Assembly (NCBI GenBank): GCA_003221005.1
Contig: QHTZ01000081.1
Coordinates: 32,001-96,000, forward strand
Direction of reading: 5' to 3'
Source of the DNA: Gemmatimonadota bacterium
GTDB taxonomy: Bacteria > Gemmatimonadota > Gemmatimonadetes > Gemmatimonadales > GWC2-71-9
DNA length: 64,000 nucleotides
Shown: piece after piece, positions 1 to 64,000 of the stretch
How the letters are laid out: each line of letters starts with the position of its first letter
Numbering within the stretch: position 1 is the stretch's first letter
Position numbers and translations under genes: made by a program
Notes under the pieces: generated by a model
What the model saw: the letters and a program-made list of their open reading frames with translations, nothing else
Told to the model about the DNA's origin: nothing
Databases searched by the model: none

Positions 1-1830
<1,830 letters not shown>

Positions 1831-1843
1831 GTTGGCGTCCGAT

Positions 1844-2401
1844 ATGACCGCCCACTTCGGCGCCGCGACCGACGGCCTGACGATCGGTCGCGGCGCGCTG
1901 CGACAGCTGCACGAGAGCCTACTCCGCGACGCCGCCGACCACGCCGTCAACATCCTCCAGGAAGCAGGCTTCGCAGCCGGCGCAGGCGTCTACCAGGCGT
2001 TCCGCACCTGGCTCCCCGGGGAGACGGGCGTGGCCGAACCACAGGACCTGGAAGCTGCCCGGCTAAACGACGTCCTCTCGGCCTTCTTCCAGGCGATCGG
2101 GTGGGGCTCGGTGAGGGTGGGTCCCCTGGGCGCGGCCGCGCTGGCGATCGACTCGAGCGATTGGGCGGAAGCGGAGCCCGGTACGGCGGAGACGCCGATG
2201 TGCTTCTTCTCGTCCGGGATGTTCGCCGACTTCCTCGGCCGTCTCTCGGGAGAGACGGTCGCCGTGATGGAAGTGGAGTGCCGCAGCCGGCACGACCCCC
2301 GCTGCCGCTTCCTCTCGGGAGCACCGGACACCCTCAACGTGGTCTACGACCAGATGACCCAGGGAAGGAGCTACGTCGAGGCGCTGGGAGGAGGGACGTA
2401 A
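1844..2401 (+). CDS. V4R (4-vinyl-reductase) domain protein
   Basis: GWG motif, CFFSSG and EVECRSRHDPRCRF Cys pattern typical of V4R; ATG 1844. Confidence 0.8.
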   Translation: MTAHFGAATDGLTIGRGALRQLHESLLRDAADHAVNILQEAGFAAGAGVYQAFRTWLPGETGVAEPQDLEAARLNDVLSAFFQAIGWGSVRVGPLGAAALAIDSSDWAEAEPGTAETPMCFFSSGMFADFLGRLSGETVAVMEVECRSRHDPRCRFLSGAPDTLNVVYDQMTQGRSYVEALGGGT

Positions 2402-3522
2402 CCGCGCCGCGCAAGGTGCGCCAGCGTAGCCCCGATCACGAGACCCACCACGTAGCCGTACGGCAGGAAAGCGGCGCACACGGCGACCAGCGCGGCGATG
2501 AAGAAGTCCGACCGCTCGCCGGCGAGGTCGCGCACCAGCACGACCAGGGCGATCCCCTCGAACAGCAGCAGGACGCCGAGCATCGGGAGCGGGAACACCG
2601 TGACTAGGCGCGCGAACCCGCCGCTGAAGAACAACCCCAGCGCGATGAACATCGCGCCATAGATCACCACGGATCCCCCGGTGCGCCCGCCGAACGCGTA
2701 GTGGCCCGCGAACCCACCCGAGCCGTGGCACACCGGCACTCCACTAAGGAACGAGCTCGCCAGATTCATCGCGCCGTAGGTCAAGCCGACCTTGCGGACC
2801 GAGAGGCGGACGTCGGGAAACAGGTCCCGGGCGATTTGATGCGTGGCGAGGATCGAGTTGCCCAGAGAGAGGGGCAATTGCGGAAGCGCCAGCACGATGA
2901 ACCCGGTGACGACGTCCGCGAGCGTGGGCACGTGGAGCCGCGGCAGCTGGAAGCCGGCGCTCCGGATCACCTCTGAGACCGGCAGCTTGAGCGCGAAAGC
3001 GTAAATCAGCCCGAGCGCCACGACCGGCAGCGCGGCCGGGAGCCGCCGGTTCCCGATGAGGGCGACCGTGATGACAAAAGCGACCGCGGCGAGAACGTAC
3101 CCGGGGGCGTGGTCGGCGCCGACGTACTCGCGCAGGGCGAGCGACGCCAGCTGCAGTCCCAGACCGAGCTGAATCCCGCGCACCACGCTCTTGGGGATCG
3201 CCCACGCGAGCCAGTCGATCAATCCGAACGCCGTGATCAGCAGCATCGCGACGCCGATGGCGAGGCCCGCGCCGTAGATGATGTCGGCGGCGATGTGCTG
3301 CGTAATCACGAGCGCCGCGACCGCCTTGAGTGGCTGGACCGGCATCGGGAGGCGGTATGCCAGCCCCGTGAGGAGCTGCATGGCGCCGTAGGCGACGAGG
3401 ACGCTGGCCGCGTCGAGATGCGCGGCGAGCACCATGCCTACGATGAGCGGCAGGTCCGTGCCCAGGTCCCCGAACGCTCCCGCGAGCTCGTTGCGGTCGA
3501 AGCGGACGGCGGGAGGACTCAT
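2371..3522 (-). CDS. MOT1-type molybdate/sulfate transporter
   Basis: GAFGDLGT, PMPVQPLKA, PVCHGSGGFAGHYAFGGRTG motifs; many TM helices. Confidence 0.85.
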   Translation of the reverse strand: MSPPAVRFDRNELAGAFGDLGTDLPLIVGMVLAAHLDAASVLVAYGAMQLLTGLAYRLPMPVQPLKAVAALVITQHIAADIIYGAGLAIGVAMLLITAFGLIDWLAWAIPKSVVRGIQLGLGLQLASLALREYVGADHAPGYVLAAVAFVITVALIGNRRLPAALPVVALGLIYAFALKLPVSEVIRSAGFQLPRLHVPTLADVVTGFIVLALPQLPLSLGNSILATHQIARDLFPDVRLSVRKVGLTYGAMNLASSFLSGVPVCHGSGGFAGHYAFGGRTGGSVVIYGAMFIALGLFFSGGFARLVTVFPLPMLGVLLLFEGIALVVLVRDLAGERSDFFIAALVAVCAAFLPYGYVVGLVIGATLAHLARRGYVPPPSAST

Positions 3523-4883
3523 GGCGCGGCACGCCGCGTGACGCTCACTCCCTCGAGCAGCACCGACGGCGTGTTGCGCGCGCCGTACCAGCGGCGGTCG
3601 CTCCCGAACCCGGCGATGCGCTGCAACAGGTCGTAGCTGTTGCCCGCGACGGCCGCGTCCTTCACGCGACCGACGATCTCACCGCGCCTGATGCGATACG
3701 CGAGCGCCACCGGATGGCTGAACGCCCCGCCGCTCACGTTCCCCTGCCCTACCCCGATGAGGTCGTCGACCAGAAGACCGTCGGCGATGTCGCCGAGCAA
3801 ACCGCCACCCAACTGTAGGGGCACGGCATGCCATGCCCCTACGGAATACCCGTCCCCCTTCCCCCGTCCCTCGTCCCCTATGATGAGGTTGGTATATCCG
3901 ACGACAGGCTTCGAAAAAATGGCGCGCTGCCCGTGCCCCGTGCTCATCGTCCCGGCACGGGCCGCGGTCTCGAGATCATAGATGAACCCCTGCACGACGC
4001 CACGTTGCACGAGGCACGTGGCGCGCGACGGCACGCACTCGTCGTCCACGGGCCGTGACGACGCTCTGCCGGGAGCGAGCGCGTCGTCCGTGAGCGAGAA
4101 CGCTGGATCGAACATCTGTTCGCCGACCTTCGCGGCGAGGGGCGAGATGCCCTGCAGCACGGCCTTGCCCGAGAGGGCCTGGGTGAGGGGCAGGAGCACC
4201 GCGGTAAGTCCGGCGGGCGTGAATATGACCGGGAGCGCGCCTTCGGGCGGGTCGGTGACCTTGAGGGCAAGATCGAGGCGCGTATTGACCGACTGTGCGA
4301 TGCGAGCGACGTCGGCCGCGCTCGGGAGATCGGCGCCCTCGAACGCGTCGCCGAGCACGAGCACGTCGTCGCCCGCGACGCGCCACAGGTCGGCGCTCAC
4401 CACGACGCCGGTCGATTGGTAGCTCGAGTCGGCGCCGGCCGAGTTCGCCACCCGCGTCTCGGCCAGCTCGCGCTCGACGCTGACGTTGACCTGGCACCCA
4501 TCGCGCGCGAGCTGTGCGACGAGCCCGGCCCCGAGCTCGATGAGGGCATCGAGCGACGCGCCGGCTGCCGCAGCGAAGAACGTAGGGACGTGGGGGAGCG
4601 GGGTGCGCGACGGAAACGCGAGCGTCAGCTCCGCGCCCAGCTCGGCCGAGGCGAGCGCGCGGCTCACCAACTCGTCAGGCGCGGCAGCGACGGCGGTCGA
4701 GCCCGCCACGCCGACCCGCCCGCCGCTCACGACCCGCAGGTTGACGCCCGCCTCTTCCGTCACCCCCGCGGCCTTTAGGCGGCCGAATTCGAACGCGACG
4801 GACGTCCGCTCCGACCGGCGCCACAGGGCGTCCGCGGTGCCCGCCCCGCGGCGCCGCGCCTGCTCGAGCAGCCGCTCGATCAC
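3519..4883 (-). CDS. TldD/PmbA family protein (PmbA/TldE-like, non-catalytic subunit)
   Basis: GTG start at 4883 overlaps tldD stop; PVDDEC, IYDLETAARAG, STGHG, AVAGN; no HExxxH. Confidence 0.85.
   Translation of the reverse strand: MIERLLEQARRRGAGTADALWRRSERTSVAFEFGRLKAAGVTEEAGVNLRVVSGGRVGVAGSTAVAAAPDELVSRALASAELGAELTLAFPSRTPLPHVPTFFAAAAGASLDALIELGAGLVAQLARDGCQVNVSVERELAETRVANSAGADSSYQSTGVVVSADLWRVAGDDVLVLGDAFEGADLPSAADVARIAQSVNTRLDLALKVTDPPEGALPVIFTPAGLTAVLLPLTQALSGKAVLQGISPLAAKVGEQMFDPAFSLTDDALAPGRASSRPVDDECVPSRATCLVQRGVVQGFIYDLETAARAGTMSTGHGQRAIFSKPVVGYTNLIIGDEGRGKGDGYSVGAWHAVPLQLGGGLLGDIADGLLVDDLIGVGQGNVSGGAFSHPVALAYRIRRGEIVGRVKDAAVAGNSYDLLQRIAGFGSDRRWYGARNTPSVLLEGVSVTRRAAP
3815..3842. 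repeat. GTAG-type REP-like palindrome inside pmbA
   Basis: GTAGGGGCACGGCATGCCATGCCCCTAC, near-perfect inverted repeat starting with GTAG. Confidence 0.7.
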
Positions 4884-6265
4884 GCGGCGTCCGGGACGTC
4901 GCCCCCGACCAGCGCTTCCTCGATCCGCACGTGGGGCGCGCCCTCGGTCACCGGCAGAGGGAACTGCCCGCCCTTGCCGCAACCCCCGCCCATCTCGTTC
5001 CAGCGGAAGTCGCCGGCGATGCGCTCGATGCGATCCAGGGTCTGGAACAGGTTGCCCGCGATCACCACGTCCTTCACGAGCTCCGCCACCTGGCCGTCGC
5101 GGATCATGTGCCCATAGGCGGCGGTGAAGGAGAAGTTCTCGAGCAGCGTCTGGCCGCCGAAGGCGCTGCACGCGTAGACGCCGAGCGGGATGTCCTTGAT
5201 CAGGTCGGCGAAGCTGCCGCGCCCGTTCGCGATGTAGGTGTTGGTCATCCGGACGATGGGGGGATAGCGGAACGAGGTGGCGCGGGCGTTGCCGGTGGGG
5301 TGCTCCCCCAGCGCCGCCGCCGTCTCACGCGAATGCAGCCGGCCGACGAGCACCCCTGCGCGGATCAACGGCGTGTCCTGTGTGGGCGTGCCCTCGTCGT
5401 CGAACGGCAGGGTGCCCCGCAGCCCGGCCGCGGCCCCGTTGTCCCCCACGTTGAGGAGCGGTTTCCCGAAGCGGCGGCCGAGCGTCATCATCTCGCGCGC
5501 CTGGGGATTCTCGTAGATGAAGTCGGCCTCGGAGAGATGGCCGAATGCTTCATGGATGAACACGCCGGCGAGCTCGGGGTCGAGCACGACCGGGTAGGTG
5601 CCGCCCTTCACCCGCGGCGCGTCCAGCAGCGCCACGGCGCGCTCCGCGGCCCGGCGGAATCCCGCCGCGCGGTCCTGCACGCTGCGCCAGCCGCGCCGCA
5701 GGCCGAACGACTCGAGACCTTTCTCGATGATCCCATCGCGCCGCGCCACGGCGCTCCCCGACACCGTCACCTCGGGACGGAGCTCGTGCAGCACGGTCCC
5801 CTCCGAGTTGACGTACCAGTACTCCGTCACTGCGTCGTGGTAGCTGGCCACGGTATCCACGACGCGGTCGCTGACGGCGAGCATTTCGCTGTTGTAGGCC
5901 TCGATCAACCGCTTCTTCTCGGCGAGGGGGACGCCGCGCACGTCGCCGTCCAGGTCGAGGACAGCGTCGGCCTGGTGCGGCGGAACCTCGGCGAGGCGGA
6001 TCGGGCGCTCCAGGCGCACGGCCCGGGAAAGCTCACCCGCCCGCGCGACCATCGCAGGGAGCTGGTCGAGCGAGGTGAACGCCGCGACGCCCCAGCCGCA
6101 GCCGCGATGCAGCGTGCGCACGAAACCGCCCTGGTCCTCGCTCGCGGTGGCCGCTTCGAGCCGCCGCCCCCGGAAGGAGACGGCCGAGGTCCAGGTGCGT
6201 TCGAGGCGGATTTCGGTGAAGTCGGCGCGCGACGCGGCCAGCGCGTCGGTGAGGCGGTCCTTCAC
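4880..6265 (-). CDS. tldD: TldD metalloprotease
   Basis: HEAFGH metal motif, PFDDEG, GNAR, IVRMTNTY, GCGKGGQ; GTG 6265 coupled to upstream stop. Confidence 0.9.
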   Translation of the reverse strand: MKDRLTDALAASRADFTEIRLERTWTSAVSFRGRRLEAATASEDQGGFVRTLHRGCGWGVAAFTSLDQLPAMVARAGELSRAVRLERPIRLAEVPPHQADAVLDLDGDVRGVPLAEKKRLIEAYNSEMLAVSDRVVDTVASYHDAVTEYWYVNSEGTVLHELRPEVTVSGSAVARRDGIIEKGLESFGLRRGWRSVQDRAAGFRRAAERAVALLDAPRVKGGTYPVVLDPELAGVFIHEAFGHLSEADFIYENPQAREMMTLGRRFGKPLLNVGDNGAAAGLRGTLPFDDEGTPTQDTPLIRAGVLVGRLHSRETAAALGEHPTGNARATSFRYPPIVRMTNTYIANGRGSFADLIKDIPLGVYACSAFGGQTLLENFSFTAAYGHMIRDGQVAELVKDVVIAGNLFQTLDRIERIAGDFRWNEMGGGCGKGGQFPLPVTEGAPHVRIEEALVGGDVPDAA

Positions 6266-6819
6266 TCCGCCAGTTCCCTCAGCTTCTCCGCGTAGTCGGG
6301 ACGCATGACGATCTCTCCGCCGACGATGATCTCGCGGTCCCAGGGGAGGATGATGAAGTTTTCGGTCTCGAGGGCGTAGAAGTCCGGCTTGTAGTCGCCG
6401 GTCCGGAACGACACGGCGGTTTTCACGGCCGCGGGCTTCAGGTCCCGCACCGCGGCGAGCGCGAGCTTCATGGTGTCGCCCGTGTCGCAGGTCTCGTCCA
6501 CGATGAGCACTCGCTTGCCGGTGACGATCCGCGGCGGCCCGGCGATGACAGTGGGGCGGGCGCCGCTCGCCTCGCGCGTGATCGCGATCGACGCGAAGTC
6601 GCGCTGCAGGATGCTCGCCACCACGGCGCCCGGAATCACGCCCGCCTTGGCGATCCCGACCACCAGTTCCGGGTCGTACTCGCGGAAGATCCGGAGCGCG
6701 AGCGCCCGGCACAGCTCGCCGAAGAAGGGCCAATCGACCTGGAGCACGCCGTGCGGCGGCAGGCGGCCGCCGCGGGTGGTGGGCGTGGTCGGCACCGTGG
6801 GTCTGCGGGTGGGAGGCAT
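6262..6819 (-). CDS. Type I phosphoribosyltransferase
   Basis: VVGIAKAG, PRPP motif VLIVDETCDTGDT, C-terminal FIILPWD. Confidence 0.88.
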   Translation of the reverse strand: MPPTRRPTVPTTPTTRGGRLPPHGVLQVDWPFFGELCRALALRIFREYDPELVVGIAKAGVIPGAVVASILQRDFASIAITREASGARPTVIAGPPRIVTGKRVLIVDETCDTGDTMKLALAAVRDLKPAAVKTAVSFRTGDYKPDFYALETENFIILPWDREIIVGGEIVMRPDYAEKLRELAE

Positions 6820-6873
6820 AGGCTGGAAGAAGCTACATTGCTAAACGACGAGGCCGCAAGCTATTTTCGGCCC

Positions 6874-7329
6874 ATGGGTTTTTGGCGCCGACTGTTCGGC
6901 GGCTCGGGAGGCGAGGACCTCCAACCGCAGCGCCTGGATTACCTCAACGAGGCGCTCGCGCTCGAGCGGCAGGGCGACTACGACGCCGCCCTCACCTCGT
7001 ATCGCCTCGCACTCCGCGATCATCCCAACGACGCCCGCATCCTCCAGAACATGGCGATCGCGCTCACCAAGACGCGACGCGTGGACGAAGCGATCCGCCA
7101 TTACCGGAGGGCGCTGGAGCTCGACAGCACACTCGCCGGCGCGCACTACGGGTTGGCGTTTCTGTTGCTCAAGCGCGGCGACCCCGACGGCGCGGAGCGA
7201 CATCTCAAGGCGTTTCTCGCACATCCACCCCGAGGTCCCGACGCCCAGCGGTGGATCGAGCACGCCACGCAGGCGCTGCGCGACCTAGGCGCCAGCCCGC
7301 CGCAGGCGATCTCGGCCGAGGCGCCCTGA
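6874..7329 (+). CDS. Tetratricopeptide repeat protein
   Basis: About 3 TPR units (YRLALRDHPNDARILQNMAIAL, YRRALELDSTLAGAHYGLA). Confidence 0.85.
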   Translation: MGFWRRLFGGSGGEDLQPQRLDYLNEALALERQGDYDAALTSYRLALRDHPNDARILQNMAIALTKTRRVDEAIRHYRRALELDSTLAGAHYGLAFLLLKRGDPDGAERHLKAFLAHPPRGPDAQRWIEHATQALRDLGASPPQAISAEAP

Positions 7330-7633
7330 GCCACCGACGACCGATCGGCGCGTTCCTGCTTGCCGTCACGGCCGTCGTGGGGGGAGGGGGAGGGGGAGGG
7401 TGTGGAAAGCTCGCACCGGATTTTAATCAGGTGATCGCACTCGAAGTGACGGTGGCGGACAGGGTCGCGGTGGACGACACGCTGCGCGCCCACGCGATCG
7501 CGCGCACCGCGCGCGGTGACTCGGTGAGCGCGACCATCTCCTGGGCCAGCCTGGCGCCAGGATCCAGGCGCGCACCGGCGATCTGCGCACCAACGCGATC
7601 TCGATCACCGTCTACACGCCGACCCCACCGTGA
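7326..7633 (+). pseudogene. Interrupted lipoprotein with Ig-like beta domain (internal deletion/frameshift near 7550)
   Basis: Signal plus Cys and ...SATISWASL in one frame; ARIQARTGDLRTNAISITVYTPTPP* in another, ending in GTGA overlap with next gene. Confidence 0.55.
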
Positions 7634-9447
7634 CGAAGGGAACGCTGGTCCGCCTGTTCTTCGACGCCGTGGAGCGGTTCGCCAGCCTCCCCGCCGCGCT
7701 GCGGCACAAGGTGGGAGGCCGCTGGGTGGCACTCACACACCGCGAGGTGGAGGAGCGCGTGCGCGCCGTTTCGCTCGGCCTGCGCGAGCTCGGGGTCCGC
7801 CCCGGCGACCGCGTGTCGATCCTCTCCGAGAATCGGCCGGAATGGGCGATCGCGGACTACGCCTGCCTCTGCGCCCGCGCCGCGGACGTGCCCATCTACC
7901 CCACGCTCCCCGCGAAACAGGTGGAGTACATCCTCCACGACTCGGGCGCGGTGCTGGTGTTCTGCTCGACGGCGACACAGCTCGCGAAGGTGCTCGAGGT
8001 CCGCGCCGACCTACCATCGCTGCGGCACGTCGTCGTGTTCGACGCGGCCGCGCGCCGCGATGGCACCATGACCTTCGCCGACCTCGAGGCGCTGGGACGC
8101 AACGCCGTCGCGAAATACCCGCAGTTCCGGGTCGAAGCGTTGGCCGTAGAGCCCGACCAGCTCGCTACCCTCATCTATACCTCAGGGACGACGGGCGACC
8201 CGAAGGGCGTAATGCTCTCCCACAACAACCTGTGGTCCAACGTGCAGTGCTCCTTGCGGATGATCTCCGTGGGCGTGGGGGACGAGTGCCTCTCGATGCT
8301 GCCGCTGTCGCACGTGTTCGAGCGGATGGTGGACTACACCATGTTCAACGCCGGGGTAGTCATCAACTACGCTGAATCGTTCGAGCTGGTACGTCAGAAT
8401 CTCCAAGAGGTCCGGCCGACGGTAGTGCTCTCGGTGCCGCGGTTCTACGAAAAGGTGTATGCCGCCGTGCTCGAGAACGCGCTCTCCGGGAGCGGGGTCA
8501 AGCGACGCATCTTCTTCTGGGCGAAGCGCGCAGGCGAAGACTGGGCGACCTACCGTCTGGCAGGGTTGCGGGTGCCCACGGGCCTCGCCCTGAAGCATGC
8601 GCTCGCGGACCGGCTCGTGTTCGCCAAGCTGCGGGCGCGCACCGGCGGCCGCCTCAAGCTGTTCTTCTCGGGGGGTGCACCGCTCAGCCCGGAGATCGCA
8701 AAGTTCTTCTTCAGCGCCCGCCTCCCCGTGGCGGAGGGGTACGGGCTCACCGAGACGTCTCCCGTGCTGACCATCAATCCGCCGGAGCGCATCAAGATCG
8801 GGACGGTCGGCAGGGCCATTCCCGAGGTGCAGATCAAGATCGCCTCCGACGGCGAGATCCTCGCCAAGGGCCCGGGGATCATGCAGGGCTACTACAACAA
8901 GCCCGACGCGACCCGCGAGGCGCTCGACGCCGACGGCTGGTTTCACACGGGGGACATCGGCGACCTCGACGCCGACGGCTACCTCAAGATCACGGACCGC
9001 AAGAAGGACCTGATCGTGACGGCGGGTGGCAAGAACATCGCGCCGCAACCGATCGAGAATCTGGTGAAGACCAGCAAGTTCGTCGCCAACGCCGTGATGC
9101 TGGGCGACAAGCGCAAGTTCCCGATCATGCTCGTGGTCCCGAACTTCGAGACGCTGGAGCGGTGGGCGCGGGAGCGGCGCCTGGCGTTCGCGTCGCGGGC
9201 GCAATTGATCGCGCTGGCCGACGTGCAGGCCAAGGTGGAGCGGGAAGTCATGGGGGAGCTGCGCGATCTCGCGAAGTTCGAGATGCCCAAGCGCGTGCTG
9301 CTGCTCGAGCACGACTTCACGATCGAGTCGGGCGAGCTGACGCCCACGCTCAAGGTCAAGCGGCGCGTCGTGGAAAAGCGCTACAAGGATCTCGTGGACC
9401 GGACGTACGCCGAGGGTGACGCGATCGCGGCTGCGCTGGAGGGGTGA
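7630..9447 (+). CDS. Long-chain fatty acid-CoA ligase (AMP-dependent synthetase)
   Basis: YTSGTTGDPKG, EGYGLTETSP, WFHTGDIG, DRKKDL, LTPTLKVKR. Confidence 0.95.
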   Translation: MTKGTLVRLFFDAVERFASLPAALRHKVGGRWVALTHREVEERVRAVSLGLRELGVRPGDRVSILSENRPEWAIADYACLCARAADVPIYPTLPAKQVEYILHDSGAVLVFCSTATQLAKVLEVRADLPSLRHVVVFDAAARRDGTMTFADLEALGRNAVAKYPQFRVEALAVEPDQLATLIYTSGTTGDPKGVMLSHNNLWSNVQCSLRMISVGVGDECLSMLPLSHVFERMVDYTMFNAGVVINYAESFELVRQNLQEVRPTVVLSVPRFYEKVYAAVLENALSGSGVKRRIFFWAKRAGEDWATYRLAGLRVPTGLALKHALADRLVFAKLRARTGGRLKLFFSGGAPLSPEIAKFFFSARLPVAEGYGLTETSPVLTINPPERIKIGTVGRAIPEVQIKIASDGEILAKGPGIMQGYYNKPDATREALDADGWFHTGDIGDLDADGYLKITDRKKDLIVTAGGKNIAPQPIENLVKTSKFVANAVMLGDKRKFPIMLVVPNFETLERWARERRLAFASRAQLIALADVQAKVEREVMGELRDLAKFEMPKRVLLLEHDFTIESGELTPTLKVKRRVVEKRYKDLVDRTYAEGDAIAAALEG

Positions 9448-9465
9448 ACAGAGACGATCGCTCGC

Positions 9466-9945
9466 CTAGCAGCCTTCTATCACCCCGCCGAAGCCACTGG
9501 CGCTTCCTGCAGGGCCTACCGCATCGCCCGTGAATCCCCACGAAGATTCAGAGTGCCAGAACATCGAGTCCGGACGCCCGGCATAACCGACACCCTGGCC
9601 ACCCGGGAAAGAAAGCCTGTACTGCACAGCGATCCGGTCGCTCGGCGCCTCGAAGTGCTCACACCTCACCTGGTTCGGGAGCACTGTGTCGGTTCTGAAC
9701 CCTGGGCCCCACCACCCGAAGACGCCGCCGCTCGGCACGACCTCCGTGTGTTGGAGGACCGCGGTCTCTGGAGATAACCAGGTGATGATCGCGGTCCCAG
9801 GCTCTCGGTTATTGAAATGAGTTGAGAGATTGGTGTAGAAGACGGAGAGTTGCAGTGGAGCAAGCGAGTCCTTCGAGCACGCAGCCAAGGTCGCGGCGAG
9901 CGTCGCTCCGTAGAGGATCCGAAGCGGCGCGCTCGAGAGTCTCAT
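9466..9945 (-). CDS. Hypothetical lipoprotein
   Basis: Lipobox LAAC; GAGGAGG RBS upstream on minus strand. Confidence 0.65.
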   Translation of the reverse strand: MRLSSAPLRILYGATLAATLAACSKDSLAPLQLSVFYTNLSTHFNNREPGTAIITWLSPETAVLQHTEVVPSGGVFGWWGPGFRTDTVLPNQVRCEHFEAPSDRIAVQYRLSFPGGQGVGYAGRPDSMFWHSESSWGFTGDAVGPAGSASGFGGVIEGC

Positions 9946-9999
9946 GGTCCCTCCTCAGCCAACTGCATCACTACAGCGTCGCGGGCGTCGCCAGCGCAC

Positions 10000-10320
10000 T
10001 CACCGAGTCTGAATCGAGAGGATTTCAACAACGGGTCCAACCATGCAATAGCTACCGTAATCAGCGCGGCGTAGTAGCCGGGCGCGGACCCGCAAGCCAT
10101 CGCGCCGGAATTCGTCTGGCAAGTTGAGGGGGAGGTAGTGGACGCGCTCGCTGATGGCAATCGTCCAACATCCACCTTCGAGGTTGAGGAACTCGACTGC
10201 CGCGTTGACTGTCGCGAGCTTGCTCGACGCGAGGGGGTCGGTTGGCTGACGACACGCCAAGGCCGCTGCCAGAATTGAGGCGGTTATTCCGAGTCCGGTT
10301 GCCGACGGCCGACGAAGCAT
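10000..10320 (-). CDS. Hypothetical lipoprotein (OB-fold-like)
   Basis: Lipobox ALAC; LEGGCW...YLPLNLP...CMVG pattern. Confidence 0.7.
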   Translation of the reverse strand: MLRRPSATGLGITASILAAALACRQPTDPLASSKLATVNAAVEFLNLEGGCWTIAISERVHYLPLNLPDEFRRDGLRVRARLLRRADYGSYCMVGPVVEILSIQTR

Positions 10321-10447
10321 GTGATTTGGTCTTACGGTCGACTCTTGAGCCTGTTCCGCGCTGTCTAACGAGTATTATGAGCGGACGAGGGATGTCCAGT
10401 ACGCACGTAGCTTCGTCTTCGTGGCGGGTATTGCGCCCGCGCCTCAC

Positions 10448-11071
10448 CTAGCTCTTCTCCCCCGCCCACAACCCCTGCCCCGCCGCGAGCTGCCGGATCC
10501 CGGGCGGCGGCACGACATCCTCCCGCTCGACCACGAACCGCCGTCCTCTGAGCAGCACGCGCTGGCCTTCCTCGAACCACGGCGGAGCCGCCACGTCCGC
10601 CCCCAGGACGACGCCGCGCGCCATCGCCGGACGCAGCGGAATCACTCCCGCCGCGCGCACCAGGCTGAGCACCGGCAATTCCTCCGCATCGCTCGGCGCA
10701 TTCACGCCGATGAAGTGAACCCCACCCCTCAGTCCCGCTAGGCCCACCGCGTGCCGCACTCCGTCACCCACGAGCACGATGAAGCCGCCGGGGCCGGAGA
10801 GATCGAGGAGGGCCTGGAGGGTCTGTGCGTCATCGGGACGAAGGACGGGGGACGGGGGACGGGTGGCGGCGGGGCCACGTCCCACGTCCCTCGTCCCCCG
10901 TCCCGTGAAATCGACGACCCCGTGCACAATCGGATACTCCCGCTTGCAAATGGGACATCCCACGATCCCCGAGCGTACCATCCGTCCGAGCATCTCGCCC
11001 GTCGACAACACGAGGACGCCGAGCTCGTGCGGCTCGGGGCAGCGCAGCATCTCCGTCAACTCGATGTGCAT
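10448..11071 (-). CDS. Trm112-like Zn-ribbon fused to degenerate methyltransferase-like domain
   Basis: N-term LRCP...GCPICKREYPIVHGVVDF; C-term IPLRP...EGQRVLLRGRRFVV. Confidence 0.7.
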   Translation of the reverse strand: MHIELTEMLRCPEPHELGVLVLSTGEMLGRMVRSGIVGCPICKREYPIVHGVVDFTGRGTRDVGRGPAATRPPSPVLRPDDAQTLQALLDLSGPGGFIVLVGDGVRHAVGLAGLRGGVHFIGVNAPSDAEELPVLSLVRAAGVIPLRPAMARGVVLGADVAAPPWFEEGQRVLLRGRRFVVEREDVVPPPGIRQLAAGQGLWAGEKS

Positions 11072-11079
11072 CGGCGCGC

Positions 11080-11805
11080 TCAGCCCCGTCGCGTGTACCC
11101 GCTCGGCAGCAAGCGGATCTCGGTCACGTCGACCCGCAGCGGCTGCGTCACCGCGAACACCACGGCCGCTGCGACGTCCTCGGCATGCAACATGTCCCTG
11201 CGTTTGGTGAATCCCGGCTTGGAATCCGGATCCACGTCGTCCCAGAGGTCGGTGTCGACCGGCCCCGGCGAGACCAACGTCGTGCGCACGCCGCTGCCCG
11301 CCAGCTCGACGGCGAGCACTCGGTGCATTCCCCGGAGCCCGAACTTGCTTGCCGCGTAAGCGGTCGACCCGGAGAACGCGACGTGATCGGCGATGCTCCC
11401 GATCGTCACCAGGTGACCGCTGCCGCGCTGGCGCAGCGCGGGCACGAGGAGGTGGGCGAGCAGGAAGGGGCCGGTGAGGTTGGTCGCGAGGGTCTCCGCG
11501 AACTCGCGGTATGTCGTGGCTTCCACCGGCTTCACGTAGAACACGCCTGCGTTGCTGACCACGATGTCGGGGAGGCCGAGCTCAGCCTGGATCCGCGCCA
11601 GCGCTCGCTCCACGGCGGCGGGGTCCGTCACGTCGCAATGCACGTCGGTCTGGCGCTCGGTCGCGCGATCCTCGAGACTGCGCGCCAGGCGCACCACGTG
11701 CGCCCCAGCCGTGCGCAGCGCGTCCGCGACGGCGCGCCCGATCCCCCGCGAGGCGCCCGTCACGAGCGCGACCTTCCCCTCGAGCGAGATCGTCGCGGCG
11801 GTCAC
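11080..11805 (-). CDS. Short-chain dehydrogenase/reductase
   Basis: [16 protein letters not shown]; GTG 11805 overlaps folE stop. Confidence 0.92.
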
Positions 11806-12370
11806 TCCGCCGCGCGGCCGCCGTGCACCAGACGCAGGAACTCGTCGCGCGTCTTCGCGTCCTGGAGCAGCGCGCCGCGCAGCGCGCTCGTCACCGTCTT
11901 CGAGTTTTGCTTCTCCACGCCGCGCATCATCATGCAGAGGTGGTACGCCTCGATCACGACGCCCACCCCCAAGGGATCGAGCACCTCCATCAGCGCGTCG
12001 GCCACCTGATCGGTGAGCCGCTCCTGCACCTGGAGGCGCCGCGCGAACACCTCGATCACGCGGGGGATCTTGGAGAGCCCGACGAGCCGGCCGTTCGGGA
12101 GGTAGGCCACGTGCGCTCGCCCATAGAACGGGAGCATGTGGTGCTCGCACAGCGAGTAGATCTCGATGTCGCGGACGCACACTAAGTTGTCGTGCCGCTC
12201 AGTGTACAGGGCGTCGCCGATCACGTCCGCGACGGACACGTCGTAGCCGCGCGTCAGCCACTTGAGCGAGGCCGCGACGCGCGCCGGCGTCTGGCGCACG
12301 AGGGCGCCGCCTCGGACGCCGGCGGCTCCACATGCTCTTCGTGGAAGCTGTGCAGGCTCGCCGACTTCAT
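11802..12370 (-). CDS. folE: GTP cyclohydrolase I, 5' part disrupted near 12300
   Basis: [36 protein letters not shown]; ATG 12370 is out of frame and GEDPxREGL is missing. Confidence 0.9.
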
Positions 12371-12374
12371 CTTG

Positions 12375-12788
12375 TCACGTCCCATCATAGTCCACGTAGT
12401 TCCGATCCGTCTCCCAGAGACGGATCCGTTTGAGGGTGGCCGGCCGCACGGCTGGCTGAAGCACGCGCCAGCACACGACCGCGATGTTCTCGGCGGTCGG
12501 ATTCAGGCCGGCGAACCAGGGCACGTCGACGTTCAAGTTCTTGTGGTCGAGATGGCTCACCACGCACTCCGTCGCGATCTGCTTCAACCGCTGCACGTCC
12601 ATGACGTAGCCCGTGGCGGGGTCGATCTCCCCCTCCACCGAGATGTCAAGGTCGTAATTGTGCCCGTGATAGTTCGGGTTGTTACAGACGCCGAACACGC
12701 CCGCGTTCTCGGCATCGGAGAAGCTCGGGTTCCACAGGCGATGAGCGGCGCTGAAGTGGACGCGGCGAGTGATGACGCATCGCGGCAT
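12375..12788 (-). CDS. 6-pyruvoyl-tetrahydropterin synthase family (Cx5HGH, PTPS-II-like)
   Basis: FSAAHRL, CNNPNYHGHNY, DHKNLN, TAENIA, WETDRN. Confidence 0.92.
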   Translation of the reverse strand: MPRCVITRRVHFSAAHRLWNPSFSDAENAGVFGVCNNPNYHGHNYDLDISVEGEIDPATGYVMDVQRLKQIATECVVSHLDHKNLNVDVPWFAGLNPTAENIAVVCWRVLQPAVRPATLKRIRLWETDRNYVDYDGT

Positions 12789-12790
12789 GC

Positions 12791-12819
12791 TTGTAGGCCC
12801 TCCCGGACAGGACTATCTT
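12791..12819 (+). promoter_or_regulatory. Putative sigma70 promoter for near-leaderless cation exchanger
   Basis: TTGTAG-N17-TATCTT, ending just upstream of GTG 12828. Confidence 0.5.
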
Positions 12820-12827
12820 CGGCGCTC

Positions 12828-14075
12828 GTGCGCCTAAAGGTACTCGCTTCCCTGTCGGCGGCGGGAGGCTCCGCGCTTGCCGCGCTGTGGACCTTTCCGA
12901 CCCTGCTCGCGTCCGCGTTCCTCGTCGCCTGGGGCGCGGAAGCGGCGCAGTTCCTCATCTCCCAGGGCCTGGCCCTCGCGGTGCTGGCGTGGCTTCAGAC
13001 TGCGCCCGAATTCGCGGTCGAGGCGGTCATCGCATGGGACGCGGGACGCGAACCGGCGCGGGCCCAGCTCGCTATCGCGAACCTCACCGGAGCGATCCGC
13101 CTGCTGCTCGGCTTCGGCTGGCCCCTGGTGTACGGCGTGTACGCCGTCGCCAGCCGCCGCCGCGGCGGGCCGGCCCTCCCCACGATCACGCTTCAGCGCG
13201 AGCACGCGGTCGAGGTGCTCGCGCTCATCCCGGTGCTGCTCTACTTCGGCATCATCCTCGCCAAAGGATCGTTCGGCGCCGGGGACGCGGCGGTGCTGAC
13301 CGCGATGTACGGCGGCTACCTCTGGCTCCTCGCGGGCCATCCTCCCCACGCCGTCGAGCAGGCGGCGGACGCGCCCGCGGTGTCGCGCTGGGCGCTGCGC
13401 CAACAGCCCGGCTGGCGCCGGCGGGCGGCCATCGGCGGGCTGTTCGCCGCGGGGGGCGCGCTGTTGTTCGTGACCGCCCACCCGTTCCTCGAGTCGATGC
13501 TCGCCGTGGCGGCGATCCTCGGGATCGGCGAGTTCTTCCTGGTGCAGTGGGTGGCGCCGTTTCTCTCCGAATTCCCGGAAATGGTTTCGACGGTCGCGTG
13601 GGCGCGGCGCGTGAAGCCAGCGCCGCTCGCCCTGATGAACCTCGTGTCGAGCAACATCAACCAGTGGACGGTGCTCGCGGCGATGATCCCGCTCGTCTTC
13701 GGGTACTCGCACTGGCATCACCACGGTACCTGGACGGCGTTCCACTTCGATCGCGCGCAGCAGCTCGAGCTCGTGCTCACGCTGCTGCAGACGGGGCTCG
13801 GGGTGCTGCTGCTCGCGACACTCGAGTTCGGGGCGCCGGCGGCAGGGTTGCTGTTCCTGCTGTGGCTCGTCCAGTTCCTGCTCCCCGACTGGCGCGGCGC
13901 GGTGGCGTGGGCCTATGGCGCGTGGATGGCCGTGCTCGTGATCCTGTTCCTCACCCGGCGGCTGCCGCTGCGCGCGCCGGCGGCCTTCCGCGAGACGATG
14001 CGGCAGAAACACGATCGGCCGGCCCCGCGTATGGCAGGCCGGCCGACCGGTAAAGGGAACGAAGAGGATTATTGA
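12828..14075 (+). CDS. Na+/Ca2+ exchanger (CaCA) family antiporter
   Basis: Alpha repeats LQTAPEFAVE...ANLTGA and FLSEFPEMVS...NLVSSNINQWT. Confidence 0.85.
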   Translation: MRLKVLASLSAAGGSALAALWTFPTLLASAFLVAWGAEAAQFLISQGLALAVLAWLQTAPEFAVEAVIAWDAGREPARAQLAIANLTGAIRLLLGFGWPLVYGVYAVASRRRGGPALPTITLQREHAVEVLALIPVLLYFGIILAKGSFGAGDAAVLTAMYGGYLWLLAGHPPHAVEQAADAPAVSRWALRQQPGWRRRAAIGGLFAAGGALLFVTAHPFLESMLAVAAILGIGEFFLVQWVAPFLSEFPEMVSTVAWARRVKPAPLALMNLVSSNINQWTVLAAMIPLVFGYSHWHHHGTWTAFHFDRAQQLELVLTLLQTGLGVLLLATLEFGAPAAGLLFLLWLVQFLLPDWRGAVAWAYGAWMAVLVILFLTRRLPLRAPAAFRETMRQKHDRPAPRMAGRPTGKGNEEDY

Positions 14076-14266
14076 AGCCCGAAGAGAATGACTGGTCCCT
14101 CACCGTAGCGTCTGTCTTCCCCACGCGGGGGCCTGACATTGGTTACAGTATCCGGGTCCACTATCGAGCCTGTTGGCTCAATAATTGAGCTCTCCGTCCC
14201 CGACCCGTGGTAGAATACACGGGGGGACGGCGCCGTCAAGACGACTCCGCACGAACGGAACGTTCC

Positions 14267-14428
14267 ATGAACCTCACGTTGCTCGCTGCCATCGGCTGCC
14301 TCGCGGCCTGGCTCGCGCTGGTGTTCGTCGCACACCTGGGGGGCGGCACAGTGCAGCTGCTCTGGGCGGCCGCGGTGATCCTGTTCGCCCGGCGCGTGCT
14401 CGCCGGCGCACCCAAGTTTCTCTCCTGA
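14267..14428 (+). CDS. Small two-helix membrane protein (53 aa)
   Basis: Hydrophobic ORF whose stop overlaps peptidase ATG (TGATG). Confidence 0.6.
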   Translation: MNLTLLAAIGCLAAWLALVFVAHLGGGTVQLLWAAAVILFARRVLAGAPKFLS

Positions 14429-16482
14429 TGGAGGCTACTCCCATGATCGCCTGCCGCCGGTTCCTGCTCGCCAGCGCGCTCGTGGCCGTCGCCACAGCTG
14501 CGCCTGTCGCCGCCCAGCGCGGCGTGAATCGGGCCTACCTCGACACGAGCTGCGCGCCTTGCAGCGATTTCTTCGGGTTCGCGAACGGCGCTTGGGTCAA
14601 GACCGCGACCATCCCGGCCGCGTACGCGAGCACCGGGGCCGCCCGCGAGCTGTACGACCGCAACCAGGAGACGCTGCGCAAGGTGCTCGAGCGTGCCGCG
14701 GCGGCCGCTGACACGACGCACGACGCCACGCTCAAGAAGCTCGGCGCCTTCTACGGGAGTTGCATGGACTCCGTAGCCGCCGAGCGGGCGGGGGCGGCGC
14801 CGATCGCCGACGAGCTGCGCCGTATCGACGCGATCCGCACCGTGCGCGACCTGCAAGACGCAATCGTCCGCTTCAACCGGCTTCAGATCTTCGCGCCATT
14901 CTCTTTCTCGGCAGAGGCCGATCCCAAGGAGAGCTCGCACAACATCGGACAGCTGTACCAGGCCGGGCTCGGGCTCCCCGACCGGGACTACTACCTGAAG
15001 ACCGACGCCGCCTCGGACTCGCTACGCCAGAAGTACGTGGCCCACGTGGCGCGCACGCTCGCCCTGCTCGGCACGCCGTCCTCCCAGGCTGAGCAGGACG
15101 CCCAGCGCGCGATGCGCTTCGAGACTGCGCTCGCCGAGTCATCGATGACGCTCGTCGCCCAGCGCGATCCCAACGCCATCTACCACAAGATGACGGTGCG
15201 GGAGCTACAAGCCCTCGCTCCCGCCCTCGACTGGCCGGCTTTGTTTGGCGGGCTGGGGGTGCCGCTGGCCGATCCCGCGGCCGCGCTCGACGTCTCGCAG
15301 CCCGCATTCCTCCGGCTGGTGAGCGCCATGGTCCAGAGCACGCTCCTCGCCGACTGGCGGGTCTATCTGCGCTGGCAGCTTGCGGGCGCCACGGCGCCGA
15401 CGCTCAGCAGCGGGTTCTTCAATGAGGACTTCCAGTTCCAGACGGTGCTGCGGGGCGTCAAGGAGCCGCTACCCCGCTGGAAGCGGTGCGCGGCGGCGGC
15501 GGACGACGCGTTGGGGGAGGCGCTGGGCAAGGCCTACGTGGCGAGCGAGTTCTCGCCCGCGGCGAAGGCTCACGTCGTCGAGATCGTCGACAATCTCAAG
15601 GAGGCCCTGGCCGCGCGCATCCGGCAGCTCGACTGGATGAGCGACTCAACCAAGGCTCACGCCTTCGCCAAGCTCGACGCGATCGTCAAGAAGATCGGGT
15701 ACCCGGACCACTGGCGGGACTACTCGGCGCTCGAGGCCCGAGGGGTGTGGCCCTACGCCGCGAACGTGCTGCAGGCGCGCGAGTTCGAGCAGCGGCGCCA
15801 GCTCGCGAAGGTCGGCCGTGCGGTGGACAAGACCGAGTGGGGGATGACGCCGCCTACCGTGAATGCCTACTACAACCCGTCGTTCAACGAGATCGTGTTC
15901 CCTGCCGGGATCCTCCAGCCGCCGTATTTCGACCCAGCGGCCGACGATGCGGTCAACTACGGGGCGATCGGGGCGGTGATCGGCCACGAGCTCACGCATG
16001 GCTTCGACGACCAGGGGCGCCAATTCGACGCCCAGGGCAACCTGCGCGACTGGTGGACCGCGGAAGACGCCCGGCGGTTCACGGAGCGGGCGCAGCGGGT
16101 CGTGGCGCAGTTCAACGGCTACGTCGCGGTCGACACGTTCCACGTGAACGGGCAGCTCACGCTGGGCGAAAACATCGCCGACCTGGGCGGGCTCACCATC
16201 GCCTACTACGCCTTCGAGCAGTCGCTCGCAGGCAAGCCGCGCCCTCGCGACATCGACGGCTTCACACCGGAGCAGCGCCTTTTCCTTGCCTTCGCGCAGG
16301 GTTGGCGCAACCGCACGCGGCCGGAGACCCTGCGGCTCCGCACCCTCACCGACCCGCACTCGCCGCCGCACGGGCGCGTGAACGGGCCCACGTCGAACAT
16401 GCCGGAGTTCGCCCGCGCCTTCGGGTGCAAGGCCGGAGACGCCATGCTCCGGCCCGACAGCGTCCGCGCGGAGGTGTGGTAG
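14428..16482 (+). CDS. M13 family zinc metallopeptidase (neprilysin/PepO-like), exported
   Basis: Signal peptide; VNAYY, HELTH, GENIAD, DPHSP. Confidence 0.95.
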   Translation: MEATPMIACRRFLLASALVAVATAAPVAAQRGVNRAYLDTSCAPCSDFFGFANGAWVKTATIPAAYASTGAARELYDRNQETLRKVLERAAAAADTTHDATLKKLGAFYGSCMDSVAAERAGAAPIADELRRIDAIRTVRDLQDAIVRFNRLQIFAPFSFSAEADPKESSHNIGQLYQAGLGLPDRDYYLKTDAASDSLRQKYVAHVARTLALLGTPSSQAEQDAQRAMRFETALAESSMTLVAQRDPNAIYHKMTVRELQALAPALDWPALFGGLGVPLADPAAALDVSQPAFLRLVSAMVQSTLLADWRVYLRWQLAGATAPTLSSGFFNEDFQFQTVLRGVKEPLPRWKRCAAAADDALGEALGKAYVASEFSPAAKAHVVEIVDNLKEALAARIRQLDWMSDSTKAHAFAKLDAIVKKIGYPDHWRDYSALEARGVWPYAANVLQAREFEQRRQLAKVGRAVDKTEWGMTPPTVNAYYNPSFNEIVFPAGILQPPYFDPAADDAVNYGAIGAVIGHELTHGFDDQGRQFDAQGNLRDWWTAEDARRFTERAQRVVAQFNGYVAVDTFHVNGQLTLGENIADLGGLTIAYYAFEQSLAGKPRPRDIDGFTPEQRLFLAFAQGWRNRTRPETLRLRTLTDPHSPPHGRVNGPTSNMPEFARAFGCKAGDAMLRPDSVRAEVW

Positions 16483-16520
16483 GGGGGACGAGGGAGGTGG
16501 GACGGGGGACGGGTAAGACA

Positions 16521-16552
16521 ACGGGGCGCCTGCTGATTAGCGGGCGCCCCGT
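16521..16552. terminator. Hairpin between convergent genes
   Basis: ACGGGGCGCCTGCT-GATT-AGCGGGCGCCCCGT. Confidence 0.6.
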
Positions 16553-16578
16553 GCCACAGTAACTCGCAGCGGCTTGCG

Positions 16579-17109
16579 TTACATCCCGAACGTGAACCCG
16601 AGCGTGACGGGGAAGAAGTTCGTCGCGCTGTTGCTGGTGCGGACTGAGATGAACCGCGCCTCGCCGAAGATGTGCATCGGCCCGAGACCGAGGGCGACCC
16701 CCGTGCCGCCGTCGAACGCAGGCTTGGACTGGGAAGTGCCCGATATGTCCACGCTATAGTAGCCCAGCCCCGCCAGCAGGTAGACCTTCACCGGCACCAT
16801 CGGCGCGCCGATGTGATAGACCGCATTAGCCGTCCCGCCGGTCAGCTTGGTGCCGCCGGAGAGCAAGCCGCCCTGGTGACTGGTGTGGCCGTACACGAGA
16901 TCGGCACGGACCGAGAGCGGCGAGTGGGGCAGGCCCAGGTCGAGCGCGCCCATCAGGTGCCAACCGGCGTTGTCCAGAGTGGAGTAATCCCCCGACGGAA
17001 CTACGCCGCCGAGGCCCAAGCTGAGGCGAGGCTTCTGCGCAGCCGCTGGCGAGGCGACGAGCGCCCCCATCCAGCCGAGGACCACCAAGCTCAACAGTAC
17101 CCGTTTCAT
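16579..17109 (-). CDS. Outer-membrane beta-barrel protein (8-strand type)
   Basis: Signal peptide, alternating beta strands, C-terminal PVTLGFTF. Confidence 0.8.
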   Translation of the reverse strand: MKRVLLSLVVLGWMGALVASPAAAQKPRLSLGLGGVVPSGDYSTLDNAGWHLMGALDLGLPHSPLSVRADLVYGHTSHQGGLLSGGTKLTGGTANAVYHIGAPMVPVKVYLLAGLGYYSVDISGTSQSKPAFDGGTGVALGLGPMHIFGEARFISVRTSNSATNFFPVTLGFTFGM

Positions 17110-17162
17110 TGGACTGCCTCCGCATCGCAAGAACTGCAGGTGGGCCAGCGGGCGCGGGGCAG

Positions 17163-17204
17163 ATGATAGAGATGGGGGGGCGGCCAGGACGTGATGCAGA
17201 TCAC
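17163..17204 (-). promoter_or_regulatory. CRP/FNR-family class II promoter
   Basis: GTGA-N6-TCAC at 17191-17204 centred about -41.5 relative to minus-strand -10 TATCAT (17168-17163). Confidence 0.6.
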
Positions 17205-17261
17205 CAATTTCGCTCAACTGATTGTGGCAATGCGGGTTAGCGCGAGGCCCGACGGCTCCGG

Positions 17262-18488
17262 TCAGCGTGTCAGCACCAGCGCGACCACGCCCCACGCGAG
17301 CGTGAGCGCGGTGACGGGCATGCCCACGCGGGCGTACTCCCAGAAGCCGATCGGCGCGCCGCGCTTCTCGGCGCGCTCGGCTACGATGAGGTTCGCCATC
17401 GACCCGATGAGCAGCAGGTTCCCGGCGAACGTCGAGCTCATCGCGACCACGCGCCACACGAGGTCCGAGTCGGGGAGGTTGGGCACCGTGTTGCGCCACA
17501 GGATGACCGCCGGCACGTTAGAGATCAAGTTCGAGAGCCCCGTGAGCGCGGCGCTCACGACGACGGCGGCGCGCCACACCGTGCCGTGGCTCAGGAGCGA
17601 CACCGCGTGGCGATCGATCCAGGCTACGGCGCCCGTCTGCTCGAAGCCGCGCATCACCACGAACAGAGAAGCGAAGAACAGCAGCAGCGACCACTCGACG
17701 CGGTCGATCGCGTAGGCCGGGTCGCGCTGCCCGAGCGCCACCATCGCGGCGCCCGCCGCGATCGCTACGAGGGGGAGCGGCCCGCCGGCGAGCCACGCCA
17801 CGACGGCGCACCCGAACATCGCGAGCCCCTTCGCGACCAGCGGACGGTCGAGGGCGACGGGCACGGACTCGAGCCGCTCGCGGAACGGCTCGCGTAGCTC
17901 CGCGCCATAGACCCAGCGCAGGTAACCGTAGGTGATCGCAAGCCCGCCGGCCGCCACCGGAAGCATGTGCGCGAGGAACCCGCCGAACGTCGCTCCGCTC
18001 CAGATCCCCACCAGCATGTTCTGCGGGTTTCCCGTGATCGACAGCACCGAGCCGACGTTGGAGCCCATCGCGAGGCCGATGAGATACGGGTTCGGTCGCA
18101 CGCGCAGCGGGCCGAGCGCGGCGAGCAGCACCGGCGTGACGACGAGGCAGATCGTGTCGTTCACGAACAGCGCCGACAACAGGCCGCCCCCGATGACGAC
18201 GCCGAGCAACAGCCGCTCGGGCGTGACCGCGCGCTTCAAGACCCATTCCGCCGCCCACTCGAAGAACTTCCCCACCTCGAGGTAGCCGACGATGAGCATG
18301 AGGCCCAGCAGGAAGACGAGAACGTCGAAATCGATGGCGGCGTAGGCGTCGGGGAGCGGCAGCACGCGGAACGCGACCATCGCAACCGCGCCGAGCAGGC
18401 TTGCGGCGGGCCGATTGAGGTGCACGAAAGGCAGGCGCTGGACCGCGATGAGAAAGTAGGTCGCGGCGAAGATGATGAGGCCGGTCAG
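17262..18488 (-). CDS. ArsB/NhaD/SLC13-type anion permease
   Basis: SALFVNDT, SNVGSVLSITGNPQN, SNLISNVP, STFAGNLLLIGSMAN; start inferred (CTG overlapping upstream TGA). Confidence 0.85.
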   Translation of the reverse strand: MTGLIIFAATYFLIAVQRLPFVHLNRPAASLLGAVAMVAFRVLPLPDAYAAIDFDVLVFLLGLMLIVGYLEVGKFFEWAAEWVLKRAVTPERLLLGVVIGGGLLSALFVNDTICLVVTPVLLAALGPLRVRPNPYLIGLAMGSNVGSVLSITGNPQNMLVGIWSGATFGGFLAHMLPVAAGGLAITYGYLRWVYGAELREPFRERLESVPVALDRPLVAKGLAMFGCAVVAWLAGGPLPLVAIAAGAAMVALGQRDPAYAIDRVEWSLLLFFASLFVVMRGFEQTGAVAWIDRHAVSLLSHGTVWRAAVVVSAALTGLSNLISNVPAVILWRNTVPNLPDSDLVWRVVAMSSTFAGNLLLIGSMANLIVAERAEKRGAPIGFWEYARVGMPVTALTLAWGVVALVLTR

Positions 18489-19453
18489 ATCTCCCAGTTG
18501 GAGAACAGCACGCCCGTGCCCGCGTGGGGCTCGGGGTACCCCTCGCAGGTCATGCGCAGGTCGGTCCAGCGCACGCGGTAACCGCGCTCGATCAGGTGCC
18601 GGAACGCCCCCTCGTAGCGCGTCTGACAGCGGATCGCGACGCGGCGGATGCCGGCACGCGCCGCGGCTGCCTCCGTGGCGACGAGCGCGGCCGCGAAGGC
18701 GCGCTCGTCCCGCGCGGCGAGCTTCAGGATGCGGAGCTCTTCCTTGGGCCGGCCCTCGGCGAGCGGCGCCGAGTGCCACAGCACGAAGGCGTCGAGCCCG
18801 TCGCTGCCGTCCACCAGCGTCGTGTCGCCGAGACCGAGCTGCGCCGTGAGCAGAATCTCCCGCGTGAAGTCCGGGCCAGGGGCGAGCGCCCCGACGAGCC
18901 GGGCGGCCGCCGCGGTCGCGGCCTGCTGCGCGGCCGCGGGGCGCTGCGACAGGAGCGCCGGGGCGGCGTGACCACGCGTCGCGAGATCGCGCGTCATCGT
19001 CACCGTGAGGTAGCCAGGAGCGAACCCGAGGCGCCCGTAGAAGCCGATGTTCTCGACCGTGCGCGGCATCGTCTCGAGGCCCACGGTGGCGACGTGCTGG
19101 TCCACCAGCCAGTCCACCGCGGCCCGCACGGTCGCCTTGCCGATCCCCACGCCCTGCCGGTCGGGGCGGACCGCGAGCGGGCCCATCCACCCCTCGGCGC
19201 CCGAGCGGTGCGCCACGTTGAAGGCGACGACCTGTCCCGCCTCGTCGCGCCACACCATCGCGCCGTCGCCCGCGTCGAGCAGCGCGTAGCGCCACACCTG
19301 GGGATTGAGATGCGGCACCCGCACGCCGACCAGGCCGTCGCGGCGGTAGCGGTCGGTGAACGCGTCGGCGAACACCCGGTTCAGGCTCTCGATGTCGCGC
19401 TCGACCGCGCGCTCGGGGCCCGAGACCTGGCGCTCAGGCAGCCACGCCCGCAT
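18485..19453 (-). CDS. GNAT family acetyltransferase (tandem GNAT)
   Basis: LAVRPDRQGVGIGK acetyl-CoA motif, FYGRLGF. Confidence 0.85.
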   Translation of the reverse strand: MRAWLPERQVSGPERAVERDIESLNRVFADAFTDRYRRDGLVGVRVPHLNPQVWRYALLDAGDGAMVWRDEAGQVVAFNVAHRSGAEGWMGPLAVRPDRQGVGIGKATVRAAVDWLVDQHVATVGLETMPRTVENIGFYGRLGFAPGYLTVTMTRDLATRGHAAPALLSQRPAAAQQAATAAAARLVGALAPGPDFTREILLTAQLGLGDTTLVDGSDGLDAFVLWHSAPLAEGRPKEELRILKLAARDERAFAAALVATEAAAARAGIRRVAIRCQTRYEGAFRHLIERGYRVRWTDLRMTCEGYPEPHAGTGVLFSNWEI

Positions 19454-21843
19454 CGGCAGCTCCCGGCGTCGCGGTGTCGTCCCGGACCACACTCGTGCCC
19501 CCGTCCCGGGTAGCGTCATAGTCCACGCGGATCACTCGATCCACCCCTTCCCGCACCTGCTCGATGTGCGTGATGAGAATAACCTGTGGGAAGCGATCAG
19601 CCAGCCGGCGCAGCAGGGCGACGACGTGCTGGCGGCGCGCGTCGTCGAGCGAGCCGAAGATCTCGTCGAGCACCAGGAGCGAGAGCGGCTGGCCGGCGCG
19701 CTCCGCGATCATCTGCGAGATCGCGAGCCGCAGCACCAAGTTCGCCACGTCTTCCTCGCCCCCCGAGATCACGGGCTTGGGGACGCCGCCATCGAGAATG
19801 ACGACCTCGTAGTCCTCGGTGAGATCGATCTGCTGATAGCGCCCGTCGGTGAGGTCCGCCAAGAAGTCCGACGCGAGATCGGCGATCTCGGGGCGCATCG
19901 CGGCATTCAGGTCGGCCCGCAGATCGGAGAATGCGCGATCCAGCTCGTTGTGGAGGCGGTGGCGCGTCTTGCGCTCGCTGATGTCCCGGTCCCGCGCCGC
20001 GCGCTCCTCCTCCCGGCGCGCGGCCTCTTGCACGTCCCCCTCGGCGCGCGACAGGTCGCCGCGGGCCTCGACCAGCGCCAGCTCCGCCTCACGCAGGGTC
20101 CCGAGCGCCCGGTCGTAGCGATCCTTGGCGAGGCGGAACTGCTCCTCGGAGAAGCCCTCCGCCCGGACGGCGTCCGCCAGCTCGCGCACCCGGCGCTCGG
20201 CCTGGGAGAGCAACTGCTCCGCCTGCTCCGCCTCGGGCACCAGGCCCTCCGCCCGCTGCGCCCGCTCCTCGAGCGCCGCGGCTTCCAGCGCCACCGGCTC
20301 GAGCTTCACCAGCTCGGCCCGGACGGCGTCGTGGCGCGCCGCGTCGTATCCCGTGCGGCGCGTCGCGAGCCGGCGCTCCAGGCCCGTGGCGCGCTCCCGG
20401 GCGGCATCCAGCTCCGCCTTGGCCCGCGCGCGCTCCTCGGCCTGCGCCCGCAGCTCGCCTGCCCGCTCGCTCGCCCGCCGGCTCTCCTCTCGCAGCTCGT
20501 CGCGCTGCGCCTCGAGCAGCCCCACACCGGCGGGCGGCTCCGCGAGCTGCTCCAGCCGTTGGCGGAAGAACTTGCCGTCCTCCACGATCGCCTGGAGCTG
20601 ACGGTCGAGGATTCCGAGCACCGCGGCGTGCTCGCCCCCGAGCGGCCGCCGGCACGTCGGGCACTCTCCCTCGGGGCCGAGCTGGGCGATCTTGTCGCGC
20701 TGCTCCTTCACCTCGTCGTACTGCTTGAGGAGCTCCGCCCGCCGCGTCGCGGCGTATTCCTTCTCCCGCACCCAGGCTGCCTGCTGCTCCTCGACTGCCG
20801 CCTCGGCCGCCTGCACGCGCTCGGCGAGGCGCCGTGCCTCCGCCTCCGCTCGCTCGAGCGCCGCCCCCACGTCCGCGAGCTCCGCGATCCGCTGCTCCAG
20901 CCCGCGCGTGGTGCGCGCCAACTCGTCGAGCTGCGCCTGCTCCGCGCGCCGGGCCGCCTCCTCCCGCTGGAGCAGCTCGAGGTCGGCGAGCTCGCCCTTG
21001 AGCCGGGCCACGGGCGCGAGCTCCGCCTCCAGCTGCTTCAGCTGCTCGCGCGCTTTGAGCGCGTCGGCCAGCTCCTTGTCGAGCCGCTGGAACTCCTGGC
21101 GCCGCCCCTCGACGGCCTGGTGCGCCATGCGGCGCTCCCCGTCGAGCGACAACGTGCGCTCGCGCCGCGCGGTCCACTCGTTCCAGCGCGGCTCCTCGCG
21201 CGCGAGCCGCTGCTGGGCCTGCGCCCGGGCCGTGTCCGCCGCCTGCGCCGCGCGCTGCGCCGCCGTCAGGCGGGCTTCCGCAGCGCGGCGCTGCTCGGCG
21301 AGCGCCTGGGGATCGGGGAGCGCGGCCTCGAGCCCCTTCACTTCGGCGGCGAGCGTATTCCGCACCTCGCGCACGCGCTCCTGCGCGAGGCGCAGCCGCT
21401 CGTACCCGAGCACCTGCGAGAGGAACGCGGCCCGGTCGGTCTTCCCGAGCGCTGCCATCACCTTGAGCTCTTTCTGGCCCGTGAAGTAGGTGTTGAAGAA
21501 CTCCTGGTGCGTCATCCCCAGGGCCCGCTCGAGCTTGTCCGTCACCGCCTTGAGGGAGTTGGCGACGAGCTGGCCGTCCTGATGCAGCGCCGCCGTGGAC
21601 AGCGTACGGGCGACCCGGTACTCGTGCGCGCCGAGCCGGAACTCGAGCTCCACCTCGACGTTGGCGCGCCCCTTCACCCCGATGCGCCGGATGGAGTCCT
21701 TGTCCCCGCGCACGGCCTGGACGCCGTACAGCGCCCAGGCGATCGCCTCCAGGATCGTCGTCTTCCCGGAGCCGTTGGGGCCGATGATCCCCGTGATGCC
21801 GGGACCGAACTCGAGCTCGGTGTGCGCGTGCTGCCGGAAGCTC
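19434..21843 (-). CDS. sbcC: SMC-family ATPase Rad50/SbcC (first residues missing)
   Basis: GPNGSGKT, Q-loop, coiled coils, CPTC hook, ISGGE, LDEIFGSLD, ITH; no start codon at junction. Confidence 0.92.
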
Positions 21844-22956
21844 CGTGCGGTCCAGATCGGCGTCGAGGGGGCGCCGCTCCAGGAACTCACGCACCGTCTC
21901 GGGGATGGTCTGTCGCCGTCCGGCCACGCCCACGGTCTGGAGGCGAGGCAGCTCGGGGCGGCGGACATCGAGCTGGAAGTGGAGCGCGCGCGCCTTGTAC
22001 GCTCGGATGGCGGCGTGATCGAGGTCGCGCGCCGTGGCGCGGGAGACGTCGAACACGAGGAGGCGCACCACCTGGTCGTCGATCGGCGGCTTGGCGACGG
22101 CCACTGCGGCGGCGATCCGCTCGTCCAGCTCCTTCGGGGTGAGGCCTTTCCCTTCGATCACGGGCAGCTCGACGTGGCGCCGCGCCAGCGCCAGCGGTCG
22201 AAACGTCACCCGGGCGCCCGGCAGCTCCACCAGGAGGTAGCCCTTCCCGCGCCGCCCGTGCTCCGCTTCGTCTTGGAGCTGGCCCCACGGATTGGGGGCG
22301 ACGTACTCGAGGCTCCCCGCGTACCACGCGTTGGGCGCCAGCTGCTGCGCCACGTGGTAGTGGCCGAGCGCGACGTAGTCCCACTGGGCGGGGGCGAGGT
22401 CGGTGCGATCGACCGGCGCGCCGCCGTACTCCATGGTGCCGCGCGCTTCGCCCACTCCCGGCCATTGCCCGTGGAGCAGCAGCACGTTGAAGGTGCGCCC
22501 ACCCTGCGGCCGCAGGGCCGGCCGCTCAGGTTGGGCCAGCGCCTGATGCGGCACCGCGAGGACCGAGCAATCGAGCGCCGGGAAGACGAGCCGCCGTGCC
22601 TGGTCCACCACCACCTCCACGCCGAGCGCTTCGTACAGCCGCAGGATCGTCCCGGTCTCGGCGCTGCGGGGCGTGTCGTGCTCTCCCGCGATCATCACTA
22701 CGGCGGAGTCGGGTAGCTCTGCCCGCAGGCGCTGCAGCTGGCGAAACAGGAACAGGATCGCGGGGTTGGCCGGCCGGATGGAGTGGAAGATGTCTCCCGC
22801 GAGGAGAATCAAGTCGGGGCGCTGGTCGATGAGGTCGTCCACCGCGCGCCGGAACGCTTCGGCGACGTCGGCCTCGCGCTGGTTCCCGCCCCGAGGCGTC
22901 TGCCGCTCGCACTGGCGGAACCCGAGGTGCAGGTCGGCGAGGTGCGCGAGCTTCAC
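21844..22956 (-). CDS. sbcD: Mre11/SbcD metallophosphoesterase nuclease (C-terminus lost at junction)
   Basis: DLHLG, AGDIFH, GEHD, LGHYH, YAGSLE; beyond about 21844 it reads into a shadow frame of sbcC. Confidence 0.9.
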
Positions 22957-22960
22957 CCGC

Positions 22961-23818
22961 TCACTTCGCCTCGTTCAGCTGGAGCGACGTGAGATGTTGC
23001 AGCGACATCTGCACCGCTCCCTGCGGACCGCCGCTCACGTTGACCCGCATGTTCCCTCCCATCGACGAGCGGACCGCCGCCCCCCGCGTGACCGAGAACA
23101 GCTGCTCCCCGGCGAGCCCCCCCGTCAGCTTCAGCGTTTGCCGCGCCCCGCCGTCCCCGGTGACGGTGATCGGGTCCCCCGGAAAAGTGGTCTCCACGCC
23201 GACCAGGATGGTGGTGTCGGGGCCGCCCGCATTCAGCTCCTTGAGCGTCAACTTCGTATGCGCCCTGGCCGTGCCGCTCCCGATCTCGCCGACGGGCAGC
23301 GCGGTTTCCGTGGTCCAGGAGTCGCCCACCCCCACGGGCTGCTCGGGGAGGGGGAAGACCATCCCCTCGATGTGACCCCCCAACTGCTCCATGATCTGCG
23401 GCGGTAGCCCGCGGACCGGGGCGAGCTCGGCGTGCAGCACGTTCATGCGGTCGTCGTAGACGACCTGGCCCTTGAGTCCGCGCATCCCAACGAGCACGGG
23501 ATCGAGCGAGCCGGGCGCCAGCATGGTGGACTCGATGGCGGTCGAGTCGAGCCTGATCGTCACGGCGACGCCACCCCGCGCGGGCCCGCCCACGGACTGG
23601 GTGAAGTACATCCGCGTGGTGAACTTCTGCTCCCCCAAGTGCCCCATGGGACCGCCCTCGAGCTTCATGGAGTTGTGCTGCTCCAGGGCGTAGTGGTACG
23701 AGGCGCCGACCGGTGGATGGTAGCGCAGCGTCAGCTTCGTGGCGCTCCGTTCTTTGCCGCACCCGAGGGCCGCGAGCCCCAGAGCGAGCCCTGCGAAGCG
23801 ACGGGCGTGGTGTGACAT
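22961..23818 (-). CDS. Hypothetical beta-rich lipoprotein
   Basis: Lipobox ALGC; LPEQPVGVGDSW motif. Confidence 0.7.
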   Translation of the reverse strand: MSHHARRFAGLALGLAALGCGKERSATKLTLRYHPPVGASYHYALEQHNSMKLEGGPMGHLGEQKFTTRMYFTQSVGGPARGGVAVTIRLDSTAIESTMLAPGSLDPVLVGMRGLKGQVVYDDRMNVLHAELAPVRGLPPQIMEQLGGHIEGMVFPLPEQPVGVGDSWTTETALPVGEIGSGTARAHTKLTLKELNAGGPDTTILVGVETTFPGDPITVTGDGGARQTLKLTGGLAGEQLFSVTRGAAVRSSMGGNMRVNVSGGPQGAVQMSLQHLTSLQLNEAK

Positions 23819-23832
23819 CCAGCGGCCTCCAG

Positions 23833-25791
23833 TCAGTATGGTTCGTCCGACAGCGGGTTGAGGGGCGGCACCGCCTCGCGCGCGCGTCCGGCGGGCTCGG
23901 CCGCCGCGACCCGCGCCCCTAGCGCCCGCCGGAAGAACGCGAGCGGGTCTTCGGGCCGGGCGCGCCGTGTCGCGGCGAGCGCGCGGCGCACGTCATCCGG
24001 CGCGCGGTCGACGATGAGGTCGTGCACCGCGTTCGGCCGGATCCTGCGGTCGAGCCTGAGGAGCTGGCGCACGACCGCGTCGGCGAACGGCAGATCGGCA
24101 GCGGGTGGGAACCGCTCGACGCCGTCCCGCCCGCGCAGCACCGCGGGCCGCGGGAACCGCACGAAGATCGGTTGCGTGAAATGCGGGTGGCGCACCATCA
24201 GCTCGCCGATGGGCAGGGTGGCGAGCTTGATCTTGGTGGCGGGCGAGAGCACCTGGTAGCCGGGCGTGGCCAGCTCGTCGTAGTCCATACGCCCGTAGAC
24301 GATCGTGCCGGCGTTCCCCACCACTCGCCGATGTACCTGCGAGCGGAACTGCTCGGCGCCGAAGAGCACGAGCCCAAGGTAACGCCCGCGCTCCGAGATA
24401 TCGAGCAGCATCTTGCGGACGTACGTGTCCGGCCCGTCGGCCGGCGCGTACTTGTTGAGCTCGTCCACGAACACCACGACGGCCTCGACGCCGAGATCGC
24501 GCCGCTCGAGGTGCTCGCGCAGCTGCGACACGACGCGCGCAAACACGAGGTCCTGGCCAAGCGGATCCACGTTCGCCAGATCGACCACGTACACGGCCCG
24601 GTCCTCGAACGCGCCCCACGGCAGGTCGTTCGAGGGGCCGTCGTCGGTGACGAGCCCCTTGCAACGGGTCGAGATGTTGGAGAGCCGGTTCCGGACCTTG
24701 CGCATCGTCGCGATGTGATGAGTGCGCCACATGTCGCTGCGGCCTGCCAGCTCGAGCCCGTCGAAGATGGCGCGGAACAGCGCATCCAGGTCTGCGAACG
24801 TCTGGACCCGATGGGTGCCGCCGAAGCCATCGTCGAACTCCCGGTTGAGCACCCGGTCGGCGAGGAAGTCGATGAATGCGTCGGCCTTGGCGTCGATGTC
24901 GTCGCGGTTCAGGAGCACTTCGGCGAAGTCGAGCACCTCCTGGAGGCCCCACACGAGGGGCTCGACGGCGCCCACGAGGTCGGGATGGGTGCGCAGCGTA
25001 TTGAGGTTCACGCCGTCCGCCTTGAAGGGCGCGTAGTAGCGCACCCGGCGGAACGGCTGCGGCGCGACCCCGAGCCGCTCGTAGCGGCGGCGGTCCGCGT
25101 CGTCGAGGCTCCCCGGCTGGTCGAGGAAGCAGAGGTCGGGACCCTTCACGTTGAAGCACACGGCGGCAATCCGTCCCTTGTGCGCCGGGAAGTGCTGGAA
25201 GATGGACGACAACAGGAACTCGACGGCGCTCGTCTTGGTCGCGAGTCCAGAGACGCCCGAGATGTTGAGGTGAGCCGCTTCAGGACCGTGCAGGAAGTCC
25301 GCGTCCAGGTAGACCGGCGCCTCGAGCCCTCCCGAGGTGTACAGCCCCACCGGGATGGCGGTGGGGGTGGCGCCCTGGAGGTAGGTCTCCATGCGGAGGG
25401 CGCGGGCCACGTCAGGGTCGGTCGCCACGAACACGCGGCCGAGCGGGACCGGCTGCAGCGGCTCCTCGGGCTCCTGGCGCAGCACGGCCGCGGTCCACAG
25501 CCGAATCTCCTGGCGCACCGTGGGGCTGTCAGCTGCGCGAGCGGGATCTCCGTCGGCGCCGACCACGTCGTGCAGTGGGGTGGCAAGGTCGGAGTAGGCG
25601 AACCCATCCGTCACAACCCCGAAGACCACCCTTCCCTCTTCCCCCGTCCCACTTCCCTCGACCCTGACAATCGCCCCGATCCCGATCGCCGTCTCGGTAG
25701 CGGTCCAGAAGTGGAATTGGTGCGGCGTCGCCGGCTTGAGCTCGGTGGCGACCACCCGGCCGACCGGCTCCGGCGCCCGTTTCTGGATCAC
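23833..25791 (-). CDS. herA: HerA-type helicase/translocase ATPase
   Basis: N-terminal HAS-barrel-like region, variant Walker A SGVSGLATKTS, FNVKG, Walker B VFVDELNKY, ERGR..G. Confidence 0.85.
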   Translation of the reverse strand: MIQKRAPEPVGRVVATELKPATPHQFHFWTATETAIGIGAIVRVEGSGTGEEGRVVFGVVTDGFAYSDLATPLHDVVGADGDPARAADSPTVRQEIRLWTAAVLRQEPEEPLQPVPLGRVFVATDPDVARALRMETYLQGATPTAIPVGLYTSGGLEAPVYLDADFLHGPEAAHLNISGVSGLATKTSAVEFLLSSIFQHFPAHKGRIAAVCFNVKGPDLCFLDQPGSLDDADRRRYERLGVAPQPFRRVRYYAPFKADGVNLNTLRTHPDLVGAVEPLVWGLQEVLDFAEVLLNRDDIDAKADAFIDFLADRVLNREFDDGFGGTHRVQTFADLDALFRAIFDGLELAGRSDMWRTHHIATMRKVRNRLSNISTRCKGLVTDDGPSNDLPWGAFEDRAVYVVDLANVDPLGQDLVFARVVSQLREHLERRDLGVEAVVVFVDELNKYAPADGPDTYVRKMLLDISERGRYLGLVLFGAEQFRSQVHRRVVGNAGTIVYGRMDYDELATPGYQVLSPATKIKLATLPIGELMVRHPHFTQPIFVRFPRPAVLRGRDGVERFPPAADLPFADAVVRQLLRLDRRIRPNAVHDLIVDRAPDDVRRALAATRRARPEDPLAFFRRALGARVAAAEPAGRAREAVPPLNPLSDEPY

Positions 25792-26774
25792 GAAGCCGCT
25801 TTGGGGAGGCGGGAGGCGGGGGACGGGAGCAGGTCCCGCGGGGCGCGCGCTCTCAGATACGTCTCCACGTCATGAATGGGATAAAGTAATCGATCCCACC
25901 GCGCATCGGGGGTCGAGACCGGCGCGCGCTCGCGCGCGAGCCAGCCGCTCACGCCCGACGCCGCCGTGACCGTTGCGGGATGGGCGCGCGCCTCGACCCG
26001 CAGCAGGCCGAACAACAGGTCGTTCCCCTCCCACGGCCACAGCCGCAGGTACCACGAGTAAACCTCGTGGTGCGCCCGACCCCGCGGGCGGAACACCGAG
26101 GTGCGATGCAGCGCCGGAAGCGTGAGGGCGCGCGTGAGGGCGTCGCCCTCGAAGTACTGCGCGCCGTGGCTCTTGATCACGCCGAGCGCGCGCGGATGCC
26201 CGGCGAGGCGGGCGGACTCGGAGAGCACACCGTCCACGACGAACCACTCTTCGGCGCCGAGCGACGCGAGGTGCCGCTCCGCCAGGTCCTTCTCGAGCGC
26301 GACGCGGGCGTTCTCGACGGCGCGCCGTGCTGCCTCGAGCGCCGGCCCAGGCTGGCCCAGGGCCTCCTGAGGCACGTCCACCAGGTCCACGCCGCTCGCC
26401 TCGAGCGCCGCGCGCACGCCGGGACGCAGCGCGGCCACGGCTGCCGCGTGAAACTCCCGCGTCGTCTCCCCGACGACGCGCAGCCGGCGGTCTCCAGTCC
26501 GGCGTCGCACGGCGGACGCCACGTACGCCCGCACGATGGGCACGGCGCCGTCGTAGTAGGTGACCTTCCAGCGCTGGATACCGTCGAGGAAAGAGGCTGT
26601 CGCGGGGGGGGCAATGACGCCGCCGGGATCGAGTGGGTGGATCCGGACCTCCGTGTCCTCGACCAGCTCGGCCCCGGCGACCTCGCTGAGCTCGGTACGC
26701 CCCAGGCTCTCCTCCGGGACGTGCGACGCCCGCACGGCCCCTGCCGCCACGATCGCGTCCGCCCAGCTGCGCAT
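25788..26774 (-). CDS. nurA: NurA-like 5'-3' nuclease
   Basis: FLDG, VVDG, GVIKSH, late PIHDVE; coupled to herA. Confidence 0.75.
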   Translation of the reverse strand: MRSWADAIVAAGAVRASHVPEESLGRTELSEVAGAELVEDTEVRIHPLDPGGVIAPPATASFLDGIQRWKVTYYDGAVPIVRAYVASAVRRRTGDRRLRVVGETTREFHAAAVAALRPGVRAALEASGVDLVDVPQEALGQPGPALEAARRAVENARVALEKDLAERHLASLGAEEWFVVDGVLSESARLAGHPRALGVIKSHGAQYFEGDALTRALTLPALHRTSVFRPRGRAHHEVYSWYLRLWPWEGNDLLFGLLRVEARAHPATVTAASGVSGWLARERAPVSTPDARWDRLLYPIHDVETYLRARAPRDLLPSPASRLPKAAS

Positions 26775-26776
26775 GG

Positions 26777-27505
26777 CTAGCGGGTCCGCAGTGCCCAGCC
26801 GATGTAGGTGATGCTCGTGTCGTCCACCAGGGAGCGGGTCCCGTCGGGCGCCCGGCCCACGCCCTTCACCTCCTGCACCACCATGCCGTGGCGCGCCAGC
26901 CCGTCGCCAAGCTCGGCGGGCGTGATGAAGCGGGCGAAGTCGTGGAAGCCTTCGGGCATCGTATGGCGCACGTATTCCTCTTCCCAGATCAGCTCGAGGA
27001 ACGCGGCCAGAGTGCGGTTGTGCGTAAGGAAGCCGAGCCCGCCACCGGGGGCGAGCACCGTGGCGATCGCGTCGACGGTGGCGTCGAGGTCCTCCACGTG
27101 CTCGAGCACGTCCACGGCGAAGACGAGGTCGAAGCCCACCCCGAGCCCGCCCGACGCGAGCGCCTCGGCCGTGCCAAGCCGGTAGTCGATCGAGAGGCCG
27201 GAGCGCGCCGCGTGCTCACGCGCGGCCGTGAGGGACTTTTCCGACGGATCGACCCCGGTGACGATCGCCCCCTCGCGGACGAGCGTTTCCGCCAGGATCC
27301 CCCCGCCGCACCCCACGTCCAGGGCGCGCTTCCTGCCGAAGCCGCCGAACACCGTGCGGAAGTACTCGACCCGCAGCACGTTGAGCTGATGCAACCCGAC
27401 GAAGGGACCCGCGTCGCTCCACCACACGCCCGGGACGCGCTCGACGAGGCGTTCGTACTTGTCCGGCTCGGAAAGCCCGCCGACGCGGGGGAGGGAGTCG
27501 GTCAG
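26777..27505 (-). CDS. ubiG: UbiG-like SAM O-methyltransferase
   Basis: WWSDAGPF..LHQLN..R, LDVGCGGGIL, VLEHV, NRT, FITP. Confidence 0.8.
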   Translation of the reverse strand: MTDSLPRVGGLSEPDKYERLVERVPGVWWSDAGPFVGLHQLNVLRVEYFRTVFGGFGRKRALDVGCGGGILAETLVREGAIVTGVDPSEKSLTAAREHAARSGLSIDYRLGTAEALASGGLGVGFDLVFAVDVLEHVEDLDATVDAIATVLAPGGGLGFLTHNRTLAAFLELIWEEEYVRHTMPEGFHDFARFITPAELGDGLARHGMVVQEVKGVGRAPDGTRSLVDDTSITYIGWALRTR

Positions 27506-28023
27506 GCCGTGGCCTCGACGTCGACGTTGGGGAAGGGTGGCACCTCGAGGAACCACAGGCCCGCGATCCGCGCGTGCTTGTCTATCTCCACCAGCAGCAG
27601 ATCCGCCACGCGCACGACTGTGACCGAGCGCGAGCGGCCCACACGCAGGTGGAACACCGACTCCGTCTGGTTCTTCTCGACCGTGAGCGCGGTATCCACT
27701 TCGACGCCGGCGACTCCGGGCTGCGACAGCCGGCTGGGGAACACCACGCGCCCCTCCTTCGCGGCCGCCGGCGTCGCGAGCTGCTCGATGGTGCGGACGT
27801 CATCGGGCCACGACACGACGTCAACGCCCCGCAGGCACCCGTCCGCGACCTCGATGACGACGAACGAGCCGTCGGTGCCTTCCAGGTCCACGGTGCCGTT
27901 CAACCCGTTCGATTTGGCGACGCCCTTGCACGCCACCGACAGGATGTCCGTCTCCGGATCCCAGTGGTAGCTCACCTTGGGAAGTTTGCCGCCGAGTGGC
28001 TCGATGCGCGCTTCGAAGTTCAT
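27502..28023 (-). CDS. Hypothetical protein, first gene of the operon
   Basis: Typical codon style; stop overlaps ubiG start. Confidence 0.7.
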   Translation of the reverse strand: MNFEARIEPLGGKLPKVSYHWDPETDILSVACKGVAKSNGLNGTVDLEGTDGSFVVIEVADGCLRGVDVVSWPDDVRTIEQLATPAAAKEGRVVFPSRLSQPGVAGVEVDTALTVEKNQTESVFHLRVGRSRSVTVVRVADLLLVEIDKHARIAGLWFLEVPPFPNVDVEATA

Positions 28024-28091
28024 GGGGAACGACGCCTTCCACCTGCTCGCGAGGGCGGATAATATAGCGCCTGACTCGGAGGGAGCCAGCG

Positions 28092-29266
28092 ATGCAACGG
28101 CGGGAGTTCGTCTCGGTGGCTGGGGCCCTGGTCCTGGCGGCGACGGAAGGACGGAAGGACGGAAGGGGGTGGCGGGGACGTTCCGTCCTTCCGTCGTTCC
28201 GTCCTTCCGTCGCCTCTCAGGAACCAGCCCTCTCGCCCGAAGTCTTCTCCCGCCGCCTCGCGCGCGCGCAGGCGGAGCTCAAGACCCGCAAGTGGGACTT
28301 CCTCATCGCCACGCCAGGCACGACCTACCTCTATTTCACCGGCTACAACCCGGGCCGGAGCGAGCGGCTCATCGCGCTCGTCATCCCCGCGAGCGGCGAG
28401 CCCGCGATCGTGTGCCCGTCGTTCGAGGTGGACCGCATCAAGCGCCATGCGACGGCGCTCGACATCACGGGGTGGGAGGAGCCGGCGAATCCCTATAAGC
28501 TGGTCGAGCGCGTGGTCCGCGCGCGCAAGCCCCGGGCTCCCGGGACGATCGCGCTCGAGTCCTCGACCGCGTTCGGATCGTATCTGGGCATCAAGGACGC
28601 GCTTGGGGGCTGGAAGTTTGAAGATGCCGCCGCCATCACCGACCGGCTGCGGATCATCAAGTTTCCCGAGGAGATCGCGCTGATCCGCCGCGCGATCGCG
28701 ATCACCGAGGACGCGATGGCGGCCACCTTCGCGCAGCTCGCCGTGGGCGTAAGCGAGCACGACGTGGCGGGGGTGCTCGAGCGGGAGATGGAGCGGCGCG
28801 GCGGAGAGGGGGGCGGCGGGCTGGTGCAGTTCGGGCCGTCGAGCGCCCTGCCGCACGGCGGCCCCGCGAGCGTCACGCTCGAGCGCGAGATGGTGGTGCT
28901 GATCGATTGCGGCTGTCGCGTCTCGGGCTATACGTCCGACATCACGCGCACGATCTGGTTCGGCGACCATTGGGCCGGCCCCTCGTCACCCCATGTGAGG
29001 AAATGGATCGCGCCGCGCGCAAGGTGATCAGCGACGCCGGCTTCGGCCGTAACTTCACCCACCGCCTCGGCCACGGAATCGGCCTCGACGGCCACGAGCC
29101 GCCGTATCTCGTCGAAGGAAACGAGGTCCACCTCGAGCCAGGGATGGTGTTCACGCTCGAGCCAGGGGTGTACCAAACTGGGAAATTCGGAGTGCGGATC
29201 GAGGATGACTGTCTGATGACGGAGAACGGAGTTGAGGTCCTGAGTCACCGACCGTCCAAACTCTGA
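28092..29266 (+). CDS. Xaa-Pro (M24) peptidase with Tat-like signal, split near 28970
   Basis: MQRREFV; IDCG, SDITRT in one frame; HRLGHGIGLDGHE, EPGVY, GVRIED in another. Confidence 0.88.
28141..28212. repeat. Octamer tandem-repeat hairpin in peptidase N-terminus
   Basis: (GACGGAAG)3 ... (TTCCGTCC/G)4. Confidence 0.85.
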
Positions 29267-29631
29267 CGGGGACGAGGGACGCGGGACGGGGGACGCGTGG
29301 TGCCGAGGCGGCGGCGTAGGCTATAGATGAGGCCGATCAACAGCCCCACGACCTGATTGCTGAGTACCAGCGCCTCGTCCACCGATTTCGCGGGCGCAAG
29401 TTCTAGGTCTCGCACCAATTCGAGATGCGTGCAAAGCTCCGTACCGGAACCGAGGGCAATCCCGAGCGCGTAGCCTTCAGCGATGTTCGCAGGAATCGCC
29501 GCCGCCGCTCGCCGGATCTGATCCGCGAGTCCATAATGGCGACTGAGAGGTGGCTCGAGCGTGAGGCGATAGGCGACGCGCGCGACGGCGCGACCGCGCG
29601 TCCACGCCTGCAAAGAATCGAGCTTTCGCAC
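29245..29631 (-). CDS. Four-helix-bundle protein (23S rRNA IVP/Avd-like family), short internal deletion
   Basis: SLQAW, YGLADQIRRAAAAIPANIAEGY, IALGS..EL..HL. Confidence 0.85.
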   Translation of the reverse strand: MRKLDSLQAWTRGRAVARVAYRLTLEPPLSRHYGLADQIRRAAAAIPANIAEGYALGIALGSGTELCTHLELVRDLELAPAKSVDEALVLSNQVVGLLIGLIYSLRRRLGTTRPPSRVPRPRQSLDGR

Positions 29632-29728
29632 GAATAGAAGTTGGAATGCCGCCTGCCATGGTAGGAGTCATTCCGCCGCATCCATGGTCCTTTCGCCGCA
29701 ACACTCGTCCCCCGTCCCTCGTCCCCCG
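29267..29728. repeat. Inverted heptamer-repeat arms flanking the four-helix-bundle gene
   Basis: GGGGACGAGGGACGCGGGACGGGGGACG (about 29267-29295) versus CGTCCCCCGTCCCTCGTCCCCCG (29706-29728). Confidence 0.75.
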
Positions 29729-29731
29729 CCC

Positions 29732-30919
29732 CTAGTCTCCTAGCTTCTTCGCAAACCCCACGATCTTCTCCAGCGCCCGCTCGATGTCCCCCGTCGCCGC
29801 CGCGTAAGACAATCGCACGTAGCGATCGTCGCCGAACGCCGAGCCGGGGACCAGCGCCACCCCCGACTCGGTAATGAGACGGGTGCAGAACTCCGTGCCG
29901 CTCGAGCCCCCGAGCGAGTCTACGCGGAAGAAAAAGTAGAACGCGCCCAGCGGATCCACGAACTCCACGCCTGGCAAATCGCGGCGGAAGCGGCCGACCA
30001 CGAGGTCGCGCCGCTTGCGGAACTCCGCTACCATCCGCATCACGTCCTGCTCCACCCGCTCATCGCCCAGGGCGGCGGCCGCGGCGAACTGCGCCGGGTG
30101 ATTCGCCCCGGTGGTGGTATGTGACTGCAGCGCAGCCATGGCCTTGGCGATCTTGCCCGGCGCGAGCGCGATGCCGATGCGCCACCCCGTCATCGCATAC
30201 GCCTTACTGACCCCGTAGATCACGACGACGCGCTCGAGCAGCTCGTCCGGAAGATCGAGGAACGACGGGGCCGGTCCCGGACCGTAATGGATGCGCCGGT
30301 AAATCTCGTCGGTGATCACCCACACCTTGCGCTCCACCGCCCACTGCGCGATCGCCTTGATCTCGGCGTGCGTGTAGACGCCGCCGGTCGGATTGCAGGG
30401 CGAGCACAGGATCAACCCCTGGGCCCCGGGCACCACGCGCTCGAGATCGCGCACCCCCACCTTGAGACTCCACTCCGGATCGCCGGGCACGAGCACGGGC
30501 CGCGCGCGCGTGAGGTGCACGATCTGGGGATACGACACCCAGGCAGGAGCAGGGATCGCCACCACGTCCCCCGGGCCGAACAGACTGAAGCAGACGTTGA
30601 ACAGCGACTGCTTCGAGCCGTTGGAGATGACGACGTGATCGGCGTTCACGGGCCGCCCGCCTGAGAGCAGCGAGAGATGCTTCGCCGCCGCGGCACGGAG
30701 CTCGAGGATCCCCTCGTTCGCCGGGTAGTGGGTCTTCCCCTCCCGAATCGCCCGCACGCCGGCGTCGGCGGGAATCGACGGGGTGGGGAAATCCGGCTCG
30801 CCCGCCCCGAGGTCGATCACATCCTCTCCCGCGGCGCGACGCCGCTTCGCCTCCTGGGAGATGGCGATCGTGGCGGATGTCTCGAGATGCTGAAGGTTGG
30901 GCGACAGCCCCTGCGACAT
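29732..30919 (-). CDS. PLP-dependent aminotransferase class I/II (aspartate aminotransferase-like)
   Basis: GEPDF, PCNPTG, DEIY, SKAYAMTGWRIG, PGSAFG. Confidence 0.93.
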   Translation of the reverse strand: MSQGLSPNLQHLETSATIAISQEAKRRRAAGEDVIDLGAGEPDFPTPSIPADAGVRAIREGKTHYPANEGILELRAAAAKHLSLLSGGRPVNADHVVISNGSKQSLFNVCFSLFGPGDVVAIPAPAWVSYPQIVHLTRARPVLVPGDPEWSLKVGVRDLERVVPGAQGLILCSPCNPTGGVYTHAEIKAIAQWAVERKVWVITDEIYRRIHYGPGPAPSFLDLPDELLERVVVIYGVSKAYAMTGWRIGIALAPGKIAKAMAALQSHTTTGANHPAQFAAAAALGDERVEQDVMRMVAEFRKRRDLVVGRFRRDLPGVEFVDPLGAFYFFFRVDSLGGSSGTEFCTRLITESGVALVPGSAFGDDRYVRLSYAAATGDIERALEKIVGFAKKLGD

Positions 30920-30990
30920 GAGCGACGTGCTCCGTGGCGGACGATGGCAATATCCGCTCGCGCGGTCGCGACGCGCAACTAGTCGCGAGG

Positions 30991-31019
30991 TTGCCTTTCG
31001 CGCGCCCGCGCGGTAGCAT
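30991..31019 (+). promoter_or_regulatory. Putative sigma70 promoter
   Basis: TTGCCT-N17-TAGCAT upstream of GAGGA RBS and start 31064. Confidence 0.5.
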
Positions 31020-31063
31020 CCCGCCACGAGCGGTACGTCGCCCTTTGACAACTCGAGGATCGT

Positions 31064-32323
31064 GTGGTGGCGCTGGACGAGGGCCGGGCCGCGCTGGAGC
31101 GCGGCCGGCCAGTGGTGCTGGTGACTCCCCCTGCTCCGGAGCAGGCGGGGGCAGTGTGGGAGTTGGTGGGGACCACCCCCGGGGTGGGGGTGGGGCCCGC
31201 CGTGCTCATAGCATGCTGCGACGCAGTGAGCGCAGCTGAATGGGCGGCTGTCGCGCCCGCCGGGCTCCGGGTCCATGCGGTCAGCGGCCTCGCCCGCAGC
31301 GCCCGCATCCTCAAGGAGCACCCGCCCGAAGTGCTGGTCGGCGCCGTCGCCGACCTCGCCGCGCTGGTCGCGCGGTCCGCGCTGAACTGCGACGCCGTCG
31401 CCACGCTCGCCGTCGCCTGGCCCGAGCTGCTCGTCGCAGGCGAGCAGGCCGCGACGCTCGACACGCTACTCGGCGCGGCGCGCGACGCCCGCCGCATCGT
31501 GCTCAGCTGGAATCCCTCCACACTCACGGACTTCCTCGAGCGACACGCGCGCCGTGCCGAGGTGATCGGCACCCCGGCACCTGCGGCCGGGCCGGCGGGC
31601 GCCGCACGCTACGCGGTCGTCGCACCGTCACGCCGCGCCGCCGCCTTGCGCGAGGCGCTCGACCTCCTCGACCCGAAGCATCCTCTGGTCTGGGACGGAG
31701 ACCCGGCCGAGCCCGCCGCGACGCCGGACGCGGTGTTCTGCATGCGGCTCCCCACGCGGGAGCAATTCGCCACGCTGTCACGGCTCAGCCCGCCCGTCGT
31801 CTTCGTGACGGGAGCGCAGCTCCCTTACCTCCGTTCAATCGCGGCGCCGCTGACTCCCCTGCACCTCCCCTCGGGCGCCGATCTCGCGCACGACCGCGCG
31901 GAGGCGCTGCGCGCCCGCATCGCGGAGCGGCTCGAAGCGCGCGACCACGACGCCGAGCTGGCGCTACTCGACCCGTTGTTCGAGCGGTACGATCCGGCGG
32001 AGGTGGCGGGCGCGATTCTGGGACTGCTGCGGGAAACGGCAAGCGGGAAACGTGAAACGGCCTCTCCTCCCCCAACCCCCGCTGGGTGGGTCAAGGTGTT
32101 CGTAAACGTCGGGAAGAAAGATCGGGCGAGCGCGAAGGATTTGGTCGGGGCGCTGATCCGCGAGTTGAGCCTCGCCAAGGCCGACATCGGGCGCATTGAT
32201 GTGCGCGACACGTTCAGCGTCGTCGAGGTGACACCCGCCGTTTCGGAGCGAGTGGTCCGCGAGCTTACGGGAGTTACCATCCGGGGTCGCCGCGCGCTCG
32301 CGCGGCTCGACCGCTACGCCTGA
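31064..32323 (+). CDS. Degenerate DEAD-box helicase-like protein with DbpA RNA-binding domain
   Basis: C-term VFVNVGKKD...DLVGAL...IGRIDVRDTFSVVEV; N-term RecA-like spacing without GKT/DEAD. Confidence 0.75.
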   Translation: MVALDEGRAALERGRPVVLVTPPAPEQAGAVWELVGTTPGVGVGPAVLIACCDAVSAAEWAAVAPAGLRVHAVSGLARSARILKEHPPEVLVGAVADLAALVARSALNCDAVATLAVAWPELLVAGEQAATLDTLLGAARDARRIVLSWNPSTLTDFLERHARRAEVIGTPAPAAGPAGAARYAVVAPSRRAAALREALDLLDPKHPLVWDGDPAEPAATPDAVFCMRLPTREQFATLSRLSPPVVFVTGAQLPYLRSIAAPLTPLHLPSGADLAHDRAEALRARIAERLEARDHDAELALLDPLFERYDPAEVAGAILGLLRETASGKRETASPPPTPAGWVKVFVNVGKKDRASAKDLVGALIRELSLAKADIGRIDVRDTFSVVEVTPAVSERVVRELTGVTIRGRRALARLDRYA

Positions 32324-32342
32324 GCCACACCCCGAAACGCCG

Positions 32343-32368
32343 ACGGGCCACCCAGCGGGGCGGCCCGT
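32343..32368. terminator. Hairpin between convergent genes
   Basis: ACGGGCCACCC-AGCG-GGGCGGCCCGT. Confidence 0.55.
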
Positions 32369-32416
32369 AACCAGCATCCTTCAGGTGTGACGTCTGACAG
32401 GTGTGACGTCTGACGT

Positions 32417-32710
32417 CTACTTGCCTCTGTTATTCACCGCCATTTTCAGCTGCTTGCCGGCGCGGAACGCAGGTGCGATCGACGCTTTGATCTGGATCAC
32501 GCCGCCCGTCTTGGGGTTGCGGCCGGCGCGCGCGGCGCGCTTGCGCGCCTCGAAGTTCCCGAAGCCCGTGATCTGCACCTTCGCTCCCTTCTTCAATTCC
32601 GCGGCGATGATGCCCTTGTCGTCGAACAGAGCCTCGATCGTCCGGCCCGCATCGGCCTTCGACATCTTCGTCCGCATCGCCAGCGCCGTGGTCAGCTCGG
32701 CTTTGTTCAC
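32417..32710 (-). CDS. hup: HU family DNA-binding protein
   Basis: MNKAEL, GFGNF, RAARAGRNPKTG, PAFRAGK. Confidence 0.97.
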   Translation of the reverse strand: MNKAELTTALAMRTKMSKADAGRTIEALFDDKGIIAAELKKGAKVQITGFGNFEARKRAARAGRNPKTGGVIQIKASIAPAFRAGKQLKMAVNNRGK

Positions 32711-32952
32711 GGAGGTCTCCTTGTGAGGACGGGGTCCAAAATGCCTTGATCTCTCGGCACTTTCTCGGGGGTCCCCCCGAAAACCCGCATAACTTGGGCA
32801 CTATATTGGGATATCTCCTGAAAAACCGCAAGATATGGGCACTTTCGAGAGCCCGTTACCCGTCGCCAGGTCGCTACGTTGTACGACGCCTCATGTAGTT
32901 TCGTAGCGACGTACCGACGTAGCGAGGTAGAACGCCTCAACTAGGGACGCGA

Positions 32953-33558
32953 ATGCTCAACGGCGCCCGCCCCGGCTGGATCGAGGTCATTACCGGCGTG
33001 ATGTTCAGCGGCAAGAGCGAAGAGCTGATCCGCCGGGTGCGCCGCGCCGTGATCGCCCGCAAGCAGATCCAGGTCTTCAAGTCCCACCTCGACGCCCGGT
33101 ATGCCGGGCTCTACAACGTGGCGACGCATGACGGCCTCACGGTCGAAGCCGCGCCGGTGGACTCTGCCGAGGAAATCATGCGACAGGTCCGGCCCGCGAC
33201 CGAGGTGGTCGCGGTGGACGAGGCGCAGTTCCTGGATCACGGGATCGTCGGCGTGGCGAACGCCCTCGCGGACCGCGGCGTTCGGGTGATCCTCGCCGGC
33301 ACCGACACGGACTTCCGGGGCGAGCCGTTCGGCGCGATGCCGACCCTGATGGCGATCGCCGAGATCGTCGACAAGTTTCAGGCGATCTGCGTCGTGTGCG
33401 GCGGGCCCGCCACGCGCAACCAGCGGCTGGTGGACGGCCAGCCCGCACAGTGGAACAGCCCGGTCATTCTGGTGGGCGGGCGCGAATCGTACGAGGCCCG
33501 CTGCCGCCACTGTCATCGCGTGCCGAGGATGGATGAGGATCAAACTGCGCTACTCTGA
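32953..33558 (+). CDS. tdk: Thymidine kinase
   Basis: [31 protein letters not shown]. Confidence 0.97.
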
Positions 33559-33636
33559 ACGCGGAACGCGGAACGCGGAACGGGGAATCGACGCTGGCTG
33601 GTTTGTTCCGCGTTCAACCTTCCGCGTTCCGCGTTC
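33557..33636. repeat. Heptamer tandem-repeat hairpin between tdk and coaE
   Basis: (GAACGCG)3 ... TTCCGCGTTC..TTCCGCGTTCCGCGTTC directly before ATG. Confidence 0.85.
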
Positions 33637-34629
33637 ATGTTAAACGTCGCCCTCACCGGCAACATCGCCGCGGGGAAGTCGACCGTCGTAGGGTTTTTCC
33701 GGCGGTGGGGCGCCACGATCGTGGACGCCGATGAGCTGGCGCGGGAGGCCGAGGCGCCGGGGAGCGAGGTCCTCGCCGCGATCGCGCGGCGCTTCGGCGC
33801 CGACGTGCTGGCCGCCGACGGCTCGCTCGACCGCGCGGCGCTGCGCTCCAAGGTGATGGCCGACGATGCGGCGCTCGCCGACTTGAATACGCTGGTTCAC
33901 CCCACCGTGCAGCGCCGCCGCGCCGACCTGGTGCGGGAAGCGGAGCAGCGCGGCGACGTGCTGGTGGTGAACGACATTCCGCTGCTGTTCGAGGTGCTCG
34001 ACCCCGCCCGGTTCGACGTCGTGGTGCTCGTGGACGCGCCGCCCCCGCTGCGGCTCACGCGCCTGCGGGCGATGCGCGGCCTCTCGAACGAGGACGCCGA
34101 CCGGATGATCGCGGCGCAGATGCCGGCGGAGCGCAAGCGCGCGCGCAGCCAGTACGTGATCGAGAACGCCGGATCGCTGCCCGAGCTCGAAGCCCAGGCG
34201 CGCACCGTGTTCCGGGAGCTGCGCCGCCGCGCCGCCACGCACGCCCTCGGCCGGCCCGCCGAAATCCTGGTGCTGGCTGCGGCCGACGCCAAGGACGACT
34301 CTCCCGCGCTTACCGCCACCGCCGCCCGCTACACCGAGGCCGGCGTGCGCGTGCAGCGCGCGGCCGGGAAGGCGGCCCTCGCGGCGGCCGCGAAACTCAA
34401 GCCCCAGGCGACGCTGGCGACGGCGCGGGCGGCCGCCCCGGCGCGCGAGGCGTGGGAAGGCGCGGGCCGCCCGGGGGCGCTCCTCTATTTCAGCGACGAC
34501 CCCGACCCCGTCGCCGTGCGCCTCGACCTGCGTCCCTGGGGCGGCGACCGGCTGGCGCTCGTCGAGGAGGGAGCGGCCGGGTTGCCGCCCCGCGCCGATC
34601 TGTTCCCGTCGGGCAAACCGTTGGCTTGA
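33637..34629 (+). CDS. coaE: Dephospho-CoA kinase with about 130-aa C-terminal extension
   Basis: LTGNIAAGKST, DADELAR, LDRAAL, HP, DIPLLFE. Confidence 0.93.
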   Translation: MLNVALTGNIAAGKSTVVGFFRRWGATIVDADELAREAEAPGSEVLAAIARRFGADVLAADGSLDRAALRSKVMADDAALADLNTLVHPTVQRRRADLVREAEQRGDVLVVNDIPLLFEVLDPARFDVVVLVDAPPPLRLTRLRAMRGLSNEDADRMIAAQMPAERKRARSQYVIENAGSLPELEAQARTVFRELRRRAATHALGRPAEILVLAAADAKDDSPALTATAARYTEAGVRVQRAAGKAALAAAAKLKPQATLATARAAAPAREAWEGAGRPGALLYFSDDPDPVAVRLDLRPWGGDRLALVEEGAAGLPPRADLFPSGKPLA

Positions 34630-34654
34630 CACGCGTTTCCAGCGCCGGTAACCT
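34626..34654 (+). promoter_or_regulatory. sigma70 promoter of gcvH-gcvP operon
   Basis: TTGACA-N17-TAACCT. Confidence 0.7.
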
Positions 34655-34691
34655 TCGCCCCGCACCGCCAACCGAGCGCCCGCGATTCCCC

Positions 34692-35081
34692 ATGTCGAAG
34701 ATTCCCGACGACCTGCGCTACACCAAGGAGCACGAATACGTGAAGCAGACGAACGACTCCGCTGTCGTGCAGGTCGGCATCACCGACTACGCGCAGGGTG
34801 AGCTGGGCGACGTGGTGTTCGTGGAGCTTCCCAAGGCCGGCAGCTCGTTCGGCCGGGGGGACGTGTTCGGAACAATCGAGGCCGTGAAGGCCGTTTCGGA
34901 GCTCTATAGCCCCGTCACCGGCACCGTGACCGAGGTGAACACCGGGCTCGAAGGTGATCCCGCACTCGTGAACCGCGACCCGTACGGCGGCGGCTGGATG
35001 ATCAAGCTGCGCGTCAAGAATCCGGCGGACTTCGACGGCCTGCTGGGGAGCGCGGCGTACAAGAAGCACGTCGGGGAGTGA
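34692..35081 (+). CDS. gcvH: Glycine cleavage system H protein
   Basis: [18 protein letters not shown], lipoyl site [15 protein letters not shown]. Confidence 0.97.
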
Positions 35082-37996
35082 AGCCTCCAGCCAAGACTAC
35101 CCGCATGCCGAAAGCACCTGTGCCCCTGCCCCCCGTTGACCGGTTCGCCGCGCGGCACATCGGCCCGCGCCCGGACGACATCAACGAGATGGCGGAGGCG
35201 CTGGGCTACGACTCGCTCGACGAGCTGATCGACGCGGTCGTGCCGGAGGACATCCGGCTGCGGCGCCCTCTGGCCCTCCCCCCCGGCCGTAGCGAGCGCG
35301 AGGTGCTGGAAGAGCTGCGCGCGATCGCCGGAGCCAACCAGGTGTTCCGATCCTTCATCGGCATGGGTTACTCGCGCTGCTTCACACCGCCCGTGATCCA
35401 GCGCAACGTGCTCGAGGACCCTGGCTGGTATACGGCGTACACGCCCTACCAGGCCGAGATCGCGCAGGGGCGGCTGGAAGCGCTGCTCAACTTCCAGACC
35501 GTGATCTCCAATCTGACAGGCCTCGAGATCGCCAACGCGTCGCTGCTCGACGAAGCCACTGCCGCGGCCGAAGCGATGCACCTCACCGAAGCGGTGAGCA
35601 AGCAAACGGGGGCGCGCACGTACCTCGTGTCCGAAGGGTGCCACCCCCAGACGATCGCCGTCGTGCGCACTCGGGCCGCAGCGCGCGGCATCACGGTTGT
35701 GTTGGGCGACCCCGCGACATTCCAGTTTGGGCCGGGCGTCATCGGCGCGCTGGTGCAGTATCCTGCGACCGACGGCAAGATCGAGGACTACCGCGGCCTG
35801 TGCGAGGCGGCGCACTCCGCGGACGCACTCGTGACAGTCGCGACCGACCTGCTGGCGCTCACGCTGCTCGCGCCACCCGGGGAATGGGGCGCCGACGTTG
35901 CCGTGGGCTCGAGCCAGCGGCTCGGGGTGCCGATGGGGTACGGTGGGCCGCACGCGGCATTCTTCGCCACGCGCGACGCCTACAAGCGCCACCTCCCCGG
36001 CCGGATCATCGGCGTCTCGCGCGACCCCGCCGGGCGCCTAGCGCTCCGTATGGCGCTGCAGACGCGCGAGCAGCACATCCGGCGCGAGAAGGCGACGAGC
36101 AACGTCTGCACGGCGCAGGTGCTGCTCGCCGTGATCGCAAGCATGTACGCGGTCTATCATGGCCCCGAGGGCCTGCGGCGCATCGCGGAGCGGGTGCATA
36201 CACTCACCGGGCTGCTCGCCGCGGCACTGCGCCGGTTGGGCTACCGCATCGTCCACGGTGCTTTCTTCGATACGCTGTGCGTCGAGGTAGAGCCGTGGGC
36301 GCTGCAGCGGCTGCTCGACGCGGCGCGGGCGCGCGGCATCAACCTGCGGACGATCTCGCCCACCCGCATCGGGATCGCGCTCGACGAGCCCACCACGCTC
36401 GGCGACATCGCCGACCTCGTGACCGTCTTCGCTGTGAACGAGGTGCTCCCCTTCATGGTGGAGGACCTAGGCGCGAAGGCCGACAGCGCGATCCCCGCGC
36501 CGCTGCGCCGCACGTCGCCCTACCTCACGCACCCGGTGTTCCACAAATACCGCTCCGAGACGGAGATGCTGCGGTACATCAAGCAGCTCGAGTCCCGCGA
36601 CCTGTCGCTCACCGCGGCGATGATCCCACTCGGCTCATGCACGCTGAAGCTCAACGCCAGCTTCGAGATGCTGCCGCTGTCCTGGCTCGAGTTGAGCCGC
36701 CTGCACCCGTTCGCGCCGCTCGAGCAGTCGCGCGGCTATCAGACGCTATTCCGGCAGCTCGAGGAACAGCTTGCCGAGATCACAGGGCTGCCCCACGTCT
36801 CGCTGCAACCCAACTCCGGCGCCCAGGGGGAGTTCGCCGGGCTGCTCGTGATCCGCGCGTACCACGAGGCGCGGGCCGAGGGACATCGCACCACCTGTCT
36901 GATCCCCACCTCGGCGCACGGGACCAACCCCGCGAGCGCCGTCATGGCGGGGCTGCAGGTTGTCCCGGTGCAGACCGACGCGCGCGGCAACATCGACGTC
37001 GCCGACCTGCGCACCAAGGCCGCCGCGCACCGCGACTCCCTCGCCGCCGTGATGGTCACGTATCCGTCCACCCACGGCGTGTTCGAGTCCTCGATCCGCG
37101 ACATCTGCGCGATCGTGCACGAGCACGGCGGGCAGGTGTACCTGGACGGCGCCAACATGAACGCCCAGGTGGGGCTGTGCCGCCCCGGCGACTTCGGCGC
37201 TGACGTCTGCCACCTCAACCTGCACAAGACGTTTTGCATCCCGCACGGCGGCGGCGGCCCCGGTATGGGCCCGATCTGCGTCGCCCCGCATCTCGCGCCG
37301 TTTCTGCCCGACCACCCCGTCGTGCCGCTGGGCCGGGCGCAGTCGTGCGGCACGGTGTCGGCGGCGCCGTGGGGCAGCCCCTGGATCCTGCCGATCTCCT
37401 GGGCCTACTGCGCTGCGATGGGCCGCGACGGGCTGACGGAGGCGACCAAGGTCGCCATCCTCAACGCCAACTACGTCGCGAAACGCCTCGCGGGGCATTA
37501 CGAGCTGCTCTACTCCGGCCGCAACGGCCTCGTCGCCCACGAGTGCATTATCGACACGCGGCCGTTCAAGCAGTCGGCGGGCGTGGACGTCGAGGACATC
37601 GCTAAGCGCATCATCGATTACGGCTTCCACCCGCCCACCGTCTCGTTCCCGGTGGCGGGCACGCTGATGATCGAGCCGAGCGAGAGCGAATCGAAGGAGG
37701 AGCTAGACCGGTTTTGCGACGCGCTGATCGCGATCCGCGAGGAGATCCGTGAGATCGAAGAGGGACGGAGCTCGCGCGACAACAATCTCCTCAGCAACGC
37801 ACCCCACACGCTGGAGGACGTGATCAGCGACCGCTGGGACCGGCCCTACTCGCGGGAGCGCGCGGCGTTCCCGTCACCGTCGACGCGGCGCCACAAGGTA
37901 TGGCCGTCCGTCGGCCGGGTAGATGGAGCGTACGGGGACCGTAACCTGGTGTGCGTGTGTCCGCCGGTCGAGGCGTACGCGGAGGCTGTGAAATGA
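35078..37996 (+). CDS. gcvP: Glycine dehydrogenase (decarboxylating), single-chain P protein
   Basis: [40 protein letters not shown]. Confidence 0.98.
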
Positions 37997-38757
37997 AGCA
38001 CCTCCTGGTGGACCCCGTGGGCCGCCGCGGGTGGGTCAACATGTCCTTCGACCAGGCCCTGCTCGACGACGCCGACCGGTTGGGAACCGCCACACTCCGG
38101 CTCTACCGCTGGGATCCCCCCTGCCTCTCCCTCGGCCGCAACGAATCCACGCGCCACTACGATCGCGCCCGGATCGCACAACTCGGAATAGACGTCGTGC
38201 GGCGGCCCACCGGCGGGCGCGCGGTGTGGCACGAGCACGAAGTCACCTACGCCGTCGCCGCGCCCGTGGATAGGTTCGGCTCCCTGCGTGCCGCCTACTG
38301 CACCATCCATCAGAGGCTCGCGGCGGCGCTGCGATCCCTCGGCGCCGATGCCACCCTCGCACCCACCCGCCCAACCGCCAAACCGCCTAACCGGCTCTCC
38401 GCCTGCTTCTCACACCCAGTCGGCGGCGAGGTGCTGATCGCCGGGTGCAAAGTCGTCGGCTCCGCCCAGCTGCGGCAGGGCGATGCCTTTCTGCAACACG
38501 GCTCGATTCTGCTGGGAGGGGCGCAGGAGACGATTGAAGCTGTCATCCGTCAGCCGTCAGCTATCAGACATCAGACTTCAGACGTCAGAACCGCGACGAC
38601 GCTCTCGGCTGCGCTCGGTCGATCGGTAACGTTTGAGGAGGTTGCCAACGCCATCATGAGCACGTGGGGCGACGGCTTCAGCTCTACCGCCCCCTACCGC
38701 CCCTTACCGTCCCTTACCGCCCTTTTCTCAGACCCTTCCTGGACCTGGCGTCGCTAG
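37993..38757 (+). CDS. Lipoate-protein ligase A/LipM family
   Basis: [33 protein letters not shown]. Confidence 0.9.
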
Positions 38758-38784
38758 ACCTGGCGCCGCTAGCAGGGGCGCACA

Positions 38785-40467
38785 ATGTTAGGCGCCATGC
38801 CGATCGCCCCCTTTAGCCCCCGTACGACCGCGCTCACCAGCCTGCTCTGCCTCGCGCTCCTCGGCTGTGAGCGCCGCGGCGGCTGCACCGGCGAGTACTG
38901 CGGCACGCTCGTGTTCGCCTCCGTGGGCGAGCCGGACGGCTTGCTGCCCCCCGTGCTTCAGTCCACCGTGGGCCGCGACGTGAGCGACCAGATCTTCCTG
39001 AAGCTCGCCGACATCGGGCTCTCCACCAACACGATGGGGGACGAGGACTTCACGCCGCTCCTGGCAGAGCGCTGGGAGTGGGACGGCCCGCTGACGCTCG
39101 TGTTCCACCTGGATCCGAGGGCGCGCTGGCAGGACGGGCGGCGCGTCACCGCTGCCGACGTGGTGTTCACCTACGACGCGTACAACGACGAGCGGGTCAA
39201 CTCTCCCTACCGCACGGGTCTGCACTGGATCAGCGCGGTGACGTCGCGCGACTCGCTCACCGCCGTCGTGCGGTTCCGACGGCGCTATCCCGAGATGTTC
39301 TACGACGCCGTGTTTCACATGCGGATCCTGCCGGGGCACCTGCTGCGCAACATCCCGCGCGACCAATGGCGCAGCACGGCGTTCGCGCGGGCGCCGGTAG
39401 GCGACGGCCCCTATCGCTTCGTGGCTTGGAAGGCGGGCGAGAATCTGGAGCTCGCGGCGGACTCGACGTTCTTTCTGGGTCGGCCGCACATTCGGCGGCT
39501 GATCTGGCGCTTCACCCCCGACCTCCAGGTGGCGGTGACGCAGCTCGTCGCCGGCGAGGCCGATGCCCTCGAGGTGCTGCTCTCACCTGACAACATCGAG
39601 CGCGTGCAGGCGACGCCGCACCTCGCGACTTACCCCTACCGCGGCAACGCCTACGGCTATCTCGGGTTCAATCTCGTGGCCCCGGGCGATTCCACCCACC
39701 CGCATCCGCTGTTCGGGGACCGGGAGCTGCGCCGCGCCCTGGCGATGGCGATCGACCGCGAGCGGCTCGCCAAGAGCGTCTTCGGCGGGCACGCCAAGGT
39801 GCCCCCGGGGCCGATGTCGCAGCTGTGGTGGATCTGGGATCCGGAGACGCGGGAGCTGCCCTACGACACGACACACGCGGCACGGCTGCTCACCCAGCGT
39901 GGGTGGATCGACTCGGACGGCGACGGCGTGCGCGACCGCAACGGCGTGAAGCTCTCGTTTCGCCTCGTCGTGCCCACGACCAGTGCCGTGCGCCGCCAGT
40001 ACGCGCGCCTGCTCCAGGAGCAGCTGCGCCGCGTCGGCGTCGAGGTGCTGATCGACGAAGTGGATTTCAGCGTCCTGCTGCAGCGCGTGCAGACGGGGCA
40101 GTTCGACGCGATGATCCAGACCTGGAACACCGACCCGACGCCGTCGTCCGGGATCGGGCAGACGTGGACCCAGGGCGGAGTCGGCCGGTCCAACTACCTG
40201 CGCTACATCAATCCCGCGTTCGACCAGCTGGTGGAGCAGGCCACCGCGAGCTTCGACCGCGCCCAGGCGCGCCGGACGTGGCGCCGGGCGATGGAGCTCC
40301 TCAACCAAGACGCGCCCGCCGTGTTCCTGTTCGCCCCCGAGAACGTCGCCGCGATTCACCGCCGCATCGCCGACGTCGCGATCCGCCCCGACTCGTGGTG
40401 GGCGCTGGTGCGCACCTGGCGCATCCCGCCGGACCGGATGATCGATCGAGACCGCGTGGAGCGCTAG
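38785..40467 (+). CDS. Peptide ABC transporter substrate-binding lipoprotein (family 5)
   Basis: Lipobox LLGC; WQDG..VTAADVVFTY, GDGPYRF, LRRALAMAIDR. Confidence 0.92.
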   Translation: MLGAMPIAPFSPRTTALTSLLCLALLGCERRGGCTGEYCGTLVFASVGEPDGLLPPVLQSTVGRDVSDQIFLKLADIGLSTNTMGDEDFTPLLAERWEWDGPLTLVFHLDPRARWQDGRRVTAADVVFTYDAYNDERVNSPYRTGLHWISAVTSRDSLTAVVRFRRRYPEMFYDAVFHMRILPGHLLRNIPRDQWRSTAFARAPVGDGPYRFVAWKAGENLELAADSTFFLGRPHIRRLIWRFTPDLQVAVTQLVAGEADALEVLLSPDNIERVQATPHLATYPYRGNAYGYLGFNLVAPGDSTHPHPLFGDRELRRALAMAIDRERLAKSVFGGHAKVPPGPMSQLWWIWDPETRELPYDTTHAARLLTQRGWIDSDGDGVRDRNGVKLSFRLVVPTTSAVRRQYARLLQEQLRRVGVEVLIDEVDFSVLLQRVQTGQFDAMIQTWNTDPTPSSGIGQTWTQGGVGRSNYLRYINPAFDQLVEQATASFDRAQARRTWRRAMELLNQDAPAVFLFAPENVAAIHRRIADVAIRPDSWWALVRTWRIPPDRMIDRDRVER

Positions 40468-41442
40468 ATGGCCACGTGGCTGGTGCGGCGCGTCGCCGCC
40501 TCGCTCGCCATCGTCTTCGCCGTCGTCACCTTCACGTTCCTGCTGCTGCACCTCGCGCCGGGCGAGCCGTTCCTCCCGAGCGGCGACACGCCGATCGACC
40601 CCGCGGTCGTGGCCCGCCTGCGACACCAGTTCGGGCTCGACCAGTCGCTGCCGCTGCAGTACGCGAAATACCTCGGCGCGCTCGCCCACGGCCAGCTGGG
40701 CGAGTCCTTCGCCCTGCACCGCCCCGTGGCCGACGCGCTCGGGGACGCGATCCCCAACACCCTCGTGCTCGTCGGCACCGCGCTGGTCCTCGAGTTGCTG
40801 CTGGGCCTCGCGTTCGGCGTATACCAGGCAGCGCGCGCGCGCCGCCTCCCGGACGTCGCCCTCGGGTACGCGACGCTGTTTCTCAACTCGGTGCCGACTT
40901 TCTGGCTGGGATTGCTGCTGCTGCTCGTGTTCGGAGAGGCGCTGCGCTGGTTCCCCGTGGGGGGCGTGGTCGATCCGGTGGTCCACGCCTCGCTCCCCTG
41001 GGCCGGCCGAACAGCCGACCGGCTGTGGCACCTCGCCCTGCCGGCGCTGACCCTCGGCTGCGTGGGCGCCGCGGGCACGGCGCGCTACGAGCGCGCCGCC
41101 ATGCTCGAGGTCATCAACCAGGATTACGTGCGCACCGCCCGTGCCAAGGGCCTCCCCGAGCGCCGCGTGGTGCTGGTCCACGCACTGCGCAACGCGTTGC
41201 TCCCGCTCGTCACGCTGTTCGGGCTCTCATTCCCGTTTCTCCTGACGGGTGCAGTGCTGGTCGAGTGGGTGTTCGCCTGGCCGGGGATGGGCAAGCTCAC
41301 GGCCGAGGCCATCTTCCGGCGCGACTATCCAGTGGTGCTCGCCGCCGCAACCAGCGCGAGCACGATGGTCGTGCTCGGCAGTCTGCTGGCCGACGTGCTG
41401 TACGCCATCGCCGATCCGCGCATCCGGGTGCACGGCGAGTGA
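40468..41442 (+). CDS. Peptide ABC transporter permease (OppB/DppB)
   Basis: DYVRTARAKGL, HALRNALLP, FAWPGMG. Confidence 0.93.
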   Translation: MATWLVRRVAASLAIVFAVVTFTFLLLHLAPGEPFLPSGDTPIDPAVVARLRHQFGLDQSLPLQYAKYLGALAHGQLGESFALHRPVADALGDAIPNTLVLVGTALVLELLLGLAFGVYQAARARRLPDVALGYATLFLNSVPTFWLGLLLLLVFGEALRWFPVGGVVDPVVHASLPWAGRTADRLWHLALPALTLGCVGAAGTARYERAAMLEVINQDYVRTARAKGLPERRVVLVHALRNALLPLVTLFGLSFPFLLTGAVLVEWVFAWPGMGKLTAEAIFRRDYPVVLAAATSASTMVVLGSLLADVLYAIADPRIRVHGE

Positions 41443-42389
41443 ACCTGCGCGCGACGCTCGCGCTGCTGGGCGCGCTGGCGCTCGCCCTCTTCGTGGTAGG
41501 CGAAGCGCGCCGCCACGCCGCCGCAACGCCCGCGCGGCGGCGCTTCTTCCGGCACCGGCCCGCCGCGTGGGGCCTCTTCGTGCTCAGCTTCTTCGTCACC
41601 CTGGCCATCGCCGCGCCCTGGGTCGCGCCGTACGGCCCGTCGGTCACGCTCGAGATCGTGACGCTCAAGAACCAGCCCCCCTCGCTGCTCCATCCCCTCG
41701 GCACCGACCTCTATAGCCGCGACGTGTGGAGCCGTCTGGTGTACGGCTCGCGCGTGTCGCTCTCGATCGGTGCCCTCGCGATGCTGGTCGCCGTCACCGT
41801 CGGCGCGGTCGTCGGCGCAGTGGCGGGGTACGTGCGCCGCTGGGTGGACACGGCGCTGATGCGTCTCGTGGACGTAGGACTCGCCGTCCCCCGCATCTTT
41901 CTCATGCTCATGGCGATCGCCCTGTGGCAGCGCCTACCGCTCGCGCTGTTCGTGCTCTTGATCGGGCTCACCGGCTGGTTCGGGACGAGCCGCCTGGTGC
42001 GCGCCGAAGTCCTCACGCTGCGCGAGCGCGACTTCGTGGCCGCCGCCCGCGGGCTGGGCGCCGGACCCGCCCGCATCATCCTGCGCCACGTGCTGCCCAA
42101 CGTCGCCGCCCCGATCATCGTCTCCGCGGCGCTCGGCATCGGCAACGTGATGCTGCTCGAGGCCGGGTTGTCGTTCCTCGGCATCGGCGTGCCGCCGCCC
42201 TTGCCCTCCTGGGGCAACATGATCGCCGACGGCGCCGCGCAGCTCGCGACCGCGCCGTGGACCACGCTCTTCCCCGGCCTCGCCATCGCGCTGGTCGTGA
42301 TGGCGCTCAACGCCGTGGGCGACGCGCTGCGTGACGCCCTCGACCCGCGGCGGGAAGCGGAGTGGGATACCGACGGGGCGACGCTGTGA
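41439..42389 (+). CDS. Peptide ABC transporter permease (OppC/DppC)
   Basis: HPLGTD..SRD, RHVLPN, EAGLSFLG, PSWG. Confidence 0.93.
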   Translation: MNLRATLALLGALALALFVVGEARRHAAATPARRRFFRHRPAAWGLFVLSFFVTLAIAAPWVAPYGPSVTLEIVTLKNQPPSLLHPLGTDLYSRDVWSRLVYGSRVSLSIGALAMLVAVTVGAVVGAVAGYVRRWVDTALMRLVDVGLAVPRIFLMLMAIALWQRLPLALFVLLIGLTGWFGTSRLVRAEVLTLRERDFVAAARGLGAGPARIILRHVLPNVAAPIIVSAALGIGNVMLLEAGLSFLGIGVPPPLPSWGNMIADGAAQLATAPWTTLFPGLAIALVVMALNAVGDALRDALDPRREAEWDTDGATL

Positions 42390-43408
42390 CGGAGCTGCTG
42401 CTGCGGGTGCGCGACCTCCGGACCTACTTCGTCACCGAGCAGGGGCGCGGGACGGCGCGCGCCGTGGACGGGGTGTCGTTCGATCTGCATGCGGGCGAGA
42501 CGCTGGGCATCGTGGGGGAGTCGGGGTGCGGCAAGACGGTCACGTCGCTGTCCCTGCTCCGCCTCATCCCCGAGCCGCCGGGTCACATCCTGCCCGGGAG
42601 CTTCATCGAGCTCGAGGGCCGCAACCTGCTCACGCTCGCGCCCAAGGCGCTGCGCGCGATCCGCGGCAACGAGATGGCGATGATCTTCCAGGAGCCGATG
42701 ACATCGCTCAACCCGGTGTTCACGGTCGGCGACCAGATTGCCGAGGCGGCGATTGTGCACCAGGGACTGTCGCGCCGCGCGGCGCGCGCCCGCGCGATTG
42801 AGATGCTCAAGCTCGTCGGCCTCCCCGACCCCGAGACCCGCGTGGACCACTACCCGCACCAGCTCTCAGGCGGGATGCGCCAGCGGGTGATGATCGCCAT
42901 GGCCCTCGTGTGCGGGCCCAAGGTGCTCATCGCGGACGAGCCCACGACGGCGCTCGACGTGACGATCCAGGCGCAGATCCTCGAGCTCCTGAACCGGCTC
43001 CAGGACGAGCTCGGCATGGCAGTCATCCTCATCACGCACGACCTGGGGATCGTGGCGGGGACGGTGGACCGGGTGCTCGTGATGTACGCGGGTCAGGTGG
43101 TGGAATCGGCGCCGACTCCGGAGCTGTTCGCGCGGCCGCTGCATCCCTACACCGAGGGGCTGCTCGCCTCGGTGCCGCGGCTCGACACCCCGCACCCGCG
43201 ACGGCGACTGCACAGCATCCCCGGTCAGGTCCCCGCGGCGACGGCGTGGCCTGCGGGGTGCCGGTTCCATCCGCGCTGTCCCTACGCGTGGGACCGCTGC
43301 ACCGTGGAGGAGCCGCCGCTGCTGGACGCGGGCAAAGGGGAGCCCGCGAGCCACGTAGTGCGCTGCTGGCTGCTCGCCGAGCCCGCGCGCAGGACGCGCC
43401 AGCCGTGA
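42386..43408 (+). CDS. Peptide ABC transporter ATPase (OppD/DppD)
   Basis: [32 protein letters not shown]. Confidence 0.95.
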
Positions 43409-44403
43409 TAGCGCTCGCTCCGCTCGTCTCGGTCCAAGATCTCGTTAAGCACTTCCCCGCGGGCCGCGCATTGTGGGGGCTGGGCCGGCCGCGCCCCGCG
43501 GTGCGGGCCGTGAGCCACGTTTCGTTCGACATCGCGCCCGGGCAGACGCTCGGCCTCGTGGGTGAATCGGGGTGCGGCAAGACCACGCTCGGCCGTACGA
43601 TCCTGCGGCTGATCGAGCCCGACGCCGGCCGGGTTATCGTGGACGGCGCGGACGTGTTCGCGCTCAAGCCGCCCGAGCTGCGCGCGTTGCGCCGGCGCAT
43701 GCAGGTCGTGTTCCAGGATCCCTATGGCTCGCTCAACCCGCGCATGAGCGTGCGCCAGACGCTCGCCGAGCCGCTCGTGATCCACCGGTTGGCGAACGGG
43801 ACCGAGCGCGAGCAGCGCATCTTCGCGCTGCTTGACGAGGTCGGGCTCGACCGGCGGCTCGCGGGGAGCTATCCGCACGAGCTCTCCGGCGGGCAGCGCC
43901 AGCGGGTCGGCATCGCGCGCGCGCTGTCGGTGGAGCCCAAGTTCCTCGTGCTCGACGAGGCCGTGAGCGCGCTCGACGTGTCGGTCCAGGCGCAGGTGTT
44001 GAACCTGCTCGCGGACCTGCAGCAACGGCGCCGGCTCACCTATCTCTTCATCGCCCACGACCTCGCCGTGGTGCGCCAGATCGCCGACCACGTCACCGTG
44101 ATGTACCTCGGGAAGATCGTCGAGCTCGCGCCCGCGGCCGAGCTGTACCGCGGCCCGCGCCATCCCTACACGACTTCCCTCCTGTCAGCCGTGCCCGTCC
44201 CCGACCCGAATGCCCAGCGCCAGCGCCTCGTGCTCGCGGGCGACGTGCCGTCGCCCGCGCATCCGCCGAGCGGGTGCGCGTTCCATCCCCGCTGCCCGCA
44301 TCCCAAGAAGAACGAGCGGTGCCGCACCGAGGAGCCGGCGTTGCGCGAGATCGCCCCCGGGCAGCTCGCGGCCTGCCACTTCGCCGAGGAGCCGATGCAA
44401 TGA
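43405..44403 (+). CDS. Peptide ABC transporter ATPase (OppF/DppF)
   Basis: [24 protein letters not shown]. Confidence 0.95.
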
Positions 44404-44495
44404 ACAGGCTCAGTGCCCTGCTCCGCGATCTCCAGTTCTGGGTCCCCGTCGCCGTGCTCGTGGGCGGCCTCTTGGTGCTGCGATGGATCCGGTAG
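44400..44495 (+). CDS. 31-aa single-pass membrane peptide
   Basis: ATGA overlap with oppF stop; [31 protein letters not shown]. Confidence 0.6.
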
Positions 44496-45754
44496 ACCAA
44501 TCCCGGCTGCGCCGGCTGCAGCTAGTGGGCGTGGCGAGCGGCTTCACAGCGGGCGCCTGGCTCGGCGCGGCCGAGGCGCCGACCAAGATGGTCACGCTCG
44601 GCATTCCCCCGGTCGTCATCTCGCTCGCGATGGTGCTGGGCGTGTTTCTGGCGCGGTGGAGCTTGCCGGCGCTGCTCCGCGGGTCGGCGGCGATCGGGGC
44701 GGATGTGCGCCAGGCGCCGCACCTCGTGGTGTGGGCGGTGCTCGCGGGGTGTCTCTGGGCAGTCGCCAACACGCTCACGATCTTCGCGATCCGGGACATC
44801 GGACTCTCGATCGCGTTTCCCCTGTGGAACTCGAACAGCCTGCTCGGCATCGTGTGGGGGTTCGTGTTTTTCAACGAGCTGCGGCAGGCGGGATGGGCGC
44901 GGTGGGCGGGGGTGCTGGGCGGCGCGGTGCTGATGTTCGGCGGTGCGATGCTCCTCGCGGTGGCGTCGTCCGGCACGCCGGGGACGAGTGGTCACGCGGC
45001 GCGTGGGGTCGCCGCAGCGCTCGCGGCGGGGGTGCTGTGGGGGACGATGTACATCCCCTATCGCAAGGCGTATCTGACGGGGATGAATCCGCTGTCGTTC
45101 ATCACGTTTTTCACGATCGGCGAGCTCGTAATGATGACGGCGCTCGCGGTGAGCGACCGGGGCGGGGTCGCCGCGCTCATGGCGGAGCTGTCGCGCGCCC
45201 GCGATGTGCTGTTCTGGCTGTTATGCGGCGGGTTCGTGTGGGTGGTGGGCGATCTGTTCCAGCAGTATGCCGCGAAGTACGTGGGGATCAGCCGCGGGAT
45301 CCCGCTCTCGAACACGAACCAGCTGTGGGGACTCGCCTGGGGGATTCTGGTGTTTGGCGAGCTCAAGGGCGCGGCGGGGGCAAGCTATGCCCAGGTGATC
45401 GGCGGCTCGCTATTGATGGCGGCCGGTGCGGCCGCGATCGCGCTAGCTACGGCTAGGCCCGAGGAGCATTTGCGCTGGCAGGAAGCGGCGGGCCGAGAGG
45501 GCGCGCGGTACGGCGTGGATCCGGCGTATGTGCGCTCGGGGCTCGCGGGGGAGGGGACGACGGTGAGAACCCGCACGTGGCTCGACTGGGGCATCGTGAT
45601 CGCGGCTACTGCAGTGTTCGTGGGATTTGGGCTGGTGGCTCGCGTCCCGGAGCTGGCGGTGGGCGGGGGTGCGATGGTGGCGCTGGTGGTCGCGTCGCTC
45701 GGCCTGCTCGGGGGGACCGGGTGGTTGTTGTGGCGGACGACGGGGTTTAATTGA
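44483..45754 (+). CDS. GRP/DMT-superfamily sugar transporter
   Basis: Duplicated IGLSIAFPLWNSN / VGISRGIPLSNTN...FGEL halves. Confidence 0.8.
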   Translation: MDPVDQSRLRRLQLVGVASGFTAGAWLGAAEAPTKMVTLGIPPVVISLAMVLGVFLARWSLPALLRGSAAIGADVRQAPHLVVWAVLAGCLWAVANTLTIFAIRDIGLSIAFPLWNSNSLLGIVWGFVFFNELRQAGWARWAGVLGGAVLMFGGAMLLAVASSGTPGTSGHAARGVAAALAAGVLWGTMYIPYRKAYLTGMNPLSFITFFTIGELVMMTALAVSDRGGVAALMAELSRARDVLFWLLCGGFVWVVGDLFQQYAAKYVGISRGIPLSNTNQLWGLAWGILVFGELKGAAGASYAQVIGGSLLMAAGAAAIALATARPEEHLRWQEAAGREGARYGVDPAYVRSGLAGEGTTVRTRTWLDWGIVIAATAVFVGFGLVARVPELAVGGGAMVALVVASLGLLGGTGWLLWRTTGFN

Positions 45755-45765
45755 GGGGAGGATCC

Positions 45766-46161
45766 ATGTTCTCCCGCCTCGGCTCCATCGCGATTGTCGC
45801 CCTAGCATGCAGCACATCTCCCGGCGTTCAACCGCCTCTGAATCAGCCCTTCTCACTGCGCATCGGCGAAAGCGCTCGATTCCCCGATGCCAATCTCACC
45901 GTCACCTTCCGCGCCGTTTCCGAGGACTCCCGGTGCCCCCGAGATGTAGTCTGCGTCTGGGCAGGGAACGGCCAAGTTGTGCTCGAGGTGCGGCTCAGCA
46001 CTTCTGTCCGCACCGTCGTGCTCAATACCACTACCCAGCCGCATGAGGTCTCTGTCGGCTCCTACCGACTCGCGCTCGAAGAGCTAACGCCCGTCCCGGA
46101 GTCTCAGAGCCGCATCCCACCGAGCGAGTACACGGCCACGCTCAAGCTACAGGCTGGCTAG
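45766..46161 (+). CDS. Hypothetical lipoprotein
   Basis: ALAC lipobox; EDSRCP..VVCVWAG. Confidence 0.75.
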   Translation: MFSRLGSIAIVALACSTSPGVQPPLNQPFSLRIGESARFPDANLTVTFRAVSEDSRCPRDVVCVWAGNGQVVLEVRLSTSVRTVVLNTTTQPHEVSVGSYRLALEELTPVPESQSRIPPSEYTATLKLQAG

Positions 46162-46279
46162 CGTCGTCTGGCTAGCCGCTCTCGGAGCACCGTGACCTCC
46201 TGATCGTTGTCGAGGGCACGGTTGCGCCGGGCTGCCACCGGTAGCAGCTTGACGGGAAACGTGCCGCAGGAGCAGGAGA

Positions 46280-48187
46280 ATGACGGCGGTGCAGAGCACC
46301 CAGGACCCGGTATACGCACGCTGGCGCAACGCGCCGGAGCGGTTCTGGGAGGACGCCGCCGAAGCGGTCCACTGGTACCGGCGCTGGGACCGTGTGCTCG
46401 ACGCGTCCCGGCCGCCCTTTTACCGGTGGTTCGCGGGCGGCGTGGTCAATACGTGCTACAACGCCCTCGACCGGCACGTGTCGGCCGGGCACGCCGACCA
46501 GCCGGCGCTCATCTACGACAGCCCGGTCACCCAGACGATCAGCTCTTTCACCTATCGCGAGCTGCTGGATCAGGTGTCCCGTTTCGCCGGCGTCTTGATC
46601 GGGCAAGGCGTCGGCCGGGGCGACCGGGTCATCATCTATATGCCGATGGTCCCCGAGGCCGCCGTCGCGATGCTGGCGTGCGCGCGGATCGGGGCCATCC
46701 ACTCGGTGGTCTTCGGAGGCTTCGCGTCACACGAGCTGGCAGCCCGCATCAGCCACGCGGGGCCGAAGCTGATCGTCTCCGCCTCGTGCGGCATTGAGGC
46801 GAATCGTGTCGTACCCTACAAGCCGCTCCTCGACAAGGCCATCGAGCTCGCCACGGCCAAGCCGAGCCGCTGCGTCGTGCTCCAGCGACGGCAGGAGCGG
46901 GCGCCGATGATCTCAGGCCGCGACCTCGACTGGTCGGAGCTCATGGCGGGAGCGCGGCCGGCGGAGTGCGTGCCGGTGGAGGCGACCGATCCCCTGTACA
47001 TCCTCTACACGTCGGGGACGACGGGCACGCCGAAGGGTGTGGTGCGCGACAACGGCGGGCATCTGGTCGCGCTCACGTGGAGCATGAAGCACATCTACGG
47101 GGTGGAGCCTGGCGAGGTCTACTGGGCCGCGTCCGACCTCGGTTGGGTGGTGGGCCACTCCTATATCCTCTACGGCCCCTTGTTCAACGGGAACACGACG
47201 ATCCTGTACGAAGGGAAACCCGTCGGCACGCCCGATCCCGGCGCCTTCTGGCGCGTGATCTCGCAGCACGGGGTACGCGTCCAGTTCACTGCTCCCACGG
47301 CGATCCGCGCGATCAAGCGCGACGACCCCGGCGGCGAGTGCGTCCGGCGCTACGACCTCAGCCGCTTTCGGACGCTGTTCCTGGCGGGCGAGCGCTGCGA
47401 TCCCGATACCCTGCACTGGGCGGAGCAGCGGCTCGGCGTCCCCGTGGTCGACCACTGGTGGCAGACCGAGACCGGGTGGCCGATCGGCGCGAACTGCGTC
47501 GGCCTGGGGATGATTCCGGTGAAGCCGGGCTCGTGTGCCCGCGCGGTCCCGGGGTACGACGTGCGCGTGCTGGGAGGGGACGGTCGCGAAGTCCCCGACG
47601 GCCGAACGGGGAGTCTCGTCATCAAGCTGCCCCTGCCGCCCGGTTGCCTGCCCACCCTGTGGAACAACGATTCCGGCTTCGTCCAGTCGTATCTGAGCAC
47701 GTATCCCGGCTACTACCTCACCGCCGACGCTGGCTACAAGGATGCCGACGGCTATCTGTGGGTCATGAGCCGCACCGACGACATCATCAACGTGGCCGGC
47801 CACCGGCTCTCCACAGGTGCGATGGAGGAGGTGCTAGCGTCCCACCCCGACGTGGCCGAGTGCGCCGTGGTGGGGGTGGCGGATGAGCTCAAGGGTGAGG
47901 TCCCGCTGGGATTCATCGTGCTGAAGGCGGGGGTGCGGCGCGCTCCAGAGACCGTCGTCCAAGAGTTGGTCGAGATGGTCCGCGAGCGGATCGGGCCGGT
48001 CGCCTGCTTCAAGACGGCCACCGTCGTTCAGCGGCTGCCCAAGACGCGTTCCGGCAAGATCCTGCGCGGCACTGTGAAGAAGATCGCGGACGGGATCGAG
48101 TATCGCGTGCCACCCACGATCGACGACCCGGCGATTCTCGACGAGATCACGTCGGCGCTGGCGGCCCTCGGCTATCCCCACCGTTGA
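46280..48187 (+). CDS. prpE: Propionyl-/acetyl-CoA synthetase
   Basis: YTSGTTGTPKG, DHWWQTETG, VAGHRLST, PKTRSGKILR. Confidence 0.9.
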   Translation: MTAVQSTQDPVYARWRNAPERFWEDAAEAVHWYRRWDRVLDASRPPFYRWFAGGVVNTCYNALDRHVSAGHADQPALIYDSPVTQTISSFTYRELLDQVSRFAGVLIGQGVGRGDRVIIYMPMVPEAAVAMLACARIGAIHSVVFGGFASHELAARISHAGPKLIVSASCGIEANRVVPYKPLLDKAIELATAKPSRCVVLQRRQERAPMISGRDLDWSELMAGARPAECVPVEATDPLYILYTSGTTGTPKGVVRDNGGHLVALTWSMKHIYGVEPGEVYWAASDLGWVVGHSYILYGPLFNGNTTILYEGKPVGTPDPGAFWRVISQHGVRVQFTAPTAIRAIKRDDPGGECVRRYDLSRFRTLFLAGERCDPDTLHWAEQRLGVPVVDHWWQTETGWPIGANCVGLGMIPVKPGSCARAVPGYDVRVLGGDGREVPDGRTGSLVIKLPLPPGCLPTLWNNDSGFVQSYLSTYPGYYLTADAGYKDADGYLWVMSRTDDIINVAGHRLSTGAMEEVLASHPDVAECAVVGVADELKGEVPLGFIVLKAGVRRAPETVVQELVEMVRERIGPVACFKTATVVQRLPKTRSGKILRGTVKKIADGIEYRVPPTIDDPAILDEITSALAALGYPHR

Positions 48188-48340
48188 TTGCGCCCTGGCG
48201 CGCCCCTCTCCGTGGACGGAACGGCATTCATTTGCACCTACGAATGCACCTTCTGCGACAAGTGCAGTACCACGATGGCTCATAAGTGTCCGAACTGCGG
48301 TGGCGAGCTAGTCCGGCGCCCGCGGCGGCGCGACTTATGA
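48188..48340 (+). pseudogene. DUF1272-like Zn-binding protein lacking its N-terminus
   Basis: AFICTYECTFCDKC...CPNCGGELVRRPRR; first CxxC absent. Confidence 0.7.
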
Positions 48341-48422
48341 CGTTGGGGATGGCGGTGCTCCTGGCAATTGGTGAGATCGTGGTGCAGGTGCGACGTCGGG
48401 CAACGTCCGCCTAGCCAGGCTC

Positions 48423-48908
48423 ATGTCCACCACACGTCTCGTTCTGCTCCTCGCGGTAGGTCTTGCAGTCGGCTTTCTCGTCCTACTACTGCTAACGCCC
48501 GGGCCCAGCCCTGAACCGGCCCCGCCACCACCGGCCGCGGAGCCGCCCAAACCGCCGCTTCAGGCAGACGCCGAAGGGCACTACGTCCCAGGCTACAGCT
48601 TCTCGGTAGGTCGTTTCCGATTCACCGGTTTCAGCCTGCGTCCGGAGGCCTTTGTCACATTCGCCACCTCTTCTGGTACGGAGCAGGGGGTGTCCTGCCT
48701 CGAGGCTACAATCACTGCTGCTAGTTTCCACCTTCGCTGTGAGGACCGTCAGGTGGGCAGCGTCACGATCGACGGCAAGTTTCTCACGCGAGTGGCGACG
48801 AACAGACTCGATACTCCGGTCGTTGCAGCAGTCGTGACGATTCGCTCTGGGAGCGGAGACATCCTGTATAGCGCGCGCGACTCGTTCGCCTGGGACTCGG
48901 CCCGTTAG
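48423..48908 (+). CDS. Hypothetical membrane-anchored protein
   Basis: N-terminal TM plus Pro-rich linker. Confidence 0.7.
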   Translation: MSTTRLVLLLAVGLAVGFLVLLLLTPGPSPEPAPPPPAAEPPKPPLQADAEGHYVPGYSFSVGRFRFTGFSLRPEAFVTFATSSGTEQGVSCLEATITAASFHLRCEDRQVGSVTIDGKFLTRVATNRLDTPVVAAVVTIRSGSGDILYSARDSFAWDSAR

Positions 48909-48921
48909 GGCCGGATACAAA

Positions 48922-49854
48922 ATGCACACGTCGAAGCAGGTTCTTGATGCCATTGGCAATACGCCCCTGGTCGAGCTCCGCCGCCTGGTGCCGTCGGGCT
49001 CCGCCCGCGTCGTCGCGAAGCTCGAGTCTGCCAACCCCACCGGGAGTATGAAGGATCGCGTGGCCCAGGCCATGGTCGAGCGTGCCGCGGCGGACGGGAG
49101 ACTGCGACCGGGCGGGACGGTGGTCGAGTACACCGCGGGAACCACCGGGGTCTCCCTCGCCCTGATCTGCGCCGCGCAGGGCTACAAAGCACACTTCGTG
49201 TTCTCGGATGCTTTCAGCGACGAGAAGCGGCACACGATGCGCGCTTACGGCGCCCAACTCACGGACGTCGCGAGCGACCACAAGCGAATCACCGAGCAGC
49301 TCATCAAACAGATGATCGCGACCGCCGCGGAGATCAGTCGCCGGCCGGCCCACTGGTACTGCGATCAACTGAACAATCGAGACGGGGAGGCGGGCTATCA
49401 TCCCCTGGGCGACGAGCTGTGGGAGCAGGCTGAGGGGCGCGTCGACGCCTTTGTCCAAGCCGTCGGCACCGCGCATTCCATCCACGGCACGGCGCACACG
49501 CTGCAGCGTCACAACCCTCAGGTGCAAATCGTAGCAGTGGAGCCTGCGGAGTCCGCCGTGCTCTCCGGGAAGCCTTCGGGCTCGCACCAGATCGAGGGGA
49601 TCGGCATCGGCTTTATCCCACCGCTGTGGCGGCGCAGTGAGGTGAACGAGATCATCCCGGTGGCGACCGCCGACGCCAAGGCGATGGCTCGGCGGCTCGC
49701 GCGCGAAGAAGCTATCTTCGCCGGGACTTCGACCGGGGCCAACATCGTCGCGGCGCTGCAGGTGGCCAAGCGGCTGGGTGGGGGCGCCACCGTGGCCACG
49801 ATCATCGTCGATTCGGGGCTGCGCTATGTCAGCACCGATGTGTACCGAACCTAG
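48922..49854 (+). CDS. cysK: Cysteine synthase family PLP enzyme
   Basis: IGNTPL, KLESANPTGSMKDR, HQIEGIG. Confidence 0.85.
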   Translation: MHTSKQVLDAIGNTPLVELRRLVPSGSARVVAKLESANPTGSMKDRVAQAMVERAAADGRLRPGGTVVEYTAGTTGVSLALICAAQGYKAHFVFSDAFSDEKRHTMRAYGAQLTDVASDHKRITEQLIKQMIATAAEISRRPAHWYCDQLNNRDGEAGYHPLGDELWEQAEGRVDAFVQAVGTAHSIHGTAHTLQRHNPQVQIVAVEPAESAVLSGKPSGSHQIEGIGIGFIPPLWRRSEVNEIIPVATADAKAMARRLAREEAIFAGTSTGANIVAALQVAKRLGGGATVATIIVDSGLRYVSTDVYRT

Positions 49855-49887
49855 GCGCGGTCCATTGACCGCAATGAATGAGGACCC

Positions 49888-49989
49888 ATGAGCTCGCAAC
49901 TTGGAATCATCGTCGCGCTCGTCGTCGTCCTGGTGGTGCTGCTTCTCTTCCGCGGCAGATCCAAACCCGGCACGGGGGGCGGCACCTGA
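49888..49989 (+). CDS. 33-aa single-pass membrane peptide
   Basis: GAGGA RBS; MSSQLGIIVALVVVLVVLLLFRGRSKPGTGGGT. Confidence 0.55.
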   Translation: MSSQLGIIVALVVVLVVLLLFRGRSKPGTGGGT

Positions 49990-50031
49990 CGCTTCGTCCC
50001 AGGCAGAGCCTCTGACCAGGGTGGGGTTGCC

Positions 50032-50093
50032 GCATAATTAGCGCTTGAAGCTGGCGCGCGAAGCGTCCGCAGCTTATGCGCTATTCGCTAGGC
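50032..50093 (+). mobile_element. Degenerate attC-like integron recombination site
   Basis: GCATAAT...AGCGCTTGAAGCTG...CAGCTTATGCGCT...GCTAGGC imperfect inverted repeat. Confidence 0.55.
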
Positions 50094-50157
50094 TACCCCG
50101 ACGGTGCTCCCCATGACCGCTTGGCCCAAGCCAGATCACCACACGCGGAGATCTCCC

Positions 50158-51519
50158 ATGCCGCTCACCCGCCGACAAATGCTGCTCTCCCTGGCCGCCG
50201 GCGCGGCCGCGGGACCGGTACGCTCCCTCTATCGCGAAGCTGTCGCGGCCGAACCGAGACGCTGGCAAGATCGGCCCCTCCGCGGCCCCGGCGGCCACGT
50301 GGATTGGGCAGCCGTACGCGCGCTGTTTCCGCTGGCGCCCGACTGGGTCCACCTGGCGAGCTTCCTGTTCGTGTCCCATCCGAAGCCCGTGGCGCAGGCG
50401 ATCGAGCGGTTCCGGCGGAAGCTCGACGCCGACCCCGTCTGGATCGAGCTCGCGCTGCTGACCGACTCCGAGGGCCGGCCGTTCGTCGCGGTCAAGCGCG
50501 CGCTCGCCGAGTACATCGGGGGGCAGCCGCTCGAGATCTGCCTGTCGTCCAATACGACCGGCGCGCTGGCGCTCGCGTACCAGGGGCTCCGCATCCGCGG
50601 CGATCAGGAGATCCTCACCACCGAGCACGATCACTATTCGCACCACGAATCGATCCGCTACGCCGCCGCCCGGTCGGGGTGCGGGGTGCGATACGTGTCA
50701 CTGTACGACGCGCCAGCGGCCGCGAACGCGGATCAGATGGTCGAGCGCCTCGCTCGCGCCATCCGGCCGAGCACGCGAGCGGTGGGCGTCACCTGGGTGC
50801 ATTCCTCGACCGGCGTAAAGATCCCGATCGAGGGCATCGCGGCGGCGGTGGCGCGCGCCAACACAGGGCGCGCCGCGGCCGACCGGTGCCTGCTCATCGT
50901 CGACGGCGTGCACGGCTTCGCCAACCAGGACGTCGACGTGGCGCGACTCGGCTGCGACTTCTTCGCCGCGGGGACGCACAAATGGCTGTTCGCGCCGCGC
51001 GGCACGGGATTCCTGTGGGGGCGAAGCGATGCTTGGACCGAGCTGCGCCCCACGATCCCCACCTTCGACCCGGACGGCCTCGCGGCCTGGGGGGCCTGGA
51101 TGGATCGCGCAGAGCTGCCCCCCACCACGGCAGCGTTCGTCTCTCCCGGTGGGTTTATCGCCTACGAGCACCTGCTCGCGGTACCGGCGGCCGTAGAGCT
51201 GCATCGCACCATCGGGCGCGACCGCATCGCAGCCCGGATCGCCGAGCTGAACGCTGCGTTCCGAGAGGGCGCGGCGAAGCTCCGGGGTGTGACGGTTCAC
51301 ACGCCGCGCGATCCCAGCATCTCCGGCGGCATCACCTGCTTCGAGGTAGCTGGGCTCGCGGCCGAAGAGGTCACCCAGCGCCTGGCCACGCGGAAGATCC
51401 GTACGACCAACTCGCCCTACAAGACCTCCTATCCACGCGTGTCCGCGGGAATCATGAACTTTCCGGAAGAGATCGAGACGGTGCTGCGCGCTATCCGCAG
51501 CTTGAGCGCGGTGCGTTAG
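50158..51519 (+). CDS. Tat-exported class V aminotransferase-fold enzyme (PvdN/isopenicillin-N-epimerase-like)
   Basis: TRRQML signal; DGVHG, AGTHKWLFAPRGTG. Confidence 0.85.
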   Translation: MPLTRRQMLLSLAAGAAAGPVRSLYREAVAAEPRRWQDRPLRGPGGHVDWAAVRALFPLAPDWVHLASFLFVSHPKPVAQAIERFRRKLDADPVWIELALLTDSEGRPFVAVKRALAEYIGGQPLEICLSSNTTGALALAYQGLRIRGDQEILTTEHDHYSHHESIRYAAARSGCGVRYVSLYDAPAAANADQMVERLARAIRPSTRAVGVTWVHSSTGVKIPIEGIAAAVARANTGRAAADRCLLIVDGVHGFANQDVDVARLGCDFFAAGTHKWLFAPRGTGFLWGRSDAWTELRPTIPTFDPDGLAAWGAWMDRAELPPTTAAFVSPGGFIAYEHLLAVPAAVELHRTIGRDRIAARIAELNAAFREGAAKLRGVTVHTPRDPSISGGITCFEVAGLAAEEVTQRLATRKIRTTNSPYKTSYPRVSAGIMNFPEEIETVLRAIRSLSAVR

Positions 51520-51603
51520 GCGGCAACACGCGGTCCCCTCAACTCCTCTGCCTCCTTGCGCCGGTGGAGGTTGCGCCCGCAGCTTGAGCAAGATCCGTTA
51601 AGC
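51495..51603 (+). mobile_element. Two attC-like right arms
   Basis: CCGCAGCTTGAGC-N6-CGTTARGC at 51495-51521 and 51577-51603. Confidence 0.55.
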
Positions 51604-51648
51604 GGACGCCACCCTAGTTTCTTGCGTCCAGCAACAAGGAGAGGACAT

Positions 51649-51849
51649 ATGCGATCCTACCTCCGCGTCTCCGGTGCTCTCTTCGGCGTGATTGCGCTCT
51701 TGCACATTCTCAGGCTCCTGGGCCACTGGCCTGCCCAGATAGCTAATTGGACCGTACCGATCTCAGTTTCGTGGATCGCCATTCCCGCAGCCGCCGCGCT
51801 TTCCATCTGGGCCTTCCGGCTGCTCCGTCAGACGGCCGTGTCATCCTGA
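51649..51849 (+). CDS. Small two-TM membrane protein (cassette-like)
   Basis: Strong RBS; 66 aa hydrophobic. Confidence 0.7.
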   Translation: MRSYLRVSGALFGVIALLHILRLLGHWPAQIANWTVPISVSWIAIPAAAALSIWAFRLLRQTAVSS

Positions 51850-51930
51850 CGGAGTGTTCGGGCTGCTCAAGCTGACGGCGAGATCGCGGACGAATGCTGT
51901 TCCTCGCTCGCTTGGCATCCCACGTCGCTA

Positions 51931-52395
51931 CCTAAGCACGCCGGCCACAGCGACCCTTCCGCGCACCAGCCTTCCGCCGGACGCCTGGCGACCAGCGCCA
52001 CCCTGCACTGTCTCGCAGGATGTGGCCTCGGCGAAGTCTCAGGCGACGCCCTCGGCACCGGTCTCAACCTGTCCAACGGCGCGACGATCGGCCTGGGCCT
52101 GTCGTTCGGCCTCATCGGCGGGTTCGCGCTGGGAATTGTTCCCTACCGGCGGCGCGGTGTGCCGTTCGGCGCAGCGGCTCGTGCAGTCTTGATCACCGAA
52201 GGGATCAGCATCGCCGTCATGGAAGCGGCTGAAGCGGCCGTGGAAGTGTTCGTTCCCGGTTTGATGGCCGCTACGCTCACCCAGACGTTCTATTGGATTG
52301 GCATGGCCGGCGCCCTGATCGCCGGGTTCGTCGCTGCGTGGCCCGTGAACCTTGTGCTCGCTCGACGCGGCGTCAGACACGTCCACGGAAGCTAG
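51931..52395 (+). pseudogene. DUF4396-like membrane protein without start codon
   Basis: ATLHCLAGCGLGEV...SIAVME...GFVAAWPVN in one frame, but no start before 52159. Confidence 0.65.
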
Positions 52396-52599
52396 GCCGA
52401 CATAGGGGAAGACTACCCGTCGGGTGTCTTAGCATCGGTGCGGAAGGGCGAAAACTGCACACGGACGCGTGCGTCGTTATTCCGTGCCCTGAAGGGCCGG
52501 CTCGGCGCGATACGCGTCTTTAAAGACGCACGCCGTTGGCCGAGCCAGCGTTTCAACGCACGGATACACGCCGCGAGACAACACCTACGGAGCTCCACG

Positions 52600-52801
52600 A
52601 TGTCACCGAACGACCCCAAGAAGTTGAGCAGACGCGAAGCCCTGGAGACCCTGGGAGGCGCACTTTCCGAATGGTCAAAATCCCACCACGAACGCGAGCG
52701 ACAACGTCTTCTCGGACGGGACGCAGTACGAGATGGCGACGCTGACCGGAGACACGACCAACGGATACACCGCGACCCTGACGATCAGGATCGCGGTCTG
52801 A
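52600..52801 (+). pseudogene. Remnant of Tat-exported intradiol ring-cleavage dioxygenase-like gene
   Basis: LSRREAL signal joined out of frame to TTNASDNVFSDG...GYTATLTIRIAV*. Confidence 0.55.
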
Positions 52802-52816
52802 CGACTAGCGGCGTGT

Positions 52817-53479
52817 TTACGGCGCGACGATCGTCCCGCGCTTGACGTAGTCCAGCTTGGGGAAGTCGCGCGCCAGGTACGTGTTCCCCTCGGCCTGGAT
52901 GCGACCCTGGCTCGGGCCGCCCCCGCGCGGCGCCCCTTCTCCGTAGCCCGCAAACAACCGGTCTACGACGTTCATTCCCTCCACAACCTTCCCAAAGGGC
53001 GCGAATCCCTGACCGTCGAGCCCGCTGTTGTCGCGATAGTTGATGAAGATCTGCGTCGTGCGAGTGCCGGGGCCGGCGGTCGCGTACGTCACCATCCCGC
53101 GCGCGTTACTCTGCCGCACCGGATCGTCGGGAATGGTCCGCTCACGCCACACCGTGGACACCTTGGGGTCGCCGTGAATGCCGAACTGGGCCATGAACCC
53201 CGAGATCACCCGGAAGAACCGCACGCCGTCGTAGTAGCCGCTCTTCACGAGCGTGTAGAAGCGGTCGGCGCCGCGCGGCGCCCAGTCGCGCCGCACCTCG
53301 ATCACGAAGGTGCCCGCCGTGGTCTCGAAGCGCGCCCGAAATGTCGCCGGAGCCGTCGCGTCCTGAATGGCACCCGAGGAGCTGGCGGCCGCCTGCGCGT
53401 CGGAACGCTGCCCCGCACAAGCGACGCTGAGAAGGGCAAGGACGATCATGACTACAGGACTCCGGACAGGCACGCTCAT
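52817..53479 (-). CDS. Cyclophilin-type peptidylprolyl isomerase, lipoprotein
   Basis: FFRVISGFMAQFG, RTTQIFIN, FAPFGKVVEGM. Confidence 0.93.
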   Translation of the reverse strand: MSVPVRSPVVMIVLALLSVACAGQRSDAQAAASSSGAIQDATAPATFRARFETTAGTFVIEVRRDWAPRGADRFYTLVKSGYYDGVRFFRVISGFMAQFGIHGDPKVSTVWRERTIPDDPVRQSNARGMVTYATAGPGTRTTQIFINYRDNSGLDGQGFAPFGKVVEGMNVVDRLFAGYGEGAPRGGGPSQGRIQAEGNTYLARDFPKLDYVKRGTIVAP

Positions 53480-53531
53480 CGCTCGTTCCTGAAATAGGGG
53501 ACAGAGAACATAATCAAGGCCCGCATGGCGG

Positions 53532-56525
53532 TCAGTTAGTAGTTCCCACGCGCGCGAGGCCAGCGCGCGCGCTGTCCACGAGGGACCGGAACTCCGGATC
53601 GCAGTCCTGGAACAGCTGTACGAACCGCGCGTAGTGCACCGCTGCCGCGGGGCGGTCCCCAAGACGCTCGTACAGCGCGCCGCGGCGCAGGTGGGCGGGT
53701 CCCGCGTAGATCAAGTCGTAGGCAGAGAATCCCTCGAAGCCGCTGAAGAGCGCGATCGCCCGCCGGGCGTCCCCCTCCGCGGCCTCCAGCTCGGCCCGCA
53801 CGTAGCGCGCCCGGGATTGCGAAAACATCGGGGAGTTGAAGTGGTACTCATACCACGTCTCCCCGGTCGTCTGACGGAGCAGCGCGAGCGCTCGCGCGCG
53901 AGCGCCCTCCCGCCGCGCAACCTCGGCCCGGATCTCGAGGCCCAGATCGCGCGGCAGGGCGGCCGCCGTGGGAGGACCGGTCTCCTGTGCGAGCGTGGCA
54001 GCGTACCGCCCCGCCGTGGCCGCGTCGCCGAGGCGCGCACTGATGAGACCCAGCAAGTACGCGCGGAGCAGACCGTGAAAGCCGTCATGCGCACTGAAGA
54101 ACACCGTCAGCTGAGTGGTGGCCGGGATGGCAGAGACGTGGAGCCGCTCGAGCGCGCGCTGGGCTGCTTCGAGCGTGGCGCGCGGCGCCGCAACGATCGG
54201 TGCCAGCTCGAGCAGGGTGCCATACTCGAGGGCGCGCACCGAATCCACTTCCGCCGCGTGCGCCAGCTCGACCCGCGCCTCCGCCAATCTCCCCCGAGCC
54301 AGCGCCAGATACGCCAGGTCCAGATACCCCAGCGCCTGCGCCTCCGTGGACCGCGTCCGCTCGGTGAGCAAGCGCGCCAGCGCGTCCGCGCCGGCCAGGT
54401 CGCCGACGAAGACGGCGACGTCCCACAGGGGCAGCGTGAGGGCCGCATCGCCCGCACGCCCGAGGTCGGCCAGGACGCGCTGCTGCGCCGCCACGTCTCC
54501 GGTCGCGTAGGCACGCAGGGCGCGCATCTCCAGGTCTCGGTCACTGGCCGGGCTGAGTGCGTGGATCGCGCCCACGAGGGAGTCCACGTCCTGCCGGCGG
54601 CCTTCCATCGCCGCGACCCGGGCGAGGTGCACCATGGGCGTGACGACGCCTGGGTCGAAGTACAGGACGCGCTCCCAGGCGGGACGGGATTCCGCGATCG
54701 CGCGACCCAGCAGCGGGCCGTAATGAAACTGGACCTCGCCGAGCTGGATCCACGCCTCGATGTCGTCGGGATACGTCCCGAGGATGCCGCGGTACAGTCC
54801 TTCGGCTTCGAGGCTCGCGCCGCGACGCGTCGCCAACAAGGCCCGCAGCAGCAGGCGGTCGTGATCGGCAAGCCGCCCGCTATGCCGGACCGCCTGTTCC
54901 GCCGCCTCGGACGCGAGCGGCGCCCGCGTGGCCCACTCCGCCGCGACGCTGAGGCGGTAGTACGCGAGCGCGAACGCGGTGTCGAGCGCGATCGCCCGCT
55001 GAAACGCGGTCACGGCGGAATCCGCCCGACCGGCACGGAACGCGGCCTCCCCATCGAGGTAGGCCTTGTACGCGGCAAGCGATGACGTGGTCACGGACGC
55101 CACGCGTGTCACCCGCGCCGACGGACCCCTCGGCACCTCGGCGAGGAGCTGCGTCGCCAGGCCGTCCACGAGCGAGAACAGCTCTCCCCCGCCGCCCTCG
55201 ACCGTGCCGCTCGCGAGCGCAGCGCCGCCGCGCTCGCGGTCGTACACCGACGCCCCGATCCGCACGCGGCCGCCTGCTTCGACGACGTCGCCCAAGACGT
55301 ACAGCCCGGCCCCGAGCCGCGCCGCCACAGTCGCGGCACCGACCGGGTCGAGCGCCCCGCCCCCCGCCCCCGTCCCGCCGCCGCGGCGCTGGGCAGCGCT
55401 CAACACCGCGTGCGGGTCCACCGCCCGCAGGTCTCCCGCCCCGTCGAGGCTCGTGCTCAGCAGGTTGACCATGCCGTCGCCCAGGTAAGCGAAGTCGGGA
55501 CCACCGCGCACCGAGAACGGCAACACGGCGACGAGAGTCGGCGAGCCCGGCCCGGCAGACCGCAGCCGCAATGCAGCCCAGCCGCCGATCAGCACAACCG
55601 CTACGGCAGCGATGATCATGGCGGCGGTCCTGCCGCCGAGCCATCGCGCCGGCTGGCCACGCCATGTCGACCCCGCCTGGCCCGTGGTGCGCATGCCCTC
55701 GAGCGCGCGACGCAGCTCGTCGGCGGATTGCCAGCGGTCCGCGGGGTCTTTCTCGAGGCAGCGCATCACCGCCGCGGCAAGCGCGGGAGGAACCTCGGGA
55801 CGCAGCCGCGCGAGCGAATCGGGGCGGCTCGTCACATGCGCGGCGAGCACGCGCTGCGGCGACTCGCCGGCGAACGGGGGCCGCCCGGCGAGCATCTCGT
55901 AACCCAGCACGCCCGCGGCGTAGATGTCGGAGCGATGGTCGATCTGCGGATCCGCAGCCACCTGCTCCGGGGCCATGTATGCCGGCGTGCCGAGCGCGAT
56001 TCCGGCTGAAGTCAGGCTGGCCCCGCCCGTCGCCTGCGTCAGCGCCTTGGCGACCCCGAAGTCGGTCACGAGGGCGTGCTCGCCCGTGAGCAGCACGTTC
56101 TCGGGCTTGATGTCACGGTGCACGATCTGGTGACGATGGGCATATGCCAGCGCGTCGAGCACGTCGCCCAGGATGCGGACGGCGTCGGGGATGGGCAGCG
56201 GACCCCCCCGGGCGAGCCGCGCGCGCAGGGTCTCGCCCTCGATCAGCGGCATGGTGTAGTACAGCAGCCCACCGCCTTCGCCAGCCGTGAGGACCGGCAC
56301 CACGTGAGGGTGTTGCAGCGACGCCGCAAGCCGGATCTCCTGCCGGAACCGGTCGACGCTCACCGCCGCGCCCAGCTCCGGGGGGAGCACCTTCACAACG
56401 ACCTGGCGACCGAGCCCGCGCTCGTCGGCGACGAACACGCGGCTCATCCCGCCGCCGCCGAACTCACGTTCCACTCGGTAGCGGTCACCGAGAGCACCCT
56501 GAAGGCGGGCCAGAAGGTCGGTCAT
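53532..56525 (-). CDS. Hanks-type Ser/Thr protein kinase with TM, TolB-like and TPR regions
   Basis: GGGGMSRV, VVVK, HRDIKPEN, DFG, GTPAYMAPEQ, AVLPF. Confidence 0.93.
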   Translation of the reverse strand: MTDLLARLQGALGDRYRVEREFGGGGMSRVFVADERGLGRQVVVKVLPPELGAAVSVDRFRQEIRLAASLQHPHVVPVLTAGEGGGLLYYTMPLIEGETLRARLARGGPLPIPDAVRILGDVLDALAYAHRHQIVHRDIKPENVLLTGEHALVTDFGVAKALTQATGGASLTSAGIALGTPAYMAPEQVAADPQIDHRSDIYAAGVLGYEMLAGRPPFAGESPQRVLAAHVTSRPDSLARLRPEVPPALAAAVMRCLEKDPADRWQSADELRRALEGMRTTGQAGSTWRGQPARWLGGRTAAMIIAAVAVVLIGGWAALRLRSAGPGSPTLVAVLPFSVRGGPDFAYLGDGMVNLLSTSLDGAGDLRAVDPHAVLSAAQRRGGGTGAGGGALDPVGAATVAARLGAGLYVLGDVVEAGGRVRIGASVYDRERGGAALASGTVEGGGGELFSLVDGLATQLLAEVPRGPSARVTRVASVTTSSLAAYKAYLDGEAAFRAGRADSAVTAFQRAIALDTAFALAYYRLSVAAEWATRAPLASEAAEQAVRHSGRLADHDRLLLRALLATRRGASLEAEGLYRGILGTYPDDIEAWIQLGEVQFHYGPLLGRAIAESRPAWERVLYFDPGVVTPMVHLARVAAMEGRRQDVDSLVGAIHALSPASDRDLEMRALRAYATGDVAAQQRVLADLGRAGDAALTLPLWDVAVFVGDLAGADALARLLTERTRSTEAQALGYLDLAYLALARGRLAEARVELAHAAEVDSVRALEYGTLLELAPIVAAPRATLEAAQRALERLHVSAIPATTQLTVFFSAHDGFHGLLRAYLLGLISARLGDAATAGRYAATLAQETGPPTAAALPRDLGLEIRAEVARREGARARALALLRQTTGETWYEYHFNSPMFSQSRARYVRAELEAAEGDARRAIALFSGFEGFSAYDLIYAGPAHLRRGALYERLGDRPAAAVHYARFVQLFQDCDPEFRSLVDSARAGLARVGTTN

Positions 56526-56581
56526 GAAGTGCTTAAGATAGGTAGCGCGGCAAGGGGCTGCGCCGCACCTTAGGGCGACCG

Positions 56582-57124
56582 ATGAATTTCGACCTCGACC
56601 TCTCCATCGACGTACTGCGACGCTCGCCCGCCACGCTGCAGACGCTGCTCGACGGCGTGGACGAGTCCTGGGCCCGGGGCACTGAAGGTCCCGACACGTT
56701 CAGTCCGTTCGACGTGGTGGGGCATCTGATCGACGGCGAGGAGACCGATTGGATCCCGCGCGCACGCATCATCCTCGCACAGGGACCGGACGTCCGCTTC
56801 GAGCCGTACGATCGCTTCCGCCACCGGGCGCGTAACAAAGGCCGCTCCCTGGAGTCTCTGCTCGCCGAGTTCGCCCGGTTGCGCGCCGCGAACCTGGAGC
56901 TGCTCCGCTCCTGGAAGCTCACCGCGCGGGAGCTCGACCTCCCGGGGGACCACCCGAGCCAGGGGCGCGTGACACTGCGGCAATTGCTCGCGGCCTGGGT
57001 GGTACACGACCTGGAGCACCTGGCTCAGGTCGCGCGCGTGATGGCGAAGCAATACCGGGACGAGGTCGGTTCCTGGGTACCGTTCCTGCCCGTGCTCACC
57101 GACCACGCCGTGCCTCGCTCGTAA
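56582..57124 (+). CDS. DinB family protein
   Basis: DVVGHL, WVVHDLEH. Confidence 0.85.
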   Translation: MNFDLDLSIDVLRRSPATLQTLLDGVDESWARGTEGPDTFSPFDVVGHLIDGEETDWIPRARIILAQGPDVRFEPYDRFRHRARNKGRSLESLLAEFARLRAANLELLRSWKLTARELDLPGDHPSQGRVTLRQLLAAWVVHDLEHLAQVARVMAKQYRDEVGSWVPFLPVLTDHAVPRS

Positions 57125-57152
57125 GCCTCTGGGGACAATCGGCTCAGCGCCC

Positions 57153-57722
57153 GTGGCCCTCGCTGGCGCGATCCTCGGCTACCACGTCGCGAGCCGCCTG
57201 GCATACGTGATCGGCGTCGGCGTGGCGTTGCGCCGGCAGGAGCGCCATCATGTGTTCACGCGAAACGCCGGCGTCGAGGCTGGGTTCCGCCGCTTCCGCC
57301 GCATCGCCGCAACCCTCATGAACAACGATGCCGTGAGCTTCATCCTGCTGTGCGTCGTGACGCGGCGCACCGGACTCACCGCGCCGCCGCCGGCCCTGCT
57401 CGCCGTCGGCGTGGCGCTCATCCTCGTTGGCGTGGCGATCAAGCTCTGGGCGGCGTGGCGGCTCGGGTCCGCGGCCTACTATTGGCACAACTTCTTCGCG
57501 CCCGACGACCCAGTCGCACCCGATCCCCCGGGCCCCTATCGCTTCCTCAGGAACCCGATGTACACGCTCGGCTACCTGCAGACGTATGGCCTGGCCCTCG
57601 TGTGCGGCTCCCTGCCCGGGCTCGTCGTCGCGACGTTCGACCAGGCCGCCATCCTGACGTTCTATCACTCGGTGGAGAAACCGCACTTCGAATCGCTCAT
57701 CAAGGGGAGACGCGCGTCATGA
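57153..57722 (+). CDS. PEMT/ICMT-type membrane methyltransferase
   Basis: GPYRFLRNPMY, VEKPH. Confidence 0.8.
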   Translation: MALAGAILGYHVASRLAYVIGVGVALRRQERHHVFTRNAGVEAGFRRFRRIAATLMNNDAVSFILLCVVTRRTGLTAPPPALLAVGVALILVGVAIKLWAAWRLGSAAYYWHNFFAPDDPVAPDPPGPYRFLRNPMYTLGYLQTYGLALVCGSLPGLVVATFDQAAILTFYHSVEKPHFESLIKGRRAS

Positions 57723-58642
57723 CCCGGGCAACGGTTGCGCTCCTCGCTCTGGCAACGTTCTCAGGGAAGTCCGTGACCGGACAGGTGGCGACGGCGCCCG
57801 CGCCCGCCGCGCTGCGCGAAGCGCTGTTGAACCGCGACCGCGCCACTTCCGAGGCCGTGCGGCGCGATGGCCTCGCGCGCGGGCTGGCGTCGGCCTTCGA
57901 CTCGGCGGCGCTGTTGCTGCTCGAGGGCGCGCCGCTCGTCGCCGAGCGGGCCGGAGCCATCCGGCTGCTCGAGCAGCGCGCCGAGCTTGCGGCGCTGCGG
58001 GTGCAGTGGCTGCCGCTCGCCGTGCTCGTCTCGCTCGACGGGACGCTGGGTGTGACGTACGGGATGACGACGATCGCCGACGCACCCGCCAGCGACACCA
58101 CCAGGCTGCGGTTCGGCAAGTACATCAGCGTGTGGCGCAGGCGGGACGGAGCCTGGTACCTCGCCGCGCACCTGCAGACCGGGCTGCTCCCGCGCGACGC
58201 CCCTGTGACCGGCGCCGCGCCCTCATCTGCACCGGCCACGGCACAGCTGACGATCGGTCCCGGGGCTCGGTTCGCGGCAGCGGACCGCGCCTTCGCGCGC
58301 ATGGCCGTCGACAGCGGCGCGCCGCCTGCCTTCGCGGCGTTCGCCGCGCCGACCGCCGTCACCTTTGCGGCCACGGGCGACCTGTTGATCGGGCCCGGCG
58401 CGATTCGCGCCCGCATGACGGAGAACCACGCTCACACCAGCTGGTCGTGGGCGCCACTGTTCGCGGGCTCCTCGGCAAACGGCGAGCTCGGCTACACTGT
58501 AGGAGAGGCGACGATCGCCAACACGGAGGGCGAACCCTGGACGTTTTTCGGGAAGTATCTCACCGTCTGGCGCCGCATGGCGGACGGCTCGGTGCGCTTC
58601 GTTGTGGACGGCGGGAACGCGCGCCCGCCAACGTCACATTGA
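57719..58642 (+). CDS. Exported tandem NTF2/DUF4440-like protein
   Basis: Two GxLGxTxG...GKYxxVWRRxxDG repeats. Confidence 0.8.
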   Translation: MTRATVALLALATFSGKSVTGQVATAPAPAALREALLNRDRATSEAVRRDGLARGLASAFDSAALLLLEGAPLVAERAGAIRLLEQRAELAALRVQWLPLAVLVSLDGTLGVTYGMTTIADAPASDTTRLRFGKYISVWRRRDGAWYLAAHLQTGLLPRDAPVTGAAPSSAPATAQLTIGPGARFAAADRAFARMAVDSGAPPAFAAFAAPTAVTFAATGDLLIGPGAIRARMTENHAHTSWSWAPLFAGSSANGELGYTVGEATIANTEGEPWTFFGKYLTVWRRMADGSVRFVVDGGNARPPTSH

Positions 58643-58648
58643 GCACTC

Positions 58649-59152
58649 CTAGGGGTACACCCGTCGCCAGCGCGGCAGCACGCGGCCGATGGTCCACCCG
58701 ACGGCGCCGCCGATGGCCCCGCCGACCGCCACTCCCAGCACCATGTTGCCGCGGCACGTGACCGCATACGACGAACCCGGGCAGAGCTCGCTCTTAGCCG
58801 CGGCGAGCAATCCACCGGCGAGCGCGCCCAGCGCGCCCCCGAGGACCGCCCCTTCAGTTCCGGCCCTCTCTTGGACCCACAGCCGCTTCACCGCCGCGGC
58901 AGGAACTACGTAGTCGACCGGGTAGAGGTACGGGCCCACCATTATCTCCAGACTGTCACAGCGCGTGACTGGCCCGACCTGATCGCCGCGATGGCCGGTG
59001 TTGACTCGCACCAGGATCCCCGGCTTGACCGACTGGCAGATCGGGACCTCCGAGCGCACCACGGCTGAATCCAAGACCTGCGCCGTTCCCGCCGTCGCGC
59101 CGAGCACGAGGGCGAGCAGGGACAGCGGCGCGTGACGCGTCACTCGAGCCAT
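58649..59152 (-). CDS. Hypothetical exported protein with glycine zipper
   Basis: Signal, small beta domain, GxxxG helices. Confidence 0.7.
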   Translation of the reverse strand: MARVTRHAPLSLLALVLGATAGTAQVLDSAVVRSEVPICQSVKPGILVRVNTGHRGDQVGPVTRCDSLEIMVGPYLYPVDYVVPAAAVKRLWVQERAGTEGAVLGGALGALAGGLLAAAKSELCPGSSYAVTCRGNMVLGVAVGGAIGGAVGWTIGRVLPRWRRVYP

Positions 59153-59706
59153 TTCCCAACCTGTGGCAGAGTGAGCCCGAGCGTGAGCGCGAGTCGCGCC
59201 CCGGGGAGTGGGGACACGCCCACGGCAAGTCGCGTCAGCGGCGCCGCCTCCCACGTGTCACGATGGCTCAACGATCCGATGACGAACCCAGCGCCCGCTC
59301 CGATGCCGCCGAACATGACCATGTTGTGCCCGACCGACACTTCCGCGACCTGAAAGCAGTAACCGCTGGGCTTGCAAGAATGCGTCGAGCCTGCGAGGCC
59401 GATGAAGGCTCCGCCGATGGCTCCTGCCAGGAGGCCGATCCCCGTGCCGCGGAGCGTGTCGCGGTGGCGCCCACGGCTGACCTCGAGCGCGCTGACGGCG
59501 GCCCGAGGAAGCGTCTGCGTATAGTGGGACCGATCGAGCTCCAACATGAGCTGGCTGCTGTCGAGGGCGAGGACCGTGCCCACGTAGCGCCGCTCGGCCT
59601 GCACGCGCACCCGCGTGCCGATGGCGACCGCCGTCTGAGCGCCGAGCGCGACACCGTTGCAGAGCACAAGGAGAGCTACAGCGAGCGGGATGCGCCTCTC
59701 GGCCAT
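59140..59706 (-). CDS. Hypothetical exported protein with glycine zipper (likely paralog of neighbour)
   Basis: GTRVRV...LEVSRG...GxxxG helices. Confidence 0.7.
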   Translation of the reverse strand: MAERRIPLAVALLVLCNGVALGAQTAVAIGTRVRVQAERRYVGTVLALDSSQLMLELDRSHYTQTLPRAAVSALEVSRGRHRDTLRGTGIGLLAGAIGGAFIGLAGSTHSCKPSGYCFQVAEVSVGHNMVMFGGIGAGAGFVIGSLSHRDTWEAAPLTRLAVGVSPLPGARLALTLGLTLPQVGKWLE

Positions 59707-59788
59707 ACTGCGGGCCCCGAGTCCCGGTTTCTGAACATGTGAAGTGTGTAGATCCGGCCGCGCGGGCGCCAGGGAGAATTCAAGCGAG

Positions 59789-59820
59789 ATGTTGCGTCGA
59801 CGCAACATGGCGAGTAGCTT
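59789..59820 (+). promoter_or_regulatory. Perfect 20-bp palindrome over putative dinB promoter
   Basis: ATGTTGCGTCGACGCAACAT; TTGCGT-N17-TAGCTT. Confidence 0.55.
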
Positions 59821-59844
59821 CGCACGGCGTCTCATCCCGCGGCC

Positions 59845-60384
59845 ATGCACCGCCAACTGGCCACCCTCGCCCAGGAACTCGCCGACGCCACGGACCGCGC
59901 GCGGCGGCTGGTCCACGGAGTGAACGAGGAAGACTTCCACGCGCGACTGGACCCGTCCCGCTGGTCCATCGCCGAATGCCTGGACCACCTGAGCATCACG
60001 ACGACGGCGTTCTTACCGCTGATCGACGCCGCGCTCGTCGCGGCGAGCTCAGCGGGCGTTGACCCCGATCGTCGCTACCGTCGTGACATTCTCGGGTGGC
60101 TCCTCTCCTGGTCGCTCGAGCCGCCGGCTCGCGTGCGACTCAAGACGACCCCGCGCTTCGTCCCGACCGGCGCCGGGTCGCGGGACGCGGTCATGGCCGA
60201 CTTCGCGCGGCTCCAGGGCGAGCTCGCCCAACGACTCGAACGCTCCTCCGGCCTCGACCTCAACCGCGCACGTGTCATCTCACCCTTCAACGCCCGGCTC
60301 TCCTACAACCTCTACTCCTGCTTCCGGGTGCTGCTCGCCCACGAGCGACGGCATCTGTGTCAGGCCGAGGAGGGGTTGGGCTGA
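59845..60384 (+). CDS. DinB family protein
   Basis: WSIAECLDHL, HERRH. Confidence 0.85.
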   Translation: MHRQLATLAQELADATDRARRLVHGVNEEDFHARLDPSRWSIAECLDHLSITTTAFLPLIDAALVAASSAGVDPDRRYRRDILGWLLSWSLEPPARVRLKTTPRFVPTGAGSRDAVMADFARLQGELAQRLERSSGLDLNRARVISPFNARLSYNLYSCFRVLLAHERRHLCQAEEGLG

Positions 60385-61325
60385 AATGGCCGTTCCTGAA
60401 TGCGACGCTGGCGACGCCGGACGCGAAGCGTAGGATTCCACAGCTGATCAAGGCAGTTGGGTCACATCGTTTACTCGGGAGGCTGACATGTCGCTCGAGG
60501 GCAAACACGCCGTCATCACGGGAGGCTCCCGTGGCATTGGTCGAGGGATTGCGTTGAAACTGGCAGAGAACCGCGTCAAGGTGGGCATCCACTACTACCA
60601 GAACGAGCGTGCTGCCAACGATACGCTTGCCGAGGTCCGCAAGCGCGGCTCCCAGGGTTTCGTCGTGCAAGCGGATATCACACGTCCCGACCAGATCAAG
60701 GCGATGTTCAAGAACGTTCGGGCCGAATTCGGCAAGCTCGACATTTTCGTGAGCAACGCGCGGCCTGAGGTGCCGACCTTTTTCCAGCCACCTCTGGACA
60801 TCACGCTCGAGCAGTGGGATACGGCTTTCGATTCCCAGGCGAAAGCGTTCCTCGTTGGTGTGCGCGAGGCGATTCCACTCATGAGCAACGGCGCTAGGAT
60901 CTTCGCCGTCACGTACGCCGAGGGGAGCCGAACCGGTGGGCTGCAACCCTGGGTCGGGATGGGTTCAGCCAAGGCGGCGCTGGAGTCACTCGTCCGCTAC
61001 TTCGCCGTGACACTGGCCAAGCGCGGCATCACCGTCAACGCGATCAGCCCCGGTTGGACGGAGGACAGCGTGCTGAACACGCTGCCGCAACAGGCACAGG
61101 ATCTCATCAGAAATTGGCACGTCCGCGGGTGGACGCCGGCTGGACGCCTGGGAACGCCGGCGGACATCGGGAACGTTGTGTCGCTCTTTTGCTCGGAACA
61201 GTCAGCCTGGATCACCGGGCAGGTGATCTACGCCGATGGCGGCGCCTCACTCATGAATCCCGGGGTCCCTCCCGAGATACAGCTCGGGTAGCTCGCACGA
61301 GCGACGGCATCTGCGTCAGGCCGAG
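60333..61325. mobile_element. Direct-repeat-bounded insert carrying SDR gene
   Basis: About 35-bp near-identical repeats at 60333-60369 and 61291-61325. Confidence 0.55.
60488..61291 (+). CDS. SDR oxidoreductase (enoyl-ACP reductase FabL-like)
   Basis: TGGSRGIG, MGSAKAALE, NAISPG, WITGQ. Confidence 0.88.
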   Translation: MSLEGKHAVITGGSRGIGRGIALKLAENRVKVGIHYYQNERAANDTLAEVRKRGSQGFVVQADITRPDQIKAMFKNVRAEFGKLDIFVSNARPEVPTFFQPPLDITLEQWDTAFDSQAKAFLVGVREAIPLMSNGARIFAVTYAEGSRTGGLQPWVGMGSAKAALESLVRYFAVTLAKRGITVNAISPGWTEDSVLNTLPQQAQDLIRNWHVRGWTPAGRLGTPADIGNVVSLFCSEQSAWITGQVIYADGGASLMNPGVPPEIQLG

Positions 61326-61332
61326 TCAAAGG

Positions 61333-61782
61333 TCACCGTACGACGACCGGTACCTCCACCCACGCATCGGGAACGAGCAGGTGCCGCACCCGCAGCGTGT
61401 AGTTTCCCGGCGCCGAAGTCACCACCCGCACGTCGTTGCCGGTCACGGATTCCCCCGGGGCGAGCTCGGCGTACATGCTGTAGCCGGCACACATGAAGGC
61501 AGAACCGGCGAGGACGAGATCCCCCCCGGTGTCGAGGCCGCAGATCCGGCTCACGACATCGGTCGACGCGGCATTCTTGTTCACCACGACCGAAACGATG
61601 CGCAGCTGCTCACCCTGAGAAGGCTCTGCGGGAAACAGCTGGACGGTTTGCTCCAACCCCTGAATCGTAGCTTGCGGCGCGCCGGCCGCGGCGGCCGGGG
61701 CAGCCGGATCGCCGGTGCTGCAACCGAGGACCGCGGCGAGCGCTGAGGTAACGGTGATCAGGTGCGTGAGTCTCACAGGCAC
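61333..61782 (-). CDS. Hypothetical lipoprotein, Ig-like
   Basis: VLGC lipobox; LAPGES...PGNYTLRV. Confidence 0.7.
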   Translation of the reverse strand: MPVRLTHLITVTSALAAVLGCSTGDPAAPAAAAGAPQATIQGLEQTVQLFPAEPSQGEQLRIVSVVVNKNAASTDVVSRICGLDTGGDLVLAGSAFMCAGYSMYAELAPGESVTGNDVRVVTSAPGNYTLRVRHLLVPDAWVEVPVVVR

Positions 61783-61871
61783 CCCCTGTTTGAGGTCAGC
61801 GAACGGGCGTTATACCAAAGAGAGTCGCGGCGCATCGGGCAGGTAACTGCGATTCAGGTTGCCGGGCGCCG

Positions 61872-63245
61872 CTAGTGCACGCCCCCCATCAGCCGCTTCA
61901 CCGGCTGGATCATCAGGAACAGGATCGCCGCCGCGCCGAGGCACACGGCCGCCAGCGCGCCGAACAGCTGCGACAGCGGCATCGAGGTGAAGAACCCCGC
62001 GGTCCACCCGGCGAGCTTGTTGCCCAAGGCGTCGGCCAGGAACCACACCCCGAGCATCATCCCGACGATCTTTACGGGAGCGAGCTTCGTGAACACCGAG
62101 AGACCCACGGGCGAGAGGCTCAGCTCCCCCAGCTCCTGCACGAAGTAGCACCCAACCAGCCACAACGGGCTCACCCGAACGCCGGAGCCGCTCTGGGCAA
62201 CCGCCGCGGCGGGGATCAGCAGGACGAACGACAGGCCGAGGAAGAACAGCCCGAAGGCAAACTTCGCGGGGCTCGACGGCTCCCGCCGGCCCAAGCGCAC
62301 CCACAGCCACGCGAACACCGGAGCCAGGAGAATGACGAAGATCGCCTGTACGGCCACGTACCAGCTGGACGGGAAGCTGAAGCCGAGTACCGAGAGCCGC
62401 GTGTACCGATCCCCGAAGAGATTGAGGGTCGAGCCTGCCTGCTCGTACCCGGTCCAGAACACCGCCGCGAACACGAAGAACACGAACATCGCGGCGATGC
62501 GCTTCCACTCGACCCGCGTAAAGCCGAGCCACGCCGGCGTGGCGGACGCGCGCGGATCCGCGCTCGCGGCCGTCGCGGCCAGGCGCGGCGGGGGACGCAC
62601 CGCGAGCCGCTCGAACGCCGGCTGGAGGCGTCGCTTGCCGAGGACATACTGCACCAGCCCGAACGACATGCCGATGCCCGCGCACGCGAACCCGACGTGC
62701 CAACTCACCTGCTGGGCGAACCACCCGGCGATGATGGGCCCGAGCGCCGCACCCAGGTTGATCCCCATGTAGAAGATCGAGAACCCGGCGTCGCGCCGCG
62801 CGTCGCTCTGGTCGTACAGGCCGCCCACCAGCGTGCTGACGTTGGGCTTGAGGAGGCCAGTGCCGATGACGATGAACGAGAGGCCGGCGTAGAAGAACGG
62901 CAGCGACTTGAAGGCGAGCGTGAAGTGGCCCAGGGCGATGATGCTGCCGCCGAACAGCACGCTGCGGTACTGCCCCAGGAACCGGTCCGCGACGATGCCC
63001 CCGAAGATCGCCGCCGCCCACGCGCTGCTGGTGTAGGTGCCGTATACCGAGCCTGCGTGCTTCACGTCGAACTCGAGCCCACCCGCCGCCGCGGGCGCCG
63101 TCATGTAGAGGATGAGGAACGCGCGCATCCCGTAATAGCTGAAGCGCTCCCACATCTCGGTGAAAAACAGCGTGGACAGACCACCCGGATGGCCGAACCA
63201 GCCGGCGGGGTCGCGACGCGTCGGCGCTGCGATGGGTGCGGTCAT
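61872..63245 (-). CDS. Proton-dependent oligopeptide transporter (POT/PTR)
   Basis: EMWERFSYYGMRA, GTGLLKPN, FSIFYMGINLG, GELSLSPVGLS. Confidence 0.95.
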   Translation of the reverse strand: MTAPIAAPTRRDPAGWFGHPGGLSTLFFTEMWERFSYYGMRAFLILYMTAPAAAGGLEFDVKHAGSVYGTYTSSAWAAAIFGGIVADRFLGQYRSVLFGGSIIALGHFTLAFKSLPFFYAGLSFIVIGTGLLKPNVSTLVGGLYDQSDARRDAGFSIFYMGINLGAALGPIIAGWFAQQVSWHVGFACAGIGMSFGLVQYVLGKRRLQPAFERLAVRPPPRLAATAASADPRASATPAWLGFTRVEWKRIAAMFVFFVFAAVFWTGYEQAGSTLNLFGDRYTRLSVLGFSFPSSWYVAVQAIFVILLAPVFAWLWVRLGRREPSSPAKFAFGLFFLGLSFVLLIPAAAVAQSGSGVRVSPLWLVGCYFVQELGELSLSPVGLSVFTKLAPVKIVGMMLGVWFLADALGNKLAGWTAGFFTSMPLSQLFGALAAVCLGAAAILFLMIQPVKRLMGGVH

Positions 63246-63640
63246 CAGTCGAACAGCTCGTTCTGTTCCACGGTCTCCGGGACGTGCGGGGCGCGGAGGA
63301 TCTCGCCCAGTCGCTGCTCCCACTTCTCCACGTCGAAATGATGCTCGTTCAGCAGGGCCCGCCGCAGCACGGGAGAGAACTCGTGGAACGCGGTGAGCAG
63401 CTCGGTCACGGCCTCGCGCAGCGCCTCCGCCTGGAAGCCGCCTTCGGTGGCGCCCATGTCCTCCAGGATGCTCTGCTCGGTGCGCGACGCGACGATCGGC
63501 TCGCCGCGTCCCTGCACGAACACGTTGGTGCGGCGCCGGGGCCCGCGCTCCTCCTCGATCGGCATCAGCCCGACAATGCCGTCTGAGCGCCAGTACTTGC
63601 CGTAGCCGAGAAAGACCATCCGGTCGCGCTTGATCTCCAT
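63245..63640 (-). CDS. Hypothetical protein, RemA/DUF370-like
   Basis: FLGYGKYWRSDGIVGL...RRTNVFV...IVASRT. Confidence 0.55.
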   Translation of the reverse strand: MEIKRDRMVFLGYGKYWRSDGIVGLMPIEEERGPRRRTNVFVQGRGEPIVASRTEQSILEDMGATEGGFQAEALREAVTELLTAFHEFSPVLRRALLNEHHFDVEKWEQRLGEILRAPHVPETVEQNELFD

Positions 63641-63726
63641 GGTGCCTCCGGAACGTCGGGGCTCATGCGTCGCTCGCGGCCCGTCGTAGGCGTCGCGGAA
63701 CCAGGCGAGCAGCCGCCGCAGGGCGT

Positions 63727-64000
63727 TCAGGGCTTCCGCCGTTTCAGCACGTCGTCCACGACGACCCGGTCGATCTTGCCGTCCATCCGCACGCGCACGT
63801 CGTAATTCTCCCAGTACATGAAGTTGGCGAGCGCGTTCAGGAACTTCTGGTTCGCGACGCCCTGGGGTGCGTCGAGCCACTTCTGCGCCTGGCCCGGCGG
63901 CTCGCGCAACAGGATCGGCTCCAGCTGCCGCACGATGGTCGGCGTGATCGGCACGAGGTCCTCGGGCCGGCTGGTGAAGAAGTAAAGCTGGTGCAGCCGG
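63727..64000 (-). CDS. C-terminus of DUF1028-like protein (partial)
   Basis: LHQLYF..SRPEDLVP...WENYDVR...DGKID; frame runs off window. Confidence 0.55.
   Translation of the reverse strand, partial: RLHQLYFFTSRPEDLVPITPTIVRQLEPILLREPPGQAQKWLDAPQGVANQKFLNALANFMYWENYDVRVRMDGKIDRVVVDDVLKRRKP

Follow-up and report, generated by a model that had tools for sequence, protein, structure and literature searches.

In thermophilic archaea, nurA and herA are linked to mre11 and rad50 in the orders herA-mre11-rad50-nurA or nurA-rad50-mre11-herA, while just two bacterial NurA-HerA pairs, those of Thermus and Deinococcus, have been characterised, with a repair role considered doubtful for both, and bacterial nurA has been described in a 2026 review as being without stable four-gene clustering (PMC13748450). 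The title of Fujii et al., 2018 refers to UV resistance after inactivation in Thermus. The nurA and herA genes of D. radiodurans are adjacent and are treated as one operon in the sections of PMC9960219 available to us, and the available text of PMC5448004 describes nurA-herA without sbcDC alongside in Thermus and Deinococcus. The same text places SbcD and SbcC homologues downstream of a HerA homologue in Oceanithermus profundus (nurA-hepA(herA)-sbcD-sbcC), and its authors infer an archaeal-like double-strand-break repair architecture; the arrangement in a bacterium is thus not unique and, on the evidence of that text, already in print.

Layout of the locus

We analysed a 64-kb stretch of DNA from a soil-dwelling Gemmatimonadota bacterium (hereafter the window), in which nurA, herA, a lipoprotein gene, sbcD and sbcC all lie on the minus strand where a first-pass annotation had placed them; the four functional genes (co-oriented nurA, herA, sbcD and sbcC) proved to be what it had taken them for. 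The features are as follows.

18485..19519, minus strand, gene for a GNAT acetyltransferase; overlaps the 3' end of sbcC and is conserved as its neighbour
19434..21839, minus strand, sbcC/rad50 without its start and first 9 codons; codon 10 changed, codon 11 onwards present through the stop
21840..21841, no strand, deletion junction; about 85 nt absent relative to intact relatives
21841..22956, minus strand, sbcD/mre11, codons 1–372 of 390; 3' end and stop codon missing
22961..23818, minus strand, lipoprotein gene (285 aa); variable insert with a modelled beta-barrel fold
23833..25791, minus strand, herA-like gene (652 aa); Deinococcus-type ATPase of the FtsK/HerA superfamily
25788..26774, minus strand, nurA-like gene (328 aa); product predicted to be a nuclease with the RNase H fold, from a divergent subfamily of bacterial NurA
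26777..27556, minus strand, ubiG-like methyltransferase gene, 2 nt upstream of nurA and co-oriented with it

The tight coupling that had been proposed for the cluster holds for nurA, herA, the lipoprotein gene and sbcD, which are closely packed in the window sequence (the nurA stop and the herA start overlap in GTGA; a 14-nt spacer containing GGAGG separates herA from the lipoprotein gene; and 4 nt separate the latter from sbcD), but not for the sbcD/sbcC junction, which is abnormal and lacks about 85 nt. The two flanking gene products were assigned by family matches (TIGR01983 UbiG in NCBIfam, 164 bits vs. a cut-off of 102.95, for the ubiG-like gene; Acetyltransf_1 in Pfam, E=8.4e-11, for the GNAT gene), and the surroundings of the cluster in the window are housekeeping genes (ligA, tldD/pmbA, acs, gcvP, tdk and coaE).

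Identities of the four core gene products

The HerA-like protein matched neither the Pfam HerA central domain (DUF87) nor any NCBIfam model at E up to 10, and none of the archaeal HerA chains in the PDB at the same threshold. Its sole PDB sequence match below E=0.1, found when the search suggested by the first-pass annotation was run, was D. radiodurans HerA (7f6d_B, E=1.3e-41 over residues 10–286 and 376–560, phmmer). The Walker A likeness to Deinococcus HerA that had been noticed from the letters alone is real: the atypical Walker A (..SGLATKTS) and the Walker B region DELNKYAP line up with their counterparts in 7f6d_B, and both motifs are invariant across 12 homologues, some close homologues being labelled ‘DNA helicase HerA-like ATPase’ by JGI.

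The NurA-like protein matched no Pfam or NCBIfam family even at E up to 10, and direct sequence search of the PDB gave no match. The RNase H-like fold expected of a NurA is nevertheless present in its AlphaFold2 model (pLDDT 83.8), for which the top Foldseek match was D. radiodurans NurA (7f6d_G, E=1.1e-12, TM 0.56), followed by TM1739 of Thermotoga maritima (1zup_A, E=5.5e-11) and, behind both, Sulfolobus NurA (2ygk_A, E=2.8e-6). A profile built from 78 family members (A2) also reached D. radiodurans NurA (7f6d_H, 1.7e-9) and TM1739 (~2e-9); Pfam NurA (PF09376) was matched by 11 of the 78 members (best 4.8e-7), so that the link of the window protein to NurA by sequence is transitive, running via relatives and the family profile. 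Current Pfam and NCBIfam models miss this subfamily, which comprises 778 representatives at 50% identity. Motif I (FLDG), a conserved Glu and motif II (VVDG) are retained across the 78 diverse members, with D64 present in at least 90% of them and G65, E161 and D181-G182 invariant; H301, in an LxxxH motif, occurs in 90% or more of 22 sequences from Gemmatimonadales, whereas across the wider family of 78 the consensus at this position is Arg, with Asp next to it. Catalytic motifs I and II of NurA and the catalytic Glu are defined in PMC13748450 and in the available portion of PMC3300031; motif III of NurA has its His in LxxAH. The Asp, Glu and Asp of the family, with H301 as a candidate fourth residue in Gemmatimonadales, would correspond to the Asp-Glu-Asp-His catalytic set given for P. 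furiosus NurA (PMC3300031), catalytic residues having been assigned from motif position rather than by superposition. The product of 25788..26774 is accordingly a NurA-fold protein on its model and family profile, and nuclease activity is predicted for it from the retained motifs.

The SbcD portion exceeded the Pfam Metallophos cut-off (44 vs. 21.5 bits) and matched solved Mre11 chains in the PDB at 1e-14, with its best NCBIfam matches falling below their cut-offs (Mre11_Sulfo, 74 vs. 500 bits; TIGR00619, 62.1 vs. 77.65 bits). SbcC matched Pfam SMC_N (78.3 bits, cut-off 40) and AAA_23 (66.2 bits) as well as Rad50 heads in the PDB (2e-31); its best NCBIfam match was Rad50 PRK03918 (202 bits, under cut-off), and Rad50_zn_hook was weak (19 vs. 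24.3 bits) at a CPTC site at residues 421–449 of the 844-aa open reading frame. Walker A, CxxC, SGGE and the DE of Walker B are all retained in the SbcC translation. The best-scoring solved Mre11 and Rad50 chains are those that we take to be of Pyrococcus and Methanocaldococcus. Motif III of SbcD reads GEHD in the window and in the SbcD of a sister contig (P0391) vs. canonical GNHD; close relatives carry GTHD or GQHD, and more distant Gemmatimonadota carry GNHD.

The sbcD/sbcC boundary and the lipoprotein gene

In the window contig, sbcD and sbcC are disrupted by a deletion. DNA alignment with five relatives puts the missing segment at about 85–97 nt, which leaves SbcD without its last 18 residues and stop codon, and SbcC without its start and residues 1–9. 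The sbcD frame runs without a stop until 20089 and so reaches into sbcC, as would be expected if Mre11 and Rad50 were naturally fused, or joined by programmed frameshifting, with no damage involved; this candidate is contradicted by the two frames, which are out of register by one base at the junction, and by sister contigs with separate, intact genes (P0391, a 390-aa SbcD, 100% identical over the 365 residues queried; P0542, an 811-aa SbcC, identical at 801 of 802 residues from its residue 10). Moreover, the 844-aa sbcC form is confined to one contig, conserved residues of both SbcD and SbcC fall inside the missing segment, and each of the 58 relatives examined ends sbcD with a separate stop codon, Walker A lying 86–92 nt downstream of that stop in 54 of the 55 in which it was located (the exception, locus L030, has 272 nt and a premature stop in sbcD); we regard a fusion or frameshift as extremely improbable. 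The deletion reflects either variation in a single strain or a mistake in the assembly; with the contig taken at face value, NurA-HerA is the only part of the cluster that could still function.

The lipoprotein gene, which the first-pass annotation had listed among the co-oriented, tightly coupled genes, is not conserved in the cluster. It was assigned from a lipobox-like ...LGC read near the N-terminus of its translation; the product matched Pfam DUF6263 weakly (19.4 bits, under cut-off), and its AlphaFold2 model (pLDDT 88.7) was closest in fold to beta-barrels in ApoB, MTP and lipovitellin (TMq 0.46–0.52). Among 52 loci, the gap between herA and sbcD measures 3–303 nt in 21, 821–916 nt in 22 and 1653–2017 nt in 9, and one locus (L069) carries a tandem pair of lipoprotein copies. 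The lipoprotein gene, whose copy number ranges from 0 to 2, is thus a variable insert outside the cluster core; as unrelated envelope genes stand between herA and sbcD in 31/52 loci, the two halves of the cluster need not be translationally coupled.

Conserved linkage and comparison with known systems

Linkage of nurA-herA to sbcCD, on which the first-pass proposal depended, is kept in relatives. Among the best 80 of 576 HerA relatives (close relatives, with HerA at least 71% identical), nurA adjoins herA in 70/70 Gemmatimonadota loci with enough sequence, sbcD lies at most 2.5 kb downstream of herA in 52/52 loci with room, and sbcC directly follows sbcD in 51/51. The GNAT gene follows sbcC in 50/50 loci with room in the same sample, and the ubiG-like gene is found upstream of nurA in 21/80 loci by tblastn, in nearer relatives only, some loci lacking room. 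HerA, NurA and SbcD co-diverge (Spearman 0.76–0.82), but no more strongly than with the neighbouring GNAT protein (0.86), so that co-divergence demonstrates shared descent and not co-function.

Taking these observations together, we consider that the cluster, in which a bacterial-type nurA-herA pair is joined to an mre11-rad50 (sbcDC) pair, probably serves DNA-end processing, most likely at double-strand breaks, and, jointly with that role, is chromosomal and vertically inherited in Gemmatimonadota. By analogy with solved and assayed homologues, Rad50 and Mre11 would bind DNA ends that are broken or blocked and clip them; a HerA ring would use ATP to drive the duplex into a NurA dimer; and the RNase H-type site of NurA would cut the strands, leaving 3' tails for RecA or degrading linear DNA. 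Complex formation, cooperation of nurA-herA with the sbcDC pair and the biological role are what we infer from those homologues. Against DNA-end processing stand the doubtful repair role of the two characterised bacterial pairs, the envelope genes inserted between the halves, a co-divergence no stronger than that with GNAT, the disrupted sbcD of the window, the premature stop in the sbcD of L030 and, in the subclade of the window, a motif III in SbcD other than GNHD.

Related clusters outside Gemmatimonadota bear on whether the four-gene module might instead mainly destroy foreign DNA (phage, plasmid or linear), acting in defence or exclusion rather than repair. Five records of a plasmid collection (L081–L085), from Chloroflexota, Cyanobacteriota and Actinomycetota, carry a four-gene cluster, in the order nurA-herA-sbcD-sbcC on plasmids of Ca. 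Chlorohelix, Sphaerospermopsis and Aulosira and in the order herA-sbcD-sbcC-nurA in Streptomyces sp. BB1-1-1 and Nonomuraea, and their NurA-like genes match the family profile with hhalign probabilities of 97.1–99.3%. Two of the five lie beside defence-type genes: the Ca. Chlorohelix cluster neighbours TIR, Swt1-HEPN and ImmA/IrrE genes, and that of Streptomyces sp. BB1-1-1 neighbours ImmA/IrrE and TIGR02680/TIGR02678/DUF2397 genes, the last three of which are presumably Wadjet components. The NurA model also matched chain G of TdpAB, which we assume to be a defence system (PDB 8wfd/8wet; 8wfd, E=3.6e-5, TMq 0.39), with a fold score far under those of the NurA structures and no link to TdpAB found at the sequence level. 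The Gemmatimonadota cluster, however, occupies one chromosomal position with a constant GNAT neighbour and housekeeping surroundings, unlike a variable defence island, and HerA relatives occur in just 2 of 50,697 phage and 6 of 72,556 plasmid records. PADLOC-DB 2.0 gave no system-specific match for the cluster proteins and none at all for the NurA-like protein or the lipoprotein; likeness was limited to generic ATPase matches (HerA-like protein, weakly, to mad8, 7.8e-5, and HerA, 4.3e-4; SbcC, as generic SMC/ABC likeness, to LmuB, mad3 and PbeC). We therefore judge a mainly defensive role unlikely in comparison with DNA-end processing.

Alternatively, the linkage may be historical only, the nurA-herA and sbcDC operons being adjacent and co-inherited and yet acting independently. 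The unrelated genes for secreted proteins or lipoproteins between the halves (none, one or two) would fit this, as would a GNAT gene that is unrelated but equally conserved in position and co-diverges as well, and the Thermus and Deinococcus nurA-herA pairs without adjoining sbcDC (PMC5448004, available text). On the contrary, no fewer than three other phyla keep these four genes together, in two orders and also on plasmids, and thermophilic archaea do so in further orders (PMC13748450); without a shared function, linkage that recurs independently would be difficult to account for, and we hold a purely historical linkage to be quite unlikely. It is similarly doubtful, though worth stating, that the four genes form a horizontally mobile bacterial cassette, directed on plasmids against invading or competing DNA, which became fixed in the core genome of Gemmatimonadota as the main machine for resecting double-strand breaks, replacing RecBCD/AddAB; if true, a bacterial phylum would possess an archaeal/eukaryote-like resection pathway initiated by Mre11-Rad50.

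With DNA-end processing as our preferred reading, these clusters offer natural systems for asking whether bacterial HerA-NurA works with Mre11-Rad50, since the characterised Thermus and Deinococcus pairs stand beside no Mre11-Rad50 genes and their repair role is disputed. Linkage in every one of the 51–52 testable Gemmatimonadota loci, and in three other phyla, contradicts the description of bacterial nurA in PMC13748450.

Compared with known systems, the Oceanithermus locus has the same architecture but belongs to another phylum (the Deinococcus-Thermus group) and, in the available text of PMC5448004, stands as a single genome vs. the lineage-wide occurrence here. In D. radiodurans NurA-HerA (7f6d; PMC9960219, available sections), HerA is alignable in its N-terminal and ATPase parts and has the same Walker A, while NurA, the top fold match, is just 18% identical in structural alignment and was missed by direct sequence search; the window has sbcD-sbcC behind herA, a linkage not reported for D. 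radiodurans in those sections. The plasmid-collection clusters share with the window the NurA family, a HerA-like gene (24–35% identity) and adjacent sbcD-sbcC, but are plasmid-borne (save the 11.85-Mb Nonomuraea record), encode longer SbcC proteins (1036 and 1117 aa in the two scanned) and, in Streptomyces sp. BB1-1-1 and Nonomuraea, place nurA last. The archaeal operon contains the same four families, contiguous and co-oriented as in the window, and archaeal NCBIfam Rad50 and Mre11 models are the best for the window SbcC and SbcD, though under their cut-offs. ‘Archaeal-style’ is therefore apt for the gene architecture of the window, but not for its HerA and NurA, which come from the bacterial branch and have bacterial proteins as their nearest solved relatives, nor for its order, nurA-herA-(insert)-mre11-rad50, which differs from both archaeal orders of PMC13748450.

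The gene cluster in the window

The five-gene cluster on the minus strand, which the first-pass annotation had read as an archaeal-style operon, is real, although its sbcD/sbcC junction is broken by a deletion in the window. The genes that concern us here are laid out as follows.

25788-26774, minus strand: nurA-like ORF, 328 aa
23833-25791, minus strand: herA-like ORF, 652 aa
22961-23818, minus strand: lipoprotein ORF, 285 aa, with a lipobox-like N-terminus
Start at 22956, minus strand: sbcD/mre11 frame
End at 19434, minus strand: sbcC/rad50 frame
18485-19519: GNAT acetyltransferase gene, 344 aa, overlapping the 3' end of sbcC
End 2 nt upstream of nurA: ubiG-like methyltransferase gene
58-1830: NAD-dependent DNA ligase (LigA) gene, housekeeping, 17.6 kb from the cluster

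The window has a G+C content of about 65-75%, and the names borne by near-identical proteins and loci assign it to a Gemmatimonadales bacterium. The cluster genes are closely spaced: a GTGA forms the overlap of the nurA stop and the herA start, a 14-nt spacer with a GGAGG inside it precedes the lipoprotein gene, and only 4 nt precede sbcD. A promoter/terminator scan of 16000-28600 found no promoter-like sites and, within the cluster, no terminator-like sites on the minus strand; the three terminator-like sites in that interval are all on the plus strand, and their count does not exceed that in shuffled sequence.

The NurA-like and HerA-like proteins

No Pfam or NCBIfam model was hit by either the NurA-like or the HerA-like protein, although E values as high as 10 were allowed. 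Sequence searches of the PDB also found nothing for the NurA-like protein, both directly and with a profile of 22 of its close homologues. Its AlphaFold2 model (pLDDT 83.8, pTM 0.83) found as its best fold match the NurA chain of the Deinococcus radiodurans HerA-NurA complex (7f6d_G, E=1.1e-12), followed by Thermotoga TM1739 (1zup), Sulfolobus NurA (2ygk), and then Endonuclease V and Argonaute; the NurA fold anticipated for 25788-26774 was thus recovered in the model. A whole-library profile search (E up to 0.001) gives the family 778 representatives, and a profile of 78 of them matched both a NurA chain of the Deinococcus complex (7f6d_H, 1.7e-9) and TM1739 (1.8e-9), with 11 of the 78 members matching Pfam NurA directly. 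Judged by predicted fold, by this profile and by the Pfam matches of its members, the NurA-like protein belongs to the NurA superfamily, a link that only the fold search and the larger of the two profiles revealed. Nothing NurA-like came up in a viral fold library searched to E = 0.001.

Of the 78 members, at least 90% have D64, and G65, E161 and D181-G182 are invariant. By motif position, D64/G65 is the putative NurA motif I, E161 the putative catalytic Glu and D181-G182 the putative motif II, as these are defined in PMC13748450, a 2026 review, and in PMC3300031. The fourth catalytic position is His in Gemmatimonadales and Arg-Asp in the wider 78-member family.

The HerA-like protein matched the solved Deinococcus HerA (7f6d_B) at E=1.3e-41, across both the N-terminal part and the ATPase core, and the alignment has in common an unusual Walker A, ..SG[VL]ATKTS, and a DELNKYAP Walker B region, bearing out the Deinococcus-like atypical Walker A noted at first pass. 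Some close homologues are named 'DNA helicase HerA-like ATPase' by JGI. Co-folding of HerA with NurA at 1:1 gave scores of 0.18 and 0.23 (mark 0.32), a result that by the rule of the method speaks neither for nor against binding. HerA relatives in the phage collection came to two records only; Marinitoga camini virus 1 (KP836355.1 38516-40135) carries a gene annotated 'bipolar DNA helicase HerA' whose product is 25% identical to the window HerA.

SbcD, SbcC and their broken junction

SbcD matches Metallophos, and SbcC matches SMC_N and AAA_23, all above cut-offs; SbcC carries Walker A, the CxxC hook, SGGE and the Walker B DE. The best NCBIfam model for SbcC is the archaeal Rad50 PRK03918 (202 bits vs. 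99 bits for bacterial sbcc) and that for SbcD is Sulfolobus Mre11 (74 bits vs. 62 bits for bacterial sbcd), with all of these scores far under the curated cut-offs. The best solved relatives of the two proteins are Mre11 and Rad50 chains, first from Pyrococcus and Methanocaldococcus and next from Thermotoga.

In the window, the sbcD frame meets no stop codon before 20089 and the sbcC frame has no proper start. Every one of the 58 relatives examined has its own sbcD stop codon (390-415 codons in 57/58), the rad50 Walker A, located in 55/58, lies 86-92 nt past that stop in 54/55, and the rad50 start overlaps the sbcD stop in all five relatives aligned. DNA alignment against five relatives places a gap of about 85-97 nt in the window at 21840-21841; the missing stretch holds the last 18 codons and the stop of sbcD together with codons 1-9 of sbcC, leaving the remnants of the two genes one base out of frame. 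An intact 390-aa SbcD (P0391), 100% identical over the 365 queried residues, was found on four other contigs, and an intact 811-aa SbcC (P0542), identical at 801/802 positions from residue 10, on three contigs; the 844-aa SbcC form of the window occurs on one contig only, while forms of 811 aa occur on many and make up 11 of the 15 members listed for its protein cluster. The deletion is therefore private to the window contig, and reflects strain variation or else a mistake in assembly. An Mre11-Rad50 fusion and a programmed frameshift at this junction are both rejected in view of the sbcD stops of the relatives, the ~85-nt gap and the intact near-identical sister contigs.

Motif III of SbcD (residues 90-93, about 22678-22689) reads GEHD in the window; in the SbcD alignment it is GTHD or GQHD in close relatives and the canonical GNHD in more distant Gemmatimonadota. 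Since the Asn of GNHD is a metal ligand in the Mre11/SbcD enzyme family, this sequence change may reflect altered nuclease chemistry or relaxed constraint in the window's subclade. In one relative (L030), sbcD has a premature TAG (about 12759-12761) where its neighbours have CAG, leaving 338 codons, and the sequence downstream of it is still alignable.

Linkage across Gemmatimonadota and comparison with known systems

A HerA-alignment scan of species-representative genomes returned 576 relatives. We retained the 80 best loci, which all come from Gemmatimonadota, have 71-88% HerA identity and so represent the closest relatives. Among these best 80 of 576, and counting each feature only where the sequence reaches far enough on that side, nurA lies directly upstream of herA in 70/70, sbcD no more than 2.5 kb downstream of herA in 52/52, sbcC straight after sbcD in 51/51 and the GNAT gene after sbcC in 50/50; tblastn with composition correction missed sbcC at 12 of 48 loci, and without the correction found it in all. 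The proposed linkage of nurA-herA to sbcCD is thus conserved in these relatives, and the GNAT gene, given its constant position and its overlap with sbcC, may be co-transcribed with it. Two loci (L004 and L010), with HerA 88% and 86% identical to that of the window, come from the same named assembly, an indication of either two copies or a mixed bin.

Species differ in carrying 0, 1 or 2 tandem copies of the gene that intervenes between herA and sbcD. The herA and sbcD genes are 3-303 nt apart at 21 loci, 821-916 nt apart at 22 and 1653-2017 nt apart at nine; one locus (L069, 11661-13663) has two tandem paralogues of the intervening gene. The product of this gene, a lipoprotein or secreted protein, has an LRYHPP motif after the signal sequence. 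In its model the protein is a beta-barrel similar to those that bind lipid in ApoB, MTP and lipovitellin. We regard the gene as an unrelated envelope gene.

Median identity to the window falls from HerA (82%) through SbcD (69%) to NurA (54%), and the divergences of the three correlate (Spearman 0.76-0.82). The GNAT neighbour co-diverges too (0.86), so the correlation reflects shared descent and no more. That the genes are co-inherited as linked neighbours and nothing more is in our judgement a lesser alternative, ranked a little below a mainly defensive role.

Outside the phylum, HerA tblastn against a plasmid collection gave six records. Ca. Chlorohelix allophototropha, Sphaerospermopsis kisseleviana and Aulosira laxa carry a hypothetical gene followed by the HerA-like gene, sbcD and sbcC; Streptomyces sp. 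BB1-1-1 and Nonomuraea gerenzanensis (the latter a record of 11.85 Mb) carry herA, sbcD and sbcC followed by a NurA-like gene; the sixth record, from Nostoc, is truncated at its end. The flanking hypothetical proteins belong to the NurA-like family (hhalign probabilities 99.3, 99.1, 98.9 and 97.1%), two of them with weak Pfam NurA matches. The closest NurA-like proteins outside Gemmatimonadota carry Armatimonadota names, and Atlas neighbours are most frequent in Actinomycetota and Thermomicrobiota. The Streptomyces cluster adjoins ImmA/IrrE and TIGR02680/TIGR02678/DUF2397 genes; ImmA/IrrE metallopeptidase genes stand beside plasmid-borne clusters in two unrelated hosts (L082 1-7904; L085 1-6947).

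A cluster serving mainly for defence would fit the TIR, HEPN and ImmA/IrrE genes that adjoin the Chlorohelix copy, and we rate this role as less likely than end processing but as a serious rival to it. In the window, however, no mobile-element or defence genes were found among the 26 ORFs scanned, and the cluster is surrounded by genes of housekeeping function, for NAD-dependent DNA ligase, TldD/PmbA, acyl-CoA synthetases, glycine dehydrogenase, thymidine kinase, dephospho-CoA kinase and peptide transporters. Our preferred reading, held with some confidence, is that the cluster would act as a DNA end-processing and resection module. The first-pass interpretation is partly supported: in the Gemmatimonadota relatives that we compared, the genes stably linked to Mre11-Rad50 form a NurA-HerA pair of bacterial type.

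Our literature search returned no paper on NurA or HerA in Gemmatimonadota, the terms co-occurring only in passing in two papers on other subjects. It likewise turned up no account of the cluster from Actinobacteria, Cyanobacteria or Chloroflexi and no work on RecBCD/AddAB in Gemmatimonadota. PMC9960219 questions whether the D. radiodurans complex resects DNA efficiently in vivo. PMC13748450 describes bacterial nurA as being without stable four-gene co-clustering, which our Gemmatimonadota linkage data contradict, although its supplements, with an 'expanded synteny analysis', may bear on novelty. An arrangement of this kind is already published: in Oceanithermus profundus, according to PMC5448004, the genes for homologues of SbcD and SbcC lie downstream of that for a HerA homologue, and its authors infer an archaeal-like architecture and function for that locus.

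Follow-up and report, generated by a model that had tools for sequence, protein, structure and literature searches.

The window analysed here, a stretch of 64,000 nucleotides, carries a small gene for a four-helix-bundle protein in the spacer that separates an aminotransferase gene from a peptidase gene. The bundle gene is framed by two complementary arrays of tandem heptamers, an arrangement that recurs around relatives of this gene in many phyla. With a probability of about 0.55, we interpret this element as a module of the intervening sequence (IVS) type located outside rRNA, i.e., a chromosomal copy in which the PF05635 gene forms the loop and the heptamer arms form a stem that RNase III probably cuts when it is transcribed. 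Two arms of ~28-35 nt with about four heptamers each would build the stem around the bundle gene, and the module would occupy the aminotransferase-peptidase spacer in place of an rRNA helix. The locus comprises the following features:

28092-29266, plus strand: M24 (Xaa-Pro) peptidase gene, convergent, right border of the syntenic site, broken in the window
29245-29631, minus strand: four-helix-bundle gene (PF05635/TIGR02436), 128 codons, GTG start in agreement with homologues
29269-29303, minus strand: 3′ arm (gene's sense strand), C-rich, four CGTCCCN units, within the 3′ end of the ORF and 2 nt short of the peptidase stop codon
29632-29697, minus strand: leader of 66 nt from the 5′ arm to the GTG start, no match to a sigma-70-like promoter
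29698-29732, minus strand: 5′ arm (sense strand), G-rich, four GGGRCGN units plus a short non-repeat extension, immediately past the aminotransferase stop codon
29732-30937, minus strand: class I/II aminotransferase gene, upstream and co-directional, left border of the syntenic site

A repeat search returned the two arms as segments of 35 nt each, 86% complementary and separated by 394 nt, and TRF resolved each of them into four tandem heptamers and a short non-repeat extension; on the plus strand, the left arm reads GGGACGN and the right arm CGTCCCN. The element extends from ~29267 to ~29734; an earlier note made from the sequence alone had correctly recognised a gene with arms at this place, and its limits (29245 to 29728) are corrected here. 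In the minimum-free-energy RNA fold of 29240-29745 the arms pair as the closing stem (z = -2.67, with 1 of 100 shuffles equally stable), in agreement with the earlier idea that the ORF could be the loop of such a fold. The locus therefore shows the terminal inverted repeats with a family ORF in the loop that define an IVS-type element (stem of ~28 bp). The heptamer itself is abundant: GGGACGNGGGACG occurs 25 times in the 64-kb window with at most one mismatch, versus 2.33 +/- 1.48 times in shuffled sequences (maximum 7, none of 100 shuffles reaching 25). The G-rich arm contains four runs of at least three G with short loops, a putative quadruplex motif of the GGG-plus-four type, like the quadruplex-forming heptamers of PMC4692102.

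The flanking genes are convergent, as the earlier note had stated, with the M24 peptidase gene on the plus strand and the class I/II aminotransferase gene on the minus strand, and the window copy is thus not inserted into a 23S or 16S rRNA helix. A search of the window against Rfam gave no family at the gathering threshold and no rRNA, the region 29100-29900 yielding only a sub-threshold chance match. A promoter scan of 29000-30000 gave no promoter-like site, and a terminator scan of the same interval gave none within the element, its sole terminator-like site being inside the peptidase gene. Since the element lacks a promoter-like site and its G-rich arm directly follows the end of the aminotransferase gene, transcription by read-through from upstream is probable. 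The leader contains an in-frame ATG at 29685, followed by five codons and a TGA. Among the 42 family loci with arrays on both sides described below, 15 have fewer than 40 nt between the 5′ array and the start codon, which leaves little space for an internal promoter. The Gemmatimonadota loci also include a second syntenic group, in which the upstream gene is apparently divergent and a -10-like motif lies close to the start codon; judging from such motifs, some copies may have their own promoter, the 5′ arm then being outside the RNA.

The bundle protein matches PF05635 with 63.1 bits (cut-off 33.8; profile positions 2-105 of 106) and TIGR02436 with 61.4 bits (cut-off 24). Its ORF runs on through the left arm, the last ~17 residues being translated repeat. 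The AF2 model (mean pLDDT 88.7, falling to 54-57 in the C-terminal tail) contains helices at residues 2-23, 33-52, 56-75 and 81-111, and Foldseek matched it to the structures 2gsc (TM 0.71/0.80) and 2rld (TM 0.72/0.79), as well as to Avd (4dwl; TM 0.68/0.78) and the ribonucleoprotein 8ub7 of diversity-generating retroelements (DGRs), with an identity of 15-18%. According to this model, the protein is a four-helix bundle like the solved members of PF05635, and the family assignment and kinship with Avd proposed in the earlier note are borne out. The solved relatives have five chains per PDB entry, and proteins of the family are basic (median pI 9.2; 63 of 77 above pI 8). The only profiles matching the bundle protein belong to the PF05635/TIGR02436 family and cover nearly all of its 128 residues, with no nuclease, recombinase or other catalytic domain. 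It had no match in a phage collection. By tblastn there is no second bundle gene in the window; a weak match near 2383-2508 was rejected as a paralogue, as it sits in a transporter gene.

The window copy carries an in-frame deletion of 10 codons at ~29460/29461, between Gly57 and Ile58 and ahead of helix 3. The 10 missing residues are present in all 29 other homologues of our alignment A1, and the window copy thus lacks a full-length intact core; the protein without them still folds in the AF2 model. We consider that this copy is probably decaying.

The layout is not peculiar to this locus. In a survey covering 81 loci and more than 12 phyla, complementary arrays of period 7 flank the gene on both sides in 42 loci, versus 2 of 1516 control positions, and flank complementarity exceeds the 95th percentile of permuted flank pairs in 65 of 80. 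The array period is 7 in 108 of 111 cases, with a median of 4.2-4.3 copies, and the handedness is fixed, the G-rich array coming first, 5′ to 3′, whichever the strand. A replicate on plasmids recovered the layout, by inspection, in 10 of the 12 loci fetched. The flanks of surveyed loci held four additional bundle genes, at least two of which have complementary arrays of their own, different from the first (L020 and L056). The GGG-plus-four type prevails among the 5′ arrays, with exceptions such as ATGTGAA (L028) and GCAGCTA (L052). Two loci (L089 and L054) have direct instead of inverted arrays, and L084, with an ISL3 transposase gene upstream, lacks one arm. Flanking inverted arrays, the enrichment of which the earlier note had proposed to look for around paralogues, thus occur around relatives of the gene in many phyla far above the control rate, and gene and inverted arms form a real unit, the arms of which covary (see below).

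These counts bear directly on the simplest alternative, in which ordinary hairpin repeats or a bidirectional terminator happen to occupy the spacer and the bundle gene merely lies in the loop. Various kinds of short tandem array are indeed plentiful in this genome, and some of them form hairpins without any gene; in addition, there is no other terminator-like site between the two convergent genes. However, the layout also occurs with non-convergent flanking genes, inside operons and inside rRNA, and the identity of the heptamer goes with the protein. Such a coincidence is already contradicted by the control rate, the plasmid replicate and the lineage signal, and we regard it as very improbable. 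Four loci from candidate phyla (L061, L067, L068 and L074) were considered as rRNA insertions and rejected, only tRNAs being found there. Bundle genes are co-oriented with the upstream neighbour in 54 of 76 cases and with the downstream one in 50 of 75. Adjacent bacterial genes are co-oriented in roughly two thirds of cases or more, and this similar proportion was set aside as evidence.

The same bundle gene lies between the same two flanking genes in six relatives (L001, L002, L003, L004, L014 and L075), whose proteins are 58-69% identical to the window protein, 69% being the best match in the collection searched. RNAalifold on five aligned orthologues gave an outer helix of 28 pairs, 7 of which are kept through changes on both sides. 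In the orthologous loci the heptamer has switched in both arms together, and even the variable positions are matched, for example in L004; L003 lacks one arm. The element at this site is old and vertically inherited and, being syntenic in six related genomes, has not been recently mobile at this locus, so that the mobile alternative of the earlier note is not supported here. That note had named, as an observation that would count against it, a gene fixed at this locus in relatives without repeats: the gene is indeed fixed in the six relatives, but these carry the repeats. The covariation speaks for our preferred IVS-type reading. Against it, a strand-specific wobble test of 73 loci counted 64 mismatches of the G:U type and 65 of the A:C type on the sense strand, i.e., no RNA signature, and this outcome is explained equally well or better by DNA-level pairing or by conversion from arm to arm.

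The wobble result is also compatible with a mobile element acting at the DNA level, in which the arrays would be terminal inverted repeats, the bundle protein a trans-acting factor for mobility or maintenance, and gene-less arrays and hairpins non-autonomous copies. This is essentially the view of the earlier note and, as cited in PMC4990558, the same mobile-element idea was proposed for IVS ORFs in 1993. Inverted arms are indeed present at both ends family-wide, different phyla share heptamer and protein, and related copies occur on two plasmids of one strain (L033 and L034), in rRNA (L082) and inside cas operons (L086, L089 and L090). In addition, 5 of the 81 copies are visibly damaged, and bundle genes are reported among the strain-unique genes of an Arthrospira strain (PMC8700078). 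We nevertheless consider this explanation unlikely: besides the absence of a nuclease or recombinase domain, there is no transposase near the element in the window, the site is shared with six relatives despite the divergence of the proteins, and no convincing target-site duplication was seen by eye in the set-1 flanks.

The gene-less arrays, which should be the non-autonomous copies, weigh on both sides. The earlier note listed four sites in the window, all with the heptamer of the bundle locus:

3849-3878, no strand assigned: single array, C-type on the plus strand, in frame inside an ORF of the PmbA/TldD family
10835-10904, no strand assigned: gene-less hairpin made of a G-type array, an 11-nt gap and a C-type array, within the linker of a Trm112-like ORF (10448-11071, minus strand) and in frame with it
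16483-16513, no strand assigned: single array, G-type on the plus strand, beginning 1 nt past the stop codon of an M13 peptidase gene
25631-25659, no strand assigned: degenerate mixed array of CTTCCCN and CGTCCCN units, inside an ORF without Pfam family

These four further sites fit a dispersed mobile repeat, although only 10835-10904 has both arms as had been claimed for all of them, the sites at 3849-3878 and 16483-16513 being single arrays and that at 25631-25659 degenerate. A possible partner of the latter lies 145 nt away in the same ORF (25804-25829), in the opposite, C-first arrangement. A separate small hairpin was noticed at ~3820-3845 beside the first array, and an unrelated GC-rich hairpin follows the array at 16483-16513. 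The hairpin at 10835-10904 and the array at 3849-3878 are both within coding sequences and not intergenic, as are many gene-less arrays. We examined the hairpin as a candidate recent insertion and rejected this possibility: 18 aligned Trm112-like homologues (of 1463 found) carry at this position a linker that varies and derives from repeats, a few of them without one half of the hairpin, which indicates an old, site-fixed feature whose repeat turns over in place and argues against mobility. Both sites that we followed, this one and that of the bundle gene, are occupied in all relatives seen.

Across the survey, gene-less arrays match the heptamer of the neighbouring bundle gene in 17 of 69 cases, versus 5.6 +/- 2.5 under free permutation; once arrays closer than 1 kb are dropped and permutation is confined to phylum groups, the match is a weak 12 of 63 versus 6.8 +/- 2.4 (reached in 52 of 2000 permutations). 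The notion of non-autonomous derivatives thus retains a slight excess in its favour, while the one hairpin that was followed is an old feature that has stayed in place. Segments of ordinary genes are likewise enclosed by inverted array pairs, which speaks further against a DNA-level element: of four other G-first inverted pairs spaced by 280-900 nt elsewhere in the loci, only one has a bundle gene inside (L056). The remaining three surround a 207-codon ORF that matches no Pfam family (L065), a portion of a TMEM260-like gene (L024) and a portion of a gene that, judged solely by its translation, is RarA-like (L010).

A further regularity concerns the sequence of the heptamer. Even between phyla, heptamer sharing climbs with protein identity from 1% to 41-50% (Mantel r = -0.357; 0 of 2000 permutations), and related proteins with a common heptamer are found in different phyla, some of these cases being metagenome bins with possible binning errors. 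Two paralogues located 9 kb apart on one Nostoc contig have their own heptamer each. Heptamer identity thus tracks the protein lineage and not the host phylum. From this co-inheritance, the bundle protein probably binds its own heptamer arrays, and such recognition would explain why the repeat sequence is tied to the protein lineage, but shared descent alone could yield the same pattern.

Protein recognition might even be the primary role of the arrays, with pairing secondary: a probable pentamer would bind four to five heptamers, regulate its own gene and act on gene-less arrays. The lineage signal and the Nostoc paralogues are in line with this idea, as are the match between arrays of ~4-5 units and the five chains of the solved relatives, the basic proteins of the family and the PDB titles that place Avd in a complex with RNA and reverse transcriptase. 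Published arrays agree with it as well. Geobacter metallireducens has 49 elements of four tandem GGGACCG units, ascribed in PMC2700814 to an 'unidentified global regulator', a part that the bundle protein would play in this view, and XCC0516, a crystallised member of the family, starts with a four-unit GGGAATC array, which passes without comment in the supplement of PMC4692102, from a Xanthomonas genome with 186 such arrays. However, binding does not require the two arrays to be complementary, which leaves the compensatory changes and the matched variable positions of L004 unexplained, co-inheritance alone could give the lineage signal, and a regulatory role is less obvious for the many gene-less arrays in coding sequences. 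We therefore find this explanation improbable, slightly more so than a DNA-level mobile element.

We thus return to the IVS-type module, for which the rRNA copies provide the model. The Coxiella 23S rRNA IVS bears an ORF and has a 28-bp terminal stem cut by RNase III, with heptameric repeats upstream of the ORF (PMC4990558); the cut at mid-helix frees the ORF-bearing loop and is known only from rRNA copies, and Leptospira is cited there as also having an ORF-bearing IVS. One locus of the plasmid replicate, L082 on the Azospirillum lipoferum plasmid AZO_p2, is a true 23S rRNA IVS (Rfam LSU, 1029 bits) with four heptamers per arm that pair with each other (z = -10.1). By analogy, the arms of the window element, once transcribed from upstream, would form an RNA duplex of ~30 bp, and RNase III, known to act on rRNA IVSs, would probably cut it at this locus too. 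The cut would free the host message of the bundle-gene RNA, which would make the insertion harmless. The basic bundle protein would probably recognise its own heptamer arrays.

A broader reading, which we put forward as tentative and rather doubtful, is that the tandem-heptamer hairpin repeats of many phyla have their cognate partners in PF05635 proteins, each protein lineage recognising a heptamer of its own and the gene with its own arrays being the 'master' copy and gene-less arrays its dependants or targets. If this were true, the GGGAATC arrays of Xanthomonas, the four-heptamer elements of Geobacter, the heptamer repeats of cyanobacteria and the hairpins found in frame here would all be dependants or targets of bundle genes, and rRNA IVSs would simply be copies that landed in rRNA; the whole would be a repeat-plus-partner system with a reach comparable to that of REP/RAYT, its core being a pentamer that binds RNA or DNA and has no enzymatic activity. 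Two puzzles about three decades old are concerned, namely the role of IVS-encoded proteins and the over-representation of short tandem heptamers in bacteria. Since family genes are regularly framed by complementary four-unit arrays and the repeat travels with the protein lineage, these two puzzles are tied together in a testable way. Oddities of annotation, such as Pro-, Ser- and Arg-rich tails on bundle proteins and variable linkers in housekeeping proteins, are accounted for as translated repeat arrays. As the family is related to a DGR accessory protein and present in CRISPR-cas operons, a defined nucleic-acid target would be of wider interest.

Several known systems resemble the element in part. 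G-rich heptamer arrays have been described as GGGAATC in Xanthomonas, with 70-75 inverted pairs, and as GGGGAYT in Nostoc (PMC4692102). Like the arrays studied here, the published ones consist of ~4 tandem GGG-plus-four units, are inter- and intragenic, often form inverted pairs and keep their position while length and sequence vary; unlike them, for which no gene partner is given, the present arrays frame one gene family. The term 'helix bundle' is absent from the main text of PMC4692102, and 'four-helix' from PMC2700814. The element, called undescribed in the earlier note, is therefore only partly so: ORF-bearing IVSs with heptamers (PMC4990558) and gene-less arrays (PMC4692102, PMC2700814) are in print. 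The parts are described separately, and in the literature searched we did not find the general link between the arms of bundle-gene IVSs and heptamer arrays.

RAYTs are HUH-type transposases encoded by single-copy genes flanked by inverted REP sequences, which are also dispersed without gene, often as hairpin-forming pairs (REPINs). A DNA-level mobile element with dispersed gene-less copies would closely resemble this arrangement, and the window likewise has a gene flanked by an inverted repeat that is dispersed gene-less at four further sites, one of them a full hairpin. In contrast to RAYT, the flanked gene encodes a small helical bundle without HUH-type transposase or catalytic domain, and tandem heptamer arrays take the place of the unique palindromes of REP. 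Rickettsia palindromic elements are palindromes inserted in frame into coding genes, and the gene-less hairpin arrays in the linkers of ordinary proteins are in frame in the same way; here, however, the units are tandem heptamers and the sites are old, with the repeat turning over in place. Avd (4dwl and 8ub7) has the same fold and five chains in the solved entries, but in contrast to the Avd of DGRs the bundle gene has no adjacent reverse transcriptase, a domain absent from all 55 window ORFs that were compared with Pfam.

The closest resemblance is with the S23p/PF05635 IVSs. In the published account of Coxiella the stem is not described in terms of heptamer arrays, nor as a family-wide rule (PMC4990558), and the window copy lies between protein-coding genes and not in an rRNA helix as in rRNA IVSs. 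It nevertheless shares with them a member of the same family in the loop, an inverted-repeat stem of ~28 bp and heptamers, of which the Azospirillum 23S rRNA IVS has four per arm, as has the window copy.

The best-supported reading of the element formed by the four-helix-bundle gene and its two inverted heptamer-repeat arms is that of a module of the type found as intervening sequences (IVS) in 23S rRNA, placed here outside rRNA, in a stretch of 69% G+C that contains housekeeping genes and whose proteins have close homologues labelled Gemmatimonadales. The element and the gene beside it comprise:

29698-29732 and 29269-29303, 5' arm and 3' arm of the element, GGGACGN and its complement (repeat search)
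29245-29631, minus strand, bundle ORF with a GTG start, matching PF05635 and TIGR02436
28092-29266, plus strand, M24 (Xaa-Pro) peptidase gene, broken at about 28960-29020

The inverted heptamer arms that the earlier note saw around the gene were recovered by an inverted-repeat search as two segments of 35 nt, 86% complementary and 394 nt apart, with four tandem heptamers each (left arm GGGACGN on the plus strand, right arm the complement). The note's suggestion that RNA could fold with the ORF as loop agrees with the predicted fold of 29240-29745, whose closing stem consists of the two arms (z = -2.67; 1 of 100 shuffles equally stable). Allowing at most one mismatch, the window has 25 copies of the two-unit heptamer motif against 2.33 ± 1.48 in shuffles, none of 100 reaching 25.

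The bundle ORF scores 63.1 bits against PF05635 (cut-off 33.8) and 61.4 bits against TIGR02436 (cut-off 24). Modelled by AlphaFold2 with an alignment of the protein and 29 homologues, it forms a confident four-helix bundle (mean pLDDT 88.7) whose last ~17 residues, a translated repeat, are disordered. Foldseek analysis of the model retrieved XCC0516 of Xanthomonas (2gsc; TM 0.71/0.80) and further BT_0352 (2rld) and Avd, the accessory protein of diversity-generating retroelements (DGRs), both alone (4dwl) and in the DGR ribonucleoprotein (8ub7); chains up to letter E are among the matches for each of these four entries, and 2gsc has five chains. The family assignment and the kinship to Avd proposed from the sequence therefore both hold. 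Translated heptamers likewise make up the C-terminal tails of the aligned homologues, which gave the first indication that arm and gene form one unit. Ten residues that the 29 other homologues have immediately ahead of helix 3 are missing from the window protein; two short similar stretches flank the deletion, which makes slippage a plausible cause. A tblastn search of the 64-kb window found no second family member. Proteins of the family are basic (median pI 9.2; pI >8 in 63/77).

A profile scan of genome contigs with the same alignment yielded at least 580 relatives among 602 candidate stretches, of which the best 80 loci entered the analysis, each with as much as 10 kb of sequence either side (~20 kb per genome) and one genome per species. 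These are the relatives closest to the window protein, the best being 69% identical; the window's own genome lies outside the set, and the distant Bacteroides-type and Avd branches are barely represented (one Riemerella locus). Since the loci were picked by protein similarity only, their flanks are an unbiased sample. In 65 of the 80, the best ungapped complementary segment between the upstream and the downstream flank lies above 14.5, the 95th percentile obtained by permuting flank pairs. An array detector requiring at least 17/21 lag-7 matches within 28 nt, conservative in that it misses imperfect arrays (e.g., L002, L008, L010 and L012), detected arrays upstream at 53, downstream at 60 and on both sides at 46 of 81 loci (the 80 and the window). 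Enrichment of flanking inverted arrays, which the earlier note proposed to test around genome-wide paralogues, is evident around these relatives: arrays on both sides with complementary consensus heptamers (at most one mismatch in 7) occur at 42/81 loci, against 2 of 1516 random pseudo-genes placed in the same loci (upstream array 50, downstream 53, both 4). A stricter array finder gave a period of 7 in 108/111 arrays, with a median copy number of 4.2-4.3. Carriers belong to Cyanobacteriota, Alphaproteobacteria, Planctomycetota, Chloroflexota, Acidobacteriota, Verrucomicrobiota, Nitrospirota and Armatimonadota and include a Treponema and candidate-phyla bins. Visible damage affects 5/81 copies (window, L015, L067, L072, L075). 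A profile search of all loci detected four additional bundle genes: that of L020 is framed by complementary arrays of its own, whose heptamer is unlike that of the first gene 9 kb off, that of L056 has arrays on both sides, and those of L063 and L009 have at least a 3' array.

The layout recurs on plasmids. A tblastn search of a plasmid collection gave 24 records, and among 12 examined, spread over taxa, inspection of the flanks by eye revealed inverted arrays on both sides in 10: Gemmatirosa (an octamer), Azospirillum, Riemerella, Geminocystis, Picosynechococcus, Nostoc C052, Stanieria, Anabaena 90, Nostoc punctiforme and Aulosira. In Nostoc PCC 7120 (L084), the 5' arm is absent and an ISL3 transposase gene lies immediately upstream. 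The Pseudanabaena galeata plasmid gene (L089, 701-1060) breaks the inverted-array rule: it lies between long direct arrays, ~16 and ~10 copies of very similar heptamers that both read on one strand; a Solibacteraceae locus (L054) is similar. On the Nostoc punctiforme plasmid pNPUN01 (L091), a C-rich array downstream of 683-1105 seems to split the bundle ORF, because the coding sequence of the usual C-terminal helix comes after the array; the ORF as annotated may represent a fusion or else a rearranged copy. In three cyanobacterial plasmids (L086, L089, L090), the bundle gene is a co-directional member of a CRISPR-cas operon: one copy separates cas10/cmr2 from cmr3, and the other two separate cas6 from cas4. 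The bundle family is listed, in a figure legend of a published survey (PMC10910872), among the associations of CRISPR adaptation modules, and this tie and the Avd relation are noted in PMC10053308 and PMC10910872.

When 77 proteins (four truncated rows excluded) were placed on a quick maximum-likelihood tree, the heptamer classes sorted into protein clades that span phyla. GGGAGTN is found in four cyanobacteria, one Terriglobia bin and one Hyphomicrobiaceae bin, GGGTCTN or GGGTTTC in Hydrogenedentota, Nitrospiraceae and Caldilineaceae, and Nostoc has members of two protein clades with two different heptamers. Among 39 loci, pairs with the same heptamer (at most one mismatch) become commoner as protein identity rises: between phyla, sharing goes from 1% (identity <35%) to 41% (55-70%) and 50% (>70%), and same-phylum pairs at 45-55% identity share it in only 5%. 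The Mantel correlation of heptamer with protein is r = -0.357 (0/2000 permutations as low), and -0.56 for cyanobacteria alone (0/2000). This tracking of protein identity indicates that gene and arms are inherited and transferred together, some cross-phylum cases being metagenome bins that could be contamination.

The order aminotransferase gene, bundle gene, convergent M24 peptidase gene is common to six Gemmatimonadota loci (L001, L002, L003, L004, L014, L075), which argues that the element, its gene carrying a deletion in a conserved stretch, is an old resident of this site. This identical gene order speaks against recent mobility of the unit envisaged by the earlier note, at least at the window locus. 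The note had set against its own proposal a gene fixed here in relatives without repeats; the gene is indeed fixed in these six, and the arms are present (L003 has lost the 5' arm). The heptamer is GGGACGN in the window, L001 and L002, GGGAAGN in L004 and L075, and a mixture in L014, and the differences occur in step in both arms. In L004 the arms form a perfect 31-nt inverted repeat, variable seventh positions included, and the outer helix predicted by RNAalifold for five orthologues comprises 28 pairs, 7 of which retain pairing through two-sided changes. Relative to all five aligned orthologues, the M24 peptidase gene is short of ~22 codons, and a frameshift splits it into two ORFs; the gene is either truly a pseudogene or misassembled.

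Further arrays and hairpins lie elsewhere in the window, several arrays in frame within coding sequences:

10835-10904, gene-less full hairpin with an 11-nt gap, in frame in the linker of a Trm112-like gene
3849-3878 (within 3820-3878), gene-less single array plus small perfect hairpin, in frame in a PmbA/TldD-family gene
16483-16513, gene-less single array, same heptamer as the element
25631-25659, degenerate mixed gene-less array
28142-28211, octamer hairpin, GACGGAAG x3 and complement x4, in frame directly behind the M24 peptidase's twin-arginine-like signal peptide
33557-33636, hairpin built of another heptamer, GAACGCG x4 and complement, filling the spacer between thymidine kinase stop and dephospho-CoA kinase start
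38362-38393, 38538-38589 and 38684-38722, tandem arrays with units of 8, 7 and 10 nt, in frame inside an LplA/B-type lipoate ligase ORF

All four gene-less sites of the earlier note exist and share the element's heptamer, in differing form: one full hairpin, two single arrays and one degenerate mixed array. The 3820-3878 segment is translated and, as an insertion, interrupts the C-terminal domain match of its gene. M24 peptidase orthologues have a variable segment where the window has the octamer hairpin (in L004 an array of a different unit, 11502-11539), and the 7-nt unit of the lipoate ligase ORF (CGTCAGA type) recurs in complement ~6 kb off, at 32382-32418. The reading of such arrays as non-autonomous derivatives finds weak support. 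Around the 80 loci, 17/69 gene-less flank arrays agree with the heptamer of the bundle gene nearby, against 5.6 ± 2.5 under free permutation; with arrays closer than 1 kb excluded and permutation within phylum groups, 12/63 match against 6.8 ± 2.4 (reached by 52/2000), weak support for a genome-specific relation. In eighteen aligned Trm112-like homologues, out of 1463 found, this position is occupied by a variable linker derived from repeats, with differing residue patterns and in a few cases without one half; the 10835-10904 hairpin is therefore old, its repeat turning over in place like that of the gene-carrying element.

Inverted array pairs also enclose pieces of ordinary genes: L013 4940-5151; L010 4922-5107, 8475-9234 and 11298-11597; L024 5363-5891. 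The pieces include, from translation only, the last ~48 codons of a short-chain dehydrogenase-like gene and GTPase-like and RarA-like segments, and, by Pfam, the N-terminal part of a TMEM260-like gene (L024). At L065 5572-6444, complementary heptamer arrays, each accompanied by an inner GC-rich hairpin, surround a 207-codon ORF without Pfam family, ~2 kb from a bundle gene with a nearly identical heptamer.

On either strand the G-rich array comes first (69/73 loci and 8/8 tight gene-less hairpins listed), so the fixed handedness is a property of the palindrome, independent of gene orientation. Arm mismatches carry no strand-specific RNA signal (64 sense-wobble, 65 antisense-wobble), a balance that pairing at the DNA level, or conversion between the arms, explains no less well than an RNA stem does. 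It suits a DNA-level mobile element with the bundle protein as mobility factor, a rival compatible with the IVS-type reading. The promoter and terminator scan found no sigma-70-like promoter or intrinsic terminator inside the window element, the G-rich arm begins right behind the aminotransferase stop codon, and the 5' array ends <40 nt from the start codon in 15/42 loci; together these favour transcription from outside, through both arms. In an IVS-type module, the stem would let the element be separated at the RNA level by RNase III, and the repeat sequence would be tied to the protein, most simply by the protein recognising its own arrays. Arrays acting as operator-like binding sites, the other rival, would likewise be compatible with that reading; in Geobacter metallireducens, 49 elements of four tandem heptamers, within and between genes, were ascribed to an unknown regulator (PMC2700814).

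The earlier note called the unit undescribed. IVS ORFs with heptameric repeats (PMC4990558) and heptamer arrays are published; full-text searching turned up no paper with a general rule linking PF05635 genes to flanking arrays. Reported arrays comprise GGGAATC in Xanthomonas, with 70-75 inverted pairs among them, and GGGGAYT in Nostoc (PMC4692102), and heptamer direct repeats in Beggiatoaceae (PMC4679880). Supplement file 2 of PMC4692102 includes, uncommented, a four-unit array that overlaps the annotated start of XCC0516, the family member that has been crystallised.

The kinship to 23S rRNA intervening-sequence proteins, also claimed by the note, is confirmed on Azospirillum lipoferum 4B plasmid AZO_p2 (L082, 13692-15355), where an unannotated family ORF lies within a 23S rRNA gene (Rfam LSU, 1029 bits) and is a genuine IVS. 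Its arms have four heptamers each and pair in the fold (z = -10.1), and their GAKGACR-type heptamer resembles the one reported upstream of the Coxiella IVS ORF. As described in PMC4990558, the Coxiella IVS combines an S23p ORF with terminal inverted repeats forming a 28-bp stem, RNase III cuts mapped to mid-stem, and two or three tandem heptameric repeats upstream of the ORF, their number varying between strains. From these shared features, we read the window element as the same kind of module outside rRNA.
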